From assembly GCA_049852185.1 (NCBI GenBank), contig CP187540.1: a DNA stretch of 64,000 nucleotides; one strand, written 5' to 3'. Positions 1 to 64,000 of this stretch are shown one piece after another (position 1 is the first letter of the stretch; each line of letters opens with the position of its first letter). The position numbers and the translations under genes were made by a program. Below the pieces are notes generated by a model that saw nothing but the letters and a program-made list of their open reading frames with translations, was not told the origin of the DNA and made no database searches. The DNA is from Methanocaldococcus sp. 28A. Its GTDB lineage: Archaea; AGJL01; Methanococci; Methanococcales; Methanocaldococcaceae.

Positions 1-804
1 AAAGATGATAGCATTGAAGCTCCAGATTATGAGATAAAATACTGTAAAATAGAGGATATTTATGATAAAGATGTTGATTGGAACGATATAAATTTAATAG
101 CCCAAGTTGTTGAAGATTATGGAATTAATGAAGTTATAGTTGAAGATAAAATAAGAAAAGTAAGAAATTTAATTTTAGAAGATGGAAGTGGAAGAATAAG
201 GTTGAGTTTATGGGATGATTTAGCTGAAATGGATGTTAAAGAGGGAGATATAATAGAGATTTTACATGCTTATGCTAAAGAGAGAGGAGATTATATAGAT
301 TTAGTCCTCGGAAGATATGGAAGGATAATTATAAACCCCGATGGGATTGAAATAAAGAGTAATAGAAAATTTATAGCTGATATTGAAGACAATGAAAGTG
401 TTGAAATTAGAGGAGCTATTGTTAAAATATTGAGCGATAATCTTTTCCTTTACCTATGCCCAAATTGTAAAAAGAAGGTTGTAGAGATTGATGGAATCTA
501 TAACTGCCCTATTTGTGGAGATGTAGAGCCTGAAGAGATTTTAAGATTAAATTTCGTTGTAGATGATGGCACAGGAACTTTGCTGTGTAGAGCTTATGAT
601 AGAAAAGTTGAGAAATTGTTAAAGATGAATAAAGAGGATTTAAAAAGCTTAACTATAGAAATGGTAAAGGATGAAATCTTAGGAGAAGAATTTATTTTAT
701 ATGGAAATGTTAGAAAAGAGGATAACAAATTAGTTATGATTGTGAGAAGAGTTAATGATGTGGATGTTGAGAAAGAAATAAGAATATTGGAAGAAATGGA
801 ATAA
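1..804 (+). CDS. rpa: Replication protein A, C-terminal part (5'-truncated by window)
   Basis: Frame open from base 1. OB-fold motifs ([19 protein letters not shown]) and a CPNC...CPIC zinc finger. Confidence 0.9.
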
Positions 805-854
805 CAAAAAATAAATAATTTCTCAAATATTATTTTCTAATACTCCAGAATGTT

Positions 855-2168
855 ATGGTGATAACAATGATAGTTGAAAAAGTCGAGGAATATTTGGATA
901 GAATAGAAAAAATTAATAAAGATATTAATGCATTAATAGAAGTAAATCCAAATAGAGTTTTAGAGGAAGCAAAAAAATTAGAAAAAGATGATAAAGCTAA
1001 GAAAAAGCCATTATATGGAAAGATTATTGCAGTTAAAGCAAACATAAACGTTGAGGGCTATACAATATCCTGTGCTTCAAAAACTTTAGAAAATTACATA
1101 TCCCCTTATGATGCTACAGTTATAGAGAAGATTAAAGAAAATGGTGGATTAATAATTGGAATCGCAAATATGGATGAATTTGCCTGTGGTAGTAGTGGAG
1201 AAACCTCTTATTATGGCCCAACAAAAAATCCTAAGGCGAAAGATAGAATTCCCGGAGGAAGTTCTTCAGGAAGTGCTGCAGCTGTTGCAGCTGATTTATG
1301 TGATATGGCTTTAGGAAGTGATACAGGGGGAAGTATAAGAAATCCAGCTTCACATTGTGGAGTAGTAGGATTTAAGCCAAGTTATGGTGTTGTTAGCAGA
1401 TATGGTTTATGTGATTTAGCAATGAGTTTTGACCAAATAGGGCCTTTAACAAAAACAGCTGAAGATGCATTATTATTAACAAATATCACTAAAGGAAAAG
1501 ATTTGAGAGATACAACAACAGTAGAAACTAAACCTTTTGAAAAGATAGATATTAAAGGATTTAAAGTAGGAGTAGTTAAGGAATTTATGGAAGTTACTGA
1601 TGAGAAGATAAGAGATAAGATAGAGAGAGGTATTGAGGTCTTTAAAGATTTAGGATGTGAGATTGTTGAATTAAGCTATAAGTATGTTGATTTAGCTTTA
1701 CCAACATACTATTTAATTAATTATGTTGAGTTCTTCTCATCCACAAGAAGGTATGATGGAAGAAGATATGGATATAAAATAGAGGAAGTTTGTGGAGAGG
1801 AGGTTTTAAGAAGAATTATGATAGGTTCAATGATTAGTCAAAAAGAATATAGTGGAAAATATTACAAAAACGCTTTAAGAGCAAGAAATTTAATGAAAAA
1901 TGAGATGATTAAGATTATGAAGGATGTTGATATTATTGTAGGGCCAACAGTTCCTAAGCTACCACACAAATTGGGAGAGAAGTTAACACCAATGGAAATG
2001 TATAGCTATGATGTTTTAACAGTCCCAGCTAATATATGTGGTTTATGTGCAGGTGTTGTTCCTTGCGGAGAAATAAATGGAATTCCTGTTGGCTTACAAA
2101 TCCAAGGAAAACCATTTGAAGATGAAAAAGTTTTAAGTGCAATGATTGCATTTGAAAAAGCATTATAA
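855..2168 (+). CDS. gatA: Glu/Asp-tRNA amidotransferase subunit A
   Basis: Amidase signature GGSSSGSAAAV...GSDTGGSIRNPAS; RRYDGRRYG. Confidence 0.95.
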   Translation: MVITMIVEKVEEYLDRIEKINKDINALIEVNPNRVLEEAKKLEKDDKAKKKPLYGKIIAVKANINVEGYTISCASKTLENYISPYDATVIEKIKENGGLIIGIANMDEFACGSSGETSYYGPTKNPKAKDRIPGGSSSGSAAAVAADLCDMALGSDTGGSIRNPASHCGVVGFKPSYGVVSRYGLCDLAMSFDQIGPLTKTAEDALLLTNITKGKDLRDTTTVETKPFEKIDIKGFKVGVVKEFMEVTDEKIRDKIERGIEVFKDLGCEIVELSYKYVDLALPTYYLINYVEFFSSTRRYDGRRYGYKIEEVCGEEVLRRIMIGSMISQKEYSGKYYKNALRARNLMKNEMIKIMKDVDIIVGPTVPKLPHKLGEKLTPMEMYSYDVLTVPANICGLCAGVVPCGEINGIPVGLQIQGKPFEDEKVLSAMIAFEKAL

Positions 2169-2182
2169 TAATTTACATTAAA

Positions 2183-3317
2183 TAGGACTTTCGCATCCAC
2201 ATTTAAATACTTAGATTAACGATAAACCAATTTCTTCACACAAAGAGATTATGGCATTACCAACAGCTATTCGATTTAGTTTTCTTCTAAGTTCGTACCA
2301 ACTGATATTTTTATCGATTCTAATTTTCTCTAAGAGGTAGAAGGCTCTCATAGAAAGGGAGATATGACCTAAAATTGGAAATTTTTTTCTAACGAAGAAA
2401 TTGCCAGTATTACAGCACTGTTTAACACCCCTATGGAATTCCTCGATTCTCCAAGAGGCGTTTTTGACCTCTTGGAATTCTTCGAAACTCATAAATAGGT
2501 TATTAGTTATATAATATTTTGCCTTTCCGTTTTTGGAAAGGCAGAAGAGTCTGACATAGCCAACTTTTCGTAGATAAACGATTAATCCATTCTTAGGAAT
2601 TTCCTTAATGTCTTCGATTGATACCCACTCTCTGTTTTTGGAGAGTTTTACCTTTCTATTCCTTTTAATTCTGCAGAGGTAGAATAAACCTAAACTATCG
2701 ATAAGTTTTAAGTTATCTTTACTTGAATACCAACTATCGAAACAGATATATCTAATATTTAATCCTTTATCCACTAAAGACTTTATTATCTCCCTACATA
2801 AATTATTTTTCGTCTTTCCATCTCTTGGTCTGTCATATACTCTAAAATCGATTGGAATAATATGTTTTCCATTTGTAATTATGCAATCAACGATATGTAA
2901 GCCTTTAATTACTCGTTTATGTAGATTACTCCAACAATAATAAGCAAATTCAGTCGATTTAGAGTAAATTTTATCTATAACAAAGTCATCTATAACGACA
3001 ATATTATAATCAGGAGTGATTAAATCTTTAACGAAATTAAAAAGCTTTTCTTGTGGGAAGATTCCTTCTTCCCAAAGTATTCTATTTATTGTATCGTGAG
3101 ATATGTCGATTCCGAAAATACGCAACGTTTTCGATAACTCTACACACGAATTAATCTCTGAAAGTAATATAAAAAGCATATAAACGATAGTCCTCGACAT
3201 TTTTAGCATATTTTCCCCAAAATAAACTTTTTGTTTCGAAAAATTATAATATCTAATAAAAATAGATTATCATGAAATGTTATAATAAAATATTTAAATA
3301 TGCTTGTAAAAGTCCTA
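2183..3317 (-). mobile_element. Apparently intact IS701-like insertion sequence
   Basis: Imperfect TIRs taggactttcgca (2183) and tgtaaaagtccta (ends 3317). Direct repeat cattaaa at 2176-2182 and 3318-3324. CpG-richer than the host. Confidence 0.88.
2211..3209 (-). CDS. IS701-family DDE transposase
   Basis: IDDFVIDK, FDSWY and WRIEEFHRGVKQ catalytic motifs. Confidence 0.88.
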   Translation of the reverse strand: MLKMSRTIVYMLFILLSEINSCVELSKTLRIFGIDISHDTINRILWEEGIFPQEKLFNFVKDLITPDYNIVVIDDFVIDKIYSKSTEFAYYCWSNLHKRVIKGLHIVDCIITNGKHIIPIDFRVYDRPRDGKTKNNLCREIIKSLVDKGLNIRYICFDSWYSSKDNLKLIDSLGLFYLCRIKRNRKVKLSKNREWVSIEDIKEIPKNGLIVYLRKVGYVRLFCLSKNGKAKYYITNNLFMSFEEFQEVKNASWRIEEFHRGVKQCCNTGNFFVRKKFPILGHISLSMRAFYLLEKIRIDKNISWYELRRKLNRIAVGNAIISLCEEIGLSLI

Positions 3318-3351
3318 CATTAAAAAATATTTTATTGAGGAATTTTTTACT

Positions 3352-3430
3352 ACTAAAAGAATCTTAAAAGCAAAAAACAGAAATAGAATGAGGTTAAATA
3401 GTTTATATAAAAAACAGTGATACCTGTATA
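3352..3430. repeat. ~80-bp dispersed repeat, inverted copy at ~38870-38948
   Basis: aaaagaatcttaaaagcaaaaaacagaaatagaatgaggttaaata... matches the reverse complement of 38870-38948 with few mismatches. Confidence 0.75.
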
Positions 3431-3591
3431 ATTCTTGGATTAATTCGCAAAACCTCATTTATAAATTCGTTAAATGATTTTATAGCTAACAATCTTATAT
3501 AGTTCTATAACCTCCTATTTTTTTATAACTACGATATTATGAAATATTAATTTTTCTATTTATTTTATGAGGTTCGGAGATACTGTAAAAG

Positions 3592-4374
3592 CTATAACTC
3601 CTCTAAACTCAAATTTTTCAATCTTCCAGCAATATAATCAATCATCTCTTTCAAATTTTTCTTATTGTCAAAGTTCTTAACAATCTTTAAAAGCTCTTCT
3701 CTATCTTTATTTTTAAACTCTTTAACATACTTTATTAAGAGAGGTAAAGCTCTTGTTAGCTCATCAACTATTGTTATAGTAGATTTTCTTGCAGTTCTTG
3801 ATAATGGATTTAAATCAATAGCTATGACCTTTTTACCCATATTAACTAACGCCTCTGCTCTATCTCCATCCTCCAATGGAACCAAAACAACATCCGCACT
3901 AAATATTCCTTCTTCTGAAACCTTTCCTCTCAAGCTGTCTAAGTTTGGAATCTGTTTATTAGCATCATCAATACCCAAAATTTTTATCTTTCCTGTCTCT
4001 ATATCCTCTTTAAATTTCTCTTCAAATGCTTTTTTTATAGCTATTTCTCTTTCTTTAGTTCTATAAAATAAATTAACCTCTATCTTTCCATTTAATTCTT
4101 TTGCAAGCTCAACAACTTCATCTATTGCTAAAGCTACTGTGTTTCCATTAACACTTATTACAGGATTTTCAGCTAAAACTAATAAAGCAGAAGCAGCTTT
4201 TATTGCCTCCAATGCTATTGGTGTTGTTTTTTCCCCAATTAAATAGTCAAATGTCTCTCCTCTACCGTGAGCTATTAGCCCAGCTTTAGCTAAAATCCCT
4301 TTATCTAATGCTTCAATAATTTTCTCTCTCTTCATTAAAGATTCATACCTTGGATGAGTTTTTGGAATCTCCAT
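3592..4374 (-). CDS. 4-phosphopantoate--beta-alanine ligase (archaeal phosphopantothenate synthetase)
   Basis: [43 protein letters not shown]. Confidence 0.92.
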
Positions 4375-4449
4375 TAGGTATCACCAAGTTTTTATATGGT
4401 TGTTTGTAATAAAACTTTTTGTATATAAGATAATATTTAAGGTGGTAAA

Positions 4450-5547
4450 ATGAAACTACATGAATATGAGGCAAAGAAAATATTTAAAAAGTATGGAATA
4501 CCAGTTCCAGAAAGTTTTTTAATAAATAAAGGAGATGATTTAAACAGCATAAATGTTGATAAAGAAGTTGTTTTAAAAGCTCAAGTTTTAGTTGGTGGAA
4601 GAGGGAAAGCTGGAGGAATTTTATTCGCATCAAACAAAGAAGAATTTATAAAGAAGGCTGAAGAGTTGTTTAACAAAGAAGTTAAAGGAGAAAAAGTAGA
4701 AAAAATTTTAGTTGAAGAAAAATTACCAATAGAGAAGGAATATTACGTATCAATTATTATTGATAGAGATGCTAAAAAACCATTAGTTATTTTCTCAACT
4801 GAAGGGGGAGTAGATATTGAAGAAGTTGCAGAAAAAGAGCCAGAAAAGATTATAAAATACCACATTAATGTTAAAAAACCTTTCCTACCATATATAGCGA
4901 GATGGATAGTTAAAGATGCTAAGTTACCAAGTAATGAGATAGGAAAGGTTGCTGATGTTATTTATAAGTTATACAAAATCTTTAAAGATTTAGATGCAAC
5001 AATGGTTGAAATAAATCCTTTAGTTATAACTAAGGATGGAAATATCTATGCCGCTGATGCCGTTCTTCACTTAGATGATGATGCAGCATTTAGACATAAT
5101 TATGAGATATTTGAAGAATACAAAAACAAAGAAAAATTGCCATTTGCCTATGTTGAATTAGATGGAGATGTTGCTGTTATAGGTAATGGGGCTGGTTTAA
5201 CATTGGCAAGTATGGATGTAATTAACAACCTCGGCAGAAAACCAGCTTGTTTCTTAGACATTGGTGGAGGAGCTGATACTGAAACAGTAAAATTAGCTTT
5301 AAGAAAAGTTTTAGAGAATAAAAATGTTAAAGGTATATTTATCAATATCTTGGGAGGGATTACAAGGTGTGATGAAGTTGCCAAAGGAATAGTTGAGGTT
5401 TTAAAAGAACATCCAAATGTAAAGTTTGCTGTTAGAATGATGGGAACTAATGAAGAAATCGGTAGGAAGATTTTAGAAGAGCATGGAATTCCTTATGAAA
5501 CATCAATGGAAGAGGCTGGAAAAAAACTTATTGAAATGTTAAGTTAA
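4450..5547 (+). CDS. sucC: Succinyl-CoA synthetase beta subunit
   Basis: MKLHEYEAK, KAQVLVGGRGKAGGI, GNGAGL, NILGGITRCD. Confidence 0.95.
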   Translation: MKLHEYEAKKIFKKYGIPVPESFLINKGDDLNSINVDKEVVLKAQVLVGGRGKAGGILFASNKEEFIKKAEELFNKEVKGEKVEKILVEEKLPIEKEYYVSIIIDRDAKKPLVIFSTEGGVDIEEVAEKEPEKIIKYHINVKKPFLPYIARWIVKDAKLPSNEIGKVADVIYKLYKIFKDLDATMVEINPLVITKDGNIYAADAVLHLDDDAAFRHNYEIFEEYKNKEKLPFAYVELDGDVAVIGNGAGLTLASMDVINNLGRKPACFLDIGGGADTETVKLALRKVLENKNVKGIFINILGGITRCDEVAKGIVEVLKEHPNVKFAVRMMGTNEEIGRKILEEHGIPYETSMEEAGKKLIEMLS

Positions 5548-5575
5548 TTTATTAACTTTCTTTTTTGGTGAAATA

Positions 5576-6487
5576 ATGATATTAGTTACTGGGGGAGCTG
5601 GTTTTATTGGTAGTCATATTGTAGATAAGCTCATTGAAAATAATTATGATGTAACTATTTTAGACAATTTAACTACAGGATATAAGAATAATATAAATCC
5701 TAAAGCAAATTTTATAAATGCGGATATTAGGGATAAAGATTTAGATGAAAAAATTAATTTTAAAGATGTCGAAGTTGTTATTCATCAAGCAGCTCAGATA
5801 AATGTTAGAAGCTCTATTGAAAATCCAATATATGATGGAGATATTAACATTTTAGGAACTATAAATATCTTAGAGTTTATGAGAAAGCATGACATAAATA
5901 AAATTGTATTTGCATCTTCTGTAGCAGTTTATGGAGAGCCAAAATATCTTCCTGTAGATGAAAACCATCTTATAAAACCACTATCCCCTTATGGGTTAAG
6001 TAAATATGTTGGAGAGGAATATATAAAGCTATATAATCGCCTCTATGGGATTGAATATGCAATTTTAAGATACTCAAATGTTTTTGGTGAGAGGCAAGAC
6101 CCAAAAGGAGAAGCTGGAGTCATAAGCATATTTATAGACAAGATGTTAAAAAATCAAAACCCAACTATTTTTGGAGATGGTAACCAAACAAGAGATTTTG
6201 TCTATGTTGGAGATGTTGCAAAAGCAAATATTATGGCACTAAATTGGAAAAATGAAATTGTTAATATAGGAACTGGAAAAGAGACATCAGTAAATGAATT
6301 ATTTAATATAATAAAAAATGAAATTGGGTTTAAAGGAAATGCAATACATGATAAACAAAGAGAAGGAGAGGTTTATAGAATTTATTTAAATATAGATAAA
6401 GCAAAGTCTTTAGGTTGGGAGCCAGAGGTTGATTTGAAAGAGGGAATAAAAAGAGTTGTTAATTGGATGAAAAACTATAAAGCGTAA
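5576..6487 (+). CDS. galE: UDP-glucose 4-epimerase-like NAD-dependent epimerase/dehydratase
   Basis: GGAGFIG, YGLSK, GDGNQTRDFVYV. Confidence 0.85.
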   Translation: MILVTGGAGFIGSHIVDKLIENNYDVTILDNLTTGYKNNINPKANFINADIRDKDLDEKINFKDVEVVIHQAAQINVRSSIENPIYDGDINILGTINILEFMRKHDINKIVFASSVAVYGEPKYLPVDENHLIKPLSPYGLSKYVGEEYIKLYNRLYGIEYAILRYSNVFGERQDPKGEAGVISIFIDKMLKNQNPTIFGDGNQTRDFVYVGDVAKANIMALNWKNEIVNIGTGKETSVNELFNIIKNEIGFKGNAIHDKQREGEVYRIYLNIDKAKSLGWEPEVDLKEGIKRVVNWMKNYKA

Positions 6488-6501
6488 AACTTTCTATTTG
6501 G

Positions 6502-6558
6502 TATGGGGTCTGTCCAACATGGACAATTATAGACAAATGTCCACGTTGGACAGACTCA
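6502..6558. repeat. Palindromic mini-element (MITE-like family 3)
   Basis: Near-perfect hairpin tggggtctgtccaacatggaca-attatagacaaa-tgtccacgttggacagactca. Related half-copy at 41971-42003. Confidence 0.7.
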
Positions 6559-6569
6559 CTTTAATACCC

Positions 6570-6696
6570 TATCTTATTCTAATTTCTTATAGGATTATTG
6601 GTTTTTCTGGAGAAGTATCTAAATCCTTTAAAAAAATCTTTCAGCAACTTTTTTATCTTTAACAATGTATATTCCCTCTTCCAACAATGTTATCAT
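6570..6696 (-). pseudogene. Frameshifted small-gene fragment
   Basis: Minus strand reads MITLLEEGIYIVKDKKVAERF, then a frameshift to LKDLDTSPEKPIIL, with host-like codon usage. Confidence 0.35.
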
Positions 6697-6734
6697 AATT
6701 TTAATTTTTACCTCTAAATAAATTCAGTATTAAA

Positions 6735-7193
6735 CTAGACCATATATTTCTTTTTCCTAATACTTAGATAATGTTTTACAAACTCTTCTTGCTCTTCAGT
6801 CTCAACAGCATATTGACAATAATGCTCTCTAACATACTTTATTGGATTTTTAACTCCATTCAATCCAGCCCATACAGCCAATATAGTTCCAGTTCTTCCA
6901 TGCCCTCCAATACAAGAAACTACAACCTCCTTATTCTTAGAAACATGAAATTTTATAAAATCAACGATTAAATCCATATCTTCAACAGTGGGAATACTAT
7001 AATCTTCAATGGGAACATATAAGGTTTGAATTTTTATAGGATATTCCATAATTTCATACCAACTTTTTAGCCACAATTCGTCTAATATTACAAAACCACC
7101 AATTCTATCCAATAAGTGAAATGGAAAGTTTGGAAAACTGGCAGGTCTTAAACCAAAAATACACACTTCACCATTATGTCGGCACTTGACCAT
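6735..7193 (-). CDS. Protein-tyrosine/dual-specificity phosphatase family protein
   Basis: CX5R motif SCIGGHGRTG, PIEDYSIP, AVETEEQ. RBS gggtga precedes the ATG at 7193. Confidence 0.88.
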   Translation of the reverse strand: MVKCRHNGEVCIFGLRPASFPNFPFHLLDRIGGFVILDELWLKSWYEIMEYPIKIQTLYVPIEDYSIPTVEDMDLIVDFIKFHVSKNKEVVVSCIGGHGRTGTILAVWAGLNGVKNPIKYVREHYCQYAVETEEQEEFVKHYLSIRKKKYMV

Positions 7194-7270
7194 ATATTCA
7201 CCCATTGTTTATAATTAATAATAAGTAATATTATTCCTTTTTGGTATAAATTTATTTTCTTTGTTATATG

Positions 7271-8075
7271 GAGGTTGTCAAGATAAGATAAGGAATAAGT
7301 TATAGTTGTGTGCAAAATAAAATAAACTTTTATAAGGACAATTTGAATGCCTTCCATAAGGAAGGCATTCACTAATTCCTTATTTTATTTAAGATAGTTT
7401 TGCACACAACTATATATAGGGAGGAGAAAGATTTGAGCCAGCTAATGGTGGTTGAGAATTTAAAATTATTAGGGAATCGGTTATAGAAAGATTTGGTTCT
7501 ACGTTTGAGTAGGGAGAAGAAATTTTCGACACAATTTCTTAAACCGAATCAAACTCTTTCGAATTTTAGTCCTAATCTCTGTAGAGCCCACGGATACCAT
7601 TTACCACCATCAACCAAAATTTTTGGTTTATTCGAGCAAAATTTTAATATACTTCTTACAAATAAGATTGTATCGAGGTAGCATCTTGTTTCAGAGATAT
7701 GTAGATACCTAAACATTCTTTAGATTCCACATCGATGGCAGACCATACATAAATAGTTTCATTTCCAAGCTTTAGTTTAGTTTCATCGATTGCAATTAGG
7801 TTTCTTGTCTTTCTTTCAGGTTCGTTTAAAATATCTTTAATCTTGTGGTAATATTGTCTAACCGATTCGTGGCTTATACTCTCGAATTGAGAAAGAAACT
7901 AACCTTTCTTAACGATAATCCTAAATAATACAAAATTCCTGCCAAAATTTTAATCTCTATCGACTTTTTATTCCTTTTAACTACCTTCTTAATCCTTTCC
8001 TTTAACATTCCTATCGTAAGTTCCATATTTTCCTTTATTCGTATATATCTATTTAATCCTTATCTTGACATTCTC
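7271..8075 (-). mobile_element. IS6-family element with frameshifted transposase, interrupted by a MITE
   Basis: TIRs gaggttgtcaagataag / cttatcttgacattctc. Minus-strand ORF from 8026 ([14 protein letters not shown]...) is frameshifted near 7900 and then near-identical to 45442-45936 ([18 protein letters not shown]). Confidence 0.85.
7301..7414. mobile_element. MITE family 2 copy 1 (TA-flanked, ~114 bp)
   Basis: TIR tatagttgtgtgcaaaa...ttttgcacacaactata with internal hairpin tgaatgccttcc-ataa-ggaaggcattca. Confidence 0.9.
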
Positions 8076-8094
8076 ATATTTAGATGGTGAAAAT

Positions 8095-9552
8095 ATGAAC
8101 ATTTTAAGAAGAGGAAGGTTAGGAAACTCAATAAAAGAAGATGTTGCAAAATACACAACAAGTTTAAATTTTGATAAAGAAATATTTGAGGCAGATATTT
8201 TATGTGATATTGCTCATGTGATAATGCTTTATGAGCAAAATATTATTAAAAAAGAAGATGCAAAAAAGATTATTGAAGGTTTAAAAGAAATTTATAAAAA
8301 AGGTATGGAAAATCTAAACTTAGACCCTTCTTTAGATGATATACACATGGTTATTGAAAGTGAATTAATTACAAAACTTGGTGAAGATATTGCAGGAAGA
8401 ATGCATACTGGAAGAAGTAGAAATGATGAAGTAGCAACAGATTTAAGGATTGCCTTAAGAGAGAAGGTTTTAATAATAGTTAAATCATTGATTGAGATGC
8501 TAAAAGATATCCTAAAATTAGCTGAAGAGCATAAAGAGACATTAACTGTTGGATATACACATTTGCAACATGCTCAACCAACAACTTTTGCTCATCATCT
8601 ATTAAGTTATGTTTCAGCAATTGAAAGGGATATTTTAAGGTTGTTAGATGCCTACAAAAGGATTAATATCTCACCATTAGGTTGTGGGGCAATGGCAACT
8701 ACTGGATTTAAGATAAATAGAGATAGAACTAAAGAACTTCTTGGATTTGATGCTTTAATAGAGAACTCAATGGATGGAGTTTCAGCGAGAGATTTTATCT
8801 TAGAGACTATGGCAGATTTAGCAATATTAGGAACTAATTTATCAAAAATTTGTGAAGAATTAGTTTTATTCTCAACCTACGAATTTGGAACCATTGAGAT
8901 TGCTAACGAGTTCTGCTCAACATCTTCAATAATGCCTCAAAAGAAGAATCCTGATGTGGCAGAGATAGCAAGGGCTAAACTATCTAAGCTAAATGGAAAT
9001 TTAATTACTGCTCTAACTATTTTAAAAGCTTTGCCTAACACTTACAATAGAGATTTGCAGGAAGTTAGCCCACATTTATGGGATAGCGTTTATACAACAA
9101 TAGACACAATAAAAATGGTTCATGAGATGTTAAAGACAATAAAAGTAAATAAAGAGAGAATGAGAGAGTTAGCTAATGCAAATTACTCAACAGCAACAGA
9201 ATTAGCAGATACTTTGGTTAGAGAGACAGGGATTCCATTTAGAACAGCTCATGGCATCGTTGGAGAAGTTGTTAGAAAGGCTATTGATGAAAAAAAGGAT
9301 ATGATTGAAGTTATCTATGAAGTTTTAGAAAAATATAATTTGAAAGTTGATGAAGAAAAAATAAGAAAGGCATTAGACCCTTATGAGAATGTTAAAATGA
9401 GGGATGTTATTGGGGGTCCTGCTCCAAAAGAGGTTGAAAAAAGAATAAAGGCATTTAAAGAGAGATTAGATAAATATGAAAAAGAAGTAAATGAAAAAAT
9501 GCAAAAGATAAATAATATTAAAGAAACACTTTCATCCTATGAGATTAAATAA
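8095..9552 (+). CDS. argH: Argininosuccinate lyase
   Basis: HTGRSRND, GYTHLQHAQP, SSIMPQKKNPD. RBS ggtga precedes ATG 8095. Confidence 0.96.
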   Translation: MNILRRGRLGNSIKEDVAKYTTSLNFDKEIFEADILCDIAHVIMLYEQNIIKKEDAKKIIEGLKEIYKKGMENLNLDPSLDDIHMVIESELITKLGEDIAGRMHTGRSRNDEVATDLRIALREKVLIIVKSLIEMLKDILKLAEEHKETLTVGYTHLQHAQPTTFAHHLLSYVSAIERDILRLLDAYKRINISPLGCGAMATTGFKINRDRTKELLGFDALIENSMDGVSARDFILETMADLAILGTNLSKICEELVLFSTYEFGTIEIANEFCSTSSIMPQKKNPDVAEIARAKLSKLNGNLITALTILKALPNTYNRDLQEVSPHLWDSVYTTIDTIKMVHEMLKTIKVNKERMRELANANYSTATELADTLVRETGIPFRTAHGIVGEVVRKAIDEKKDMIEVIYEVLEKYNLKVDEEKIRKALDPYENVKMRDVIGGPAPKEVEKRIKAFKERLDKYEKEVNEKMQKINNIKETLSSYEIK

Positions 9553-9560
9553 AAAATAAA

Positions 9561-10250
9561 CTAAAAAATAACATCTTTCCAAATATAAACAGCCATTAAT
9601 AGCCATATTGCTACTAAAATATATCCTTCTTTTTTTCTTAATTTATAGTTGGATATTGGATAAAAAGCTCTAACTCCTGCAGGTGTTAAAGAATCTCCAA
9701 CTAAATGAGATAAATAACCTGCCATTATTGGCAATATGTAATGTAAAGTTCCATTAATTCCAGGATTTAATTTTAGAATATCCAAAATAGCCCACGCAAA
9801 CACTGCAAAAATCATCACTCTACCGAGTAAAATTTCATTGGTAACCATTGACAATATTAATATTCCAGCAAAAACTGAAGATAAAAATGAAAGTTTATAA
9901 GCTAAATAACCCAAAATAAAAGATACAAATAACAAAGACCAAAATGTATGAGTTAAAGTCCTATGCTCTGAAAAATATGGAATCAAATATATCAAAAAAA
10001 CTGAAACTCCCAAAATAAACAAATCAATATTAAATAAATTTTTATCAAAAAAATAAAGCAATATATTTATAAAAACAATCCCTCCAGATATTAAAATCCC
10101 TCTTTTAACAATATCTTCTTTAACATCATGGTCTAAATCTGGATATAAAGCCCCAGCTAATGCCAAAAATATCTGTTCTGGGGAAGATACGAAAGGCAAT
10201 CCAAATATAAGACCCAAAATTGTATGTCCTTTCCAATTCATTTTTATCAC
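9561..10250 (-). CDS. Membrane-bound metal-dependent hydrolase (YdjM-like)
   Basis: GH, PDLD, HRTLTH and SHLVGD motifs with TM segments. Confidence 0.85.
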
Positions 10251-11764
10251 ATTAAAAGCTCTACTCTACTATCTCTAAGCTTATTAAATATTTTCAAAGC
10301 AATACTTGGAATAAAGGTTGTTATATATGCTTTATTTGAACTCTCTACAGCTTTTTTATCATCTCCATTGCATGGATAGGCATTAATTCCAGCTTCATTT
10401 AATATTTTGATAGTGGCTTTTTCTACCCAACTATCAGCATCCGATATATAAACTTCTTCTGCCTTTTCAGCAATTGCCCAACTTATATACCTTCCTCCAA
10501 TTAATCCTATTTTTTCAGTAGAGATGTCATCAATTGTTTTCTTTAATTTTAATTTTCTACATAGATTACTTTCTTTTATAGATGCCCAGTGTGCATCTCC
10601 TAAATAAAACCCTCCAATGCTGTAAGGATAGATATTTCCTTTTAAAAAGTTGTTTCCTAAAGCAATTGCTTTAACTATCTCCTTATCTATAAAGCTTGCA
10701 TTAACATTTCCTGCTTTTATTTCTTCTCTAATTATTCTCATAACTCTTCTTAGACCAAAATTACCTCTTTTTGCAGTTTTTGGAGAATAGCCACACATAT
10801 ATCCATGGTGATTTAATGGAAATCCAGTTATTATAGCATTTAAACCACTCCTCAACCCAATTCTACATTCATCCTCATAAGCTCCATTTGTTGCTACTAC
10901 CCCTCCTTTAACCAATATTCTTGACACTGCTATAGCTTTAGCAAACGCTTTTAGCCTATCTTTAGCTCTGTTAAATGGAGCTCCCTCAACAACAAACACA
11001 TCAACATCCAAATCAATACATGCCTTAATTCCAGTTATTAAATCATCATATCCATCTCCAATATGGAAAATTCCTTCTAAACCCTTTCCATATTTTTTAG
11101 CTGTTCTTGCAACAACTTCCATCTCCTCTAATGGAGCGGCATGCTCCTCTCCTCCCTGCTCTTCAACCACATTTATACATACAGTTGAAGCCAATCTAAC
11201 CCAATCTTCAAACTCATCCTTATGTTCTTTCTCTTTCTCTATCAACCTCTTATGAATTCTATTTCTCGGACAGCCCTTAAATGGAGCTCCTATATAATAA
11301 CAATCCCCATAGCAGTGAGTAATCTCCTTAGGAAATCTCATAGGTCCATACATTCCAAAGTGGTCTATATCTATAGGGACGTCAACATTTTCTAAAACCA
11401 TTTTCAAAACATCTATTGCTCTTAGATTTTCTTTTTCAGCAATATCTGCCACAGCATAACTGCAAATATGAATTGGAAATCCTATATAATCTGTTAATAT
11501 GCAATTTTCAATAAATTGAGTTAATGTTAATGATGAAGAACACGGCCCTACAGCAATCTCAACCAAATCACAACCCATTGGGAATTTTCTTAAATTACTT
11601 CCTAATTTTTGAATCTCCTCTAAAGATAAATCATCTACTGCATCAACTACTTCAATTATATCACTTTCTTTTATATTTTTTTCATTTAACTTTTTTAAAA
11701 TTAATTTTCTTAATTCTAATGCTGATTCCAAATTATTTACAGCATCTTTAATAAGTTCTCTCAT
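10247..11764 (-). CDS. hcgG: FeGP cofactor biosynthesis protein HcgG (HmdC)
   Basis: 505 aa with [24 protein letters not shown] and [10 protein letters not shown], in a cluster with hmd and hcgA. Confidence 0.85.
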
Positions 11765-12293
11765 AAAAATCCCTCAAATTATTTATAATCTGAAGATACC
11801 TATCTTCAATTCTTTCAACTAACCCTAAATCATAGTTATGTGTTTTTAATATAATTGCATTACTATAATTTTTATTCAAATAGTCTGGAATTATTATAAT
11901 GCCTTTATTAGAAATTTTTATACCTAAATCTTCAACAATCTTTTTAACAAACTCTGTTTTTGGATTAACTTCTACATTTAAATCTTTAGCTAATTTTTTT
12001 ATTTTTTTTTCTTTATTTTTTAAAAATTCTATTGAGTTATTTATTTTTTCTTCATCTCCAATACCTAATTTTCTTAATTCTTCTAAACTTTCAATTAAAT
12101 CCTTAAAAGTTGCTGACTTAACCTCAAAAATCTCAACATTTGGATTTAATCTTCTTACTTTATCTTTATAACCTTTAGATATGATTAAAAAATCACAATT
12201 GCATTTTTCTTTGTATGGATTAACTATTTCATAATCCTCTAAACCAATTAAATCAGCAATTTCTTTATACATTCTTGTAATTCCAATTTTCAT
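11748..12293 (-). CDS. Conserved hypothetical protein in the hmd/hcg cluster
   Basis: 181-aa ORF with host-like composition overlapping the hcgG start. Confidence 0.75.
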   Translation of the reverse strand: MKIGITRMYKEIADLIGLEDYEIVNPYKEKCNCDFLIISKGYKDKVRRLNPNVEIFEVKSATFKDLIESLEELRKLGIGDEEKINNSIEFLKNKEKKIKKLAKDLNVEVNPKTEFVKKIVEDLGIKISNKGIIIIPDYLNKNYSNAIILKTHNYDLGLVERIEDRYLQIINNLRDFYERTY

Positions 12294-12301
12294 ATTCCCA
12301 C

Positions 12302-12816
12302 TTATTGGTTGTTTTATCTAAAACTATTTCTTTTGGAATATCTCTTATTTTTAATATTAACTTATCATTAGTTTCTTTTTTTCTCAATCTCCTCATAATT
12401 ATAATAACGCGATTCCATCAACGACAACCCCATTTTCGTAAATAGACAAATAGTGAGTTTGTTTAAGATTAGATATTAAAAAAAATAAATGATGATAATA
12501 AAATAATAGCCATCATTCCTTTAACAAAATGATATATAATAAAAAATCCTGAAAAAATAAAAACCAATCCAAATAATATATGATACCAATTTCCAATCTT
12601 TATAGTTCCTCTATAGATAAGCTTTCCAGTGTTTATTTTCCTAATTTTTGAATATGCATAAAAGATTATTGCCATATAAATTATTGCTATTCCAAAAACT
12701 ATGCCAATCACATATATAACTTTCAACATCCCTAATAATTGAATTGAAATAAATATTAATGTAAATACAAATCCATTCCCAATCAAATATAAGTAATAAG
12801 GATTTATTCCTCTCAT
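12302..12816 (-). pseudogene. Frameshifted membrane-protein gene
   Basis: The TM-rich 115-aa ORF stops at 12469. Other frames continue with SIYENGVVVDGI...YEEIEKK...LILKIRDIPKEIVLDK to ~12302. Confidence 0.55.
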
Positions 12817-12837
12817 TTTCTCACAAATTTTTATAAT

Positions 12838-13923
12838 TTATTTTTCATAAACTTTTAAATATTTCTCATATTTCTTCCAATCCAATTTTGGTTTTAACCC
12901 CAAATCTAAAATCATTTTAACAACTTCTTCTAAATTTCCTGTTTTTGGACTACCAACTCCTTTAATGTTTATTGGATGATTTCTTGGAATAACCGTTGCT
13001 ATATTACTTGCCCCCCCTAATAAAGCAAATTGCACTAACTCAGCCCCTATTGTTGGTGTTGGTGAAGTTATCCTTATATTTGGAAATAATAGCCTTGTTA
13101 TAGCTATTGTCTTTGCCTGCTCTAAGGCTGTGCATTTTGGATAATTCTCCATTGGAGTTCCTTTATAAGGATTAAATCCCATTATCGGAATTTCTCCAAC
13201 ATTTAATTCATTTTTTAAATAAAATAAATGCTCTACTCTATCTTCATAACTCTCTCCTATCCCTATTAATAAACCGGAAGATAACTCAATATCATACTTA
13301 TTGACTAATTTACAAACTCTTATTCTATCTTCCAAGTCCTCTCCAGGTTTTAATTTTTTAAAAAGTTCTTCATTTATCGTCTCTAAGTTACAGCAGATTG
13401 TATCTATACCATATTTTTTAAGCTCCTTTATTGCTTCTTCAGTTAAATCTGCTCCTGCATTAACTAAAACCTCTAAGTTTGTATTATCCTTAACTATTTT
13501 TAAAGCTCTAACGACCTCTCTACCTTCATAACCATGTGCAGAAGAGCAACTAACTCTTTTTATTCCACTCTCTTCAATTGCTATTGCTGATTTTTTTATA
13601 TCCTCGTCATTTAATCTAAATGGTTTATAATATCCTTCTTTTGAAGTTCCGGCGGCAAAACCACAGTATAAGCATTTTGGATTAATCTTGCAAATATTTG
13701 TTATATGGATTGTTGAAGTTATTTCAATCTCTTTCTTAAAAAAGTCTCTAACTTCTGAAGCTAATCTAAATAATTCTAAATAATCTCTCCAATTGTCTAT
13801 TTTAAATAGTTTTAATGATTCATCCTCATCTATAAGCCCATTTTTTATAAATTGTTTGTTTCCTTCTTTTAGCTCTTTAAAATTCTCCTCTATCTTCTCA
13901 AATACCATTACATCACCAATCAT
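12838..13923 (-). CDS. hcgA: Radical SAM FeGP cofactor biosynthesis protein HcgA (HmdB)
   Basis: Atypical CX5CX2C motif (CKINPKCLYC), directly downstream of hmd. Confidence 0.9.
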   Translation of the reverse strand: MIGDVMVFEKIEENFKELKEGNKQFIKNGLIDEDESLKLFKIDNWRDYLELFRLASEVRDFFKKEIEITSTIHITNICKINPKCLYCGFAAGTSKEGYYKPFRLNDEDIKKSAIAIEESGIKRVSCSSAHGYEGREVVRALKIVKDNTNLEVLVNAGADLTEEAIKELKKYGIDTICCNLETINEELFKKLKPGEDLEDRIRVCKLVNKYDIELSSGLLIGIGESYEDRVEHLFYLKNELNVGEIPIMGFNPYKGTPMENYPKCTALEQAKTIAITRLLFPNIRITSPTPTIGAELVQFALLGGASNIATVIPRNHPINIKGVGSPKTGNLEEVVKMILDLGLKPKLDWKKYEKYLKVYEK

Positions 13924-14025
13924 TATGGTTAAACATCAAAATATCTTACAGCTAAAAGAGATTAAAAAGTTTTCTATTATTCTATAAATTAAAATAAAAA
14001 AATAAAAAAGATTTAAAAATCAGAT

Positions 14026-15057
14026 TTATTCTTTTTTGTGTTTTTCTAATACCTTCAATGCTGTTGGTAAAATATCTGCTAATGGCCCAAAGCACATACT
14101 GTCTGCTGTTCCTAATAATGCTGCTGGGTCTAAAGCTTCTTCCATGTTTGCAATTCCTTTCTCTTTCATTAAGTTAAGCATTTGAGTTAAAGCTTCATCT
14201 GCCATCATCTGAGCGAAGTCAGCAGGAGCTCCTAAAATCTTTGTAACTGCGTCTCTGTAAGCTAATAGACCAGCATAAACTACTGCTGTAACTGCTGAAC
14301 ACATATCGCAAACTGGACCTATTAAGTTAGCAGGCATCTTAAATGCTTGACCTCTTGCAATTTTAGCGATTTCATATAATTTGTTAACAGCTTCCTCACT
14401 TGCATAACCTTCAGCGATATAAACTTGTCCTTTCATCTCTGGAACACATCCTGGGTGGTATGAGGTTATGTTTAAGTCATCTCTTCCTAAATCCTTAAAG
14501 ATTTTTGCGAATTTTGTTGTAGGAATTGTACATGCGTGGGTTACAATAGCTCCTTCTGGAATTGCATCTGCAAATTTCTTAATAATGTCTGGCTGTTTGT
14601 TTCCTTTTGGTAACCATGTTAAAATAATATCTGCATCTGCTACTGCCTCTCTATCATCTGATGTAACTTTTAAACCTACATCCTCTGGGTGGACAAAGTG
14701 TATGCATGCCTTTGGTGGTTTTGGCAACTCTTTTGCCTTTGCCTTAACGACTTCTCTAATTTTTGGCATTATACTTTCTGGATTACCATTTAAGTGAGCT
14801 TCCATAACTTCTTTTGGGTCAAATTCATCAATAATAACTAACCCTGGTTCCTCAGCAAAGCATGGGTCTGAAACAATAACTTCTTTAACATCATCTACCA
14901 AGTGTAAAAGCTCAGCCCCCATTGTAATTGTTGAGTGTGTTAATGCAATTTCTGGTTTTCCAACTTCTTTAGCTACTTGTGATGCTCTCATGAAGTTTGT
15001 AATCCCTGCAGCTGCGTGGGTTCTGTAACATCCAGCTCCTAATATTGCTATTTTCAT
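14026..15057 (-). CDS. hmd: [Fe]-hydrogenase, H2-forming methylene-H4MPT dehydrogenase
   Basis: MKIAILGAGCYRTHAAAGITNF, HACTIPT, PVCDMCS. Confidence 0.97.
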   Translation of the reverse strand: MKIAILGAGCYRTHAAAGITNFMRASQVAKEVGKPEIALTHSTITMGAELLHLVDDVKEVIVSDPCFAEEPGLVIIDEFDPKEVMEAHLNGNPESIMPKIREVVKAKAKELPKPPKACIHFVHPEDVGLKVTSDDREAVADADIILTWLPKGNKQPDIIKKFADAIPEGAIVTHACTIPTTKFAKIFKDLGRDDLNITSYHPGCVPEMKGQVYIAEGYASEEAVNKLYEIAKIARGQAFKMPANLIGPVCDMCSAVTAVVYAGLLAYRDAVTKILGAPADFAQMMADEALTQMLNLMKEKGIANMEEALDPAALLGTADSMCFGPLADILPTALKVLEKHKKE

Positions 15058-15224
15058 ACTATCACCTTGTTAAATATTTTAAACAATATTAGTAGTAGTA
15101 ATATTATTGTTATATTTAGTAATATATAAAATTATCTATTTGATTTCAGATAATAAATAGCCATAAATAAGTATTATCTACATAATAAATTTTCTAATAG
15201 CTAATATAAAAAATTAAATATTGT

Positions 15225-15785
15225 CTAAAAAATAGCGATGCATCGGATTGGAGAGGCATCAATATTGAATATCTTCAAAGGCAATCCTAAAAAATAGAAC
15301 TTCTTTCCAACTAAATTTTTTAAATTTTCGTTTAAATTTTCAATAATTAAGATATTATTTGACAGAAGATTTTTATGCTCCTCAAATCCACCAATTGTGC
15401 ATGCATCTATGCCTACACATTTTATTTTCCTTTTAACTATATCATCTAAAAAATAAATATCTGGAATTTTTTTAAAATATTCTTCTTTTCCCCAATATTT
15501 AGAAAATCCAGTATAAATTAGTAATATATCGCAAACAGGTAACTTATTTATCTCAAAATCATTCAAAGATATACAATATCCAACTCCTTTAATTATCAAA
15601 TCTTTAGAAAAAATTATATTTTCTAAGCCAATATGTTTTGGATAATCTACATGAGTAGAGAGATGAGAGCCCAAAACTATCTCTGATATTATAAACTTAT
15701 CCATCCTTTTTTCAGTAATTTTCAGCTCTGGGTCTCCGGGATATGGAAAATTAATTAAAGGTTGTGTTAAATCTAAGATTTTCAT
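15225..15785 (-). CDS. Cyclase/kynurenine formamidase family protein
   Basis: YPGDP, HLSTHVDYP, IIENL, DASPIR. Confidence 0.85.
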   Translation of the reverse strand: MKILDLTQPLINFPYPGDPELKITEKRMDKFIISEIVLGSHLSTHVDYPKHIGLENIIFSKDLIIKGVGYCISLNDFEINKLPVCDILLIYTGFSKYWGKEEYFKKIPDIYFLDDIVKRKIKCVGIDACTIGGFEEHKNLLSNNILIIENLNENLKNLVGKKFYFLGLPLKIFNIDASPIRCIAIF

Positions 15786-15924
15786 GTTTTCACTTTACTT
15801 CATATATTTAAATATATTTCCATTAAGTATATATATCTCCTCAAAACACATATATATAAAGTTTTCGAAAATTATCTATACTGGTTTTCAATAGAGATAA
15901 ATTAGCATATATAGAGGGAGCAAT

Positions 15925-16170
15925 TTGAAAGTAGAAATACTACATAAAACGCCAAAGGGTTTTTTGATAGGTAGAGGAAAGAAAGAGATAAAGATTGGTT
16001 CAGTTGTTATTTTCAAAAATAAAAAAATTGGTAAGGTAGTAGATATTTTTGGACCAGTAACTAAACCGTATATAAAAATACTTCCAATCAATAAAGATAT
16101 AGAAGTTTCTGGAATTGCATATATTAAAAACGATAAATCCAAATATAAAAATTCCAAGAAGAAAAATTAA
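15925..16170 (+). CDS. gar1: H/ACA RNP protein Gar1
   Basis: IGKVVDIFGPVTKPY motif; usual position upstream of tfb. Confidence 0.88.
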   Translation: MKVEILHKTPKGFLIGRGKKEIKIGSVVIFKNKKIGKVVDIFGPVTKPYIKILPINKDIEVSGIAYIKNDKSKYKNSKKKN

Positions 16171-16199
16171 AATTTTTTGCTAAAAAACTATAAACTTTA

Positions 16200-18656
16200 A
16201 TGGTGTGGCTTATGGAAGCTCTCACAACTAAAGAAGAAAAAAACTCAAAAGAAAAGAAAATTATAACAAAATCCGAAAAATGTGAAAAAAAAGAAAGTAA
16301 TATTGGTGAAGAAGAAATTGTTTGTCCAATTTGTGGTAGTAAGGAAGTTGTTAAAGATTATGAAAGAGCAGAGATAGTTTGTGCCAAATGTGGATGTGTT
16401 ATTAAAGAGAAGTTGTTTGATATTGGACCAGAGTGGAGAGCATTTGACCATGAACAAAAGATTAAGAGATGTAGAGTTGGAGCTCCTATGACTTACAGTG
16501 TGGATTATAATGAACCTATAATAATTAGAGAAAATGGGGAGATAAAAGTTGTTAAAATTGGAGAACTTATAAACAAAATCATTGAAAATGCAGAGAATGT
16601 TAGAAGAGATGGAATTTTAGAGATTGCTAAATGTGAAGGCATTGAAGTTATTGCCTTTGACAGCTACTATAAACTCAAATTCATGCCTGTTTCAGAGGTT
16701 TCAAGACATCCAGTTAATGAGATGTTTGAAATTGTTGTTGAAGGAAATAAAAAAGTCAAAGTTACTGGAAGCCATAGTGTCTTCACCATAAAAGATAATG
16801 AGATTGTCCCAATAAGGGTTGATGAGCTAAAAGTTGGAGATATATTGGTTTTAGCAAAAGAATTGCCAAATGTTGAAGAAGAAATTGAGATTAACTTAAT
16901 TGATGTTGTAAAAGATTTAGAAAATGTTTATGTCCAATTTGACTATCCTTATGAAAATAAAGATTGGAGAAGAAGAAAATCTGCCCCATTAAAATATGTT
17001 TTAGAGAATAATATCCCAATTCCAGATAATGCCACAATTAGACTTAGAAGTGGTAAATCCCTTCCAGTAAAAATAAAGGTAGATGAGAAATTTGCTAAGA
17101 TATTAGGATATTTCATTGCTGAAGGACATTATGATAATAGAAAAATTGTATTTTCATTTGGCTCTCATGAGAAAGAGTATATAAAAGAAGTTGTTGATTA
17201 CTTCAAATCCTTAAACTTAAATCCAATCGTTTATGATAAGAGCTCAAGTGTCCAAATTGAGATAAACAGCAAAATATTGGTTGAGTTATTCAAAAAATTA
17301 AATATAAAAAGTGGAGCAAAGAATAAAAGAGTACCACCAATTGTATTCAAATTCCCAGAAAACTTAAAGAAAGCCTTCCTTATAGGATACTTCAATGGAG
17401 ATGGCAATCTATACATCAATGAGAAGTATTCAACAGTTCAGTTAAAAGCAGTTTCTGCATCAAAAGAACTTATTGAAGATTTAGCATTCTTACTATTGCA
17501 GTTGGGAATTAATGCAAACTATGGGGAGGAGTTTATTAAAGGACATGTAATTGAAAAAACTGGGCAATATATTAAAGATAGCCATTCATACATGCTAATA
17601 ATAACAAATCCAGAAGACATAGAAAAATTAGGATACATAAGCAATTATCAGAAAGAAAACAAAAAACCTCCAATTTCTGAGTTAATACCAGCTCCTTATG
17701 GGTATAGAAAAGAATGGAAATTTAGAGATAGAGAAAAAATAAGTAGAGACCTTGCATTGAAAATTGCCAAAAAATACAACGATAGAAAACTCGAAAAACT
17801 CATTAACTCTGATTTCATATTCTTAAAGATTAAAGAAATTAATAAAGTTCAACCAACTAACAACTATGCTTATGATTTAACAGTGCCTAATGCTGAAAAC
17901 TTTGTTGCTGGATTTGGTGGATTTGTATTACACAACACAATACATGATAAAGGTTTATCAACAGTTATTGATTGGAGAAATAAAGATAGTTATGGAAAAG
18001 ACTTATCCGCAAACAAAAGAGCTCAACTCTATAGATTAAGAAAATGGCAGAGAAGAATTAGAGTCAGTGATGCTGCAGAAAGAAATTTAGCATTTGCTTT
18101 ATCAGAATTAGATAGAATTACATCAAAACTTGGATTGCCAAGACATGTAAGGGAGAATGCTGCTATAATTTACAGAGGAGCTGTTGAGAAAGGATTAATA
18201 AGGGGGAGAAGCATTGAAGGAGTAGTTGCAGCTGCTATTTACGCAGCTTGTAGAAGATGTAGAGTGCCAAGAACATTAGACGAGATTGCTGAAGCATCAA
18301 GAGTGGATAGAAAGGAAATTGGTAGAACATACAGATTCTTAGCAAGAGAGTTAGGAATAAAATTAACCCCAACAAATCCTATCGATTACGTGCCAAGATT
18401 TGCTTCCGAACTTGGATTGCCTGGAGAAGTTGAATCTAAAGCAATACAAATATTGCAGCAGGCAGCTGAAAAAGGATTAACAAGTGGTAGAGGCCCTACT
18501 GGAGTTGCTGCTGCAGCAATATATATTGCAAGTGTCTTACTTGGCTGTAGAAGAACTCAGAGAGAAGTTGCTGAAGTTGCAGGAGTGACAGAAGTGACAA
18601 TAAGAAACAGATATAAAGAGCTAACAGAACACTTAGATATTGATGTTACTTTGTAA
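16200..18656 (+). CDS. tfb: Transcription initiation factor IIB, intein-containing
   Basis: Zn ribbon CPIC..CAKC, GPEWRAF, HDKGLST, cyclin repeats, [11 protein letters not shown]. Confidence 0.97.
16497..17936 (+). mobile_element. Intein (480 aa) with LAGLIDADG homing endonuclease in TFB
   Basis: Junctions GAPMTY|SVDYNEP ... VLHN|TIHDKG; block B VTGSHSVF; LAGLIDADG-like LGYFIAEG and IGYFNGDG. Confidence 0.93.
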
Positions 18657-18718
18657 GTTAAAAAAATAATTTAAAATTTCTTGTTAATAGAATTTAATCA
18701 TTTTTAAGGTGGTGTATA

Positions 18719-20284
18719 TTGGGATTATTAGATAAAATCCAAAAAAAGACTGAAAAAAGTATTATAAAAGAATCAAAACCTACATTAAGTAAAGGTTTAT
18801 TATTAAAACGTAGTGTAATTAAAGATGAAAATGTATTAGATTCATATGTAGTTAATGTTGATGATATAAGTGTAGAGGTAGTGATAAAAAAAGAAGAGGG
18901 TTATCTATATTATTTAATACCAGAAATTGAAAAGATTGAAAATTCACTATCAAAACTTTCAAAAGATAACATTAATTTAATAAAAATGCAGATTGGAGAG
19001 CTTGGATTAATTGAATATAAACAAATAAAAGAGTATTTATCTGATTTTTCCGTAAGATATAATTTAAGTATTCCATATATTGATTCATTAGCTAAGTATT
19101 TTTATCTAATATCCGGTAGATTAGGGTTATTAGAAATTCCCCTAAATGATGACCAATTAGAAGAAGTTATGGTTAATGGATATAACGTTCCAGTATTTGT
19201 ATTTCATAGAAAACACCAAATGTGTGAAACAAATATTATATTAGACAGAAACGAAGTAGATAGAATCATAGAAAGTATTGCAAATTTAGTTAATAGACCA
19301 ATAGATTCTAGAGTCCCGATGCTCGACGCTTTCTTACCAGACGGTAGTAGGGTAAATGCTACTACAGCAGATATAACTATGAATGGAGCTACTTTAACAA
19401 TAAGAAAGTTCTCTAAAAATCCATTAACCGTTATAGATTTAATAAACTTTGGGACATTAGATTTGGATGTCGCTGCCTTTTTATGGCAAGTAGTTGAAGG
19501 GTATTTTGGAGCTAAGCCAGCTAATACATTAATCGTCGGTGGAACAGGTTCTGGAAAAACTACATTATTGAATGTTTTATCATTATTTTCAATGTACAAT
19601 GAAAGAATTATTACCATAGAAGATACTCCAGAATTACAAATTCCTCATAAACACGTTATAAAAATGGTTACAAGACCTGCAAGACCTGGAATGCCTGAAT
19701 ATGAGGTTACAATGGACGATTTAATTAAAAATGCTCTAAGAATGAGGCCAGATAGAATATTTGTCGGAGAAGTTAGAGGAGAAGAAGCACACTCATTACT
19801 TGTTGCTATGAATACAGGACACGATGGTTGTTCAGGAACATTACACGCAAATAGTGCCGATGAAGCTATTTTAAGATTAACAAGCCCTCCAATGAATGTC
19901 CCAAAAATTATGTTAACAGCATTAGATTTTATTATAAATCAGCAAAGAATTAAAAGAGGAGGAAAAACAATTAGGAGAATTCTTGAGATTTTAGAGATTG
20001 TAAAAGGTAGAATGGGTGAAGGAAGTAGCTTAGCTAAAACCACACTTTATGAATACAATGGTTTAAAGGATTCTTTAGAAAGAAAAGGTATTTGTATGTG
20101 GGAAGAAGAAGTCTGTGAGATTGCGGGCATTTCAAGAGAAGAATTACTAAGAGATCGAGAAAATAGAAAAAAAGTTCTAAATTACTTATATAAAAATAAT
20201 ATAAAAAAACTTGAAGATGTCTCTAAGTATATTACGGCTTATCAATCTGACCCTGAGAAACTTTTAAGGACCCTATCTATTTAA
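18719..20284 (+). CDS. Type IV pilus/Tad assembly ATPase (CpaF/KlbA-like), intein-free
   Basis: GGTGSGKTT, IEDTPE, ALRMRPDRIFVGEVRG, MNTGHDGCSGTLHA. Confidence 0.92.
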   Translation: MGLLDKIQKKTEKSIIKESKPTLSKGLLLKRSVIKDENVLDSYVVNVDDISVEVVIKKEEGYLYYLIPEIEKIENSLSKLSKDNINLIKMQIGELGLIEYKQIKEYLSDFSVRYNLSIPYIDSLAKYFYLISGRLGLLEIPLNDDQLEEVMVNGYNVPVFVFHRKHQMCETNIILDRNEVDRIIESIANLVNRPIDSRVPMLDAFLPDGSRVNATTADITMNGATLTIRKFSKNPLTVIDLINFGTLDLDVAAFLWQVVEGYFGAKPANTLIVGGTGSGKTTLLNVLSLFSMYNERIITIEDTPELQIPHKHVIKMVTRPARPGMPEYEVTMDDLIKNALRMRPDRIFVGEVRGEEAHSLLVAMNTGHDGCSGTLHANSADEAILRLTSPPMNVPKIMLTALDFIINQQRIKRGGKTIRRILEILEIVKGRMGEGSSLAKTTLYEYNGLKDSLERKGICMWEEEVCEIAGISREELLRDRENRKKVLNYLYKNNIKKLEDVSKYITAYQSDPEKLLRTLSI

Positions 20285-20295
20285 ATTTATTTTAT

Positions 20296-21366
20296 TTGGG
20301 GATAGATATGTCTGAAAATCTAAAACAAAAAATTAAAAAAATAAAAATTAAACTATATATTACACTGTATAAATTGGGGTTTATTTCTTTAAATTCCGAA
20401 ACTATTTCTGAACTCAAAAAAATGAGTAAAGAATTAGGATTAGACATTTCTGAATTATATAGTACAGATGTTTCTGAATTTTACGGAGTATATATAGAAC
20501 CAGAATATATCATAGACTATGAAAAATATAAAGAGTATGAACATCTATTATATAATGAAGAATTTATTAGAGTACCTGCAGAGTCAATATCTAACATCTT
20601 AAGTGGTTCAAGAATATTTTCAAAAAATTTACTCAAATATATTGGATACGATAACGAAGTGGAGTATTTTAAAAGGGTTATATTATTCATGATAATTACA
20701 TTTTTTGGAATTTTAATATTTGAAGCATTAGGTGGTGACATACTTGGAGGTATTTATAGGGGGGTTTTTGGTGCTATTATAATTTTAGTTTTATCTATAT
20801 TTTATCCAAAAATTAGGTTAATATTGTTTAGAGGAGAAATAAAAATGCAGGTGCTATTTGCTTTACTGTATATGATATCTTTACTTAGGGCAGGTGCTTC
20901 TCTTCCAGAAGTTCTTGGAGCCATTTCAAAAAGTAACGAATATGGGATTATCTCTTTTGAAGTAAGGACTATAATTAGAGATATCAATGTTTCAGGATAT
21001 TCCCTATTAGAAGCTCTTGAAAGGGCAAAATTAAGAACTGAGATTCCTTTATTAAAAAAATTATATGAACAAATGATTATTGGACATAACAAGGGTAATT
21101 TAGCTCTGTTATTAGAGAAATTATATGAAGATATTGTTAGAGAATCCATGGTAAAGTTAGATTCATCAAAATTTATGATACAAAACCTTGGAAACTTAGC
21201 GTTTGGAGTAGGATTAGTCCTTCCATTTAGTGGTATGGTGTTATCAGCAATGATAGCCAACCAAGGATTTCAAGGAATATTAAATACTATTGATTTACTA
21301 TTAACAAAGATTGGGCCTTTATTGACTATAATATTTGGAATATTTGTAAAAATGAAAATAGAATAA
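20296..21366 (+). CDS. Type II/IV secretion F-domain (TadB/C-like) membrane protein
   Basis: ISLLRAGASLPEVL...YG..SFE motif and TM helices; follows the pilus ATPase. Confidence 0.8.
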   Translation: MGIDMSENLKQKIKKIKIKLYITLYKLGFISLNSETISELKKMSKELGLDISELYSTDVSEFYGVYIEPEYIIDYEKYKEYEHLLYNEEFIRVPAESISNILSGSRIFSKNLLKYIGYDNEVEYFKRVILFMIITFFGILIFEALGGDILGGIYRGVFGAIIILVLSIFYPKIRLILFRGEIKMQVLFALLYMISLLRAGASLPEVLGAISKSNEYGIISFEVRTIIRDINVSGYSLLEALERAKLRTEIPLLKKLYEQMIIGHNKGNLALLLEKLYEDIVRESMVKLDSSKFMIQNLGNLAFGVGLVLPFSGMVLSAMIANQGFQGILNTIDLLLTKIGPLLTIIFGIFVKMKIE

Positions 21367-21592
21367 AATAATATGATATTTAAAATGTCTGTATAATCTG
21401 TATAATGATAAACTATAGTCAAATGTTCATATCGGATATGGACGTTATCAATATAACCTCTCTATGTGTTCATTGGCTTAGATATTTTTGCATTAATAAA
21501 TGTTTTATATTATATCATCCCTTGGGCATCTAATTGAAGTTATATTAAATAAATATTATTTTATTATTAAACTATTTTATTAGGGGGGTACA

Positions 21593-22498
21593 ATGAATAA
21601 ATATCTAGAGTTGATGTATTATCTCACTATTAAAAAAAATGTTATATTACTTAGAAAACTCGGAAGAAAGATAGATGAAAAGAGATTTGTTGCATTTTTG
21701 ATATTTATTGCTGTAGTGGTTGCACTATTATGCTACATTTTATTAATAGTCAATCTAAGAAGCTTAATACTTTTTGTTTTCTTATATGTCGGAACTGCTC
21801 TATATCTGCCACAAATTTTATATGAAAATAAGATAGAAAGATTAGAACGCAATATTCCTAAAGCTCTTTATGTTATGATACTATCTCTTGAATCGGGAAG
21901 GTCTGTAAATGAAGCCTTAGAGGAAGTGGTTAAAAGCAATATAAAAGAAGTTAGCAGTATTTTTAGAAAAGTTCTCTACCTAATGGAAAAACAGAAATTA
22001 AGCTTTGAAGAATCGATAAATATTGTATCCAACTTATATGACTCTAAAATTCTAAGAATGTTAGCAAGAATTATGATTGAAAATAGGAAATATGGAGGAA
22101 ATTTATCTGATTCCTTAAAAATTTTAGCTAAAACTCTTGAAGATTTTGAATTATATAAAAGGCAGTTGTTAAGTGTTACAGGTACAGGGTTAGCAGTTGG
22201 TTTCATTATACTTTGTGGAGTAATTCCAGCCGTTGCTGGGTTGTTAGGTGCTTATTTAATTTCAGTATCTACTTTGATGTCTGGGATTTCAGCACCTTTG
22301 CCCCCTGTAACCCCAGAAGATATTGCAAAAGGCTTAGAAATTGTTCAAATAGGGTCAGCCATTATTGGAGCATTATTCGCGATTCCATTATTTGGATTAA
22401 ATTTGGGAAGGATGTTTCTAATATCTACTCTAACATCAACAATTAGTGTTCTAACATACTATGCAATACTAAAAGTTGCACCAGGGTTCTTTACCTAA
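21593..22498 (+). CDS. Second T2SSF/TadC-like membrane protein
   Basis: IPKALYVMILSLESGRSVNEAL, YGGNLSDSL. Confidence 0.8.
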   Translation: MNKYLELMYYLTIKKNVILLRKLGRKIDEKRFVAFLIFIAVVVALLCYILLIVNLRSLILFVFLYVGTALYLPQILYENKIERLERNIPKALYVMILSLESGRSVNEALEEVVKSNIKEVSSIFRKVLYLMEKQKLSFEESINIVSNLYDSKILRMLARIMIENRKYGGNLSDSLKILAKTLEDFELYKRQLLSVTGTGLAVGFIILCGVIPAVAGLLGAYLISVSTLMSGISAPLPPVTPEDIAKGLEIVQIGSAIIGALFAIPLFGLNLGRMFLISTLTSTISVLTYYAILKVAPGFFT

Positions 22499-22509
22499 CT
22501 ATATCCCTA

Positions 22510-23019
22510 TTATTTTAAAAGATTATTTATCTCCTCATTTAATAAAATAATTCGTTTAATTGAAGGATGATTTTCACCAAGTTTCTTTTCAAATTTTTTT
22601 ATAACATCATCTATCTCTACTCTTTTAGTTCCAAATATTAAATTATCTGCATGAGCTACAATCTTTTCTTCTAAGGTTATTGGCAAATAATCTTTTGGTG
22701 GTAATCCAAGCTCTATAGCTTCTTCTTTTGTTATTCCTGCTCCAATATGTCTCTCAGCTATTAATGCAAGTTTCTCATCAAATCCTAACTCTCTTAAAAT
22801 TTCAGCCCCTACAACTCCATGCTCTATTCCATGAGTTTTACTTCTTCCAATATCATGCAATAAACTTCCCAATCTAACAAGCTCAACATCAACACTATAT
22901 CCGTTGTTTTTTATAGCTAAAGCTAATTCATAGGCATATTCTGAAACTGCTAAACAATGTTCTACCACATCCTTAGAACATAAATTTTTTAAAATAGATA
23001 GTGCTTTTTCAAACTCCAT
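22510..23019 (-). CDS. HD-domain (HDIG) metal-dependent phosphohydrolase
   Basis: EHCLAV, LLHDIGR, ERHIGAG, HADN. Confidence 0.88.
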
Positions 23020-23081
23020 GTTCTCACTCTAAATTCAATAGCTGGAAAAATTATACACAAGTTAAGTTTTTTATTTAAAAG

Positions 23082-23648
23082 TTATTTTAAAAAAGGATTG
23101 TTCTTTAATTCTTCCTTTAAAAATTTTATTTGCTCCTCTAAATCTTTAATTAATTTACTATTGTCAAATTCTTGTAGCATATTTCCACAACCAGGACACG
23201 TAAATCCATAATCCATTGCTTCTTCAAATGTAAATCTTACATTACAATTTGAACAGAAGAAAAACATGTTATTTTTCTCAAACTCTAACTTTTCTTTAAG
23301 GTCCTTAATTAACTCATTTATTTTCTTTTTTACTACATAAGGAAGTTTTTCAAGTGTTGGCAGCCAAGTATAGGAATACCAATTGGTATCTTCATCTTTC
23401 CATTTTTTGTAATCAACCAATCTTGCATCATACAGCTTATAAAGTAATTTCCTAACTACATTAAGCTTTACTCCAAGTTCTTTAGCAATCTCATCCTCTG
23501 TAGTCTCACCTTTCTCTAAAAGAACCTCTATTAATTCAAATCCTTTTTCTTCTCCTTCAAATATATTAAATAGAACTTCTTGAATCAGAGGGTCGTTTAA
23601 CATTTCATATATCCTCTCTATCTTGTTTTCTTTTTTCATACTCTGCAC
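23082..23648 (-). CDS. tfe: Transcription factor E
   Basis: wHTH (EDEIAKELG..LNVVRKLLYKL), WYSYTW, CSNC/CPGC Zn ribbon. Confidence 0.93.
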   Translation of the reverse strand: MQSMKKENKIERIYEMLNDPLIQEVLFNIFEGEEKGFELIEVLLEKGETTEDEIAKELGVKLNVVRKLLYKLYDARLVDYKKWKDEDTNWYSYTWLPTLEKLPYVVKKKINELIKDLKEKLEFEKNNMFFFCSNCNVRFTFEEAMDYGFTCPGCGNMLQEFDNSKLIKDLEEQIKFLKEELKNNPFLK

Positions 23649-24714
23649 ACTCCTTATAAACGCTGTTTATTATTGATTTAATGTTTTCTTTTGCAATTAC
23701 TGTAGCTATAGGTTCTCCTTTCTCTATAACTGCATTTTTCTTTGGAATATCATATACAAAGTCTCTTTTTGATATATTTGCAATAATTTTTTCTTTAGCA
23801 AACAGTATTCTCTTTATATATGTCTCTTTTAGTTTAATATCTTTGGTATATTTGTTATTTAATAGAGCTTTTGCTAAATTTTGAGATGCACTCAGCTCTA
23901 TAGTTTCAAACGTTCCTAAAATTCGTGGGTTTATATCAACAATACATGGTTCATTATCTTTAATTAAAAAATCAATTCCATTCATCCCTTTTAGTCCAAA
24001 AGCTTCTATAACTTCACTAAATATTTCAATAAACTTATTTGGCAAATTTAGATATGGTGTTAAATTTCCAGCATACATTCCCTTAATAATAATTTGTTTG
24101 TTAAAGGTTATAAATGTATTGCCTATAAAGTTAGCACTAAAACTTTTCCCTCTAATATATTCTTGAGCAATAATTGGGAATTTGATATTACAAATTAACT
24201 CATTACTAAAATCCTTTAAATTTAGCTTTATAACTCCTCCTCCACTACCATAAATAGGCTTTAAAACACAGGATTTAAATTCCTCCAAAAATTTATATAA
24301 TTGAGTTTTATTGTTAATTTTCTTTGTTTCTGGTACATCAAAACCTAAATTTTTTAATTTTTTATATGTTTTAAATTTATTGGATATTTCATTTATCTTT
24401 TTTGGCTCGTTACCTACAACATTATCCCATTTTGGAATTTTCGAATTTTCGAATTCAAAAACACCTGAAGTTATAAAGATATAATCAACTTCATCAACTA
24501 ATTCATTAGCTATCTCAATTAATCTATTTTCATCATAATTTTCTCTCAACTTTCCATGAACTAAAGGATTTATCAGATAATATTTTTTATCAGCATTTAA
24601 ATCTTCTGGAGCATAGTAAGAAACAGAATATACATAGAATCCTAATTTTTTGAGAGAATTAACTACAGGTCTTGTATTAACTCCTAAAACCAAAGCTTTC
24701 AAATTCTCCCTCAT
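23605..24714 (-). CDS. ATP-grasp domain protein
   Basis: VLKPIYGSGG, QEYIRG, GIDF, DINPRILG. The longer ORF-track start lies inside a MITE. Confidence 0.85.
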   Translation of the reverse strand: MRENLKALVLGVNTRPVVNSLKKLGFYVYSVSYYAPEDLNADKKYYLINPLVHGKLRENYDENRLIEIANELVDEVDYIFITSGVFEFENSKIPKWDNVVGNEPKKINEISNKFKTYKKLKNLGFDVPETKKINNKTQLYKFLEEFKSCVLKPIYGSGGGVIKLNLKDFSNELICNIKFPIIAQEYIRGKSFSANFIGNTFITFNKQIIIKGMYAGNLTPYLNLPNKFIEIFSEVIEAFGLKGMNGIDFLIKDNEPCIVDINPRILGTFETIELSASQNLAKALLNNKYTKDIKLKETYIKRILFAKEKIIANISKRDFVYDIPKKNAVIEKGEPIATVIAKENIKSIINSVYKECAEYEKRKQDREDI

Positions 24715-24716
24715 TA

Positions 24717-24831
24717 TATAGTTGTATGCAAAATGAAATAAACTTTTATAAGGATAATTTGAATGCCTTTCTTTAAGGAAGGCATTCACTAATTCCTTAT
24801 TTTATTTAAGATAGTTTTGCACACAACTATA
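24717..24831. mobile_element. MITE family 2 copy 2
   Basis: Same TIRs and internal hairpin as 7301-7414. Confidence 0.9.
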
Positions 24832-24886
24832 ATTGGTTTGTGGATAAAATAGCTAAAAAATATATATTAAATTTGGATGCATTCAA

Positions 24887-24959
24887 TAGGACTTTCGCAG
24901 GAATAAATGTTTTAAGGCAATTTTCATTATAGAAAGATATATAAACCGCGAAAGTCCTA
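24887..24959. mobile_element. MITE family 1 (IS701-type ends), 73 bp, TSD ttcaa
   Basis: taggactttcgcag...cgcgaaagtccta with ttcaa on both sides. The left end is identical to the IS TIR at 2183. Confidence 0.88.
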
Positions 24960-25898
24960 TTCAAGTTCTCTCCGTAATTCTCCAAGTGTTGTTACTTTTT
25001 CAGCAAATGCATCATGTCTATGAATACTTTCCATATTTATCTGCCTAATTGAAACCTTTGTTTCATCTGGTAGATGTTTAAACTTCTCTACAACTCTTTT
25101 AGCCATCTCTCTAACACAATCCTCAACAAATTTAGGATTTTTATGGCTTTGTTCAACAACATAAGCTTCATCAGCTCTTTTCAAAATTCCATAAATCTCA
25201 GCACTCATGGATTTTTTAATTATATCAATGATATCCATAATCTCTATATCATAACCTGTAGGAATTTCTAATATAATTCTACCAATTCCTCTCTGGTTGT
25301 GAGTAGCAAATATAACAGAATCCAATATTTTCTCAATATCTTCATCAGAAAATCCTTTTTCCTTTAAATTTCTAATAGATATCTCTTTTATTAAATTTTG
25401 AGCACATGGACAAGCAGTGATGCCAATAACTTCAGCCCCAACAATTTTTGTTATTTCAATTTTATCATCTTTCTTTATTCCTTTAGCTCCACCCATAATT
25501 TTATGTATCTCTTGAGAATATTTCTCAGATATTGGGCTTTTCTCCTTAGTCATGAAATCACTAACCATAAAAACCTCTGTCTCTGTAGCGTATTCATGTT
25601 TCTCAAACAATCTCCTAACAATCTCTTCACAAATTGTTTCTATCTCATAACTCTCCATCTCTAATGCTTCATCTATTATTCCCTCTATAACTTCAGGATT
25701 TCTTGACATGTGAATACCTTTTTGTGAGCTCGGCAAATTAACAAAAACTTCAAAAGTAGATAATAAAATAATAGGTCGTTTATTTTTTCTTTTTAGTCTA
25801 ACAAGTTTTTTTAGATTTGTAACTCCTACTCTTGTTAAAGATATTTTAACATCTGGCTCAAAATTTTGAACATCACATATCCAATTCATCATCTTCAC
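24957..25898 (-). CDS. mptA: GTP cyclohydrolase MptA (FolE2 family)
   Basis: KGIHMSR, ITACPCA, ATHNQRG, NPKFVED, ESIHRHDA. Confidence 0.93.
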   Translation of the reverse strand: MKMMNWICDVQNFEPDVKISLTRVGVTNLKKLVRLKRKNKRPIILLSTFEVFVNLPSSQKGIHMSRNPEVIEGIIDEALEMESYEIETICEEIVRRLFEKHEYATETEVFMVSDFMTKEKSPISEKYSQEIHKIMGGAKGIKKDDKIEITKIVGAEVIGITACPCAQNLIKEISIRNLKEKGFSDEDIEKILDSVIFATHNQRGIGRIILEIPTGYDIEIMDIIDIIKKSMSAEIYGILKRADEAYVVEQSHKNPKFVEDCVREMAKRVVEKFKHLPDETKVSIRQINMESIHRHDAFAEKVTTLGELRRELE

Positions 25899-27102
25899 CT
25901 ATTAAGACATCCCTAAGTTCTTTAGACAGTCTATAATACACATTGTTTCCATCCCTTTCTTTATAAATATATCCCATCTCATAAATGTCAGAAAGATGAG
26001 TTCCAATAGTACTTGGTGATTTTTTTAAATATTCAGAAAGTTGAGTTACAGTTGCAGAACCTCCAAGCTCCGCCATTGCCCTAACAATCTCTGACTGGGC
26101 AGGAGTTAAATGATTTAGAATTTGATGCCCTACACTAATCCCAAGAGAATGCATAGCCTCTTTAACGACTCTCTCATCTATTTTGGTTAAACCTTTTCTT
26201 ATAGCTATTGATATAGACTCAGAGCACGTCATTATTATCTTTCTTGGAATACCATCACACTCTTCAACAATCTTGTGTATAGCATCTTCAGTAAACGGCT
26301 CAAATTCCTCAGCACCATCTATATGCGCATCCTCTAATCTTCTTCTGATTAAATCATAGGACTCATCTTTTGATAAAGGAGGCATATTTATTATCTTTGG
26401 AATTCTATCTTTTATTGGTGGAGATATTTTTGTCAAATCATCCATTAATGTTGGGGAACCTGCCATGAAGGTTAAAATCCCTTCTTCATACAAAAATGAG
26501 TGGAAAAATTGTAATAAAGATAAACAGCTTTTTTTTGCAAATTGGTCTGCTTCATCAATTAATATTATACATAACTTATCATGGCTTTTAACTTCATTTA
26601 TTAAATATTCTAAGTCTCTTTCAATTCTTTCTCTTGGATAATGTATAGGAACTTTATCTCCATAGTTATTTAACTTTCTATACATGTCCAAAATTCTATT
26701 TGAATGCACCATATAATCAGATTTTATAGTTCCACTCATAGTTAAAATATTTTCAGTTAATATATTGTATAAAAGTTGTATCAAAAACTGTCTTGGCGTT
26801 ATTTGAGAGGCTGTTAGCTCAACTACCCAGTGTCCCTGCTTTTTTGTAGCATAGTATATGATGTTAAGCATTGAACTCTTTCCTATCCCCTTAGTCCCAA
26901 CTATTGCAGCATTAGCTACACTACCATGCAAAGCAGAACCTAAGATTTCTCCAATCTCCCTCAACTCACTAACTCTACCAACAAAAAACTTTGTATTGCC
27001 TCTTATTGGCTTCTCAGAAAATGGATTATATTTTAATTTCAATTTATGCATGGTGCTTGCTATAGAGCTTGCAGATTTTTGTATAAACTCTATTGGGTCC
27101 AT
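25873..27102 (-). CDS. AAA+ ATPase with C-terminal winged HTH (distant Cdc6/Orc1-like)
   Basis: FVGR..E, Walker A GTKGIGKS, Walker B ILIDEAD, GIPR, C-terminal HTH (VTQLSEYLKKSPSTIGTHLSDI). Confidence 0.85.
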   Translation of the reverse strand: MDPIEFIQKSASSIASTMHKLKLKYNPFSEKPIRGNTKFFVGRVSELREIGEILGSALHGSVANAAIVGTKGIGKSSMLNIIYYATKKQGHWVVELTASQITPRQFLIQLLYNILTENILTMSGTIKSDYMVHSNRILDMYRKLNNYGDKVPIHYPRERIERDLEYLINEVKSHDKLCIILIDEADQFAKKSCLSLLQFFHSFLYEEGILTFMAGSPTLMDDLTKISPPIKDRIPKIINMPPLSKDESYDLIRRRLEDAHIDGAEEFEPFTEDAIHKIVEECDGIPRKIIMTCSESISIAIRKGLTKIDERVVKEAMHSLGISVGHQILNHLTPAQSEIVRAMAELGGSATVTQLSEYLKKSPSTIGTHLSDIYEMGYIYKERDGNNVYYRLSKELRDVLIGEDDELDM

Positions 27103-27271
27103 GTTTCCACCGATAATAAAATATGGATTAATTTGAATTGATAATTATAATGTTCAGTAGTGGTTTCGAATTTTTGTTCTAAGTGTATTATATAGATTTC
27201 GAAAAATAGAAAAATAGATGTAATTAATTATTGATAAACTTAAATGTTTTGTTATATGTTTTATTTTCAAA

Positions 27272-27690
27272 AATATTATGAATCAAATAATAAAATTAAA
27301 AAAATATCGTGAATCAAATAATATTATACCTAATGCAAATAAATATCATTCTCAGAAACAAACTTGAATAAAAATAAAAATAATATATATATTATTCTAA
27401 TAAAATAAAATTAATTTTAATTCTTCTCATGGGAATTATTACAACACACGAAAAATAAAATATCGTGAATCTAAACTTATAATATATAAAATACTATGAA
27501 TTAAAAATTATACTCTAATTAACAACATCTCAAAACTATATACTATCAGTAAAGAGAAATATAAAATTGTAATATATAAGAAATAAATAAATACATGCTC
27601 TATCAATACCAATATTCAAACAAAAATTTTTAAAATGTTGGTAATACTGAAACTAAAAATTAGTTAGTAAAACTATATCGTGAATCAAAA
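27272..27690 (+). promoter_or_regulatory. Five direct repeats a(a/t)at(a)YRTGAATYaaa in an AT-rich divergent intergenic region (candidate oriC/operator)
   Basis: Copies at 27272, 27303, 27459, 27490 and 27674. The last abuts aaagatttataa, a BRE/TATA-like element. Confidence 0.7.
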
Positions 27691-27778
27691 GATTTATAAG
27701 TAAATATGATATATATAATTGAACACCAATAACATAAGAGCAAAAAAATAATTTACATCAAAAATAAAGGTGTTATAA

Positions 27779-28306
27779 ATGGAAAGATTACCTTATGAAA
27801 TAGTATCAACTATATTTAGAAAAGCCATTTTACATTATGTGTTAATACGTGGCACAACTTATCCACAATCACTCGCAGAAAATTTAAATATATCGAAAGG
27901 TCTTGCAAGCTCTTTTTTAAGGTTGTGTTCAGCTCTAAATATTATGAAGAGGGAAAGAGCAGGACATAAGGTTGTGTATTCATTTACATCAAAAGGATTA
28001 GCGATATTAAAAAGATTAGCCCCAGAAATATTCGATTTTAGTTTTTCGAGTGTTTTCGAACAATTACCTAAAAAGAAAATTGCCACTAAGTATTACCCAC
28101 TAAGTAGAATAGGGTTTGAAATTAGATGGAAAGAGGATAAACTTGGAGGATTTATATTTTCGTTCTTTGATGCTAATGGAGAACATTTAGGAGACGTTTT
28201 TAGAGGTAATAAAGGTCAATGGTGGTGTGTCATCTGCCAGTGTGATAACTGTAAGCATATTGATTACCTGAAAAAGCTCTATAAAGAATTGAAAAATCAC
28301 GATTAA
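27779..28306 (+). CDS. Winged-HTH protein with C-terminal SWIM-type Zn finger
   Basis: PQSLAENLNISKGLASSFLR...YSFTSKG (wHTH); WWCVICQCDNCKH. Confidence 0.8.
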   Translation: MERLPYEIVSTIFRKAILHYVLIRGTTYPQSLAENLNISKGLASSFLRLCSALNIMKRERAGHKVVYSFTSKGLAILKRLAPEIFDFSFSSVFEQLPKKKIATKYYPLSRIGFEIRWKEDKLGGFIFSFFDANGEHLGDVFRGNKGQWWCVICQCDNCKHIDYLKKLYKELKNHD

Positions 28307-28310
28307 TAAA

Positions 28311-28686
28311 TTTCGAATTTTCGAGTCGCATGTATGTATATGGGTATTTGATGAGCAAGAATTTTTCAAAGAACAGATTATTGCAAAAATAAGATAGAGG
28401 TTACAGTATCTTATTTTGTATAACAAACAGTTAATGTTGGAGTTATATATTTGTTTATTGTTTTTTTGTTTTTATTTTTTAATATAATAGATTTTTAACA
28501 TTATTTTTTGTAAAATTTTTATAATATATTATATTTAAATTAAAAAAGTAAAATTTTTATATTTTTAACTTATATTGTGAAAAAAAGTATAATAATATAA
28601 TAGTTGTGTTTGTAATATACACAACCATTATTGAATCTTGATAGTATTTTTTCCCATATACATACATGCGACTCGAAAATTCGAAA
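28311..28686. repeat. Perfect 34-bp inverted repeat flanking 308 bp of AT-rich DNA
   Basis: tttcgaattttcgagtcgcatgtatgtatatggg (28311-28344) and its exact reverse complement (28653-28686). Confidence 0.95.
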
Positions 28687-28827
28687 ATCTTATAAGGAGA
28701 TAATATTTAAATTTAATTTCTTAAAATATTGACAATATATCAAAAAAGAAAACAATATTACGTCACAACTTTACACAATCAATAAATATTAACACTATCA
28801 TACAGGTTAGTGTGATAATTCTTAACT

Positions 28828-29889
28828 CTATATATTCTTCGAAAATTCGAAAATCCGTATATTCCATGGTATGCTATCTAACAAAAAAATAGAGAACCAA
28901 TGAAAATAGTTATTTTTAGATTTTTTAATGAGCTCTAAAAGGATGTTTCTATTTAATCTTATTTTAAACCTAACTCTACCTTTGTGTTTTATTTTTGTTA
29001 ATATACCTAACTCAACCAATTCGTCTAAATATCTGTATAATGTTGATAATTTGTAATTAACCTTATAGATGATATCTTCAACTTTAAACTTCCGTAACTC
29101 TATTATTGACTCAACCAATTTTCGATATTTCGAATCTACTATATATGGTAAAATTTTAAGCCATGGTATTTTTAACTCTCTAAGATTTTTTATTTCCCTT
29201 TTTGAGTGTCTTAGTATTAAATATATTGTTTCTAAGTTTCCATTAGTTATTTTTAGTAAATAATCGGCCACATTATTGCTTATATAATAGCCATGAACCT
29301 TTGCAAAGTATTTTATAGCTGATTTTGTATTTAAAATACCATCTGGAAAAATTTCTCTAATTTCCTCATGACAATCAATTGGATATCTTATTACAACACT
29401 TAAATTGTTTTTTCTTAATTCTTTAACAAAGTTTATAAAACTCTTTCCACAATGCCATTTCCGTATGTCATGAACTTCAAAAACAATTATTGGGTTTAAA
29501 ACTTTTAATAATGAGATTATCTTCCTAATGACTTTTTCAAATTCCCATTTCCTTATATTTTTAAATAAATCTCCTATTCCTCTATACCATGCTTTTTTGG
29601 CTCGGTAGTATTTATCAAATTTAATTTTGTTGTTAATATATTCTAAAAGATTTTTTAACCAGCTTGCTTTTTTGTAATCCTTGAAGAGATAATATTTATC
29701 TTTGATTTGATAGACTATCTTTGCTATTGTCTTTTTTAAATTTGGTGTAGCTAAAATTCTAATTATTGGTATATTATTAACTACTTCAAAATTTCCGTTT
29801 TCATCTAACTCTAACAAATTTTCTCTATCTGTTGGAATTAAATACAACTCATTTAAAAATTCTTCAGGAACTGCTCTTATTATTTTCAT
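28828..29889 (-). CDS. Basic hypothetical protein with C-terminal HTH, possibly a degenerate ATPase fold
   Basis: Lys/Arg-rich. IIVFEVHD and ITNGNL resemble Walker B and lid remnants; KLSTLYRYLDELVELGIL is an HTH. Confidence 0.7.
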   Translation of the reverse strand: MKIIRAVPEEFLNELYLIPTDRENLLELDENGNFEVVNNIPIIRILATPNLKKTIAKIVYQIKDKYYLFKDYKKASWLKNLLEYINNKIKFDKYYRAKKAWYRGIGDLFKNIRKWEFEKVIRKIISLLKVLNPIIVFEVHDIRKWHCGKSFINFVKELRKNNLSVVIRYPIDCHEEIREIFPDGILNTKSAIKYFAKVHGYYISNNVADYLLKITNGNLETIYLILRHSKREIKNLRELKIPWLKILPYIVDSKYRKLVESIIELRKFKVEDIIYKVNYKLSTLYRYLDELVELGILTKIKHKGRVRFKIRLNRNILLELIKKSKNNYFHWFSIFLLDSIPWNIRIFEFSKNI

Positions 29890-30569
29890 TTCTTAACCCT
29901 CTTTATTATAGCTAAGGAGAGATAATCATTAAATTCATCGAAATTCAACTCATCTAATTTACCAATTACTACTTTTTCATCTTCAAATGTTACTCTTTTT
30001 ACTAAGCCAATTATATAATCATCTCTATTCTTTATTTTTTCTAACTTTTCTTTTAAATTTTTTGTTTTCATAATAATTATTGTGTCAAATTCATCAATAT
30101 ATTTCTCTAAATCTTTCCCCTGTGGAAGAATGCATAGTTTTTCATCGCCTTCAACTAATGGGATTTTTAAAGCAGCAGCAGAAGCAAAGATTGAAGATAT
30201 TCCATTAATTATCTCTACATTTACTCCTTTCTCTCTTAAAAGTTTCCAAACATAAGAGAATGTGCTGTAAAGTGTTGGGTCACCAATTGTTACTATAGCA
30301 ACTTCCCCATCTTCATTTAAAACTTTTTCTAAGGCATTTTCCCAATATTTTTTTAATTTTTCTTTATCCTTAATCATTGGGAATAATAGCTCTTCTATTT
30401 CCTTTCCATCAATGTAATCCTTTATAATCTCATAAGCGATAGATTTTTTTCCTTCTTTAGATATTGGGATAAATATTTTATCCACTTTTTTTAAAACTTC
30501 CAAAGCTTTTAAGGTTAGTAGCTTTTTGTCTCCAACTCCTACACCAATACCATAAACTTTTTTTACCAT
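29886..30569 (-). CDS. cbiL: Precorrin-2/cobalt-factor II C20-methyltransferase
   Basis: GIGVGVGD..LLTLKA, FPM, IGDPTLYSTF, INGISS. Confidence 0.88.
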   Translation of the reverse strand: MVKKVYGIGVGVGDKKLLTLKALEVLKKVDKIFIPISKEGKKSIAYEIIKDYIDGKEIEELLFPMIKDKEKLKKYWENALEKVLNEDGEVAIVTIGDPTLYSTFSYVWKLLREKGVNVEIINGISSIFASAAALKIPLVEGDEKLCILPQGKDLEKYIDEFDTIIIMKTKNLKEKLEKIKNRDDYIIGLVKRVTFEDEKVVIGKLDELNFDEFNDYLSLAIIKRVKK

Positions 30570-32185
30570 TAAACCACCTTTTCAATTTCGTTACGAGCCT
30601 CATCAATAATTTTTTTAATTTCTTCATCAGACAAACCAAATTTTTTTCCAACAAACTTTGCTCTTTTTAACATTGATGGATGGGTAGATATAATATTTAA
30701 AAATCCCTTTTCAGGAGAGTAATTTGCATAATGAATTTTAGCTAAAGCCTTTATGTATGTTTTTGGATTAGTTATTTGTGAAGCTATAATATCGGCCTCC
30801 TTTTCTCTTCTTCTACTTAGATAACTATCAATAATATATAATGAAAGATAACCCCCTACAATTATTAAAGCACCAATTATCCAGTCATCACCAAGGAGTT
30901 TATTTAGAATTTTAAGGATATAATCAATACTACTAAAAATAACAACTCCTAATAAAAACCATGAAGTTAATCCCATTTTTATATGTCTTCTTTTTTTATG
31001 AGCAATTTCGTGTGCAAGTATTGCTTTTAATTCATCTTCATTTAGAATATCTATTAATTTTTTTGTTATGACTAATTTTTCATTGAATATTCCAGAAACC
31101 ATTGCGTTTGCTACTAAACTGTTAATAATTTCAATATCTTTAAAATTCTTTGTATTTAGTTTTTTTGTTAAATCATCTACAAGTTTTGAGATTTTTTCAT
31201 AAATTTCAATATTTTCAGGAATTTCTTTCCTTGGTATTAATTCAATTAATATATTAATAGACTTAACTATTGCAAAACCTACAAACAACCAAAATGCAGT
31301 ATTTAAGGGTTCTGGAAGTTTTGATAATATATTATAAAACCAATTTGGTAAAAAGTAAGGAAATAGTAAGAGGATTGAAATAGTAATCGTCATTGGTAAT
31401 ATAACAATTACAAATAGTAATAATAGTGTCTTTGTAGTTATTGAATGAGATTTTTTAGTTGTAGTTTTAAATATTCTTATATAATATTTTACTCCAAATA
31501 TTGATGGAAAAAACATCATAATCATAAAGGTTCCATATATAAAGGGCATTATAAATAAGACATTTCCAAAATTGAGGAAATAGACCACCATATCTGGTAG
31601 ATTACAAATGAATAATGCGACAAAAAATAATATAGCACATAAAATAATATGTAATGTTATAGAAATCGTTATTTTTTTGTTAATATTTATTTTTCCAATA
31701 ACTGAATTTGGTATATTTTTTGTTAATCTTCGTATATAATAAATTACAAATAAACTACTTATTAGAGGGATAACGATAAAGCAAGATAATCCTAAAAGAA
31801 TTATATTATAGTTTGGTTTAACATTAACAATTAATGTATCATTCTTTATTTCTGACTTAATAACGGATAAATATGCATCACTTTCAATTTTGTATGAAAA
31901 ATTTCCAAGTTTTTTAATTGGGGCAATATTGTAAATAAATTCTTTTTTATTCCAATCGATTTTTATTGTTGTTTTGTATTGTCCATCTTCAAATTTTGAA
32001 TGAATTTCTTTATAGTTATTTAGATTATTTTTTAAATATGAACTAATGTTTTTATCTGAAATTATATTTAGATAGACATAATTCCCTAAATCAACCGTCA
32101 TATATACTCCAAATGTGTGTGGAAGTAAGATAAATAAAAACAATAAAGAGAATATATATTTAAAGTGTCTCATTATATCCACCAT
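30569..32185 (-). CDS. Multi-pass membrane M48 (HtpX/Ste24-like) zinc metalloprotease
   Basis: ANAM, LAHEIAH, REKEAD, STHPS..R; signal peptide and many TMs. Confidence 0.85.
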   Translation of the reverse strand: MVDIMRHFKYIFSLLFLFILLPHTFGVYMTVDLGNYVYLNIISDKNISSYLKNNLNNYKEIHSKFEDGQYKTTIKIDWNKKEFIYNIAPIKKLGNFSYKIESDAYLSVIKSEIKNDTLIVNVKPNYNIILLGLSCFIVIPLISSLFVIYYIRRLTKNIPNSVIGKININKKITISITLHIILCAILFFVALFICNLPDMVVYFLNFGNVLFIMPFIYGTFMIMMFFPSIFGVKYYIRIFKTTTKKSHSITTKTLLLLFVIVILPMTITISILLLFPYFLPNWFYNILSKLPEPLNTAFWLFVGFAIVKSINILIELIPRKEIPENIEIYEKISKLVDDLTKKLNTKNFKDIEIINSLVANAMVSGIFNEKLVITKKLIDILNEDELKAILAHEIAHKKRRHIKMGLTSWFLLGVVIFSSIDYILKILNKLLGDDWIIGALIIVGGYLSLYIIDSYLSRRREKEADIIASQITNPKTYIKALAKIHYANYSPEKGFLNIISTHPSMLKRAKFVGKKFGLSDEEIKKIIDEARNEIEKVV

Positions 32186-32199
32186 TTATTAGAAAATTC

Positions 32200-32979
32200 T
32201 CAGTTTCTAAAAACATCTACTTCTTTTGGTCTAATTAAATCTTTTCCTTTTCCATCACCAAATGGGACTTTAGCCCCTCTAATTATCACAACAGGGATTC
32301 CTTCATCAGCTTCTCCCATAACAACATTTGCCATACTTGCCAACTCATCGGCAATAGCTACTTCAGTAGTTTTTAACTCCCTTCCAAATAAATCTTTTTC
32401 TCCTTTTCTATCCCACAATGCTAAGATTCCACTAACACCTATTGCTATTCCAACAGCTCCCTTCCTAAAAGGTCTTCCAACACTATCAGATATTATAACC
32501 CCCACTCTTTTTCCAGTTAATTTTTCAATCTCTTTTCTAATTTTTTCAGCACTCTCATCAGGGTTTTTTGGTAGGGTTTTTATACCTAACACATTACTTT
32601 CATCAACACCGCTATTGGCACAAACAAAGCCATGTTTTGTTTCTGTAATAATAAAATTCTTTCCAACTTTAACTACTTCTTTAGCTTCATTTAAAATAAC
32701 TTGAACAACTTTTGGGTCTTTTCCAGTTTTTTCAGCTAATTCAATAGCTTCTTTTGAAGGAATTATTTTGTCTTTGTCTATTACGTTTCCTTCTAATTTT
32801 GAGATTAAAGTTTCTGCAATTACAATAATATCCCCATCTTTAATTGGATATTGGGCTATTAGTTCGGATAAATTTATATCTTCATTTCCTTTAAATATTG
32901 GTAGTTCTAAACCAATAACCTCCACTTTTGTCTTTTCTTTGATGTGGTATCCTGAAATTATTTCGCACCTATAATTCAT
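32200..32979 (-). CDS. cofE: Coenzyme F420-0:L-glutamate ligase (first ~12 codons derive from the adjacent IS relic)
   Basis: CANSGVDESN, ISDSVGRPFRKG, ADELAS, GIPVVIIRG. Confidence 0.93.
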   Translation of the reverse strand: MNYRCEIISGYHIKEKTKVEVIGLELPIFKGNEDINLSELIAQYPIKDGDIIVIAETLISKLEGNVIDKDKIIPSKEAIELAEKTGKDPKVVQVILNEAKEVVKVGKNFIITETKHGFVCANSGVDESNVLGIKTLPKNPDESAEKIRKEIEKLTGKRVGVIISDSVGRPFRKGAVGIAIGVSGILALWDRKGEKDLFGRELKTTEVAIADELASMANVVMGEADEGIPVVIIRGAKVPFGDGKGKDLIRPKEVDVFRN

Positions 32980-33590
32980 GAAATCACCTTCATATTATTA
33001 ACGATATTTTCGAAATAAACCTCATAAGGAGTCCTATAATCTAAAGAACGATGTGGTTTTATTTTATTATTCCAATGAGAGCGTAGTGAAGAGCTATGAA
33101 ATCACATTAGTGATTTCATTCAATCTACAAACTCTTCTAAACTATTAAATCTATTTAGTCGATATTCAACCTCTCTATTTATCCGTCCAACTTTTTCTAT
33201 TTAGGTTGTATTTTACCATATTGTTTCAGTATAGTATATATACGATTATGTGGAATATGTATATTATACCTACGTTCGATAAAATGCTCCAAATGAACTG
33301 GGCTTATCTCTTTATATTCCTCGACAGCTTTGAGAATTGTCCCTTCCTGAGTAATTTCTCTCGGCTTTCGACCTCTACGCTTTATCTTCGGAAATTCTCC
33401 AGTCTCTCGATATTTTTTCCATATCTGCTGAACTCTACGAGTAGATATTTCTAACTTCTTATCAATATCTTTCGTTCTAAATCCCTTCTCCTTCTATCTA
33501 ATAATTTTCTTAATATTTTTATCTCAACCTTATATTATTTATGTTATCTTTTTTATTACTTATAGGTGCGAAATATTTTCGGATACAATA
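32943..33590 (-). mobile_element. Internally deleted IS481-like element, copy A
   Basis: TIR tgtggtatcctgaaattatttcgcacctataa / ttataggtgcgaaatattttcggatac. Transposase relic ISTRRVQQIWK. Inverted copy at 40406-41043. Confidence 0.8.
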
Positions 33591-33866
33591 AAAATTTAAG
33601 AGTATTTATCGATTTAAAGTCAAAATCGAGGCTAATATACATAGTCATGTAAAAATTACAACGCAATATTAAACGAAATATACAGTAAAGTCATAGTTTA
33701 TAATACTATCCGAGCCATAAAAACTAAATTACCTCTATATGATGAATATGAATATAAAAATAATTTATTTACTCAAGAATCGAACTTGGGGTTCTTAAAT
33801 CTCGATTATAAAAAATTATAACTCCTTTGTAGCCGTTTTATCATAAAAACTTTTGCATAAAACTAT

Positions 33867-33935
33867 AATTCCTCGATGATGAGCAATAAAAGCTGATTAA
33901 TATGATGAACCCTTTCGGGGTATCTGAGAGGAATT
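33867..33935 (+). ncRNA. Box C/D methylation-guide sRNA
   Basis: Terminal stem aattcctc/gaggaatt; C ATGATGA 33876, D' CTGA 33893, C' ATGATGA 33902, D CTGA 33924. Confidence 0.9.
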
Positions 33936-33940
33936 AATTT

Positions 33941-34219
33941 TTATTTAACTTCAATAGTATATTTCTTTGAAGCTTCTTTGAATATCATTGAAGAGGATGC
34001 AAATTTTAAATATAAGAGTGCTTTATCAACATCTATAACCTTTGTTGGGGCTATATGAGTTATACCAAATCCTTTAAATAAATCTGGTAAAGATTGAGCT
34101 GTAGGACCTACTAAAATCTTTAATTTGGCATTTTTAGCCCTATCTAAAACAAAATCTAATGTATCGTTTAATAATGATGTTCCACTTATAAATACGGCAG
34201 TTTCCTTAAAATAGAACAT
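33941..34219 (-). pseudogene. C-terminal remnant of a DUF364/Rossmann-like gene
   Basis: FISGTSLLNDTLD...LVGPTA motif; the N-terminal part is missing and replaced by IS debris. Confidence 0.6.
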
Positions 34220-34247
34220 ACAAACAAAATATTATAAAGTGATAGTT

Positions 34248-34408
34248 CCGATATGTGGAGGAAATTAAGCCCGAATAGGGCTACTATTAAGCTTAAGATG
34301 TGGGGAGTTTCCGTTCCTTCTGATTACCAACCGATGACGTTGGAAGGCTGGAAGGTTATCTTCTACAATCGTTTCAATTGTTCCAAAAATAGCGGAGAAT
34401 CAGAACGG
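34248..34408 (+). mobile_element. TnpB (IS200/IS605/IS607) 3' relic with probable right end/omegaRNA
   Basis: PICGG(K)LSPN Zn-ribbon fragment and ...KMWGVSVP C-terminal motif. ccgttc (34311) pairs with gaacgg (34403-34408). Confidence 0.55.
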
Positions 34409-34479
34409 AATAAGTGTGATAGGACTTACATACGATACTTCCGCAACATGATTAAAGAATATATGCAAACTTAAATAGC

Positions 34480-34870
34480 GATTCGAGTAATAGAAGCCGA
34501 AGTTAAGAAAAAATTCAATTTATCTCCGAATCTGTTGGTTAAAGCTCCGAAGAAACCCTCGCATAATCCTCTTTACCATAGCTCTTTTATCTCTTTTCAT
34601 TTTCTTTATTATTGGCTTGTAGTTGAATTTAACTATTTTATTTAGAGTATCTTAGAGTATCCATAATTATAAAAATATCCCTCTCCATAAGCAAACTCCA
34701 ACTCCGATTTGTCTAATCCTATAGATATTGGAAATAATGTTTTATTTTTTGAATCGTAACGAGTTATAGGATGTATTTTTATCAACTTTTATTCGAGAAA
34801 ACTTTGTTAAGTCGATAAATGTCTTCTCATAATCGAGACTCCATAATTTCCTAAGAATTTGATTTACTAT
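34480..34870 (-). pseudogene. Decayed DDE transposase fragment
   Basis: Minus strand contains RGLCEGFFGALTNRFGDKL (R..E.fF..l...fG pattern); CpG-rich and broken by stops. Confidence 0.4.
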
Positions 34871-34874
34871 AGAT

Positions 34875-35420
34875 TTGTTTAGAATTTACAGCAATTTTAT
34901 TAGATTTTCTTATGACCCAACAGAAAATTCAAAAAATCTTTGTGGTTATGACAAAGAAAGATTTATGAAAAGTTTAGGAGAATTTTCTAAGTATTTTAAT
35001 AGAAAAGAAGTTTTAATTGTAGAAGAATTTTGGAGTTTTTTATCTGAAGAGAAAAATACTATAAAAAAAATATTGGAAATTATTAATTCAATAGCAAAAC
35101 CTGATTTTAAAGAAAAGTTTGATTTTATAAATCCATTAATAATCAAGATAAGTTATATACTAAAGAAGCCATTGATGAACAAAAATTCAAAAAATATATA
35201 GAAATTCTTCAAGAGTGGAATCTATATTCTGAAATTTGCTAAAGCTGTAAAAGAAATGAGCACATTATAGTTGTGTGCAAAATGAAATAAACTTTAAAAA
35301 GGATAATTTGAATGCCTTCCTTAAAGAAGGCATTCACTAATTCCTTATTTTATTTAAGATAGTTTTGCACACAACTATAAAATTGCCATCAAGGGATAGA
35401 AGAACTTTTGAAAGATTGAT
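34875..35420 (+). pseudogene. Fragment of a HerA/VirB4-like ATPase, interrupted by a MITE
   Basis: VLIVEEFWSFL is Walker-B-like; the downstream frame FAKAVKEM...QGIEELL is split by the MITE at 35266. Confidence 0.4.
35266..35379. mobile_element. MITE family 2 copy 3
   Basis: Same TIRs and hairpin as 7301-7414. Confidence 0.9.
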
Positions 35421-35516
35421 TAATAATTCAATGTTTAACAATAACAAATACAACGAAAATAGGAAATTGAAAATATTAGAACTATATAATAAACATATTT
35501 AAAAGTAGGGATAACT

Positions 35517-36632
35517 ATGTATGATTTTGCAATTATTGGTTCAGGAGTTGCTGGCTCTACAGTAGCTAAAGAATTACGTGAAAAGTATAAAGTGGCAGTA
35601 ATAGAAAAGGGAAAAAATCCCATCTATGCCTCAGAAGGTAAAAATATAGAAATAAATTATGCCTATGGATTAGGAGGTAGTGCAGTTTATTCCTTAGGAA
35701 ATGCTATGAAGATAGATATTAAAGGCTACAAAATAGATAAAGAAATATATAAAGAAATTTGGGAAGAGCTAAACATTAAAGTTCCAGATGACAATTTTTT
35801 AAATGATATTGACAAAAAATTTATTGAATTAGGGTTTAAAAAGATGGAAAAGTTTATTGATTTCTATAAATGTAATAAGTGTGGAAACTGTGCAAGGAGG
35901 TTATGTAATGCAAAATGGACTCCTTTAAATTATTTAAAAGAGTCAAAAGCAGATATACTCACTGAATTTAATATAAAAGCAATAAATTATAATGGATATT
36001 ATGTAATTTTTGATGAAAATGGTAGAAAAATTAAGAGTAGAAATATAATAATTTCTGCTGGTGGAATAAACAGCCCAAGAATTTTAAAAAAATTAATTGA
36101 TGATGAAAATATTGGAAAAAATCTGTTTATAGATACTTTTGTTACTGTTGGAGGGATTTTAGAAGATAGTTATTTAAATAAAGATATTTCCATGCTTGTT
36201 TATAAAAGATACAAAAATTTTATATTGGCTACTCATTATTCAAAACTCTTACTTAGCGAAGTAAAAAAAGATTATAAAGATGTGAAAGAGAAAGATATTG
36301 TAGGGATTATGATAAAGATTAAAGATGAAAATAATGGAGAAGTTTTAGATAAAGAGGTTAAAAAAGAAATAACTAAGGAAGATTTTAAAACTCTTTCTAA
36401 GGGAATAGGAAAAGCAACAAAATATTTATACAAGTTAGGTGTTGATGATATATTCACAACTATACCAAGAGGCTCACATCCTGGAGGTAGTTTAAGTTTA
36501 GTTGTTGATGAATTTGAAGTTAAAGAAGGGCTGTATGTTTGCGACGCTTCTATATTTAAGGAAGCTTTAGGAGTTCCGCCAATAGTCTCTATTATCGCAT
36601 TAGCTAAGAAATTCACAAGAGAGATTTTATAA
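35517..36632 (+). CDS. FAD-dependent GMC-type oxidoreductase with Cys cluster
   Basis: IIGSGVAG, GLGGS, CNKCGNC...C, SAGGINSP, HPGG, LYVCDAS. Confidence 0.82.
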   Translation: MYDFAIIGSGVAGSTVAKELREKYKVAVIEKGKNPIYASEGKNIEINYAYGLGGSAVYSLGNAMKIDIKGYKIDKEIYKEIWEELNIKVPDDNFLNDIDKKFIELGFKKMEKFIDFYKCNKCGNCARRLCNAKWTPLNYLKESKADILTEFNIKAINYNGYYVIFDENGRKIKSRNIIISAGGINSPRILKKLIDDENIGKNLFIDTFVTVGGILEDSYLNKDISMLVYKRYKNFILATHYSKLLLSEVKKDYKDVKEKDIVGIMIKIKDENNGEVLDKEVKKEITKEDFKTLSKGIGKATKYLYKLGVDDIFTTIPRGSHPGGSLSLVVDEFEVKEGLYVCDASIFKEALGVPPIVSIIALAKKFTREIL

Positions 36633-36682
36633 ATGATACATTGATACATATAATTTATATATTTTTATAAGGTGGGGATAGC

Positions 36683-38137
36683 ATGGGAATTTTTGATGTA
36701 ATTTCAGGGATATTTAAAAAGAAGCCAAAAATTGCCTACGCAAAATCACAGAGTGTTGATTTAATTGAGCTAAAGAAGCAGCCATATTATATAGTAGCAT
36801 CAGTTGAGTTAGGAAATACAACGACAAAATCTATTATTACTGCGACAAATATGGATACTGGAAAAACCTATATTATTAGCAAAGCTGTAAAAATGACAAG
36901 AGATGTTAGGAAACCTAAAAAAGGGGAGGAAGTTTTTGGAGAAACTTTATGGGGTGTTAAGTTAACAAGAGATGCTGTTGCAGATATGGTTAAAGATGTA
37001 TTATTGGAAAGTTTAAAGAAAGCTGGGCTAACTGTTGATGATTTACACTTCGTTGTTAGGAGTACTGGAGTCACTGCTGGTTTTGCTTCTCCAGAAGAAG
37101 TTGGAGAGATGATTATCGCTTTAGCCCAAGGTTGTATGAAAGCAGGAGTTCCACCAGCAAAGATGACACCAGCAATGAGTAAAGAGCAACTACCAAAACC
37201 ATTTGACAAATATTCTTTCTTAGATAAAATTATCTTTGATGGTGCGGTTACTGGAGTCCTCCCTCCTACAGGAAAAGAAGTAGTTGCTAACGAGATGGAA
37301 GGAGAGCTTGTAACTGCGGGAATAAAAGTTGGAAGTAAATGGACAAATGTTGATTTTAGAAATCCATGTATGAGTATTGACTTTGGAACTACTTTAGCCG
37401 GAAGAATTACAAATGACACTCTACCTTATGCAAAGGTTATTGGTAATTTATGTGGGTTAGCAGGGGGTATAGCGGATGCAATTGCAAGAGGTTCTGGAAA
37501 AATAAATAAAAAGACTGGAGCTGCTTTAGATTTATCAAATATTAAAGGAAAACCAAATGAAGAATTAGCAAGAGAATATGCAGAAGAGATTCATAAATAT
37601 ATAATAATTAAAGAAGTTCCAAAGGATGTGGAAAGATTTGGAACTGTCCCAGTTGATCCAAAATCTGCTGAAAAAGCTGGTACAACATTACTTGGATGTG
37701 ATGTTGGTAAGAATGGTAGTGACTTAATAAAATTGGAGGAATTGGGAAGAGAATTGGTTGAAAAAAGTGATATTCCAACATTGATGTGTTGCTTAGATTA
37801 TGTTATGAGTGAGGTAGTTAGGAGATTGGTAGAGTTAGCTTATAAGAAAGGATTAATTAGCGAAAAATCTGCTGTAGGTATCACAGGAAGAGCTGGAATA
37901 ACAGGAAAAAAACCAGAGTTGATTATAGAAAAACTTAAAACCTTAGGAATTTGGGATAAAGTTGAAGATAATGTTGTGTTTGTTGAAGATGGTTTAGCTT
38001 TAGGAGCTTCAGTTATGGCAAGATGTATGAACTGTTTAGGAACTCCACAAGTACCTATTGGGGGCGTTAGAGGAGGGGGATGTATATTAAGTTTAAGAAG
38101 GAAATGGCAAAAAGAAAGGGGGATGATAAGAGATTAA
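36683..38137 (+). CDS. Methanogenesis marker protein 14 (ASKHA fold)
   Basis: SVELGNTTTK, FVVRSTGV, SIDFGTTLAG, DGLALGA. Confidence 0.85.
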   Translation: MGIFDVISGIFKKKPKIAYAKSQSVDLIELKKQPYYIVASVELGNTTTKSIITATNMDTGKTYIISKAVKMTRDVRKPKKGEEVFGETLWGVKLTRDAVADMVKDVLLESLKKAGLTVDDLHFVVRSTGVTAGFASPEEVGEMIIALAQGCMKAGVPPAKMTPAMSKEQLPKPFDKYSFLDKIIFDGAVTGVLPPTGKEVVANEMEGELVTAGIKVGSKWTNVDFRNPCMSIDFGTTLAGRITNDTLPYAKVIGNLCGLAGGIADAIARGSGKINKKTGAALDLSNIKGKPNEELAREYAEEIHKYIIIKEVPKDVERFGTVPVDPKSAEKAGTTLLGCDVGKNGSDLIKLEELGRELVEKSDIPTLMCCLDYVMSEVVRRLVELAYKKGLISEKSAVGITGRAGITGKKPELIIEKLKTLGIWDKVEDNVVFVEDGLALGASVMARCMNCLGTPQVPIGGVRGGGCILSLRRKWQKERGMIRD

Positions 38138-38983
38138 CAGATAAAATTATTTTGTTGTACGTAAAAACCTACCCTCATATCTTTGGCTTAATAACAATCC
38201 CCTTCGGGCTTCTTATTTGTCTATATATCGGGACTACCACATTATAGACATAATGTTTATATTGTATAGACAATCTACGAATATGCATTAGACATACCCA
38301 ACCGAGTATTACGAATTTCCATGATTGAATAATCGAACTCCTCTAACAACTTATATATTTCGACGGATGAAGAATTTTAAAGAAATATTTATTACGAATT
38401 TTAATACAAAAGTTATGAATAACATCTCTAGGCATAAAAAGGAACAACCTAACTTTTAAAGAGGTTGATTTCGTTTTAATAGTTCTGACGGTGTGATTAC
38501 GATAGTTCATTCTTTATTAGTTCTTTACAACACTACTACACTTTTTAATTACTTTATAGAAAGTGTTATTTATTGTAAATATTCTATACAATTGTGAATA
38601 ATCGCAACAAATTTAACAAAACCGATATTGCTTTTTAAGGTTAGATAATTACTTTCACATTGAATCAACTATCTCAACAAAAAACTATCTCAACAAAATT
38701 TTTATCTATCGTCATCTAAAATATTGGAAAAGTTAGATAACTGATTATATAAGCAATAGATATCCCTTTAATCGTCTTTATCGGCGTTAATGTCCTCACT
38801 ACCCCATACTAAGAACATATCCTCAAACTATTTATAGAATCAACCAGTATATCATTAAATGCTACTAACATACAAGTATCACCGTTTTTTAATATATTAT
38901 TTAACCTCATCCTATTTCTGTTTTTTGCTTTTAAGACTCTTTTCGTTAATTCACATGTCAGTAAATAAATAAAAAGGTTGTTA

Positions 38984-39447
38984 ATGAAAGCATTATAGAT
39001 TATTTGCTGTATAAAAAAATATAAGATAATAAAAAAGAATAGCACTATATAACTTCAACAAAACTTGAAGCAAATAAGAGTATTAAATGTTATTTATGGA
39101 ACTAACTCTTTTATCCTTAGTATTGTATTTTATAATAAATATAACTCATTCATATATCAACATTTTTTCTTATATTTTTATTCTCATTTATTTATGAAAA
39201 ATTCAAACCTACGTCTGGAACTGTAAAAATTTATAAAGAAGGAGTTGCAATATGTATTAAAATATTTGACAATTTAAAACTATTCTTAAATTATTATCTT
39301 GTTTTACCATGGAAATTTTTTAAAGGATAATATAAAGTAAAATCTAAAAATAAAAGAAAGTATATCATTCTAATTCCAAAATCAAAATTATATTTTAACA
39401 TCCATATAATAGACAACGACAATATTGAAGAAATTATCAAAAATTAT
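38984..39447 (+). pseudogene. Degraded membrane-protein gene
   Basis: Hydrophobic fragments followed by VKIYKEGVAI...LPWKFFKG*YKVK..., with stops and frameshifts. Confidence 0.4.
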
Positions 39448-40005
39448 TTAAATCCTATCCAATAAAAATTTTTTAAATTCTTCAAAAGCTCTTTTTCTAT
39501 GGGATATTTTACTCTTTTCTTCTGTAGTCATCTCTGCAAAAGTCCTCTCTTCTCCTTCAGGAATAAAAATACTATCATAAGCAAATCCATATCCTTTACT
39601 TCTTATTTCTTCTGAAACTCTCCCTCTTATAATACCTTTAAATAATTTAACTCCATTTTCATCACAGTAGCCAATAACTGTTTTAAAATAGGCATTTCTA
39701 TTATCCTTATCTTCTAAAAGTTTTAAAATTCCTTCATTACCTATAGTTTCTTGAACAAACTTTGAATATGTTCCAGGAAAACCATTTAAAGCTTCAACAA
39801 AAAACCCGCTATCTTCAACAATAACTGGCTTTTTTATTTTTTCATAAACATATTTTGACCCAAATTCTGCAACTTCTTCTAATGTTCCCTGAATTTCAGG
39901 ATATTCTATATTTATTTGCTCAATCTCAATATTTTTTAAATCTTTTAAAATAATATTTGCTTCTTTAATTTTATTTGGATTTCCAGTAGCAAAATAGATT
40001 TTCAT
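39448..40005 (-). CDS. rdgB: dITP/XTP pyrophosphatase
   Basis: [30 protein letters not shown]. Confidence 0.95.
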
Positions 40006-40029
40006 GCTCTCACCAAAATTTTATAAAGG

Positions 40030-40104
40030 TAATGTCCCCCCAGTTTAACACCCTCTCTCATCCTTAGCTCTGCCAGGTCAAGAGAGCTAACCCACTGGGG
40101 GGAT
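40030..40104 (-). ncRNA. Single-hairpin H/ACA pseudouridylation guide RNA
   Basis: Stem CCCCCCAGU/ACUGGGGGG followed by ACA; pocket GGGUUA / GUUAA; upper stem GCUCUCUU/GAGAGGGU; tandem GA K-turn. Confidence 0.85.
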
Positions 40105-40107
40105 ATA

Positions 40108-40179
40108 TAAGACCTTCGTAGGAATGAATTTCATTATTGAATATGCTCCTTACTTAATATGCCCACTGAGAAAGCCCTA
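40108..40179. mobile_element. MITE family 1, degenerate copy
   Basis: taagaccttcgtaggaatgaattt...ctgagaaagcccta. Confidence 0.65.
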
Positions 40180-40268
40180 TAAATACTCTAAAAAAAAGAG
40201 CTATTTAATTATTTACCAAATGTATCTATTAATTCAAATTGGCTAATATTATCTTCTAAAATAAAAAA

Positions 40269-40356
40269 TGGTGCAGGGGAGGGGATTTGAACCCCCGAAC
40301 CCCTTCGGGACCGGATCTTAAGTCCGGCGCCTTTGGCCAGGCTTGGCGACCCCTGC
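40269..40356 (-). tRNA. tRNA-Leu (anticodon UAA), CCA encoded
   Basis: GCAGGGG acceptor stem, CCGGA-CU-UAA-GA-UCCGG anticodon arm, long variable arm, GGUUCAAAUCC. Confidence 0.97.
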
Positions 40357-40387
40357 ACCACAAGCGAATTATAGAATAGATAAACTC

Positions 40388-40402
40388 ATATATAAACTTT
40401 TC
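40388..40402 (-). promoter_or_regulatory. BRE/TATA promoter of tRNA-Leu
   Basis: Minus strand gaaaagtttatatatg lies ~35 nt upstream of the tRNA. Confidence 0.7.
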
Positions 40403-40405
40403 GGT

Positions 40406-41043
40406 TGAGGTATCCAAAAATATTTCGCACCTATAAATAATAAAAAAGATAACATAAATAATATGAGAGGAGTAAAACTTGGAAAAAGGATTTAAAACAA
40501 AAGATATTGCTAAGGAGTAGGAAATAAATATCTACTCGTAGAGTTCAGCAGATATGGAAGGAATTTCGAGAGACTGGGGAAATTCCGAAGATAAAGCGTA
40601 GAAGTTGGAAACCAAAGGAAATTACTTGAGATGAGGTAGATATTGTTCTCAAAGCAGTTGAGAAATATAAAGGGATAGGTCCAGTTCATTTGGAACACTT
40701 TATTGAACGTAGATATAATAGGAATCTCTCAGGTATAAATAATATTAATGAAATTTGATGCCTTTGGCATCATTTTTCCTTAATTATATAAACTGTGAAA
40801 GTCTTGCTATAAGAAAAGTTGAACGGATAAATAGAGAGGTTGAATATCGATTAGATAGATTTAATAGTTTAGAATAGTTCATAATTTGAATGAAATCACT
40901 AATGTGATTTCATAACTCTCCGCTACGTTCCGATTGGAATACTAAAATAAATAGAGAATATCGAGGTTTATTTCGAAAATACCGTTAATAATATGAAGGA
41001 GATTTCATGAATTATAATCGCGAAATAATTTCAGGATACCACA
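40406..41043 (+). mobile_element. Internally deleted IS481-like element, copy B
   Basis: Inverted homolog of 32943-33590 ending ...ggataccaca. Relic ISTRRVQQIWKEFRETGKIP...GIGPVHLE. Confidence 0.8.
40719..40806. mobile_element. MITE family 1 copy nested in IS481-like copy B
   Basis: taggaatctctcaggtataaat...tgatgcctttggcatca...ctgtgaaagtcttg; absent from copy A. Confidence 0.65.
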
Positions 41044-41101
41044 TCTTTATAACCAAACTTAATTAAAATTAAAAAATATTAAAAACTATGGGGGTGAAAA
41101 A

Positions 41102-42001
41102 ATGATTTACGATACAATAATTATTGGTGCTGGACCTGGGGGATTAACCGCTGGAATTTATGCCATGAGAGGTAAGCTAAAAGCTTTATGCATAGAAAAA
41201 GAAAATGCTGGGGGAAGGATTGCTGAAGCAGGAATTGTTGAAAACTATCCAGGATTTGAAGAGATTAGGGGATATGAATTAGCTGAAAAATTCAAAACTC
41301 ATGCTGAAAAGTTTAAACTTCCTATAGTTTACGATGAGGTTGTTAAAATAGATACTAAAGATAGGCCTTTCAAAGTAATAACAAAAAATTCAGCCTATGA
41401 AACTAAAACTATAGTTATAGCTACGGGAACAAGGTCTAAAAAACTTGGTTTAAATGAAGATAAATTTATAGGTAAAGGTGTAAGTTACTGCACAATGTGT
41501 GATGCATTCTTCTATTTAAATAAGGAGGTTATTGTTGTTGGAAGAGACACTCCAGCAATAATGAGTGCTATAAATTTAAAAGACATTGCTAGAAAAGTTA
41601 TTGTAATTACTGATAAATCAGAGTTAAAAGCTGCTGAGCCGATAATGTTAGATAAGCTTAAAGAAGCTAATAACGTTGAAATAATATACAATGCAAAACC
41701 ATTAGAAATCATTGGGAATGAAAGAGCAGAAGGGGTAAAAATATTAGTTAATGGAAAGGAAGAAATAATAAAAGCAGATGGGATATTTATAAGCTTGGGA
41801 CATGTTCCAAATACTGAATTTTTAAAAGATAGTGGAATAGAATTAGATAAAAGAGGATTTATTAAAACAGATGAAAACTGTAAAACAAATATAGATGGAA
41901 TTTATGCTGTAGGGGATGTTAGGGGGGGTGTTATGCAAGTAGCAAAAGCTGTAGGAGATGGATGTGTAGCTATGGGGTCTATCCTACACGGGCGATTATA
42001 G
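41102..42001 (+). CDS. trxB: Thioredoxin reductase, probably the F420-dependent methanococcal type
   Basis: [17 protein letters not shown]. The NADPH motif is replaced by GRDTPA. Confidence 0.88.
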
Positions 42002-42008
42002 TCTAAGG

Positions 42009-42758
42009 CTAAGAATTGTTATTATTATTAATTATAATTACAGATTTGTCATTAAATGGATTTGCTCTTAAACATAACGAGTAGAGATATGGGTACTTAT
42101 CTTTTAAGTGCATTAAGTAATTTAACCATTGGATTACTAATAATCTATAAACTCTAAGAATATCGTTCTTTAAATGGTATAAATCGCTTTTTGGAAGATT
42201 ACTTAAATCTTCTCTTTTATGTAACTCATCTGCTAAATGAAAAACTGCTAATAACAGCTCAGTAAAGTCTTCATGCTCCAATAGTAAAGGATTTTCCATT
42301 AATCTTAAAAGAAATTCTTTATTTTTTTCTAATAGACTTTTAAGCTCGTATAAATCAATTTTTTCTATATCTATATTATAATCATAATTTTTTAACAGTT
42401 TTTTAGTTTTTTCATACATCTTGTTATCCCAATCTTCTGATATTTTTAAATAATCTTTTATATTATCTATATTTGCTTTTAAGATTATTTTTAAGAGCTC
42501 TTCACCAACACAACTAAAAAAAGAACCAACAACCATATTTAATTTTTCTAACTTTTTCTTTTTCTCCCTATAATCTAAAATTCTCTCAATAATTAAACTT
42601 ACAATTAAAACTTCAATAGGAACGAACGCCAAATGCAATAAAAAATAGCTTAATATGTAATCTATTTTTCCAAAAATTAAAAAATGTATTAAGTAAATCA
42701 ATATGGATAAAAAAATTAAACAAATACCTGTTGTTAAAATATACTTTTTATCATTCAT
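42009..42758 (-). CDS. Conserved hypothetical membrane protein
   Basis: Two N-terminal TMs; LNMVVGSFFS, ENPLLLEHE, YPYLYSL..R.NPF. Confidence 0.8.
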   Translation of the reverse strand: MNDKKYILTTGICLIFLSILIYLIHFLIFGKIDYILSYFLLHLAFVPIEVLIVSLIIERILDYREKKKKLEKLNMVVGSFFSCVGEELLKIILKANIDNIKDYLKISEDWDNKMYEKTKKLLKNYDYNIDIEKIDLYELKSLLEKNKEFLLRLMENPLLLEHEDFTELLLAVFHLADELHKREDLSNLPKSDLYHLKNDILRVYRLLVIQWLNYLMHLKDKYPYLYSLCLRANPFNDKSVIIINNNNNS

Positions 42759-42759
42759 C

Positions 42760-43257
42760 TTATCCCTTAAAGTTCCAAATCTTGTCCCCTAAATAATGAA
42801 GATTTTTAATGGCTTTCCCTTTATCAGCTTCTTTCATCTCTTTTCCATTCATTAATGCAATTCCTACACATATTGGTTTTTTGTGATTTTCATCTACAAC
42901 AAAAACAATATCTTCCTCTTTAATATTTTCATCAGCCTCAACAATTCCCGGAGCCATTACATCTGCTCCATTTATTAAGAATTTTATAGCACCCATATCA
43001 ACTACAACTAAATTTTTATTAGGAAGAGATTTTAATAATAATTTTAATGTAGGAATTACTTTATCATCTTTTTTAAATGCAATTGGCTCTTTATCCACTA
43101 ATATTATCTCAAAATTATCAGTTATAGCTATCTCCACATTACTTTTTTTTGGAATTATTTCATCAACATTTTCAAAAAAATCTTCCAATTCTTTTTTTAT
43201 TTTTTTGACATCTTTTTTGCTTAAAAAGTATCTTTTTTTTATTTCCAAACACATCAC
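42760..43257 (-). CDS. PUA-domain RNA-binding protein (MCT-1/Tma20-like)
   Basis: VVVDMGAIKFLINGADVMAPGI, GKAIKNLHYLGD. Confidence 0.9.
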   Translation of the reverse strand: MMCLEIKKRYFLSKKDVKKIKKELEDFFENVDEIIPKKSNVEIAITDNFEIILVDKEPIAFKKDDKVIPTLKLLLKSLPNKNLVVVDMGAIKFLINGADVMAPGIVEADENIKEEDIVFVVDENHKKPICVGIALMNGKEMKEADKGKAIKNLHYLGDKIWNFKG

Positions 43258-43269
43258 CTTTTGTTATAA

Positions 43270-43316
43270 TAGAGATTTTGCAGAAATGTTTTATTGAGTA
43301 AACTACGGAAATCCTA
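43270..43316. mobile_element. MITE family 1, short copy, TSD tataa
   Basis: tagagattttgcagaaat...ctacggaaatccta with tataa at 43265-43269 and 43317-43321. Confidence 0.65.
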
Positions 43317-44067
43317 TATAATGAAAGAGGTTGATTGATGCTATAATTACTATTAGAGCACCAACTCTTGTTATTTCATTTGAAGCCCCTAGTATATCAC
43401 CATTAACCCCGCCAAAATGCTTTTTAGCTATCTTAGCCATGCATAAACCAATAATTATTGCCGTTATTATGGCTATTATAACGATTTTCCTTTCAATCCC
43501 TTCAAATATTAAAAGTAATGGAAGAGTTAGGATAATACCAATAGTTAAAAACTTTTCATCACTTTTCTTAACAAAGTATCTTCCAGTTCCTTCAATTAAT
43601 GGATTACCAAAAGTGGAACAGCTCAACATCCCAAGCTTTGCACAAACCTCTACAACCAATAAATATAAGATAGAAATCTCTAAAATATAAGAGATGGATA
43701 CAATTGCCAGTAAATTAACAAATATTGCAAAAATTAATCCACCACAACCAACATATCTATCCTTCATAGCCATTAATTTTTTTCTTTTATCTCCTACAGC
43801 CATCCATCCATCTCCAAAATCAATTAATCCATCAATATGGTGAAAACCATTTAAATACTCAACAAAGAACAAAATTAAAATAGCGGATAAAAGATTAGGC
43901 AACAAAAAACTAAAAACATAGCCAAATATTAAACTAAAAATTCCAAACACATAACCAATCAATATAATTAAATAGAAATGATTTGCAATATCTTCAAAAT
44001 TAAAATCTTCTACATAGATAGGAATCCTTGTAAAAAATGATAACAGTGCTTTAAACTCTTTAATCAT
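43303..44067 (-). CDS. cobS: Adenosylcobinamide-GDP ribazoletransferase
   Basis: [35 protein letters not shown]. Confidence 0.93.
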
Positions 44068-44076
44068 AGTCTCATC

Positions 44077-44763
44077 TTAGCTCTTTTTTAATTTTTTAAC
44101 TATTTCTACGAGCTCTTGAATGGAGTTTGTAATATAATCGCTATACCCATTATCTTCTAAGTCTTTATATTTTCCTTTTAATATTCTAACTGTAATCATT
44201 CCAAGCTCTTTTGCTGGTTTTATATCTTTATCTACTCTATCTCCAACATATATAGTTTCTTCAGGTTTTAAATCCATCCTACTTAGTCCATATTTAAAAA
44301 ACTCTAAATGGGGTTTTCCTAAACCAAACTCCTCTGAAGTGATAACATCATCAAAAAATGGATGTATCCCCAATCTAATAAGTTTTTCCCACTGCTTTAT
44401 AGTTAATCCATCAGTTATTACACCTAACTTCAATCCCATTGCTTTAAGCTCTATCAATGTCTTTATTGTGTGTGGATAGGGTCTTAGTAATGCTACTTTA
44501 ACATTATGGTAAGTTATTATTCCAGTAGTTATTATTTTTGGGTCATATTTTCCCAAAACAGCTTTAACCAAGTCATCAAAATGCTTTCCATAGTTTGAAC
44601 CTTTATCCCTAATAATTTTATTTAATATATTCATTGCTTCTTCAAAAGATATATTTAAACCAGCATCTATCATTGATTTAACTGCCTCTCTTCTTGCAAT
44701 TTCTACAAATTCTGATGAATTGTATAAAGTATCATCCAAATCAAACAAAATTCCCTTTATCAT
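44077..44763 (-). CDS. HAD-superfamily phosphatase
   Basis: FDLDDTL, ITDG, KP, VGDR..D. Confidence 0.9.
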   Translation of the reverse strand: MIKGILFDLDDTLYNSSEFVEIARREAVKSMIDAGLNISFEEAMNILNKIIRDKGSNYGKHFDDLVKAVLGKYDPKIITTGIITYHNVKVALLRPYPHTIKTLIELKAMGLKLGVITDGLTIKQWEKLIRLGIHPFFDDVITSEEFGLGKPHLEFFKYGLSRMDLKPEETIYVGDRVDKDIKPAKELGMITVRILKGKYKDLEDNGYSDYITNSIQELVEIVKKLKKS

Positions 44764-44846
44764 AATTTTTTCCCTTTTAGCATTTTTTACGCTATATGGG
44801 CTACATTCCGTTATTGGATATACTTATGTTTGTATATATTAATCCT

Positions 44847-45131
44847 CTATGGTTTTTTTACCTTCTCTTTAACCATCTGAAACAATCCAACAAAATCATC
44901 ATCCTCTGTAACTGGAACAACAATTAATCCTAACTTTTTATGTCTTTCTATCCAACCTTCATCATAAGCAGGAACTTCTATTTTTATTGGTTCATCAGTA
45001 GGATTCCCAACTATAACATTTCTGTATGGGAAGGGCTTTACTTCCTCATCTTCTTCATAAGGAAATGTTGTCTCTCTAATATATCCTCCTAAAGCCATAG
45101 TCATTCTTGGCAATAAAACCATCTTTGGCAT
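44847..45131 (-). CDS. ehbP: Energy-converting hydrogenase B subunit P
   Basis: LGGYI.E..FPYRNVIVGNPTDEPIKIEVP family motif. Confidence 0.8.
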   Translation of the reverse strand: MPKMVLLPRMTMALGGYIRETTFPYEEDEEVKPFPYRNVIVGNPTDEPIKIEVPAYDEGWIERHKKLGLIVVPVTEDDDFVGLFQMVKEKVKKP

Positions 45132-45160
45132 TTATTACCCCCTTAGTTTATTTTAAAAAT

Positions 45161-45263
45161 TATAGTTGTGTGCAAAATACACTAAACTTTTAATTTGAAT
45201 GTCTTCCTTTTGGAAGGCATATACCTTATTTTAAATATTAAGATAGTTTTGCACTCAACTATA
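45161..45263. mobile_element. MITE family 2 copy 4 (diverged)
   Basis: tatagttgtgtgcaaaat...ttttgcactcaactata. Confidence 0.85.
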
Positions 45264-45389
45264 ATGTGTTATTCACTTAAATTTAAACTTAACTAAAAAT
45301 AGTATAGAACTTTTGCAGGTATAAATACATAAGCGAATATTGATGCTTTTGAGCATCTAAATTTCTTAAAGAATAATAAAAAGGAAGAT

Positions 45390-45991
45390 ATGAAACTTAC
45401 GATAGAAATGCTAAAGAGAAGTTGATAGAGATTAAAATTTTTTGTATTATTTGGGATTATCGTTAAGAGGGGTAGGTTTGTTTCTTTTTCAATTCGAGAG
45501 TATAAGCCACGAATCGGTTAGACAATATTACCACAAGATTAAAGATATTTTAAACGAGCCTGAAAGAAAGACAAGAAACCTAATTGCAATCGATGAAACT
45601 AAACTAAAGCTTGGAAATGAAACTATTTATGTATGGTCTGCTATCGATGTGGAATCTAAAGAATGTTTAGGTATCTACATCTCTAAAACAAGATGCTATC
45701 TCGATACTATCTTATTTGTAAGAAGTATATTAAAATTTTGCTCGAATAAACCAAAAATTTTGGTTGATGGTGGTAAATGGTATCCGTGGGCACTACAGAT
45801 ATTAGGCTTAAAATTCGAAAGAGTTCGATTCGGTTTAAGAAATTGTGTTGAAAGTTTCTTCTCTTTACTTAAACTTAGAACTAAATCTTTCTATAATAGA
45901 TTTCCTAATAATTCTAAATTCTTAACCGTAAGTTAGCTCGAACCTTTCTCCTCTTTCTATAACTTCTTCCTTATCTTATCTTGACAACCTC
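45390..45991 (+). mobile_element. IS6-family element, degraded; left end replaced by a family-1 MITE fragment at ~45305
   Basis: [31 protein letters not shown]; right TIR cttatcttgacaacc; deletions at the 5' and 3' ends of the ORF. Confidence 0.85.
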
Positions 45992-46201
45992 TAACATTTC
46001 AACAAAAAGTTTTTATAATAGGACATTTGCAGAACTAACTATCACTTTGGTTTATACTCTTTAAACATATAAATTCTAACGTAGAAACATAAAATACGAT
46101 AAATAAACTTTATAGAGAAAATTTTAATGATGACGTTCTTTTAAACATTCATTAATGTTTTATTCATTATACGTCTTTTAAATATTCTAAGAGGGATATT
46201 T

Positions 46202-47062
46202 ATGCTTAAAGATTATGCTCTCAAAATACTAAAAAAATCGTTAGAGTATGATGTTGGATTTGGCGATATCACAACAAATTCCATAATTCCAGAAGGTTTA
46301 AAAGCCAAAGGAGTTATTAAAGCTAAAGAGCCATGTATTGTTTGTGGGATTGATTTTATAGTTGCATTTTTTGAAGAATATAACATAAGATGTAAAAAAT
46401 TATTTAATGATGGTGATGAAGCTTATGGAAATATAGTAGAGCTTGAAGGAGATGCGAGAACAATATTAATGCTTGAAAGAACCGCTTTAAACTTACTTAT
46501 GCATTTGTCTGGAATTGCTACAACTACAAACCGAATAATTAAAAATATTAGAAAGGTAAATAAAAAAGTTAGGATTGCTTGCACAAGAAAAACTCTCCCT
46601 CTATTATCCCCATTACAGAAATATGCAGTATATATTGGTGGGGGAGATACCCATAGATTTAGATTAGATGACTGTGTTTTAATTAAAGATAATCACATAG
46701 CAGTAGTGGGAATAAAAGAAGCTATTAAAAGAGCTAAAGAAAACATTAGTTTTACAAAAAAGATTGAAATTGAAGTTGAAAACTTAGAAGAGTTGAAAGA
46801 TGCCTTAGAAGAGAGAGCTGATATAATAATGCTCGACAACTTTAAACCTGAAGATATAGAAAGGGCATTAAAAATAATTGATGACTTTGAAAGAAGAAAT
46901 AATTTTAGACCCATAATTGAAGTTAGTGGAGGGATTAAAGAAGATAATATTTTAGAGTATGCAAAATACAACATTGATGTCATATCTTTAGGAGTTTTAA
47001 CTCATTCAGTAAAAAGTATTGATATGAGTTTAGACATAACATTTTCAAATAATAAAAAATAA
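46202..47062 (+). CDS. nadC: Nicotinate-nucleotide diphosphorylase (carboxylating)
   Basis: GDITT, ACTRKT, HRFRLDD.VLIKDNH, IMLDN, EVSGGI. Confidence 0.96.
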   Translation: MLKDYALKILKKSLEYDVGFGDITTNSIIPEGLKAKGVIKAKEPCIVCGIDFIVAFFEEYNIRCKKLFNDGDEAYGNIVELEGDARTILMLERTALNLLMHLSGIATTTNRIIKNIRKVNKKVRIACTRKTLPLLSPLQKYAVYIGGGDTHRFRLDDCVLIKDNHIAVVGIKEAIKRAKENISFTKKIEIEVENLEELKDALEERADIIMLDNFKPEDIERALKIIDDFERRNNFRPIIEVSGGIKEDNILEYAKYNIDVISLGVLTHSVKSIDMSLDITFSNNKK

Positions 47063-47214
47063 ATTGCTAAAAAATATAAAACACAAAGAATTTAAAATAA
47101 GAAACTCATTTATATATCTAATTGAACTATATTTGATTGTACCCTTGATTAAGAAATATTTTTTATTATTAAATAAAAAGTGTTGAATAGAATAAAGGGT
47201 TTTGGGGTTATAAT

Positions 47215-47508
47215 ATGGGTATCATACTAATCATTGCAATATTGCTATTATTGGTGGGTGTTGGTTTAGCAATAGCATTGATCTCATTAAATAAAAATAA
47301 AATTAAAACCACTGCAGAATATAACAGAATACAGAAAGAAAAGGTTGACAGCGAAATTAAAATGTTAAAAAATTTAAAAAATAGGTTGTATTCTGAAGCT
47401 TCAGACGAGGTTATTAACAGTATTCTAAATAGCGAAAATACCATTTTAGAAAATGCACTTAATGATAACTTAGATGATATAGATATTTCTAAAAAACTAA
47501 GGAGGTAG
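47215..47508 (+). CDS. Small membrane-anchored hypothetical protein
   Basis: N-terminal TM helix with a charged tail; GG-rich RBS upstream. Confidence 0.7.
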   Translation: MGIILIIAILLLLVGVGLAIALISLNKNKIKTTAEYNRIQKEKVDSEIKMLKNLKNRLYSEASDEVINSILNSENTILENALNDNLDDIDISKKLRR

Positions 47509-47925
47509 TATAATTCCTACTACTTCAATAAATTTTGGATTTTTTAATTTCTTATCAAAATACATACAAATTCCAACCATTATATTTCTTTTTTTGGCAA
47601 TAATGTAATCACACTCACATCCAATCATTTCAAAACTCTCTTTCATTCTTTCAAAACCAAAAGTGTCTGGGTAGAGAGGGTTTTCATTTAAAATTTCATT
47701 TATTCTATTGACAAACTTATCTATTTCATCAATATCATCAACTATGTCAAATCCCTCTTTTTTCAGTTTTTCAGTTAAATAATTTTTAATATTATCATAT
47801 TTTTCAAATTTTTCATCTCTGCAAACTCCTTTAACCATTAACATATCATCAGTTTCAAATAATGGCTTAGAGCCTTTAAAAGCATTTAAAGCATGCATCA
47901 ATTTTCCAATATTTGCTTTCCACAT
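47497..47925 (-). CDS. Conserved methanogen hypothetical protein (DUF2120-like)
   Basis: AFKGSKPL, GFERMKESFEMIGCECDY, FIEVVG. Confidence 0.75.
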   Translation of the reverse strand: MWKANIGKLMHALNAFKGSKPLFETDDMLMVKGVCRDEKFEKYDNIKNYLTEKLKKEGFDIVDDIDEIDKFVNRINEILNENPLYPDTFGFERMKESFEMIGCECDYIIAKKRNIMVGICMYFDKKLKNPKFIEVVGIILPP

Positions 47926-47937
47926 GATAACACCAAA

Positions 47938-48891
47938 TTATAAATTTTTAACTTCCTCACAGTATTTTTTAATAATTTCAACTGATTTTCTAAATGCAAT
48001 TAACTCATCTCTGCTAAGTTCAATTGATACAATCTCCTCTATTCCCTCCTTCCCAATCTTTACTGGAACTCCAATACATAAATCTCTAATTCCATCAAAC
48101 TCTCCATCTACATAGGCTGATAGAGTTAGTAACCTCTTCTCATTATTTACGATACATCTAACTACATTTAAAATAGCTGCTGCAGGTCCAAATTCAGAAC
48201 CACCTTTTAATCTAATAATCTGCTCTCCTTTTGTTTTAACATCTTCTATAATCTCTTCTATTGGTAGTTCTTTAAATTCTTCAAACTTATAAATTGGGAT
48301 TCCTCCAATAGATGTAGCACTCAATAAAGGAACCATACTGTCTCCATGCTCTCCAATAATTCTTGTCCTAACTTCATCAATATGCACTCCAAAGAATTTA
48401 GCAATAGCTACCTTGAACCTTAAAGAATCTAAGTGAGTTCCCAAACCAAAAACCTGATTTCTTTCAAATTTTGAATCCACTAAAGCTTTATATGTCATTA
48501 CATCTACAGGGTTTGTTATAATAAATATCTTTGTATCACATATCTCAGCTATTTTTTTAGCATACTTTCCAACAATTTTTGCATTTGTTTTTGCTAAATC
48601 CATCCTACTCATTCCCTCTTTCCTCGGAACTCCACTTGTTATTATAACAATATCACTTTCATCAATAATCTTTAAGTTTTCATCACTCTCAACGTATATG
48701 TTTGCATCACTTCTTGTCCCTGCTAAAGCATCATAAATATCTCTTTTTAATCCTTCTAATTTATTTATTGAATGTTCTCTCCCAATTAATACCAAATCTT
48801 TCATAAAAGGTTCTTTAGCTAATAATAAAGCTGTTGCACTTCCAACTTTACCAGAAGCTCCTATAATTGTAACTTTCATATTATCCCTCAA
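47938..48891 (-). CDS. mdh: LDH-like malate dehydrogenase
   Basis: GASGKVG, SGVPRKEGMSRMDL, TNPVD, LDSLR, GEHGD. Confidence 0.93.
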   Translation of the reverse strand: MRDNMKVTIIGASGKVGSATALLLAKEPFMKDLVLIGREHSINKLEGLKRDIYDALAGTRSDANIYVESDENLKIIDESDIVIITSGVPRKEGMSRMDLAKTNAKIVGKYAKKIAEICDTKIFIITNPVDVMTYKALVDSKFERNQVFGLGTHLDSLRFKVAIAKFFGVHIDEVRTRIIGEHGDSMVPLLSATSIGGIPIYKFEEFKELPIEEIIEDVKTKGEQIIRLKGGSEFGPAAAILNVVRCIVNNEKRLLTLSAYVDGEFDGIRDLCIGVPVKIGKEGIEEIVSIELSRDELIAFRKSVEIIKKYCEEVKNL

Positions 48892-48976
48892 AAGTTAGTA
48901 AAATCACTGTTTCAAATTTCAAAGAAATTATTGTTTTATTTTCTAAGAATATCCTATACAAAATAAAAACTAAATA

Positions 48977-49771
48977 TTAGAGCACTTCTTCAATAAAAGA
49001 GTAAATTAAATTAACGTTATTTGAAAGTATCTCTTCAGCTTCATCTAATACATCATTTAATGTGCTTATTGTTATAGCTGGCTGTGAAATTTCTGATAAA
49101 AATTTGTGGATATCTTTTTCATGGAATAAAATTCCCTCATAATATCTCAGATTTGGGATAGCATATAAAACTCCATCTAAGGATGTTATTTCTCTTGAAG
49201 CATCAACTATTGTATCAATTGTTAAAGTCATAGTTCCAGATGTTTTTGAAACTCTCGCCTTTCTGTATGTTTTTAAAACTCCAACTTTTGCCTTTTCAAT
49301 GAATGGAGCTATTCTTTTGTATGTGTTGTCTGCCTCATAAATATCAACATCAAAAACCCCCTTAGGGTCCTCAACAATAAAAACCTTTGGATTAAATTTA
49401 GCCAAAAATTCTGGCTCAACACCTCCTAAACCTGTCAAATCAACAATTAAATCTGGATTTACTTCATTTTTCATAAGCTTTAATTTAAATTCATTTAAAT
49501 TTAAGAATTTTATGCTGTTGTTGTTTGGAACAAATCCTTTCATAAATTCGTGTATATCAACTAAATAAACTTTATCAGCATATTTTGAGAGATTTTGAGC
49601 CACATAATTCCCCCACAAATAAACTCCAAATATCACAACCTCCTTAAACTCCTCCCCTTCCAAAAAATTTCTAATTGCATGATACTTTTTCTTAGCTATT
49701 TCATTTATTACATCAATAACCTTTGTTTTTGTGTCAATTGTTTTCACTGTCTCAGTTATCCCATACTTCAT
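48977..49771 (-). CDS. hcgC: FeGP biosynthesis methyltransferase HcgC
   Basis: GITE, DLTGLGG, IVEDP, KTSGTMTLT; adjacent to hcgB. Confidence 0.85.
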   Translation of the reverse strand: MKYGITETVKTIDTKTKVIDVINEIAKKKYHAIRNFLEGEEFKEVVIFGVYLWGNYVAQNLSKYADKVYLVDIHEFMKGFVPNNNSIKFLNLNEFKLKLMKNEVNPDLIVDLTGLGGVEPEFLAKFNPKVFIVEDPKGVFDVDIYEADNTYKRIAPFIEKAKVGVLKTYRKARVSKTSGTMTLTIDTIVDASREITSLDGVLYAIPNLRYYEGILFHEKDIHKFLSEISQPAITISTLNDVLDEAEEILSNNVNLIYSFIEEVL

Positions 49772-49797
49772 AACTCCACCTCCAAAATGAAAAGGTA

Positions 49798-50280
49798 TTA
49801 AATAAAAATATTTATTCCTAATCTCCTTAAAGCTTCAATCATCTCTTTCTTTATTCTCTCCTCTATATCCTCTTTATGAATAACTGATGAAGGAGATAAA
49901 GATGCTGTTAAAATTCTCCCTTTCTCATCTAATATTATAAGCATTGAACCAGAGCCTGGAACTCCCAATCTTCCCCTCGCAATATATAAATCAGCTTTTT
50001 CTACATCTAAAGCGATTAATCCTTTAGTTAAAGCTGGCATTCTTGTTAAATCAGCAAATCTTGTATCTATGTCAAGCTTTTTAATTTCAGCATTACAAAC
50101 TTTTAACATAATATTTCTTATTACTTTAAATTTCTTTTGATTGTTTGTAGCAACAACAATTTTTTTGGCATTGATTATCTTTTCCTGGAGTTTTTTTAGC
50201 TCTTCTACTTTATCCCCTCTTCTAATATTGTTAATTGATTCAATAAAAGCATTTTTAATAATTTCCTCCATTACAATCAC
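49798..50280 (-). CDS. hcgB: FeGP biosynthesis guanylyltransferase HcgB
   Basis: RRGDK.EE, ADLTRMPA, RGRLGVPGSG, SPSSVIH. Confidence 0.88.
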   Translation of the reverse strand: MIVMEEIIKNAFIESINNIRRGDKVEELKKLQEKIINAKKIVVATNNQKKFKVIRNIMLKVCNAEIKKLDIDTRFADLTRMPALTKGLIALDVEKADLYIARGRLGVPGSGSMLIILDEKGRILTASLSPSSVIHKEDIEERIKKEMIEALRRLGINIFI

Positions 50281-50281
50281 A

Positions 50282-51733
50282 TTAAACTCTTTTCAACCAA
50301 TCTAAATCATTCTTATGTAAATCTCTAATGTCTGTTAATCCAAATCTAAGCATAGCCAATCTACTAAACCCTATACCCCAAGCCAAAACTGGCTTTTTAA
50401 TACCAATTGGTTCTAAAACTTCAGGTCTAAATATTCCCGCTCCTAAGATTTCTAACCATCCCTTTCCTTCTAAATATACTTCCGCCTCTAAAGATGGCTC
50501 GGTGAATGGGAAGTATGCAGGTCTAAACCTAACTTTTTCAAAGCCCAATCTATTTAAAAATTCTTTTAAAACCCCAATTAGATTGTTGAAATTAACATTA
50601 TCATCCATTATAATTCCTTCACACTGATAAAACTCTGGCAAATGTTTATAATCAATTGCTTCATTTCTAAATACTCTATCTATACAAAATACTTTATGAG
50701 GTCTGTTCTTTTCTTCATCTGATAATGAAGCTAAATATCTTATTGATGATGCAGTTGTATGAGTTCTTAAAATTAATCTTTTTGAAATATTTTCATCAAA
50801 TTTGTATTTCCAGCATCTTTCATGCACTTCTTTAACCTTATTTAGTAAATCTTCTGAAATATTTCCAACTTTTGGATACTTTAAGAAGAAAGTATCTTGC
50901 ATTTCTCTTGCTGGATGGTCTTGAGGTTCAAACAACATATCAAAATTCCAAAACTCGGTTTCTACAATTGGGCTCTTAATTTCTTTAAACCCCATTGCCA
51001 ACAAAATTTCTTTAACTTCTCTAATAATTCTTGTTAATGGATGTATCTTAGCAGGATATATTGGCTTTGTAGGAACTTTTACATCATAAGGTCTTATATA
51101 TGCCTTTTTCCACTTTCCACTTATTATAATATCTCTTGTTAATTGGGTAATCTCTTCTTCAATCTCTATTGGTTCTTTTATGAACTCTTTTCCTTTTTTA
51201 GTTAATCTTATCTTTATTTCTTTCTCTTCGTCAAAATCAATATATCCTCTTTTTTTCAAAATCTCTATACTTTTCTTTTCATCTTCATTGAAATTGTTTA
51301 TGTATTTATTTTCTTTGATTTTTTGTAATATCTCTTCTTCAACATCTTTATAATCTAAGTTATCAAAAATAATTTTTCCTTTTTCAATCTTTGCTATTCC
51401 TTTTCTTTTTATAGCTCCTAAGGCAGCATTAATTTCTTCTTTTGGCAAAATATCTTTTAATTTTTTAATTTCTACCTCATTTGTATTTTGTTGCTTTAAA
51501 TATTTAGCAATCTTTCTCTCTGGAAAATCATCCTCTTTAATAATTTTTACTATTTTTTTTACTTTTTCTTCTGTTTCTACCAAATCTTTACCTTTTAACC
51601 ATAAAGAAACTCTCAAAATCTTCTCTTTTGGCATAAATTTTTCTAATTCATTCAAATAAAACTCTTCTCTTTTCTGATTTTGAAAAATCTTTAACAGCCT
51701 TTTCTCGTCTATATGAAGTTCCATAATCATCAC
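50282..51733 (-). CDS. pheS: Phenylalanine--tRNA ligase alpha subunit
   Basis: [35 protein letters not shown]. Confidence 0.96.
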
Positions 51734-51839
51734 CGCATATCCCTTAAATTATTTATGTTAGTATAATACCATTCCCTTAATAAATAGATAACTATGTTTA
51801 TTAACTATGTTTAGTCCAAGTTTATTTTTTCTATTTATA

Positions 51840-51918
51840 TAGAACTTTTTGATTTAATTCTGACTTTTATTCATTAGCATTCTTATTCAATAAAAAATTC
51901 ATTCCTGCGAAAGTTCTA
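51840..51918. mobile_element. MITE family 1 copy (inverted)
   Basis: Ends ...ttcattcctgcgaaagttcta, the reverse complement of tagaactttcgcaggaatgaa. Confidence 0.65.
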
Positions 51919-52034
51919 TTAAATACTTAAATTTTAATAATTAATCAACCTTTCATGTTAATATTTGAGATTAATTTATATTAATGCAATGAAACAAATA
52001 TTATTAGATTAGTGTAGCTATCATATTATTCGGT

Positions 52035-53003
52035 TTGGGGGTTATTATGTTTAATGATGAAGATACTAAAATAATTGATGAAATTTATAAAGAAGGTTAT
52101 TTATTTGCTCAATATGGAATCTACATAAAGAAAAAATTTAAAGAAAAAATTTTTAAAATTCCAGTTGATATAGGGCTTGGCTGTCCTCACAAAAAAAATG
52201 ATGGATGTATTTTTTGCCCAGAAATGGGAAGGCCGATATCTGTTAAATACTGCAATGCAAAAATTCCATTAAAAGAGCAGATTGAAAAACAAATGGAAAA
52301 TCAAAAAAAGAAGGGGTTTAAAAAATTCTATATCTATTTCTATCCTGGAACTAATACCTATGCTCCAGTAGAAAAACTAAAAGAAATTTGGGATTTTTGT
52401 TTATCTTATAAAGATGTTATTGGATTATCTATAGGCACAAGACCTGATTGCTTAGAGAAAGAAAAACTTGATATATTAGCTGAGTATGTTGAAAATGGCT
52501 ATGACATTTGGATAGATTTAGGGATTCAAAGTATGCATCAAAAAACTCTTGAAATTTTAAATAGAGGGCATAATGTATCTGATATAATAAGAGCTATAAA
52601 GGAATGCCATAAAAGGGAAATAAAAGTTTGTGGGCATATAATTTTAGCTCTACCTGGGGAAACTTGGATAGAGATGATGGAAACTGCAAAAATTTTATCT
52701 ATATTAGAAATTGAAGCTGTTAAAATTTATCCATTAGTTGTTGTTAAAGGCACAAAATTAGAAGAATTATATTGGAAAGGAGAATATAGAACGTTAGATG
52801 AAAAACAATATATAGCTTTAGTTTGTGATTTTTTAGAACATCTCTCTCCTTATGTGCTAATTCAGAGATTATCCAAAGATAAAGTTCCAGAAAATATTAA
52901 AATCTCTCCAGAATGGGATTTAAGTAGAATTAAGGTTATGAATAAAGTAAATGAAGTGTTGAGAAAAAGAGGAACTAAGCAGGGGGCTAAATATATCCTT
53001 TAA
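52035..53003 (+). CDS. Radical SAM protein (YhcC/TIGR01212-like)
   Basis: GCP....GCIFC, TNTY, IGTRPD, GIQS, HIILALPGE. Confidence 0.85.
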   Translation: MGVIMFNDEDTKIIDEIYKEGYLFAQYGIYIKKKFKEKIFKIPVDIGLGCPHKKNDGCIFCPEMGRPISVKYCNAKIPLKEQIEKQMENQKKKGFKKFYIYFYPGTNTYAPVEKLKEIWDFCLSYKDVIGLSIGTRPDCLEKEKLDILAEYVENGYDIWIDLGIQSMHQKTLEILNRGHNVSDIIRAIKECHKREIKVCGHIILALPGETWIEMMETAKILSILEIEAVKIYPLVVVKGTKLEELYWKGEYRTLDEKQYIALVCDFLEHLSPYVLIQRLSKDKVPENIKISPEWDLSRIKVMNKVNEVLRKRGTKQGAKYIL

Positions 53004-53004
53004 T

Positions 53005-54012
53005 CTATTCATCATCAATCCCATAAGGATTTTTGCTATAGTATTCAACTGTTTTTAATGCAGAGCTTACAACCATTTCTCTAATGTTTGGAATCTCTTC
53101 TTCCAATTTTTCTAAAATTTCATGACATCTTCTCCTAATACTATCTCCTCTATCTCTACTGTATGGGCAGATATCTTTATCTCTATAATATTCTATTCCA
53201 CACTCTTCAAGGGCTTTTATTATATCCCTCTCCAACACAGGAAGCATAGGTCTAATTATTGTGCATTCCTCCAAAGGTATTTTAAAGCTTTGATAATCAA
53301 CTATATTGGATTTAAATCTTGTTAATGGCCTCATAAACTTTAATCTCTCCCCTTTAAAGATATTTGCTAAGACTGTATCTGAGTTGTCATCTAAATTATG
53401 CCCATAAGCTAATTTAACCTTTTCATAAGGAATATTCTCTTTTTCAGCAATTTCCTTAGCCAATTTTCCTAATAAATGCCTTTTAATTACAGAGCAAGAG
53501 AAGCATGGTGAAAATTCCATTCCTTTTGAATTTTTTGTTAATATTTCAGATAGCTCTACAACATCCAAATCATTTTTTAATAATAAATGAGGAACATCAA
53601 GCATTTCACAGTGGTGTTTTATTAACTTAACTCCTTCTGTATTCTCTTTCCATGGTCTAACTCCTCCAATATTCACATCCACAGTCACAGCTATTAATTT
53701 TATTCCATATTTCCTTCTATAAACCTCCAATAAATGTAATAATAATAAACTATCCTTTCCTCCACTTAATCCAACTATAACAACATCCCTTGGAGCTATA
53801 ATTTTATGCTTATTAATAAACCTCCCAACCTTTGTTGATACATATTCATAAGTTTTTGAATACACTACTGGAATTCCAAACTCTTCCTCAATTTTATCCA
53901 TCTTTGTTCTTGATAATCGTGCCATTCTCTTGTTATTAACTAAAATTTTATCCTTTCTTATTGTTAAAAAGAATGGATTTGCATATTTCTTTAAATCTCT
54001 TAAATTAATCAT
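53005..54012 (-). CDS. TtcA/TtuA-like PP-loop tRNA thiolation family ATPase
   Basis: SGGKDS, PCFSCS, GHNLDD, IIRP, CPY. Confidence 0.85.
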   Translation of the reverse strand: MINLRDLKKYANPFFLTIRKDKILVNNKRMARLSRTKMDKIEEEFGIPVVYSKTYEYVSTKVGRFINKHKIIAPRDVVIVGLSGGKDSLLLLHLLEVYRRKYGIKLIAVTVDVNIGGVRPWKENTEGVKLIKHHCEMLDVPHLLLKNDLDVVELSEILTKNSKGMEFSPCFSCSVIKRHLLGKLAKEIAEKENIPYEKVKLAYGHNLDDNSDTVLANIFKGERLKFMRPLTRFKSNIVDYQSFKIPLEECTIIRPMLPVLERDIIKALEECGIEYYRDKDICPYSRDRGDSIRRRCHEILEKLEEEIPNIREMVVSSALKTVEYYSKNPYGIDDE

Positions 54013-54039
54013 TATAATCCCTCTAATATTGGTTTTAAA

Positions 54040-54130
54040 TAGGATTTCCGCACTCCTTATAATAATAAGGAAAAAATGATGCCAAAGGCCTCAAACATGT
54101 CATATAATATTTATTTCTGCGAAAATCCTA
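54040..54130. mobile_element. MITE family 1, 91 bp, TSD tttaaa
   Basis: taggatttccgca...tgcgaaaatccta with tttaaa at 54034-54039 and 54131-54136. Confidence 0.85.
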
Positions 54131-55593
54131 TTTAAATTAACATTTCTCTCTAAAACTTCAGCAAAGTAATTTAAACTTTTTTCTATACTATCTTTATATG
54201 CATCTCCATCAATTTCCTCTAATCCCTTCCTCTTTCTAATCAAATTAATAATATAATTTCTAAACTCATAATTTTCAAATATTCCATGGAAGTATGTTCC
54301 TATAGCCAATCCATCACCAAATTTCTTAATAGCTCCATCAAAACCGTTTCCACAATTTCCAAAGCCTCTTTCAATTTTTATGAGAGGTTTTTCTTTTGAA
54401 ATAGTATAACCTTCATGTATCTCATAGCCTTTAACGTTGAATCTCTTATTATCTATATCTAAATAACCATAAGAGTTCTTAACTACTTTATCATTTCCAA
54501 AGTATGTTTTTGCATCAAATATTTTTAAGCCCTCAATATCTCCAACATCTGATTCTTTCTTATCTTTATCAATCAACTCTTTTCCTAAAACTTGATATCC
54601 CCCACATATACCAATAACAATCCCTCCTTCTTTTAAAAATTCTAAAACTTTTTCATCAAAGTTGTTTTCTTTTAGATAATAAGCTTCTTTAGTAGAGCTT
54701 CTTGTTCCTGGAAGTATTAAAATATCTCCAGTTATATCATCATCAAAGTCAATAAACTTTATAAATGCATCATACCTTAGAGGGTCTAAGTCTGTAAAGT
54801 TAGATATCTTTGAGAATCTAACAACGTTAATTTCTACTCCACTTTTTGCATTTCCAAAACTTCTCATACTCTGCAAAACTTGACTATCTTCCTCTGGTAA
54901 AACAAGGTTTTCATCATAAGGTAATATACCTAAAACAGGAACACCAGTTAATTCTTCAATTTTTTCAATTCCTTCTTTTAAAACCTCTGCATTTCCTCTA
55001 AATTTATTTATAATTATTCCTTTAATAAGCTTCCTCCAATTTTCAGGCAATAGTTTTATGGTTCCATATATTGAGGCAAAAACTCCCCCCCTATCAATAT
55101 CCGCCACTAATATAGCTTTGGCATCAACCATCTCTGCTATCCTTAAATTTGCTATATCATCCTTCAACAAATTTATCTCACAACAACTTCCTGCTCCTTC
55201 CATAATAACATAATCATATTCTTTATCCAAAATATCCAAACTTTCTTTAATTTTTTTTATAAAAAAACTCTTATTTTTTCTATATTCATTGTAATCCATA
55301 TCCTTGTATGGCCTTCCATGGACTATAACTTGAGATATAAAATTACCTTTTGGTTTTAATAAAATTGGGTTAAAATGGACTGACGGCTCTACTCTACAAG
55401 CTAAGCTTTGAGTATATTGAGCTATAGCTATTTCTCCATCCTCCTTTGCTACTCTTGAATTTAAACTCATATTTTGAGATTTAAAAGGAGCTACCTTATA
55501 TCCTCTATTTGCTAAAATTCTACATAATCCTGCAGTTATTGTTGTTTTTCCACTGTTTGAAGAGGTTCCAACAACCATTATAAACTCTGCCAT
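54100..55593 (-). CDS. cobQ: Cobyric acid synthase
   Basis: [49 protein letters not shown]. Confidence 0.96.
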
Positions 55594-55675
55594 AGTGTCA
55601 CCGAAGGTTTTATAATCAAAAACTAAAATTTTAGGTTATAGACTATCTTTAAATTATTCATTAAATATCTTTTGT

Positions 55676-56656
55676 GTGATAGTCATGTTTGATTTAGAAA
55701 CAGAAAGAGTTATAAAAGAAATTGAAAATTTAAATAAAAAGAAACCAAAAGTAGTTTTTCAAGCTCCAGAAGGTTTAAAATTATCTGTTGAAAAAGAAAT
55801 TGAAAAAATTAAAAGATATTTTAAAGAGAAGGGAAAAGAAATTGAGATATATCTATGGGGAAATACTTGCTTTGGTGCGTGTGATTTAATAGATAGTCAT
55901 GTCAAAAACCTAAATATTGATTTAATTATACATTACGGGCATGAAAAATTAAGCTATGCAAAGCCAGAGATTAAAACACTCTTTATTCCTGCCTATCATT
56001 TATTTGATAAAGATGAAGAAGAGAAAATTTTGAATGATATAAAAGAATTTATAGAAAAACATGAAAATGAAGGAAAAAAGGTAAGTTTAGCAACAACCAT
56101 ACAATATAAAAAACTTTTAAAGGATTTCAATCCAAGTATAATCTTAGGTTGCAGAGGGGAAGTTAAAGAAGGGGATGTTATATTATTTATAGGAACTGGG
56201 AGGTTTCATCCCCTAATGCTTGCTTACAAATACCAAAAAGAGGTTTTTATATACAATCCTGTATCTAAATGCTTTGATAGGATATATGAAGAAGAGATTA
56301 ACAAGTTTATTAAAAAGAGAATTTCAGCAATATCTAAATTAATTCTAAATATGCCAAAAAAAGTAGGGGTTGTTTTATCAACAAAAAAAGGACAATTTAG
56401 AAAAAAGATTTTTGATGAGATTATAAAATTATTAGAAAAAAACAATATCAACTATATCTCAATAATTGTAGATAACATCTCTCCAGATATTTTATTCTAT
56501 GATGTTGATTGCTATATAATAGTTGCATGTCCAAGGGTTGTGTTAGATGACTATATATTATACAAAAAACCAATTTATACTCCAGAAGAATTCAAACTCT
56601 TCATAGAAAATAGCTTTGAATATAAGTTTGATGAAATTAAAGAAAGTGATTTTTAA
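55676..56656 (+). CDS. dph2: Diphthamide biosynthesis enzyme Dph2
   Basis: QAPEGLK, CFGACD, HYGH, ILGC, GTGRFH, ACPR. Confidence 0.93.
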   Translation: MIVMFDLETERVIKEIENLNKKKPKVVFQAPEGLKLSVEKEIEKIKRYFKEKGKEIEIYLWGNTCFGACDLIDSHVKNLNIDLIIHYGHEKLSYAKPEIKTLFIPAYHLFDKDEEEKILNDIKEFIEKHENEGKKVSLATTIQYKKLLKDFNPSIILGCRGEVKEGDVILFIGTGRFHPLMLAYKYQKEVFIYNPVSKCFDRIYEEEINKFIKKRISAISKLILNMPKKVGVVLSTKKGQFRKKIFDEIIKLLEKNNINYISIIVDNISPDILFYDVDCYIIVACPRVVLDDYILYKKPIYTPEEFKLFIENSFEYKFDEIKESDF

Positions 56657-56679
56657 GTTTCCATCCTTGTTTTAATAAA

Positions 56680-56787
56680 CCCATAGAGGGGGCAAAGCCC
56701 CCTCTATTGGTATACTCCCCGCACCATAGGGCTTCGCCCTATTGGTATACCCGGGATGCATTGCCTCGCTTCGCTTGGCAATGCCTC
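56680..56787. repeat. 108-bp GC-rich three-hairpin element (HgcC/MJRE-like) in the trailer repeat
   Basis: Hairpins atagagggggc-aaa-gccccctctat, atagggc-ttc-gccctat and gcattgcc...ggcaatgc; flanked by ttaataaa at 56672-56679 and 56788-56795. Confidence 0.8.
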
Positions 56788-56937
56788 TTAATAAATGCTA
56801 TTAAAAAACAGTTTCCATCCTTGTTTTAATGGACTAACGATTCAAACGGGACGACAGGTAAATATATATATTGATTTAAATGAGTTTCCATCCTTATTTT
56901 AATGGACTACTTATTCAAACTTGAACATGGTGATATT

Positions 56938-57234
56938 ATGAATAAAACAATTAAGTTAGTTATATTTATATTTTTGTGGATAATGGTATTAATGTTAATT
57001 TCGGTTATTGGAGTAATATACGATAATAATATTCATATATTACTATTATTGGCGGTATGTTTTTGGCTTTGGATAATTTTTGGGATATATTTAGTAATGA
57101 AATGGTTGTATAAATCTGGGTTGATATGGATTATATTGCTTGTAATTTTATCAGCAATATTTCCATTATTTGGATTAATTATAATTTTAGTGTTGATATT
57201 ATATTCTATATTATCATCAGATGGGGGAGTCTAA
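56938..57234 (+). CDS. 98-aa hydrophobic (~3 TM) protein encoded inside the CRISPR array
   Basis: RBS ggtgat before ATG 56938; uninterrupted ORF lying between repeats 56884 and 57314. Confidence 0.65.
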   Translation: MNKTIKLVIFIFLWIMVLMLISVIGVIYDNNIHILLLLAVCFWLWIIFGIYLVMKWLYKSGLIWIILLVILSAIFPLFGLIIILVLILYSILSSDGGV

Positions 57235-57958
57235 TGATTGATTTGTGTGATGAGAAAAATTTATAATTTTTGTTTTTGATTGCAATTTTATTTATTTGTT
57301 TGGTTTGTATTTAGTTTCCATCCTTATTTTAATGGACTAACGATTCAAACCGGAGATATAGATATATCTAAAGAAGATTCTATATTAGATATAAGTTTCC
57401 ATCCTTATTTTAATGGACTAACGATTCAAACTAGGCGATAAAGTTATTGTTGGAAATTCTGATGAATAGTTTCCATCCTTATTTTAATGGACTAACGATT
57501 CAAACATTATACAGAGATTATAAAGATGCAATAAATTTCACAAATGAAAGTTTCCATCCTTATTTTAATGGACTAACGATTCAAACTTATTCCAGATATA
57601 AAATTTAAGGATTTGGAAAATTGGTTTCCATCCTTATTTTAATGGACTAACGATTCAAACACTCCCCTAACGCCGATAATAACGAACCGAGAGAGAGTTT
57701 CCATCCTTATTTTAATGGACTAACGATTCAAACTGTCTATAAAACCTAAGTATTTCCTCATAATAGCCAGTTTCCATCCTTATTTTAATGGACTAACGAT
57801 TCAAACGTATCCAGATTCCATAAAAATAATGATTACGAGAGACGAATGTTTCCATCCTTATTTTAATGGACTAACGATTCAAACAAGCTTATAATAATAA
57901 CGAATTAGGACACAATAACGAGTTTCCATCCTTATTTTAATGGACTAACGATTCAAAC

Positions 57959-58300
57959 CCTACCAACTATTACCTATTTAATACACAAACTCCTATATAA
58001 ATCTTTCTTTTTAACATCGATTTTTCTGACTGCCCAATTATTGAAACCTTTATAAGAGTAAGAAAGATTGTGCAAACTCTTTATAAATAAAATGCACAAC
58101 CATAAACAAAAATCTCAATAATCAGACATTATTTTATATAAAATAAATCTTATTTATCTATAAAATCTACACAATAAAAACAAATAACAAAAATCTCTAA
58201 AAAATCTAAATTTTAATCAGAAAAAATTAGTAATACTTTTTATCAATTTTCTAGTACCAAAATTAAGGCAGGGGTATATAAAAGCAAGAAAGTAAAATTA
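57959..58300 (-). promoter_or_regulatory. CRISPR leader with BRE/TATA
   Basis: AT-rich and non-coding. Minus strand aaagaaagatttatatagg lies at ~57992-58010, pointing into the array. The right boundary is approximate. Confidence 0.75.
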
Positions 58301-58476
58301 ATATTTCTAATGCCTAAATTAAGTTTTTTAATAAATAACAAAATACACTTTGTCCTTATAAAAGTTTATTTTATTTTGCACAAAACTACAATTAACCAGA
58401 ATAAATAAAAATAAATATCAAATATTTAAATTTTAACTCAAAAATTTTATATCCACAAAGCAAAACTTAAATATTT

Positions 58477-58773
58477 TTAACAGAATGTCCTATTTGTTGC
58501 TGGTATGCAAAGAGTTTCATTACAGTTTGGACATGTTATAGTAACTTTATCTTTTTCATAGTATGCTTTAAATGGTTTTTTACAATATGGGCAGAAATAT
58601 ATCCTTCCACCAGTTTCTTTACACTCCCCAACTTCCCCAACTGTTGGATATCTTTCAAAAGTAATTTTACTTTCTTTATTTTGGTATTTAAAAAATTTTT
58701 CAACTAAATTTAAGTAAATATTAACTGCAACTTCATTTACACAATCTTTTCCACAGTATGGACAATTATACAT
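58477..58773 (-). CDS. Small Cys-rich zinc-finger protein
   Basis: CPYC, CPYC and CPNC motifs; RBS gaggtga. Confidence 0.8.
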   Translation of the reverse strand: MYNCPYCGKDCVNEVAVNIYLNLVEKFFKYQNKESKITFERYPTVGEVGECKETGGRIYFCPYCKKPFKAYYEKDKVTITCPNCNETLCIPATNRTFC

Positions 58774-58866
58774 AAAATCACCTCAAAAACTTATTTATTG
58801 TTATTTGTTATTTATAATATTCTATACATTTATATTATAAATATATTCCGTTTCATTTAACAATGT

Positions 58867-59508
58867 TTGTTCATGGTTTTTCATTACAATGTTGGTGAAA
58901 TCATGTGGAAAAAGTTGGAAAGCTTAACCAGTAAAATTTACGAAAAGGCGAGAAAAAAAAAGGGAGAACATAGAATTGCACTATTAATTGATGGTCCAAA
59001 CATGCTTAGAAAAGAATTTAATATTGATTTAGATAAAATTAGAGAAGTTTTAAGTGAATTTGGTGATATTGTTATAGGGAGAGTATATTTAAATCAATAT
59101 GCATCAGATAAGTTGATAGAAGCTGTTATAAACCAAGGTTTTGAACCAAAAATATCTGCTGGAGATGTTGATGTTGAAATGGCTGTAGATGCTACTGAAC
59201 TCGTTTTTAATCAGAATATAGATACTATAGCTTATGTAACAAGAGATGCTGACTTTCTTCCAGCTATTAGAAAAGCAAAAGAGAGGGGAAAAAAGGTTAT
59301 AGTCATTGGAGCTGAACCAGGTTTTTCTACAGCTTTACAGAATATCGCCGACTATGTTATCAAAATTGGGGAAGAATTTCAATTAGATAGAGAAAAATTA
59401 GAGAAAAAGAAAAAAAGCAAATTTTTAAAGGTTGAAGAAAAACCAGAAAATAATGAAGTAGATAATAAAAAAGATGAAAAAAATAAAACCATTCATCTAA
59501 TTAATTAA
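58867..59508 (+). CDS. NYN-domain (PIN-like) protein
   Basis: LLIDGPN, DVDV..AVD, TRDADF.P; the true start is probably MWKK at 58903. Confidence 0.88.
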
Positions 59509-59518
59509 ATAATAATTA

Positions 59519-60115
59519 TTATTTTATTCCTAATATTTTTCTTAAGACTGTTGATATTGCAAACGAACAGAGTATATACCAACCTAACCATCCTAAGGCA
59601 GTGTTAGAAACTATTTTAAAACCTCCTTTATATAATATAGAACCAAGCCAATGCCAAAAATCAACAAACAAAATTTTTGACAATATTGTTGGTAAATATA
59701 CCACAACACCATTCCAATTTGGATTCAGCTCTTGATATATTCCACCAAATCCATAAACATGCCTTAAATAAATAAATATCAAAATTATTGGAATCCAGGT
59801 GTATATCATTGGTTTAAGACTCATTTTCATTAATTCAGCGTTAAGTTGCATAATTCTCTGATATTCTTCCTGGAGTTTTTCTGCCATTTCAGGATTTTTA
59901 GCCATCTTTTTAGATTTTACTTGGAATTCTTGAATCTCTCTTTTTAGCTCTGCCACTCTTTCCTGGTCAACTAAAAGTTTTGTAGCTATATTGATAATTA
60001 GAGATACGATTATTGCAATAATTAAAATTGCCAATGCAGGATGTAAAACTTTTATTATAGGCATGAAAATTGCATCTAACGTACTATAGTAGATATTTGT
60101 TATGGTTTCAAACAT
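59519..60115 (-). CDS. EMC3/TMCO1 (DUF106) membrane insertase
   Basis: Coiled coil, [15 protein letters not shown]; located next to secY-adk. Confidence 0.88.
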
Positions 60116-60167
60116 ATATTCACCTTAAAATAGTTATTTAATATAAAAAATTAAAAATTTAAAGAAT

Positions 60168-60752
<585 letters not shown>

Positions 60753-60802
60753 TCACCTCACTAAGAATTTTATTAATTTAATTTTTAAGAATTTCAATAA
60801 CT

Positions 60803-62125
60803 TCACTTATTTAACAATTTTGCTATTGATGGGTGTAACTCACTTACCTTATCTTTTAAAATTTGTTCATACATTCTATATACAATTGAGACGGTTAATA
60901 AAACACCTGTACCTCCACCTAAAGCCCCAATAAAATTAGCTATCGCTGCCAAAAACCCTACAAATGCAGCACTCATAACTGTTAGTGGTGGAATGTATCT
61001 TCTTAATCTCTGCTCAATTGCCTTTTCACTCTTTCTAAATCCTTTAATTGCCATACCTAATGAGCCAATTCTCTTAGCCATACTTTTTGGGTCTAATCCT
61101 GTAGTTTCAACCCAGAATATACCAAAGATTATACAAAAGATAATCATTGCTATAATATATACTATAGCATGTAGAGGGTCTGAGATTACACTTGTTAATC
61201 CATAAGGAGTTGATAGATAATAGGCTATCCCATCTATAGGCCTTCCTCCTTCATAATGTCCAAGAATTGGAATTCCTAACCTATATAATGCCAAACCCCA
61301 AAGTTGTATATTTGCAAATAAAGCAGAAGTTAATATAACTGGAATGTTTGAGACATATATAAACTTTATAGGATATTTTCCAACTGCTCCTTTAATTCTT
61401 CCATGTGCTAATGGAATTTCAACTCTTAAACATTCTGCATAAACAACAATTAAGAAAACAATTATTGTCCCAAGTATTGGAGCAATGTATTCAATGTTTG
61501 GCATTCCTTGAATTAATGAATTTAAAAACTTCCATAAATATCCTTCTGGCCCAAATGCTCCAACAAATATAGTTTGTGAAACACCAGCTGCAATAAACAG
61601 CCCTATTCCTGAACCAATTCCATATTTTGAGACTATCTCATCTAAATATATTAAAATTATTGAACCCAAGGCAATCTGAATAATAATTAAAAATGCCAAC
61701 AATGGTGTTAGTGCTCCAAACGCTCCTGCTCCAACAAACAAAACTGCCTCAACAAAACACATTATTATAGATAAAAGCTTTTGACATCCTTGGAACAAAG
61801 CTCTATTTTCTGGAATTGATAAATCCATTTGAATTATTCCAGCTCCAACCAACAACTGCATGATAATTCCAGCTGTAACTATAGGCCCAATACCTAAAGT
61901 AATTAAGGTTCCTATTCTTGAAGCTGTAATTGTTTGCCAAAATTCAAATATGGCTGGAATTTGAGCCCCTGCTGTATAAATGTCTATAGTTCCCATAATG
62001 AAATATAGAACCAAAACTATACCTGTCCATTTAAGCTTTTCTTTAAATGACAATTCCCTAATTGGTAATTCAACCTCTGGAATCTTTTCCAATATTGGAA
62101 CTAATTTTTTCATATATTCTTCCAA
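60803..62125 (-). CDS. secY: Preprotein translocase SecY
   Basis: LGIGPIVTA, GIGSGIGLFI, YVSNIP, GGTGVLLTV. Confidence 0.97.
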   Translation of the reverse strand: MEEYMKKLVPILEKIPEVELPIRELSFKEKLKWTGIVLVLYFIMGTIDIYTAGAQIPAIFEFWQTITASRIGTLITLGIGPIVTAGIIMQLLVGAGIIQMDLSIPENRALFQGCQKLLSIIMCFVEAVLFVGAGAFGALTPLLAFLIIIQIALGSIILIYLDEIVSKYGIGSGIGLFIAAGVSQTIFVGAFGPEGYLWKFLNSLIQGMPNIEYIAPILGTIIVFLIVVYAECLRVEIPLAHGRIKGAVGKYPIKFIYVSNIPVILTSALFANIQLWGLALYRLGIPILGHYEGGRPIDGIAYYLSTPYGLTSVISDPLHAIVYIIAMIIFCIIFGIFWVETTGLDPKSMAKRIGSLGMAIKGFRKSEKAIEQRLRRYIPPLTVMSAAFVGFLAAIANFIGALGGGTGVLLTVSIVYRMYEQILKDKVSELHPSIAKLLNK

Positions 62126-62415
62126 GTTCTCACCTTATTAAGGGATTAAATGAATTTATTAATATATTCTGCCAATATTTTCCTATTTAAACATACTTTT
62201 ATAATAAAATAGACCCATAATAAGTTAAGTAGGAAAATAGAGAATATATTACTAAAATAGTAAAATTCAATCGATTTCTCGTAAATTCTTTTAAGGAAGT
62301 ATTTAAATTTTTAATATATTTAATTTTCTGTAAAAAAAGAGATACTCTCCTCTCATCTAAAAATTTTTCATGTTCAGAATCAAAAATTAAAAATAAAAAG
62401 AAAACTACTAATAAC

Positions 62416-62847
62416 TTAGAGTTCAACAACCTCTCCACCTACTGCCTCAATCTTCTCTTTTGCTTTCTCTGAAACTTCAATTGCTTTAACAATCATTGGA
62501 ATTGTAACTTTTCCTTTACCTAAAACTTTTTCATAACCTAACTCAATTACATCAACAACAAATTTATCATCTTCTTTTTCAAATTTATCAGGGTTTTTCA
62601 ACACAATTTCTTCGAGTTCTCCAACATTTATTGTTTCTAATCTTTTAATTAAGCTTGGGTGTCTCTTGAATCCATACTTTCCGAAGTAGTCAGGCATGTA
62701 TTTTATAATCCATGTCCATTTGTGCTTATGCCCACCTGCCATTCCTCTTCCTCCTCTGTTTCCAGCCCCTCTTCTCTTCTTGTGGCTACCTCCTCCACAA
62801 GTTCTTGAACCTCTAATTTTTTTAACTTTTTTCTTTTTTCTAATCAT
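62416..62847 (-). CDS. rpl15: 50S ribosomal protein L15
   Basis: RGSRTCGGG..K.RRGAG.RGGRGMAG, KVLGKG. Confidence 0.97.
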   Translation of the reverse strand: MIRKKKKVKKIRGSRTCGGGSHKKRRGAGNRGGRGMAGGHKHKWTWIIKYMPDYFGKYGFKRHPSLIKRLETINVGELEEIVLKNPDKFEKEDDKFVVDVIELGYEKVLGKGKVTIPMIVKAIEVSEKAKEKIEAVGGEVVEL

Positions 62848-62858
62848 AAACTACCACC

Positions 62859-63332
62859 CTACATCATTTTTTCTAATAATTCATTAATTTTTTCTCCTCT
62901 GTAACCTAAAGCTCCACCAACACTAAATGGTTTTTTAATTCCTCCTCTTTCAAATCCTTTTCTTGGTGGATGTAATCTAAAGACAGGCTTTAATGGAGTT
63001 TCTTTTAATTTAATTTCTCCTTTTATAATCTTTTCTGCTAGTTCTTCAACATCCATTCCTGTTAATTCCTTTATAATTTCTGGACTAACTCTTTTATTTC
63101 CTGGTAATCTTCCTCTCTTTAAAATTAATTTAACTAATGTGTCCTTATTAATTTCTCCATAAGTTACATAATCTTTAACTTTCTGCAACATTCCTTTAAA
63201 GGTATCTGTTTCTGGAACTATTACACAGTGATTTACTTTGTGTAATCTCAACATTTTTAGAGTATCTGCTATATCTCTTCTTACACCAATTCTCCCTCTT
63301 ATTCTAATAACAGCATAAGCCATATCTATCAC
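62859..63332 (-). CDS. rpl30: 50S ribosomal protein L30
   Basis: [28 protein letters not shown]. Confidence 0.96.
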
Positions 63333-63388
63333 CTTATTTAAAATAAAAGTTTTAAAATAGCTCTAATTTTAAAATGAGAAAAGTTAAT

Positions 63389-64000
63389 TTACAATACTCT
63401 TCCTTCAACAATTCCTAATTTCTCTTTGTGTTTAACCATGGTTCTTGTAAAGTTTAAGCTTTTTAGAGCTTCAAATGTAGCCATTGCAAAGTTGTATGTT
63501 GTTCTTGTTTCTCCAAATGTCTTTGTCCAAACATCTTTAATTCCAGCTAATCCTAAAACTGCCTTAGCAACATCTCCAGCAACTAAACCAACTCCCTTTG
63601 GAGCTGGCAATATCTCTATTACAGTACTTCCACACTTTCCATATCCTTTGTATGGAATTGAGTGGGGTGTTCCACAACCACACTCCCAAGAACCGCAACC
63701 TCTCTTAACTCTAATAATGTTTTTCTTTGCTTGAGCTATAGCTTTTCTAATTGCAGGCCCTACTTCTTTAGCTTTACCTTTTCCAACACCAACATAACCA
63801 TTTCTGTTTCCTACAACAACGGTAGCTCTAAACCTTGCTCTTCTTCCTGACTTGTGCATTCTCTGAACTAACTTAACGTCTAAAACTTTCTCTTCTAAAT
63901 CTGGAAGAAGAGCATCTACAATTTCAGGCTCTAAAATTGGTAAGTTGTTATCTAAGATGTAATCAATGTCAGTAATTTGTCCTTCTTTAACCATTCTTCC
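63389..64000 (-). CDS. rps5: 30S ribosomal protein S5 (5'-truncated by window)
   Basis: [31 protein letters not shown]. Confidence 0.97.

Follow-up and report, generated by a model that had tools for sequence, protein, structure and literature searches.

The CRISPR block and its surroundings

The window, the whole stretch of 64,000 nt that was analyzed (G000:C1:128001-192000), comes from a thermophilic methanogen, the host, whose genome of 1.56 Mb and 29.7% GC is assembled in two contigs with a completeness score of 99.94%. A CRISPR block of ∼1.8 kb, including the insert described below, sits between a plus-strand dph2-type diphthamide synthesis gene on the left (55676 to 56656; Pfam PF01866, E 1.3e-59) and a minus-strand gene for a zinc-ribbon-like protein of 98 amino acids (aa) on the right (58477 to 58773). 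The dph2 stop codon abuts a partial repeat copy (56657 to 56676) that consists of the first 20 nt of the repeat and is joined to a GC-rich hairpin element; the junction, TTTTAAT followed by AAACCCATAG..., recurs at two loci of another species (G005:C116 and G005:C122). The hairpin element belongs to a trailer module of small GC-rich palindromic elements (134 nt; 56677 to 56810), copies of which are present across same-genus genomes. Within this module, a unit of ∼68 nt (56723 to 56791) is multicopy: among 24 blastn matches at an E value of ≤1e-4 (self included), those at 12 other places cover most of the unit, and additional ones are confined to a portion of this unit or to the first hairpin.

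The array itself (56811 to 57958) has eleven full repeats of 37 nt each, beginning at 56811, 56884, 57314, 57395, 57469, 57550, 57624, 57697, 57770, 57848, and 57922. At its trailer end are the oldest full repeat (56811 to 56847, minus strand; G at position 13, AACG subtype), an ordinary minus-strand spacer of 36 nt (56848 to 56883), and a repeat of the unique ACTT ("ctt") subtype (56884 to 56920, minus strand). Next comes an oversized "spacer" of 393 nt (56921 to 57313), followed by the active part of the array (57314 to 57958, minus strand), whose nine mutually identical repeats (A at position 13, AACG) alternate with eight spacers of 36 to 44 nt. A leader of ∼345 nt (57959 to 58303, minus strand), delimited by alignment of five leaders and common to all five host arrays, lies at the right end.

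The five arrays of this kind in the host genome hold 43 spacers in total; the genome has 45 copies of the repeat, counted at ≤3 mismatches. Two of the other arrays have a type I-B cas cluster (cas8b, cas7, cas5, cas3, cas4, cas1, and cas2) between them, and cas6b precedes one of these arrays. In its leader and trailer hairpin, the window array differs little from the host array at 744 kb. When its spacers were compared with the host genome for self-targets, only short chance matches were obtained.

The leader is conserved in all five host arrays, always on the side of the identical repeats and opposite the degenerate terminal repeats. On its minus strand, a TATA box, TTTATATA (58001 down to 57994), is positioned 35 nt before the first repeat and is kept in all five leaders. 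The Rfam model CRISPR-DR7 has a minus-strand match to the repeats (E 4e-4, under the gathering score) and, beyond the array, a trailer hairpin (56683 to 56707) is terminator-like on the same strand. With the leader on the right, the degenerate repeats on the left, and the CRISPR-DR7 match and trailer hairpin both on the minus strand, we conclude that the array is read from right to left and therefore that a plus-strand open reading frame (ORF) within it is antisense to the array, in agreement with the original prediction that a gene here opposes the predicted array transcript.

Orthologues of dph2 are present in all 16 same-genus genomes (68 to 96% DNA identity). In 14 of these, dph2 and the zinc-ribbon gene abut (0 to 83 nt) with nothing between them, G011, the nearest relative (96% identity), showing an overlap of a few bases; in G002 and G013 the two are not neighbors. 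Because the flanking genes adjoin in 14 of 16 relatives, the array block and its insert are specific to the host genome at this site, which rules out an ordinary chromosomal gene that happens to lie between two arrays. The leader family is absent from 7 of the 16 genomes, G011 among them. No repeat-spacer-repeat unit of the window array is shared with the same-genus genomes examined, so that there is no empty-site allele for comparison.

An insert of 393 nt in the position of a spacer

All but one of the 43 host spacers measure 34 to 51 nt. The exception is the sequence of 393 nt between the full repeats at 56884 to 56920 and 57314 to 57350, which confirms the giant spacer reported in the original prediction and also lies outside the range of the relatives' spacers (≤60 nt; n = 135, counted among the first 31 loci of the survey described below). 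The insert occupies precisely the place of a spacer, running from the end of one repeat to the start of the next. It resembles a canonical spacer in having a full repeat on both sides and departs from one in its length and in flanking repeats that are not duplicates of each other. Its GC content is 23%, its plus strand consists of 47% T, 30% A, 18% G, and 5% C, and it is single copy in its own genome. The minus (array) strand contains one T5 run (that is, one A5 on the plus strand), equal to an ordinary spacer.

The insert DNA had no match in phage or plasmid collections; when 39 other genomes of the class were searched, nothing but low-complexity noise was returned. Terminal inverted repeats (TIRs) and a target-site duplication (TSD), looked for at the insert ends, are indeed lacking, as had been stated. 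We rejected an insertion sequence or MITE, since there is no TIR, TSD, or transposase, the only ORF is that of the 98-aa protein, and the insert is single copy. A leader remnant between tandem arrays was likewise rejected: the five-leader nhmmer profile yielded an E value of 9.9 for the insert, compared to 4.6e-22 for a gap in G016 and 6.5e-104 for the positive control.

The 98-aa ORF

The plus strand of the insert contains an ORF of 98 aa (56938 to 57234) with three hydrophobic segments (approximately residues 6 to 27, 33 to 54, and 61 to 93). An intact 98-aa ORF with some three transmembrane segments had been predicted, and it is real, except that the start lies at 56938 and not at 56939. 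A longer in-frame version of 110 aa would begin at an ATG within the left repeat (56902), but the ribosome-binding motif, GGTGA (56929 to 56933, plus strand), points to the start at 56938, which it precedes by 4 nt. The 3' end of the host 16S rRNA is GATCACCTCC. GGTGA lies upstream of 170 of 577 long host ORFs and is separated from the start by 4 nt, the modal gap, in 80 of the 170; the ribosome-binding site proposed earlier thus has the host's modal spacing. The hexamer GGTGAT has a frequency of only 0.17 per kb per strand.

The encoded protein has a GRAVY score of 1.96. Read from the sequence, charged residues appear only at segment borders and form a consistent in/out pattern, with lysines at the N terminus and in loop 2 but acidic or polar residues at the C terminus and in loop 1. 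T content by codon position is 41%, 63%, and 32% for positions 1, 2, and 3, respectively. Dinucleotide shuffles of the insert produced an open frame of ≥98 codons in 24 of 5,000 cases and, in a second run, in 187 of 30,000 (0.5 to 0.6%); none of the 187 null frames matched the position 2 value of 63% (null median, 45%). Of the six frames, that of the ORF has the best codon likelihood, by a margin matched by 0.8% of 120 spurious nested ORFs; the margin fails, however, to set the ORF apart from composition-matched open shuffles, 53% of which match it, and for this reason we do not lean on codon-usage likelihood. Altogether, we consider it very probable that the ORF is a real coding sequence.

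Only 17 nt of the insert precede the ATG, and the insert has no promoter of its own; any promoter for the ORF must therefore sit in the left repeat or in the neighboring 36-nt spacer. On its plus strand, that spacer has TATATATA at 56863, which may be the TATA box of the ORF. Two T5 runs (57267 to 57277, plus strand), 33 to 44 nt after the stop codon, resemble an archaeal oligo-T terminator and may serve as one. The start of a further hydrophobic reading frame, also part of the original prediction, did not stand up: it is a TTG frame at 57280 that has no ribosome-binding motif and runs on through the repeats.

The 98-aa protein belongs to no family in Pfam, PHROGs, PADLOC, or NCBIfam. Neither a word-indexed search covering 5.8 billion proteins nor phmmer with 1.84 billion representative proteins as targets found a relative, and the same was true of back-translated scans of viral, genome, and metagenome contigs; a six-frame search of 60 related genomes yielded only weak matches (E above 0.002), several with stops. 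A protein atlas contains the ORF sequence itself, with a best feature score of 0.83, which is under the meaningful level; the Atlas structure model is of low confidence (pLDDT, 0.62; pTM, 0.33). Class I holins have three membrane helices and a charged C-terminal tail and occur in a phage lysis context. We rejected this assignment for the ORF because its C terminus reads SSDGGV, PHROGs gave no match, and no phage genes adjoin it.

A second gene-bearing insert in a related species

We surveyed 33 leader-adjacent loci in nine same-genus genomes; the survey covers only arrays with this leader family. Among the long gaps, two of 71 nt each consist of a spacer and a truncated repeat, another, of 102 nt, contains a further partial repeat and hairpin unit, and one of 64 nt is a true spacer (G013). 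There are also gaps of 1,546 nt (G016) and 451 nt (G005:C116). We rejected the former as a similar insert because it starts with a leader remnant (nhmmer E 4.6e-22), which indicates two tandem arrays around two genes; these genes lie on the array strand. One of the 33 loci, G005:C116, has a repeat-flanked, gene-bearing insert, the 451-nt gap. It holds a different membrane-protein gene, which is also antisense.

The order at G005:C116 is cas6b, a partial repeat with hairpins, a repeat, the 451-nt insert, a repeat, a spacer, a repeat, and the leader. Its leader is 83.5% identical to that of the window, and its trailer module is 71.6% identical over 197 nt. Antisense to the array, the insert contains a 100-aa ORF with three hydrophobic segments and a GGTGA motif 4 nt before its ATG, preceded by ∼66 nt with TATA-like boxes. 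A second GGTGA-ATG start begins an ORF resembling a P-loop kinase (its first 25 residues match dTMP kinase at an E value of 0.003), which is cut by the next repeat after 22 codons. That the insert ends inside the start of a gene shows that captured fragments can be arbitrary. We scanned 40 genomes of the class for a repeat end followed within ≤61 nt by GGTGA and, 3 to 6 nt later, by ATG; the scan returned the host (G000) and G005 inserts and six ordinary spacers only.

The G005 protein has relatives in five other genomes (26 to 39% identity) and seven clusters in a large protein set, the named ones labeled Methanocaldococcus and Methanotorris. Ten positions are invariant in the family, which occupies one conserved chromosomal context in G012, G001, and G019. 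Judged by this conservation, the G005 insert protein is demonstrably the product of a real, conserved gene. No donor of the G005 insert was found in 40 genomes.

The two inserts have no DNA similarity, and homology of their proteins could not be demonstrated: BLASTP gave an E value of 0.12, two profile comparisons by hhalign gave probabilities of 0.6 to 0.7%, and the global alignment scored no better than alignments with reversed or circularly permuted sequence. Nor does the window ORF have a significant profile match to the G005 family, whose invariant residues include K50, K55, F57, W58, P63, P73, L86, and R87. The architecture of the two proteins is suggestively alike: both have a DN loop, a loop rich in K, and, within the third hydrophobic segment, a proline.

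Repeat subtypes flanking the inserts

The left flanking repeat is alone among the 45 host copies in having CTT for ACG, as the original prediction had noted. The further claim that this change arose as removal of a stop codon, fusing the repeat's ATG (56902) in frame with the gene, is not supported, since repeat positions 26 to 29 vary among arrays and genomes (AACG, AACT, ACTT, AATT, ACCG, ACCT, AAGT, AGCG, GGCG, and GGTG). The ACTT repeat is one base off the G005 repeat type (97% identity over 38 nt). Given the variable positions and this one-base distance, the variant can be explained without a triple mutation selected to open the frame.

The two repeats that flank the window insert differ at three adjacent positions, ACTT on the left versus AACG on the right. 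The flanks of the G005 insert are likewise unlike (ACCG on the left, AATT on the right; positions 27 to 29). In G000, G005, and G016, the repeat on the left side of the long gap has C at position 27 (ACTACTT, ACTACCG, and ACTACCT, respectively), and the leader-side repeats have A at this position. To judge from these subtypes, a junction between arrays that differ in descent would account for unlike flanks better than duplication of a repeat by integration; the occurrence of different flank subtypes in both G000 and G005 disfavors a simple event of integration and duplication. That both inserts lie where unlike repeat subtypes meet points to recombination between arrays. Alternatively, unlike flanks could have arisen after spacer-type integration, if an old repeat acquired three clustered substitutions.

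Origin of the insert

Our preferred reading, which we hold tentatively and at slightly less than an even chance, is that recombination at the repeats fixed a piece of foreign DNA, with one complete gene for a small membrane protein, inside the array, where it persists as a tolerated passenger. The insert would be a fragment from an unsampled donor, carrying a translatable gene for a small membrane protein; its foreign origin is inferred from the absence of matches in all searches and from its GC content of 23% only. It would have been placed between two repeats early in the life of the array, and recombination at repeats would have joined an old remnant (partial repeat, hairpins, repeat, spacer, and the ACTT repeat) to the nine AACG repeats and leader. 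Exact full-length repeats at both ends without TIRs or a TSD, together with unlike flank subtypes, support recombination, as does the resemblance of the left-flank subtype to repeats of other arrays and genomes. We infer this route, which has left no direct trace; transposition and ordinary spacer uptake fit less well. Lying at the trailer end, the insert would not disturb the eight newer guide RNAs. The minus-strand array transcript probably reads through it, in view of the single T5 run on that strand, and Cas6b may release from it a ∼430-nt RNA that is complementary to the full length of the gene's mRNA and would damp expression. At present the gene would be mostly a tolerated passenger.

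A different route to the same arrangement is that Cas1, Cas2, and Cas4 integrated an oversized fragment of 393 bp at what was then the leader-proximal repeat, duplicating it, and that eight spacers were added later. The genome has cas1, cas2, and cas4, the junctions between repeats and insert are exact, spacer lengths are loose (34 to 51 nt here, 64 nt in G013), and the G005 insert looks like an arbitrary fragment cut inside a gene. Such an acquisition should leave identical flanks, however, and the flanks differ at three positions here and also in G005 (ACCG versus AATT); moreover, inserts of 393 and 451 nt are about 10 times the normal length, with no intermediates among the 42 and 135 normal spacers. 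We therefore regard it as unlikely. Far less probable still is misassembly, by which a 393-nt piece would have been misjoined into the array through identical repeats. Repeats that are identical across arrays are able to mislead assemblers, but the assembly has two contigs and is 99.94% complete, a single-copy piece would need repeat flanks wherever it is located, and the independent assembly of another species (G005) has the same kind of structure. A 37-nt repeat would also be shorter than usual sequencing reads.

Two further alternatives concern the ORF rather than its route into the array. It might encode a harmful membrane protein silenced by the ∼430-nt Cas6b-cut antisense array RNA, as in a type I toxin-antitoxin module, such that loss of array transcription or of cas6b would be punished. 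The gene is complete, translatable, small, very hydrophobic, and exactly antisense to the array transcript; cas6b is present, and only one T5 run occurs on the array strand of the insert. In a second species, a different gene for a small membrane protein is likewise antisense to its array, and random 400-nt fragments, given genes of ∼900 nt, would rarely contain whole small membrane-protein genes. That both short inserts carry a whole antisense membrane-protein gene of ∼100 aa hints at more order than random capture would give, and at selection for function. The usual type I toxins, however, are small, single-helix proteins, which 98 aa and three hydrophobic segments exceed; the G005 family resides in ordinary conserved chromosomal contexts (G012, G001, and G019), which is not toxin-like; and the third giant gap (G016) separates a tandem pair of arrays, its genes being encoded on the array strand. 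We judge such a module to be doubtful, somewhat more so than oversized acquisition. Alternatively, the open frame might not be a gene at all but a by-product of T-rich, C-poor filler between the old remnant and the newer array. A plus strand with 47% T and 5% C favors open hydrophobic frames, 0.5 to 0.6% of shuffles being as long; the 1.84 billion representative proteins contained no relative, and the other searches found none either; the codon-model margin is no better than that of null frames; and the Atlas model scores are low (pLDDT, 0.62; pTM, 0.33). We nevertheless find this improbable in light of the GGTGA at the modal 4-nt spacing (GGTGAT having a frequency of only 0.17 per kb per strand), a position 2 T content of 63% that none of the 187 null frames equaled (median, 45%), charged residues at segment borders only, and a G005 counterpart that is demonstrably conserved.

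A more speculative extension, which we likewise consider improbable, is that the arrays of these methanogens act as holders of gene cassettes, in which the Cas6b-cut antisense RNA of ∼430 nt silences the embedded membrane-protein gene. If so, the array and Cas6b would be the antitoxin of an embedded membrane toxin or, alternatively, the switch of a membrane-acting suicide effector released upon CRISPR shutdown. The different genes at the equivalent trailer position in the two species would then reflect cassette turnover at a defined site.

The finding bears on the way in which arrays are built and rebuilt. CRISPR arrays are usually viewed as stores of short guides; here, a whole, apparently functional gene is in the position of a spacer, and a sister species has another gene so placed, which implies that genes can be captured and kept by repeats. 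A gene facing the array transcript also offers a natural test of regulation in cis by array RNA and of long antisense RNAs made via Cas6. Even as a tolerated passenger, the insert is a caution for spacer-mining pipelines and automatic array callers.

Comparison with known systems

CRISPR arrays are known to be interrupted at times by mobile DNA, such as insertion sequences. As in those arrays, foreign DNA appears to lie inside an array; unlike them, the window insert has no transposase, TIR, or TSD, and it replaces a spacer exactly. A word search of open-access text found no CRISPR precedent for long, giant, or oversized spacers or for genes within arrays.

Type I toxin-antitoxin pairs that adjoin CRISPR arrays are described in a 2018 report on Clostridium difficile (PMC5961336). 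As in those pairs, the window has a small hydrophobic membrane-protein gene tied to a type I-B array, with overlapping antisense RNA a possibility. The C. difficile pairs lie beside arrays, have their own antisense RNA genes, and are of shown toxicity; in contrast, the window gene lies between two repeats, and its sole candidate antisense RNA is the array transcript.

A CRISPR-regulated toxin-antitoxin, CreTA, is covered in two other reports (PMC8501985, PMC9458426). The window resembles CreTA in its type I-B setting and in having degenerate or variant repeats around a short spacer, beside a possibly harmful gene. CreTA is reported to have a guide that partly matches the toxin promoter and a toxin that is a small RNA (PMC8501985, PMC9458426); unlike CreTA, the window candidate is a 98-aa protein, and the neighboring 36-nt spacer has no above-chance seed match. 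We rejected a CreTA-type guide in this spacer, since its best seed match to the ORF region (9 of 12) was equaled by 298 of 500 shuffled spacers.

The locus G005:C116 shares with the window its genus, its repeat family, an insert at the trailer end, an antisense gene for a protein of ∼100 aa, and flanking repeats of unlike subtypes. Its insert differs from that of the window in the ∼66 nt with TATA-like boxes upstream of the gene, in ending inside a second gene, and in encoding a protein that has a family. Among the systems compared (the C. difficile pairs, CreTA, and interrupted arrays), none has a gene exactly in the position of a spacer and antisense to the array. The window insert is a variant of foreign DNA inside an array, and recurrence in a second species adds to its interest.

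At the trailer end of the window's array (the 184-kb array of Methanocaldococcus sp. 28A), a 20-nt partial repeat gives way to small GC-rich palindromic elements (window 56657-56810). This arrangement, with an identical junction point, TTTTAAT|AAACCCATAG..., is shared by three arrays: the 184-kb array and those on G005:C116 and G005:C122, two contigs of one same-genus relative (leader-adjacent array loci; 6257-6345 of L054, and L089). Palindromic elements at these junctions take the form ATAGrGGG...CCCyCTATTGGTATAC. A unit of ∼68 nt (window 56723-56791) is matched over most of its length at 12 further places in the 28A genome, and copies also occur across same-genus genomes; the elements resemble a miniature element or a structured RNA, with the CRISPR repeat as its target or as a sequence linked to it.

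The same hairpin element terminates both the 184-kb array and the 744-kb array of this genome. Their leaders (window 57959-58303 and G000:C1:743909-744251, respectively) are alike even in the stretch where the other three leaders of the genome differ, and one array block may have been copied from the other.

A leader with remnants of the repeat also lies on the 5' side of dph2, opposite to the side occupied by the window's array, in two relatives (G001:C1:1689657-1690214 and G010:C1:425210-425477), so CRISPR modules have arrived beside this gene on more than one occasion. Elsewhere in the 28A genome, outside the window and apart from any array, are a leader fragment standing alone (79% identical to the leader; G000:C1:55232-55504) and a solitary degenerate repeat (C1:999668-999686). 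The second contig, C2, also outside the window, is 10,393 nt long and consists of a 3,896-nt unit repeated perfectly in tandem (the sequence is 100% identical to itself at this offset); it probably represents a small circular plasmid that the assembly rendered as a concatemer.

In another relative, locus L050 (G016:C1:133259-140500; region 5303-6999) is two tandem arrays: after cas6b come a terminal repeat in degenerate form and the remnant of a leader, then two ORFs on the minus strand (128 and 165 aa), and finally a short array that has a leader of its own. The 165-aa product gives a weak HEPN match (E = 0.007), and the enclosed pair is possibly toxin-antitoxin-like.

As for ordinary spacers, a pattern scan found a translation-start motif, GGTGA-N(3-6)-ATG, right after the repeat in six of them from four genomes (for example, G000:C1:744695-744733), in antisense orientation relative to the guide; no matches came from the reversed-pattern control. 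These motifs may merely reflect gene-dense donors. Spacer length control is not strict in this repeat family, because a single true 64-nt spacer sits amid spacers of 35-39 nt in L073 (G013:C1:1110850-1118039).
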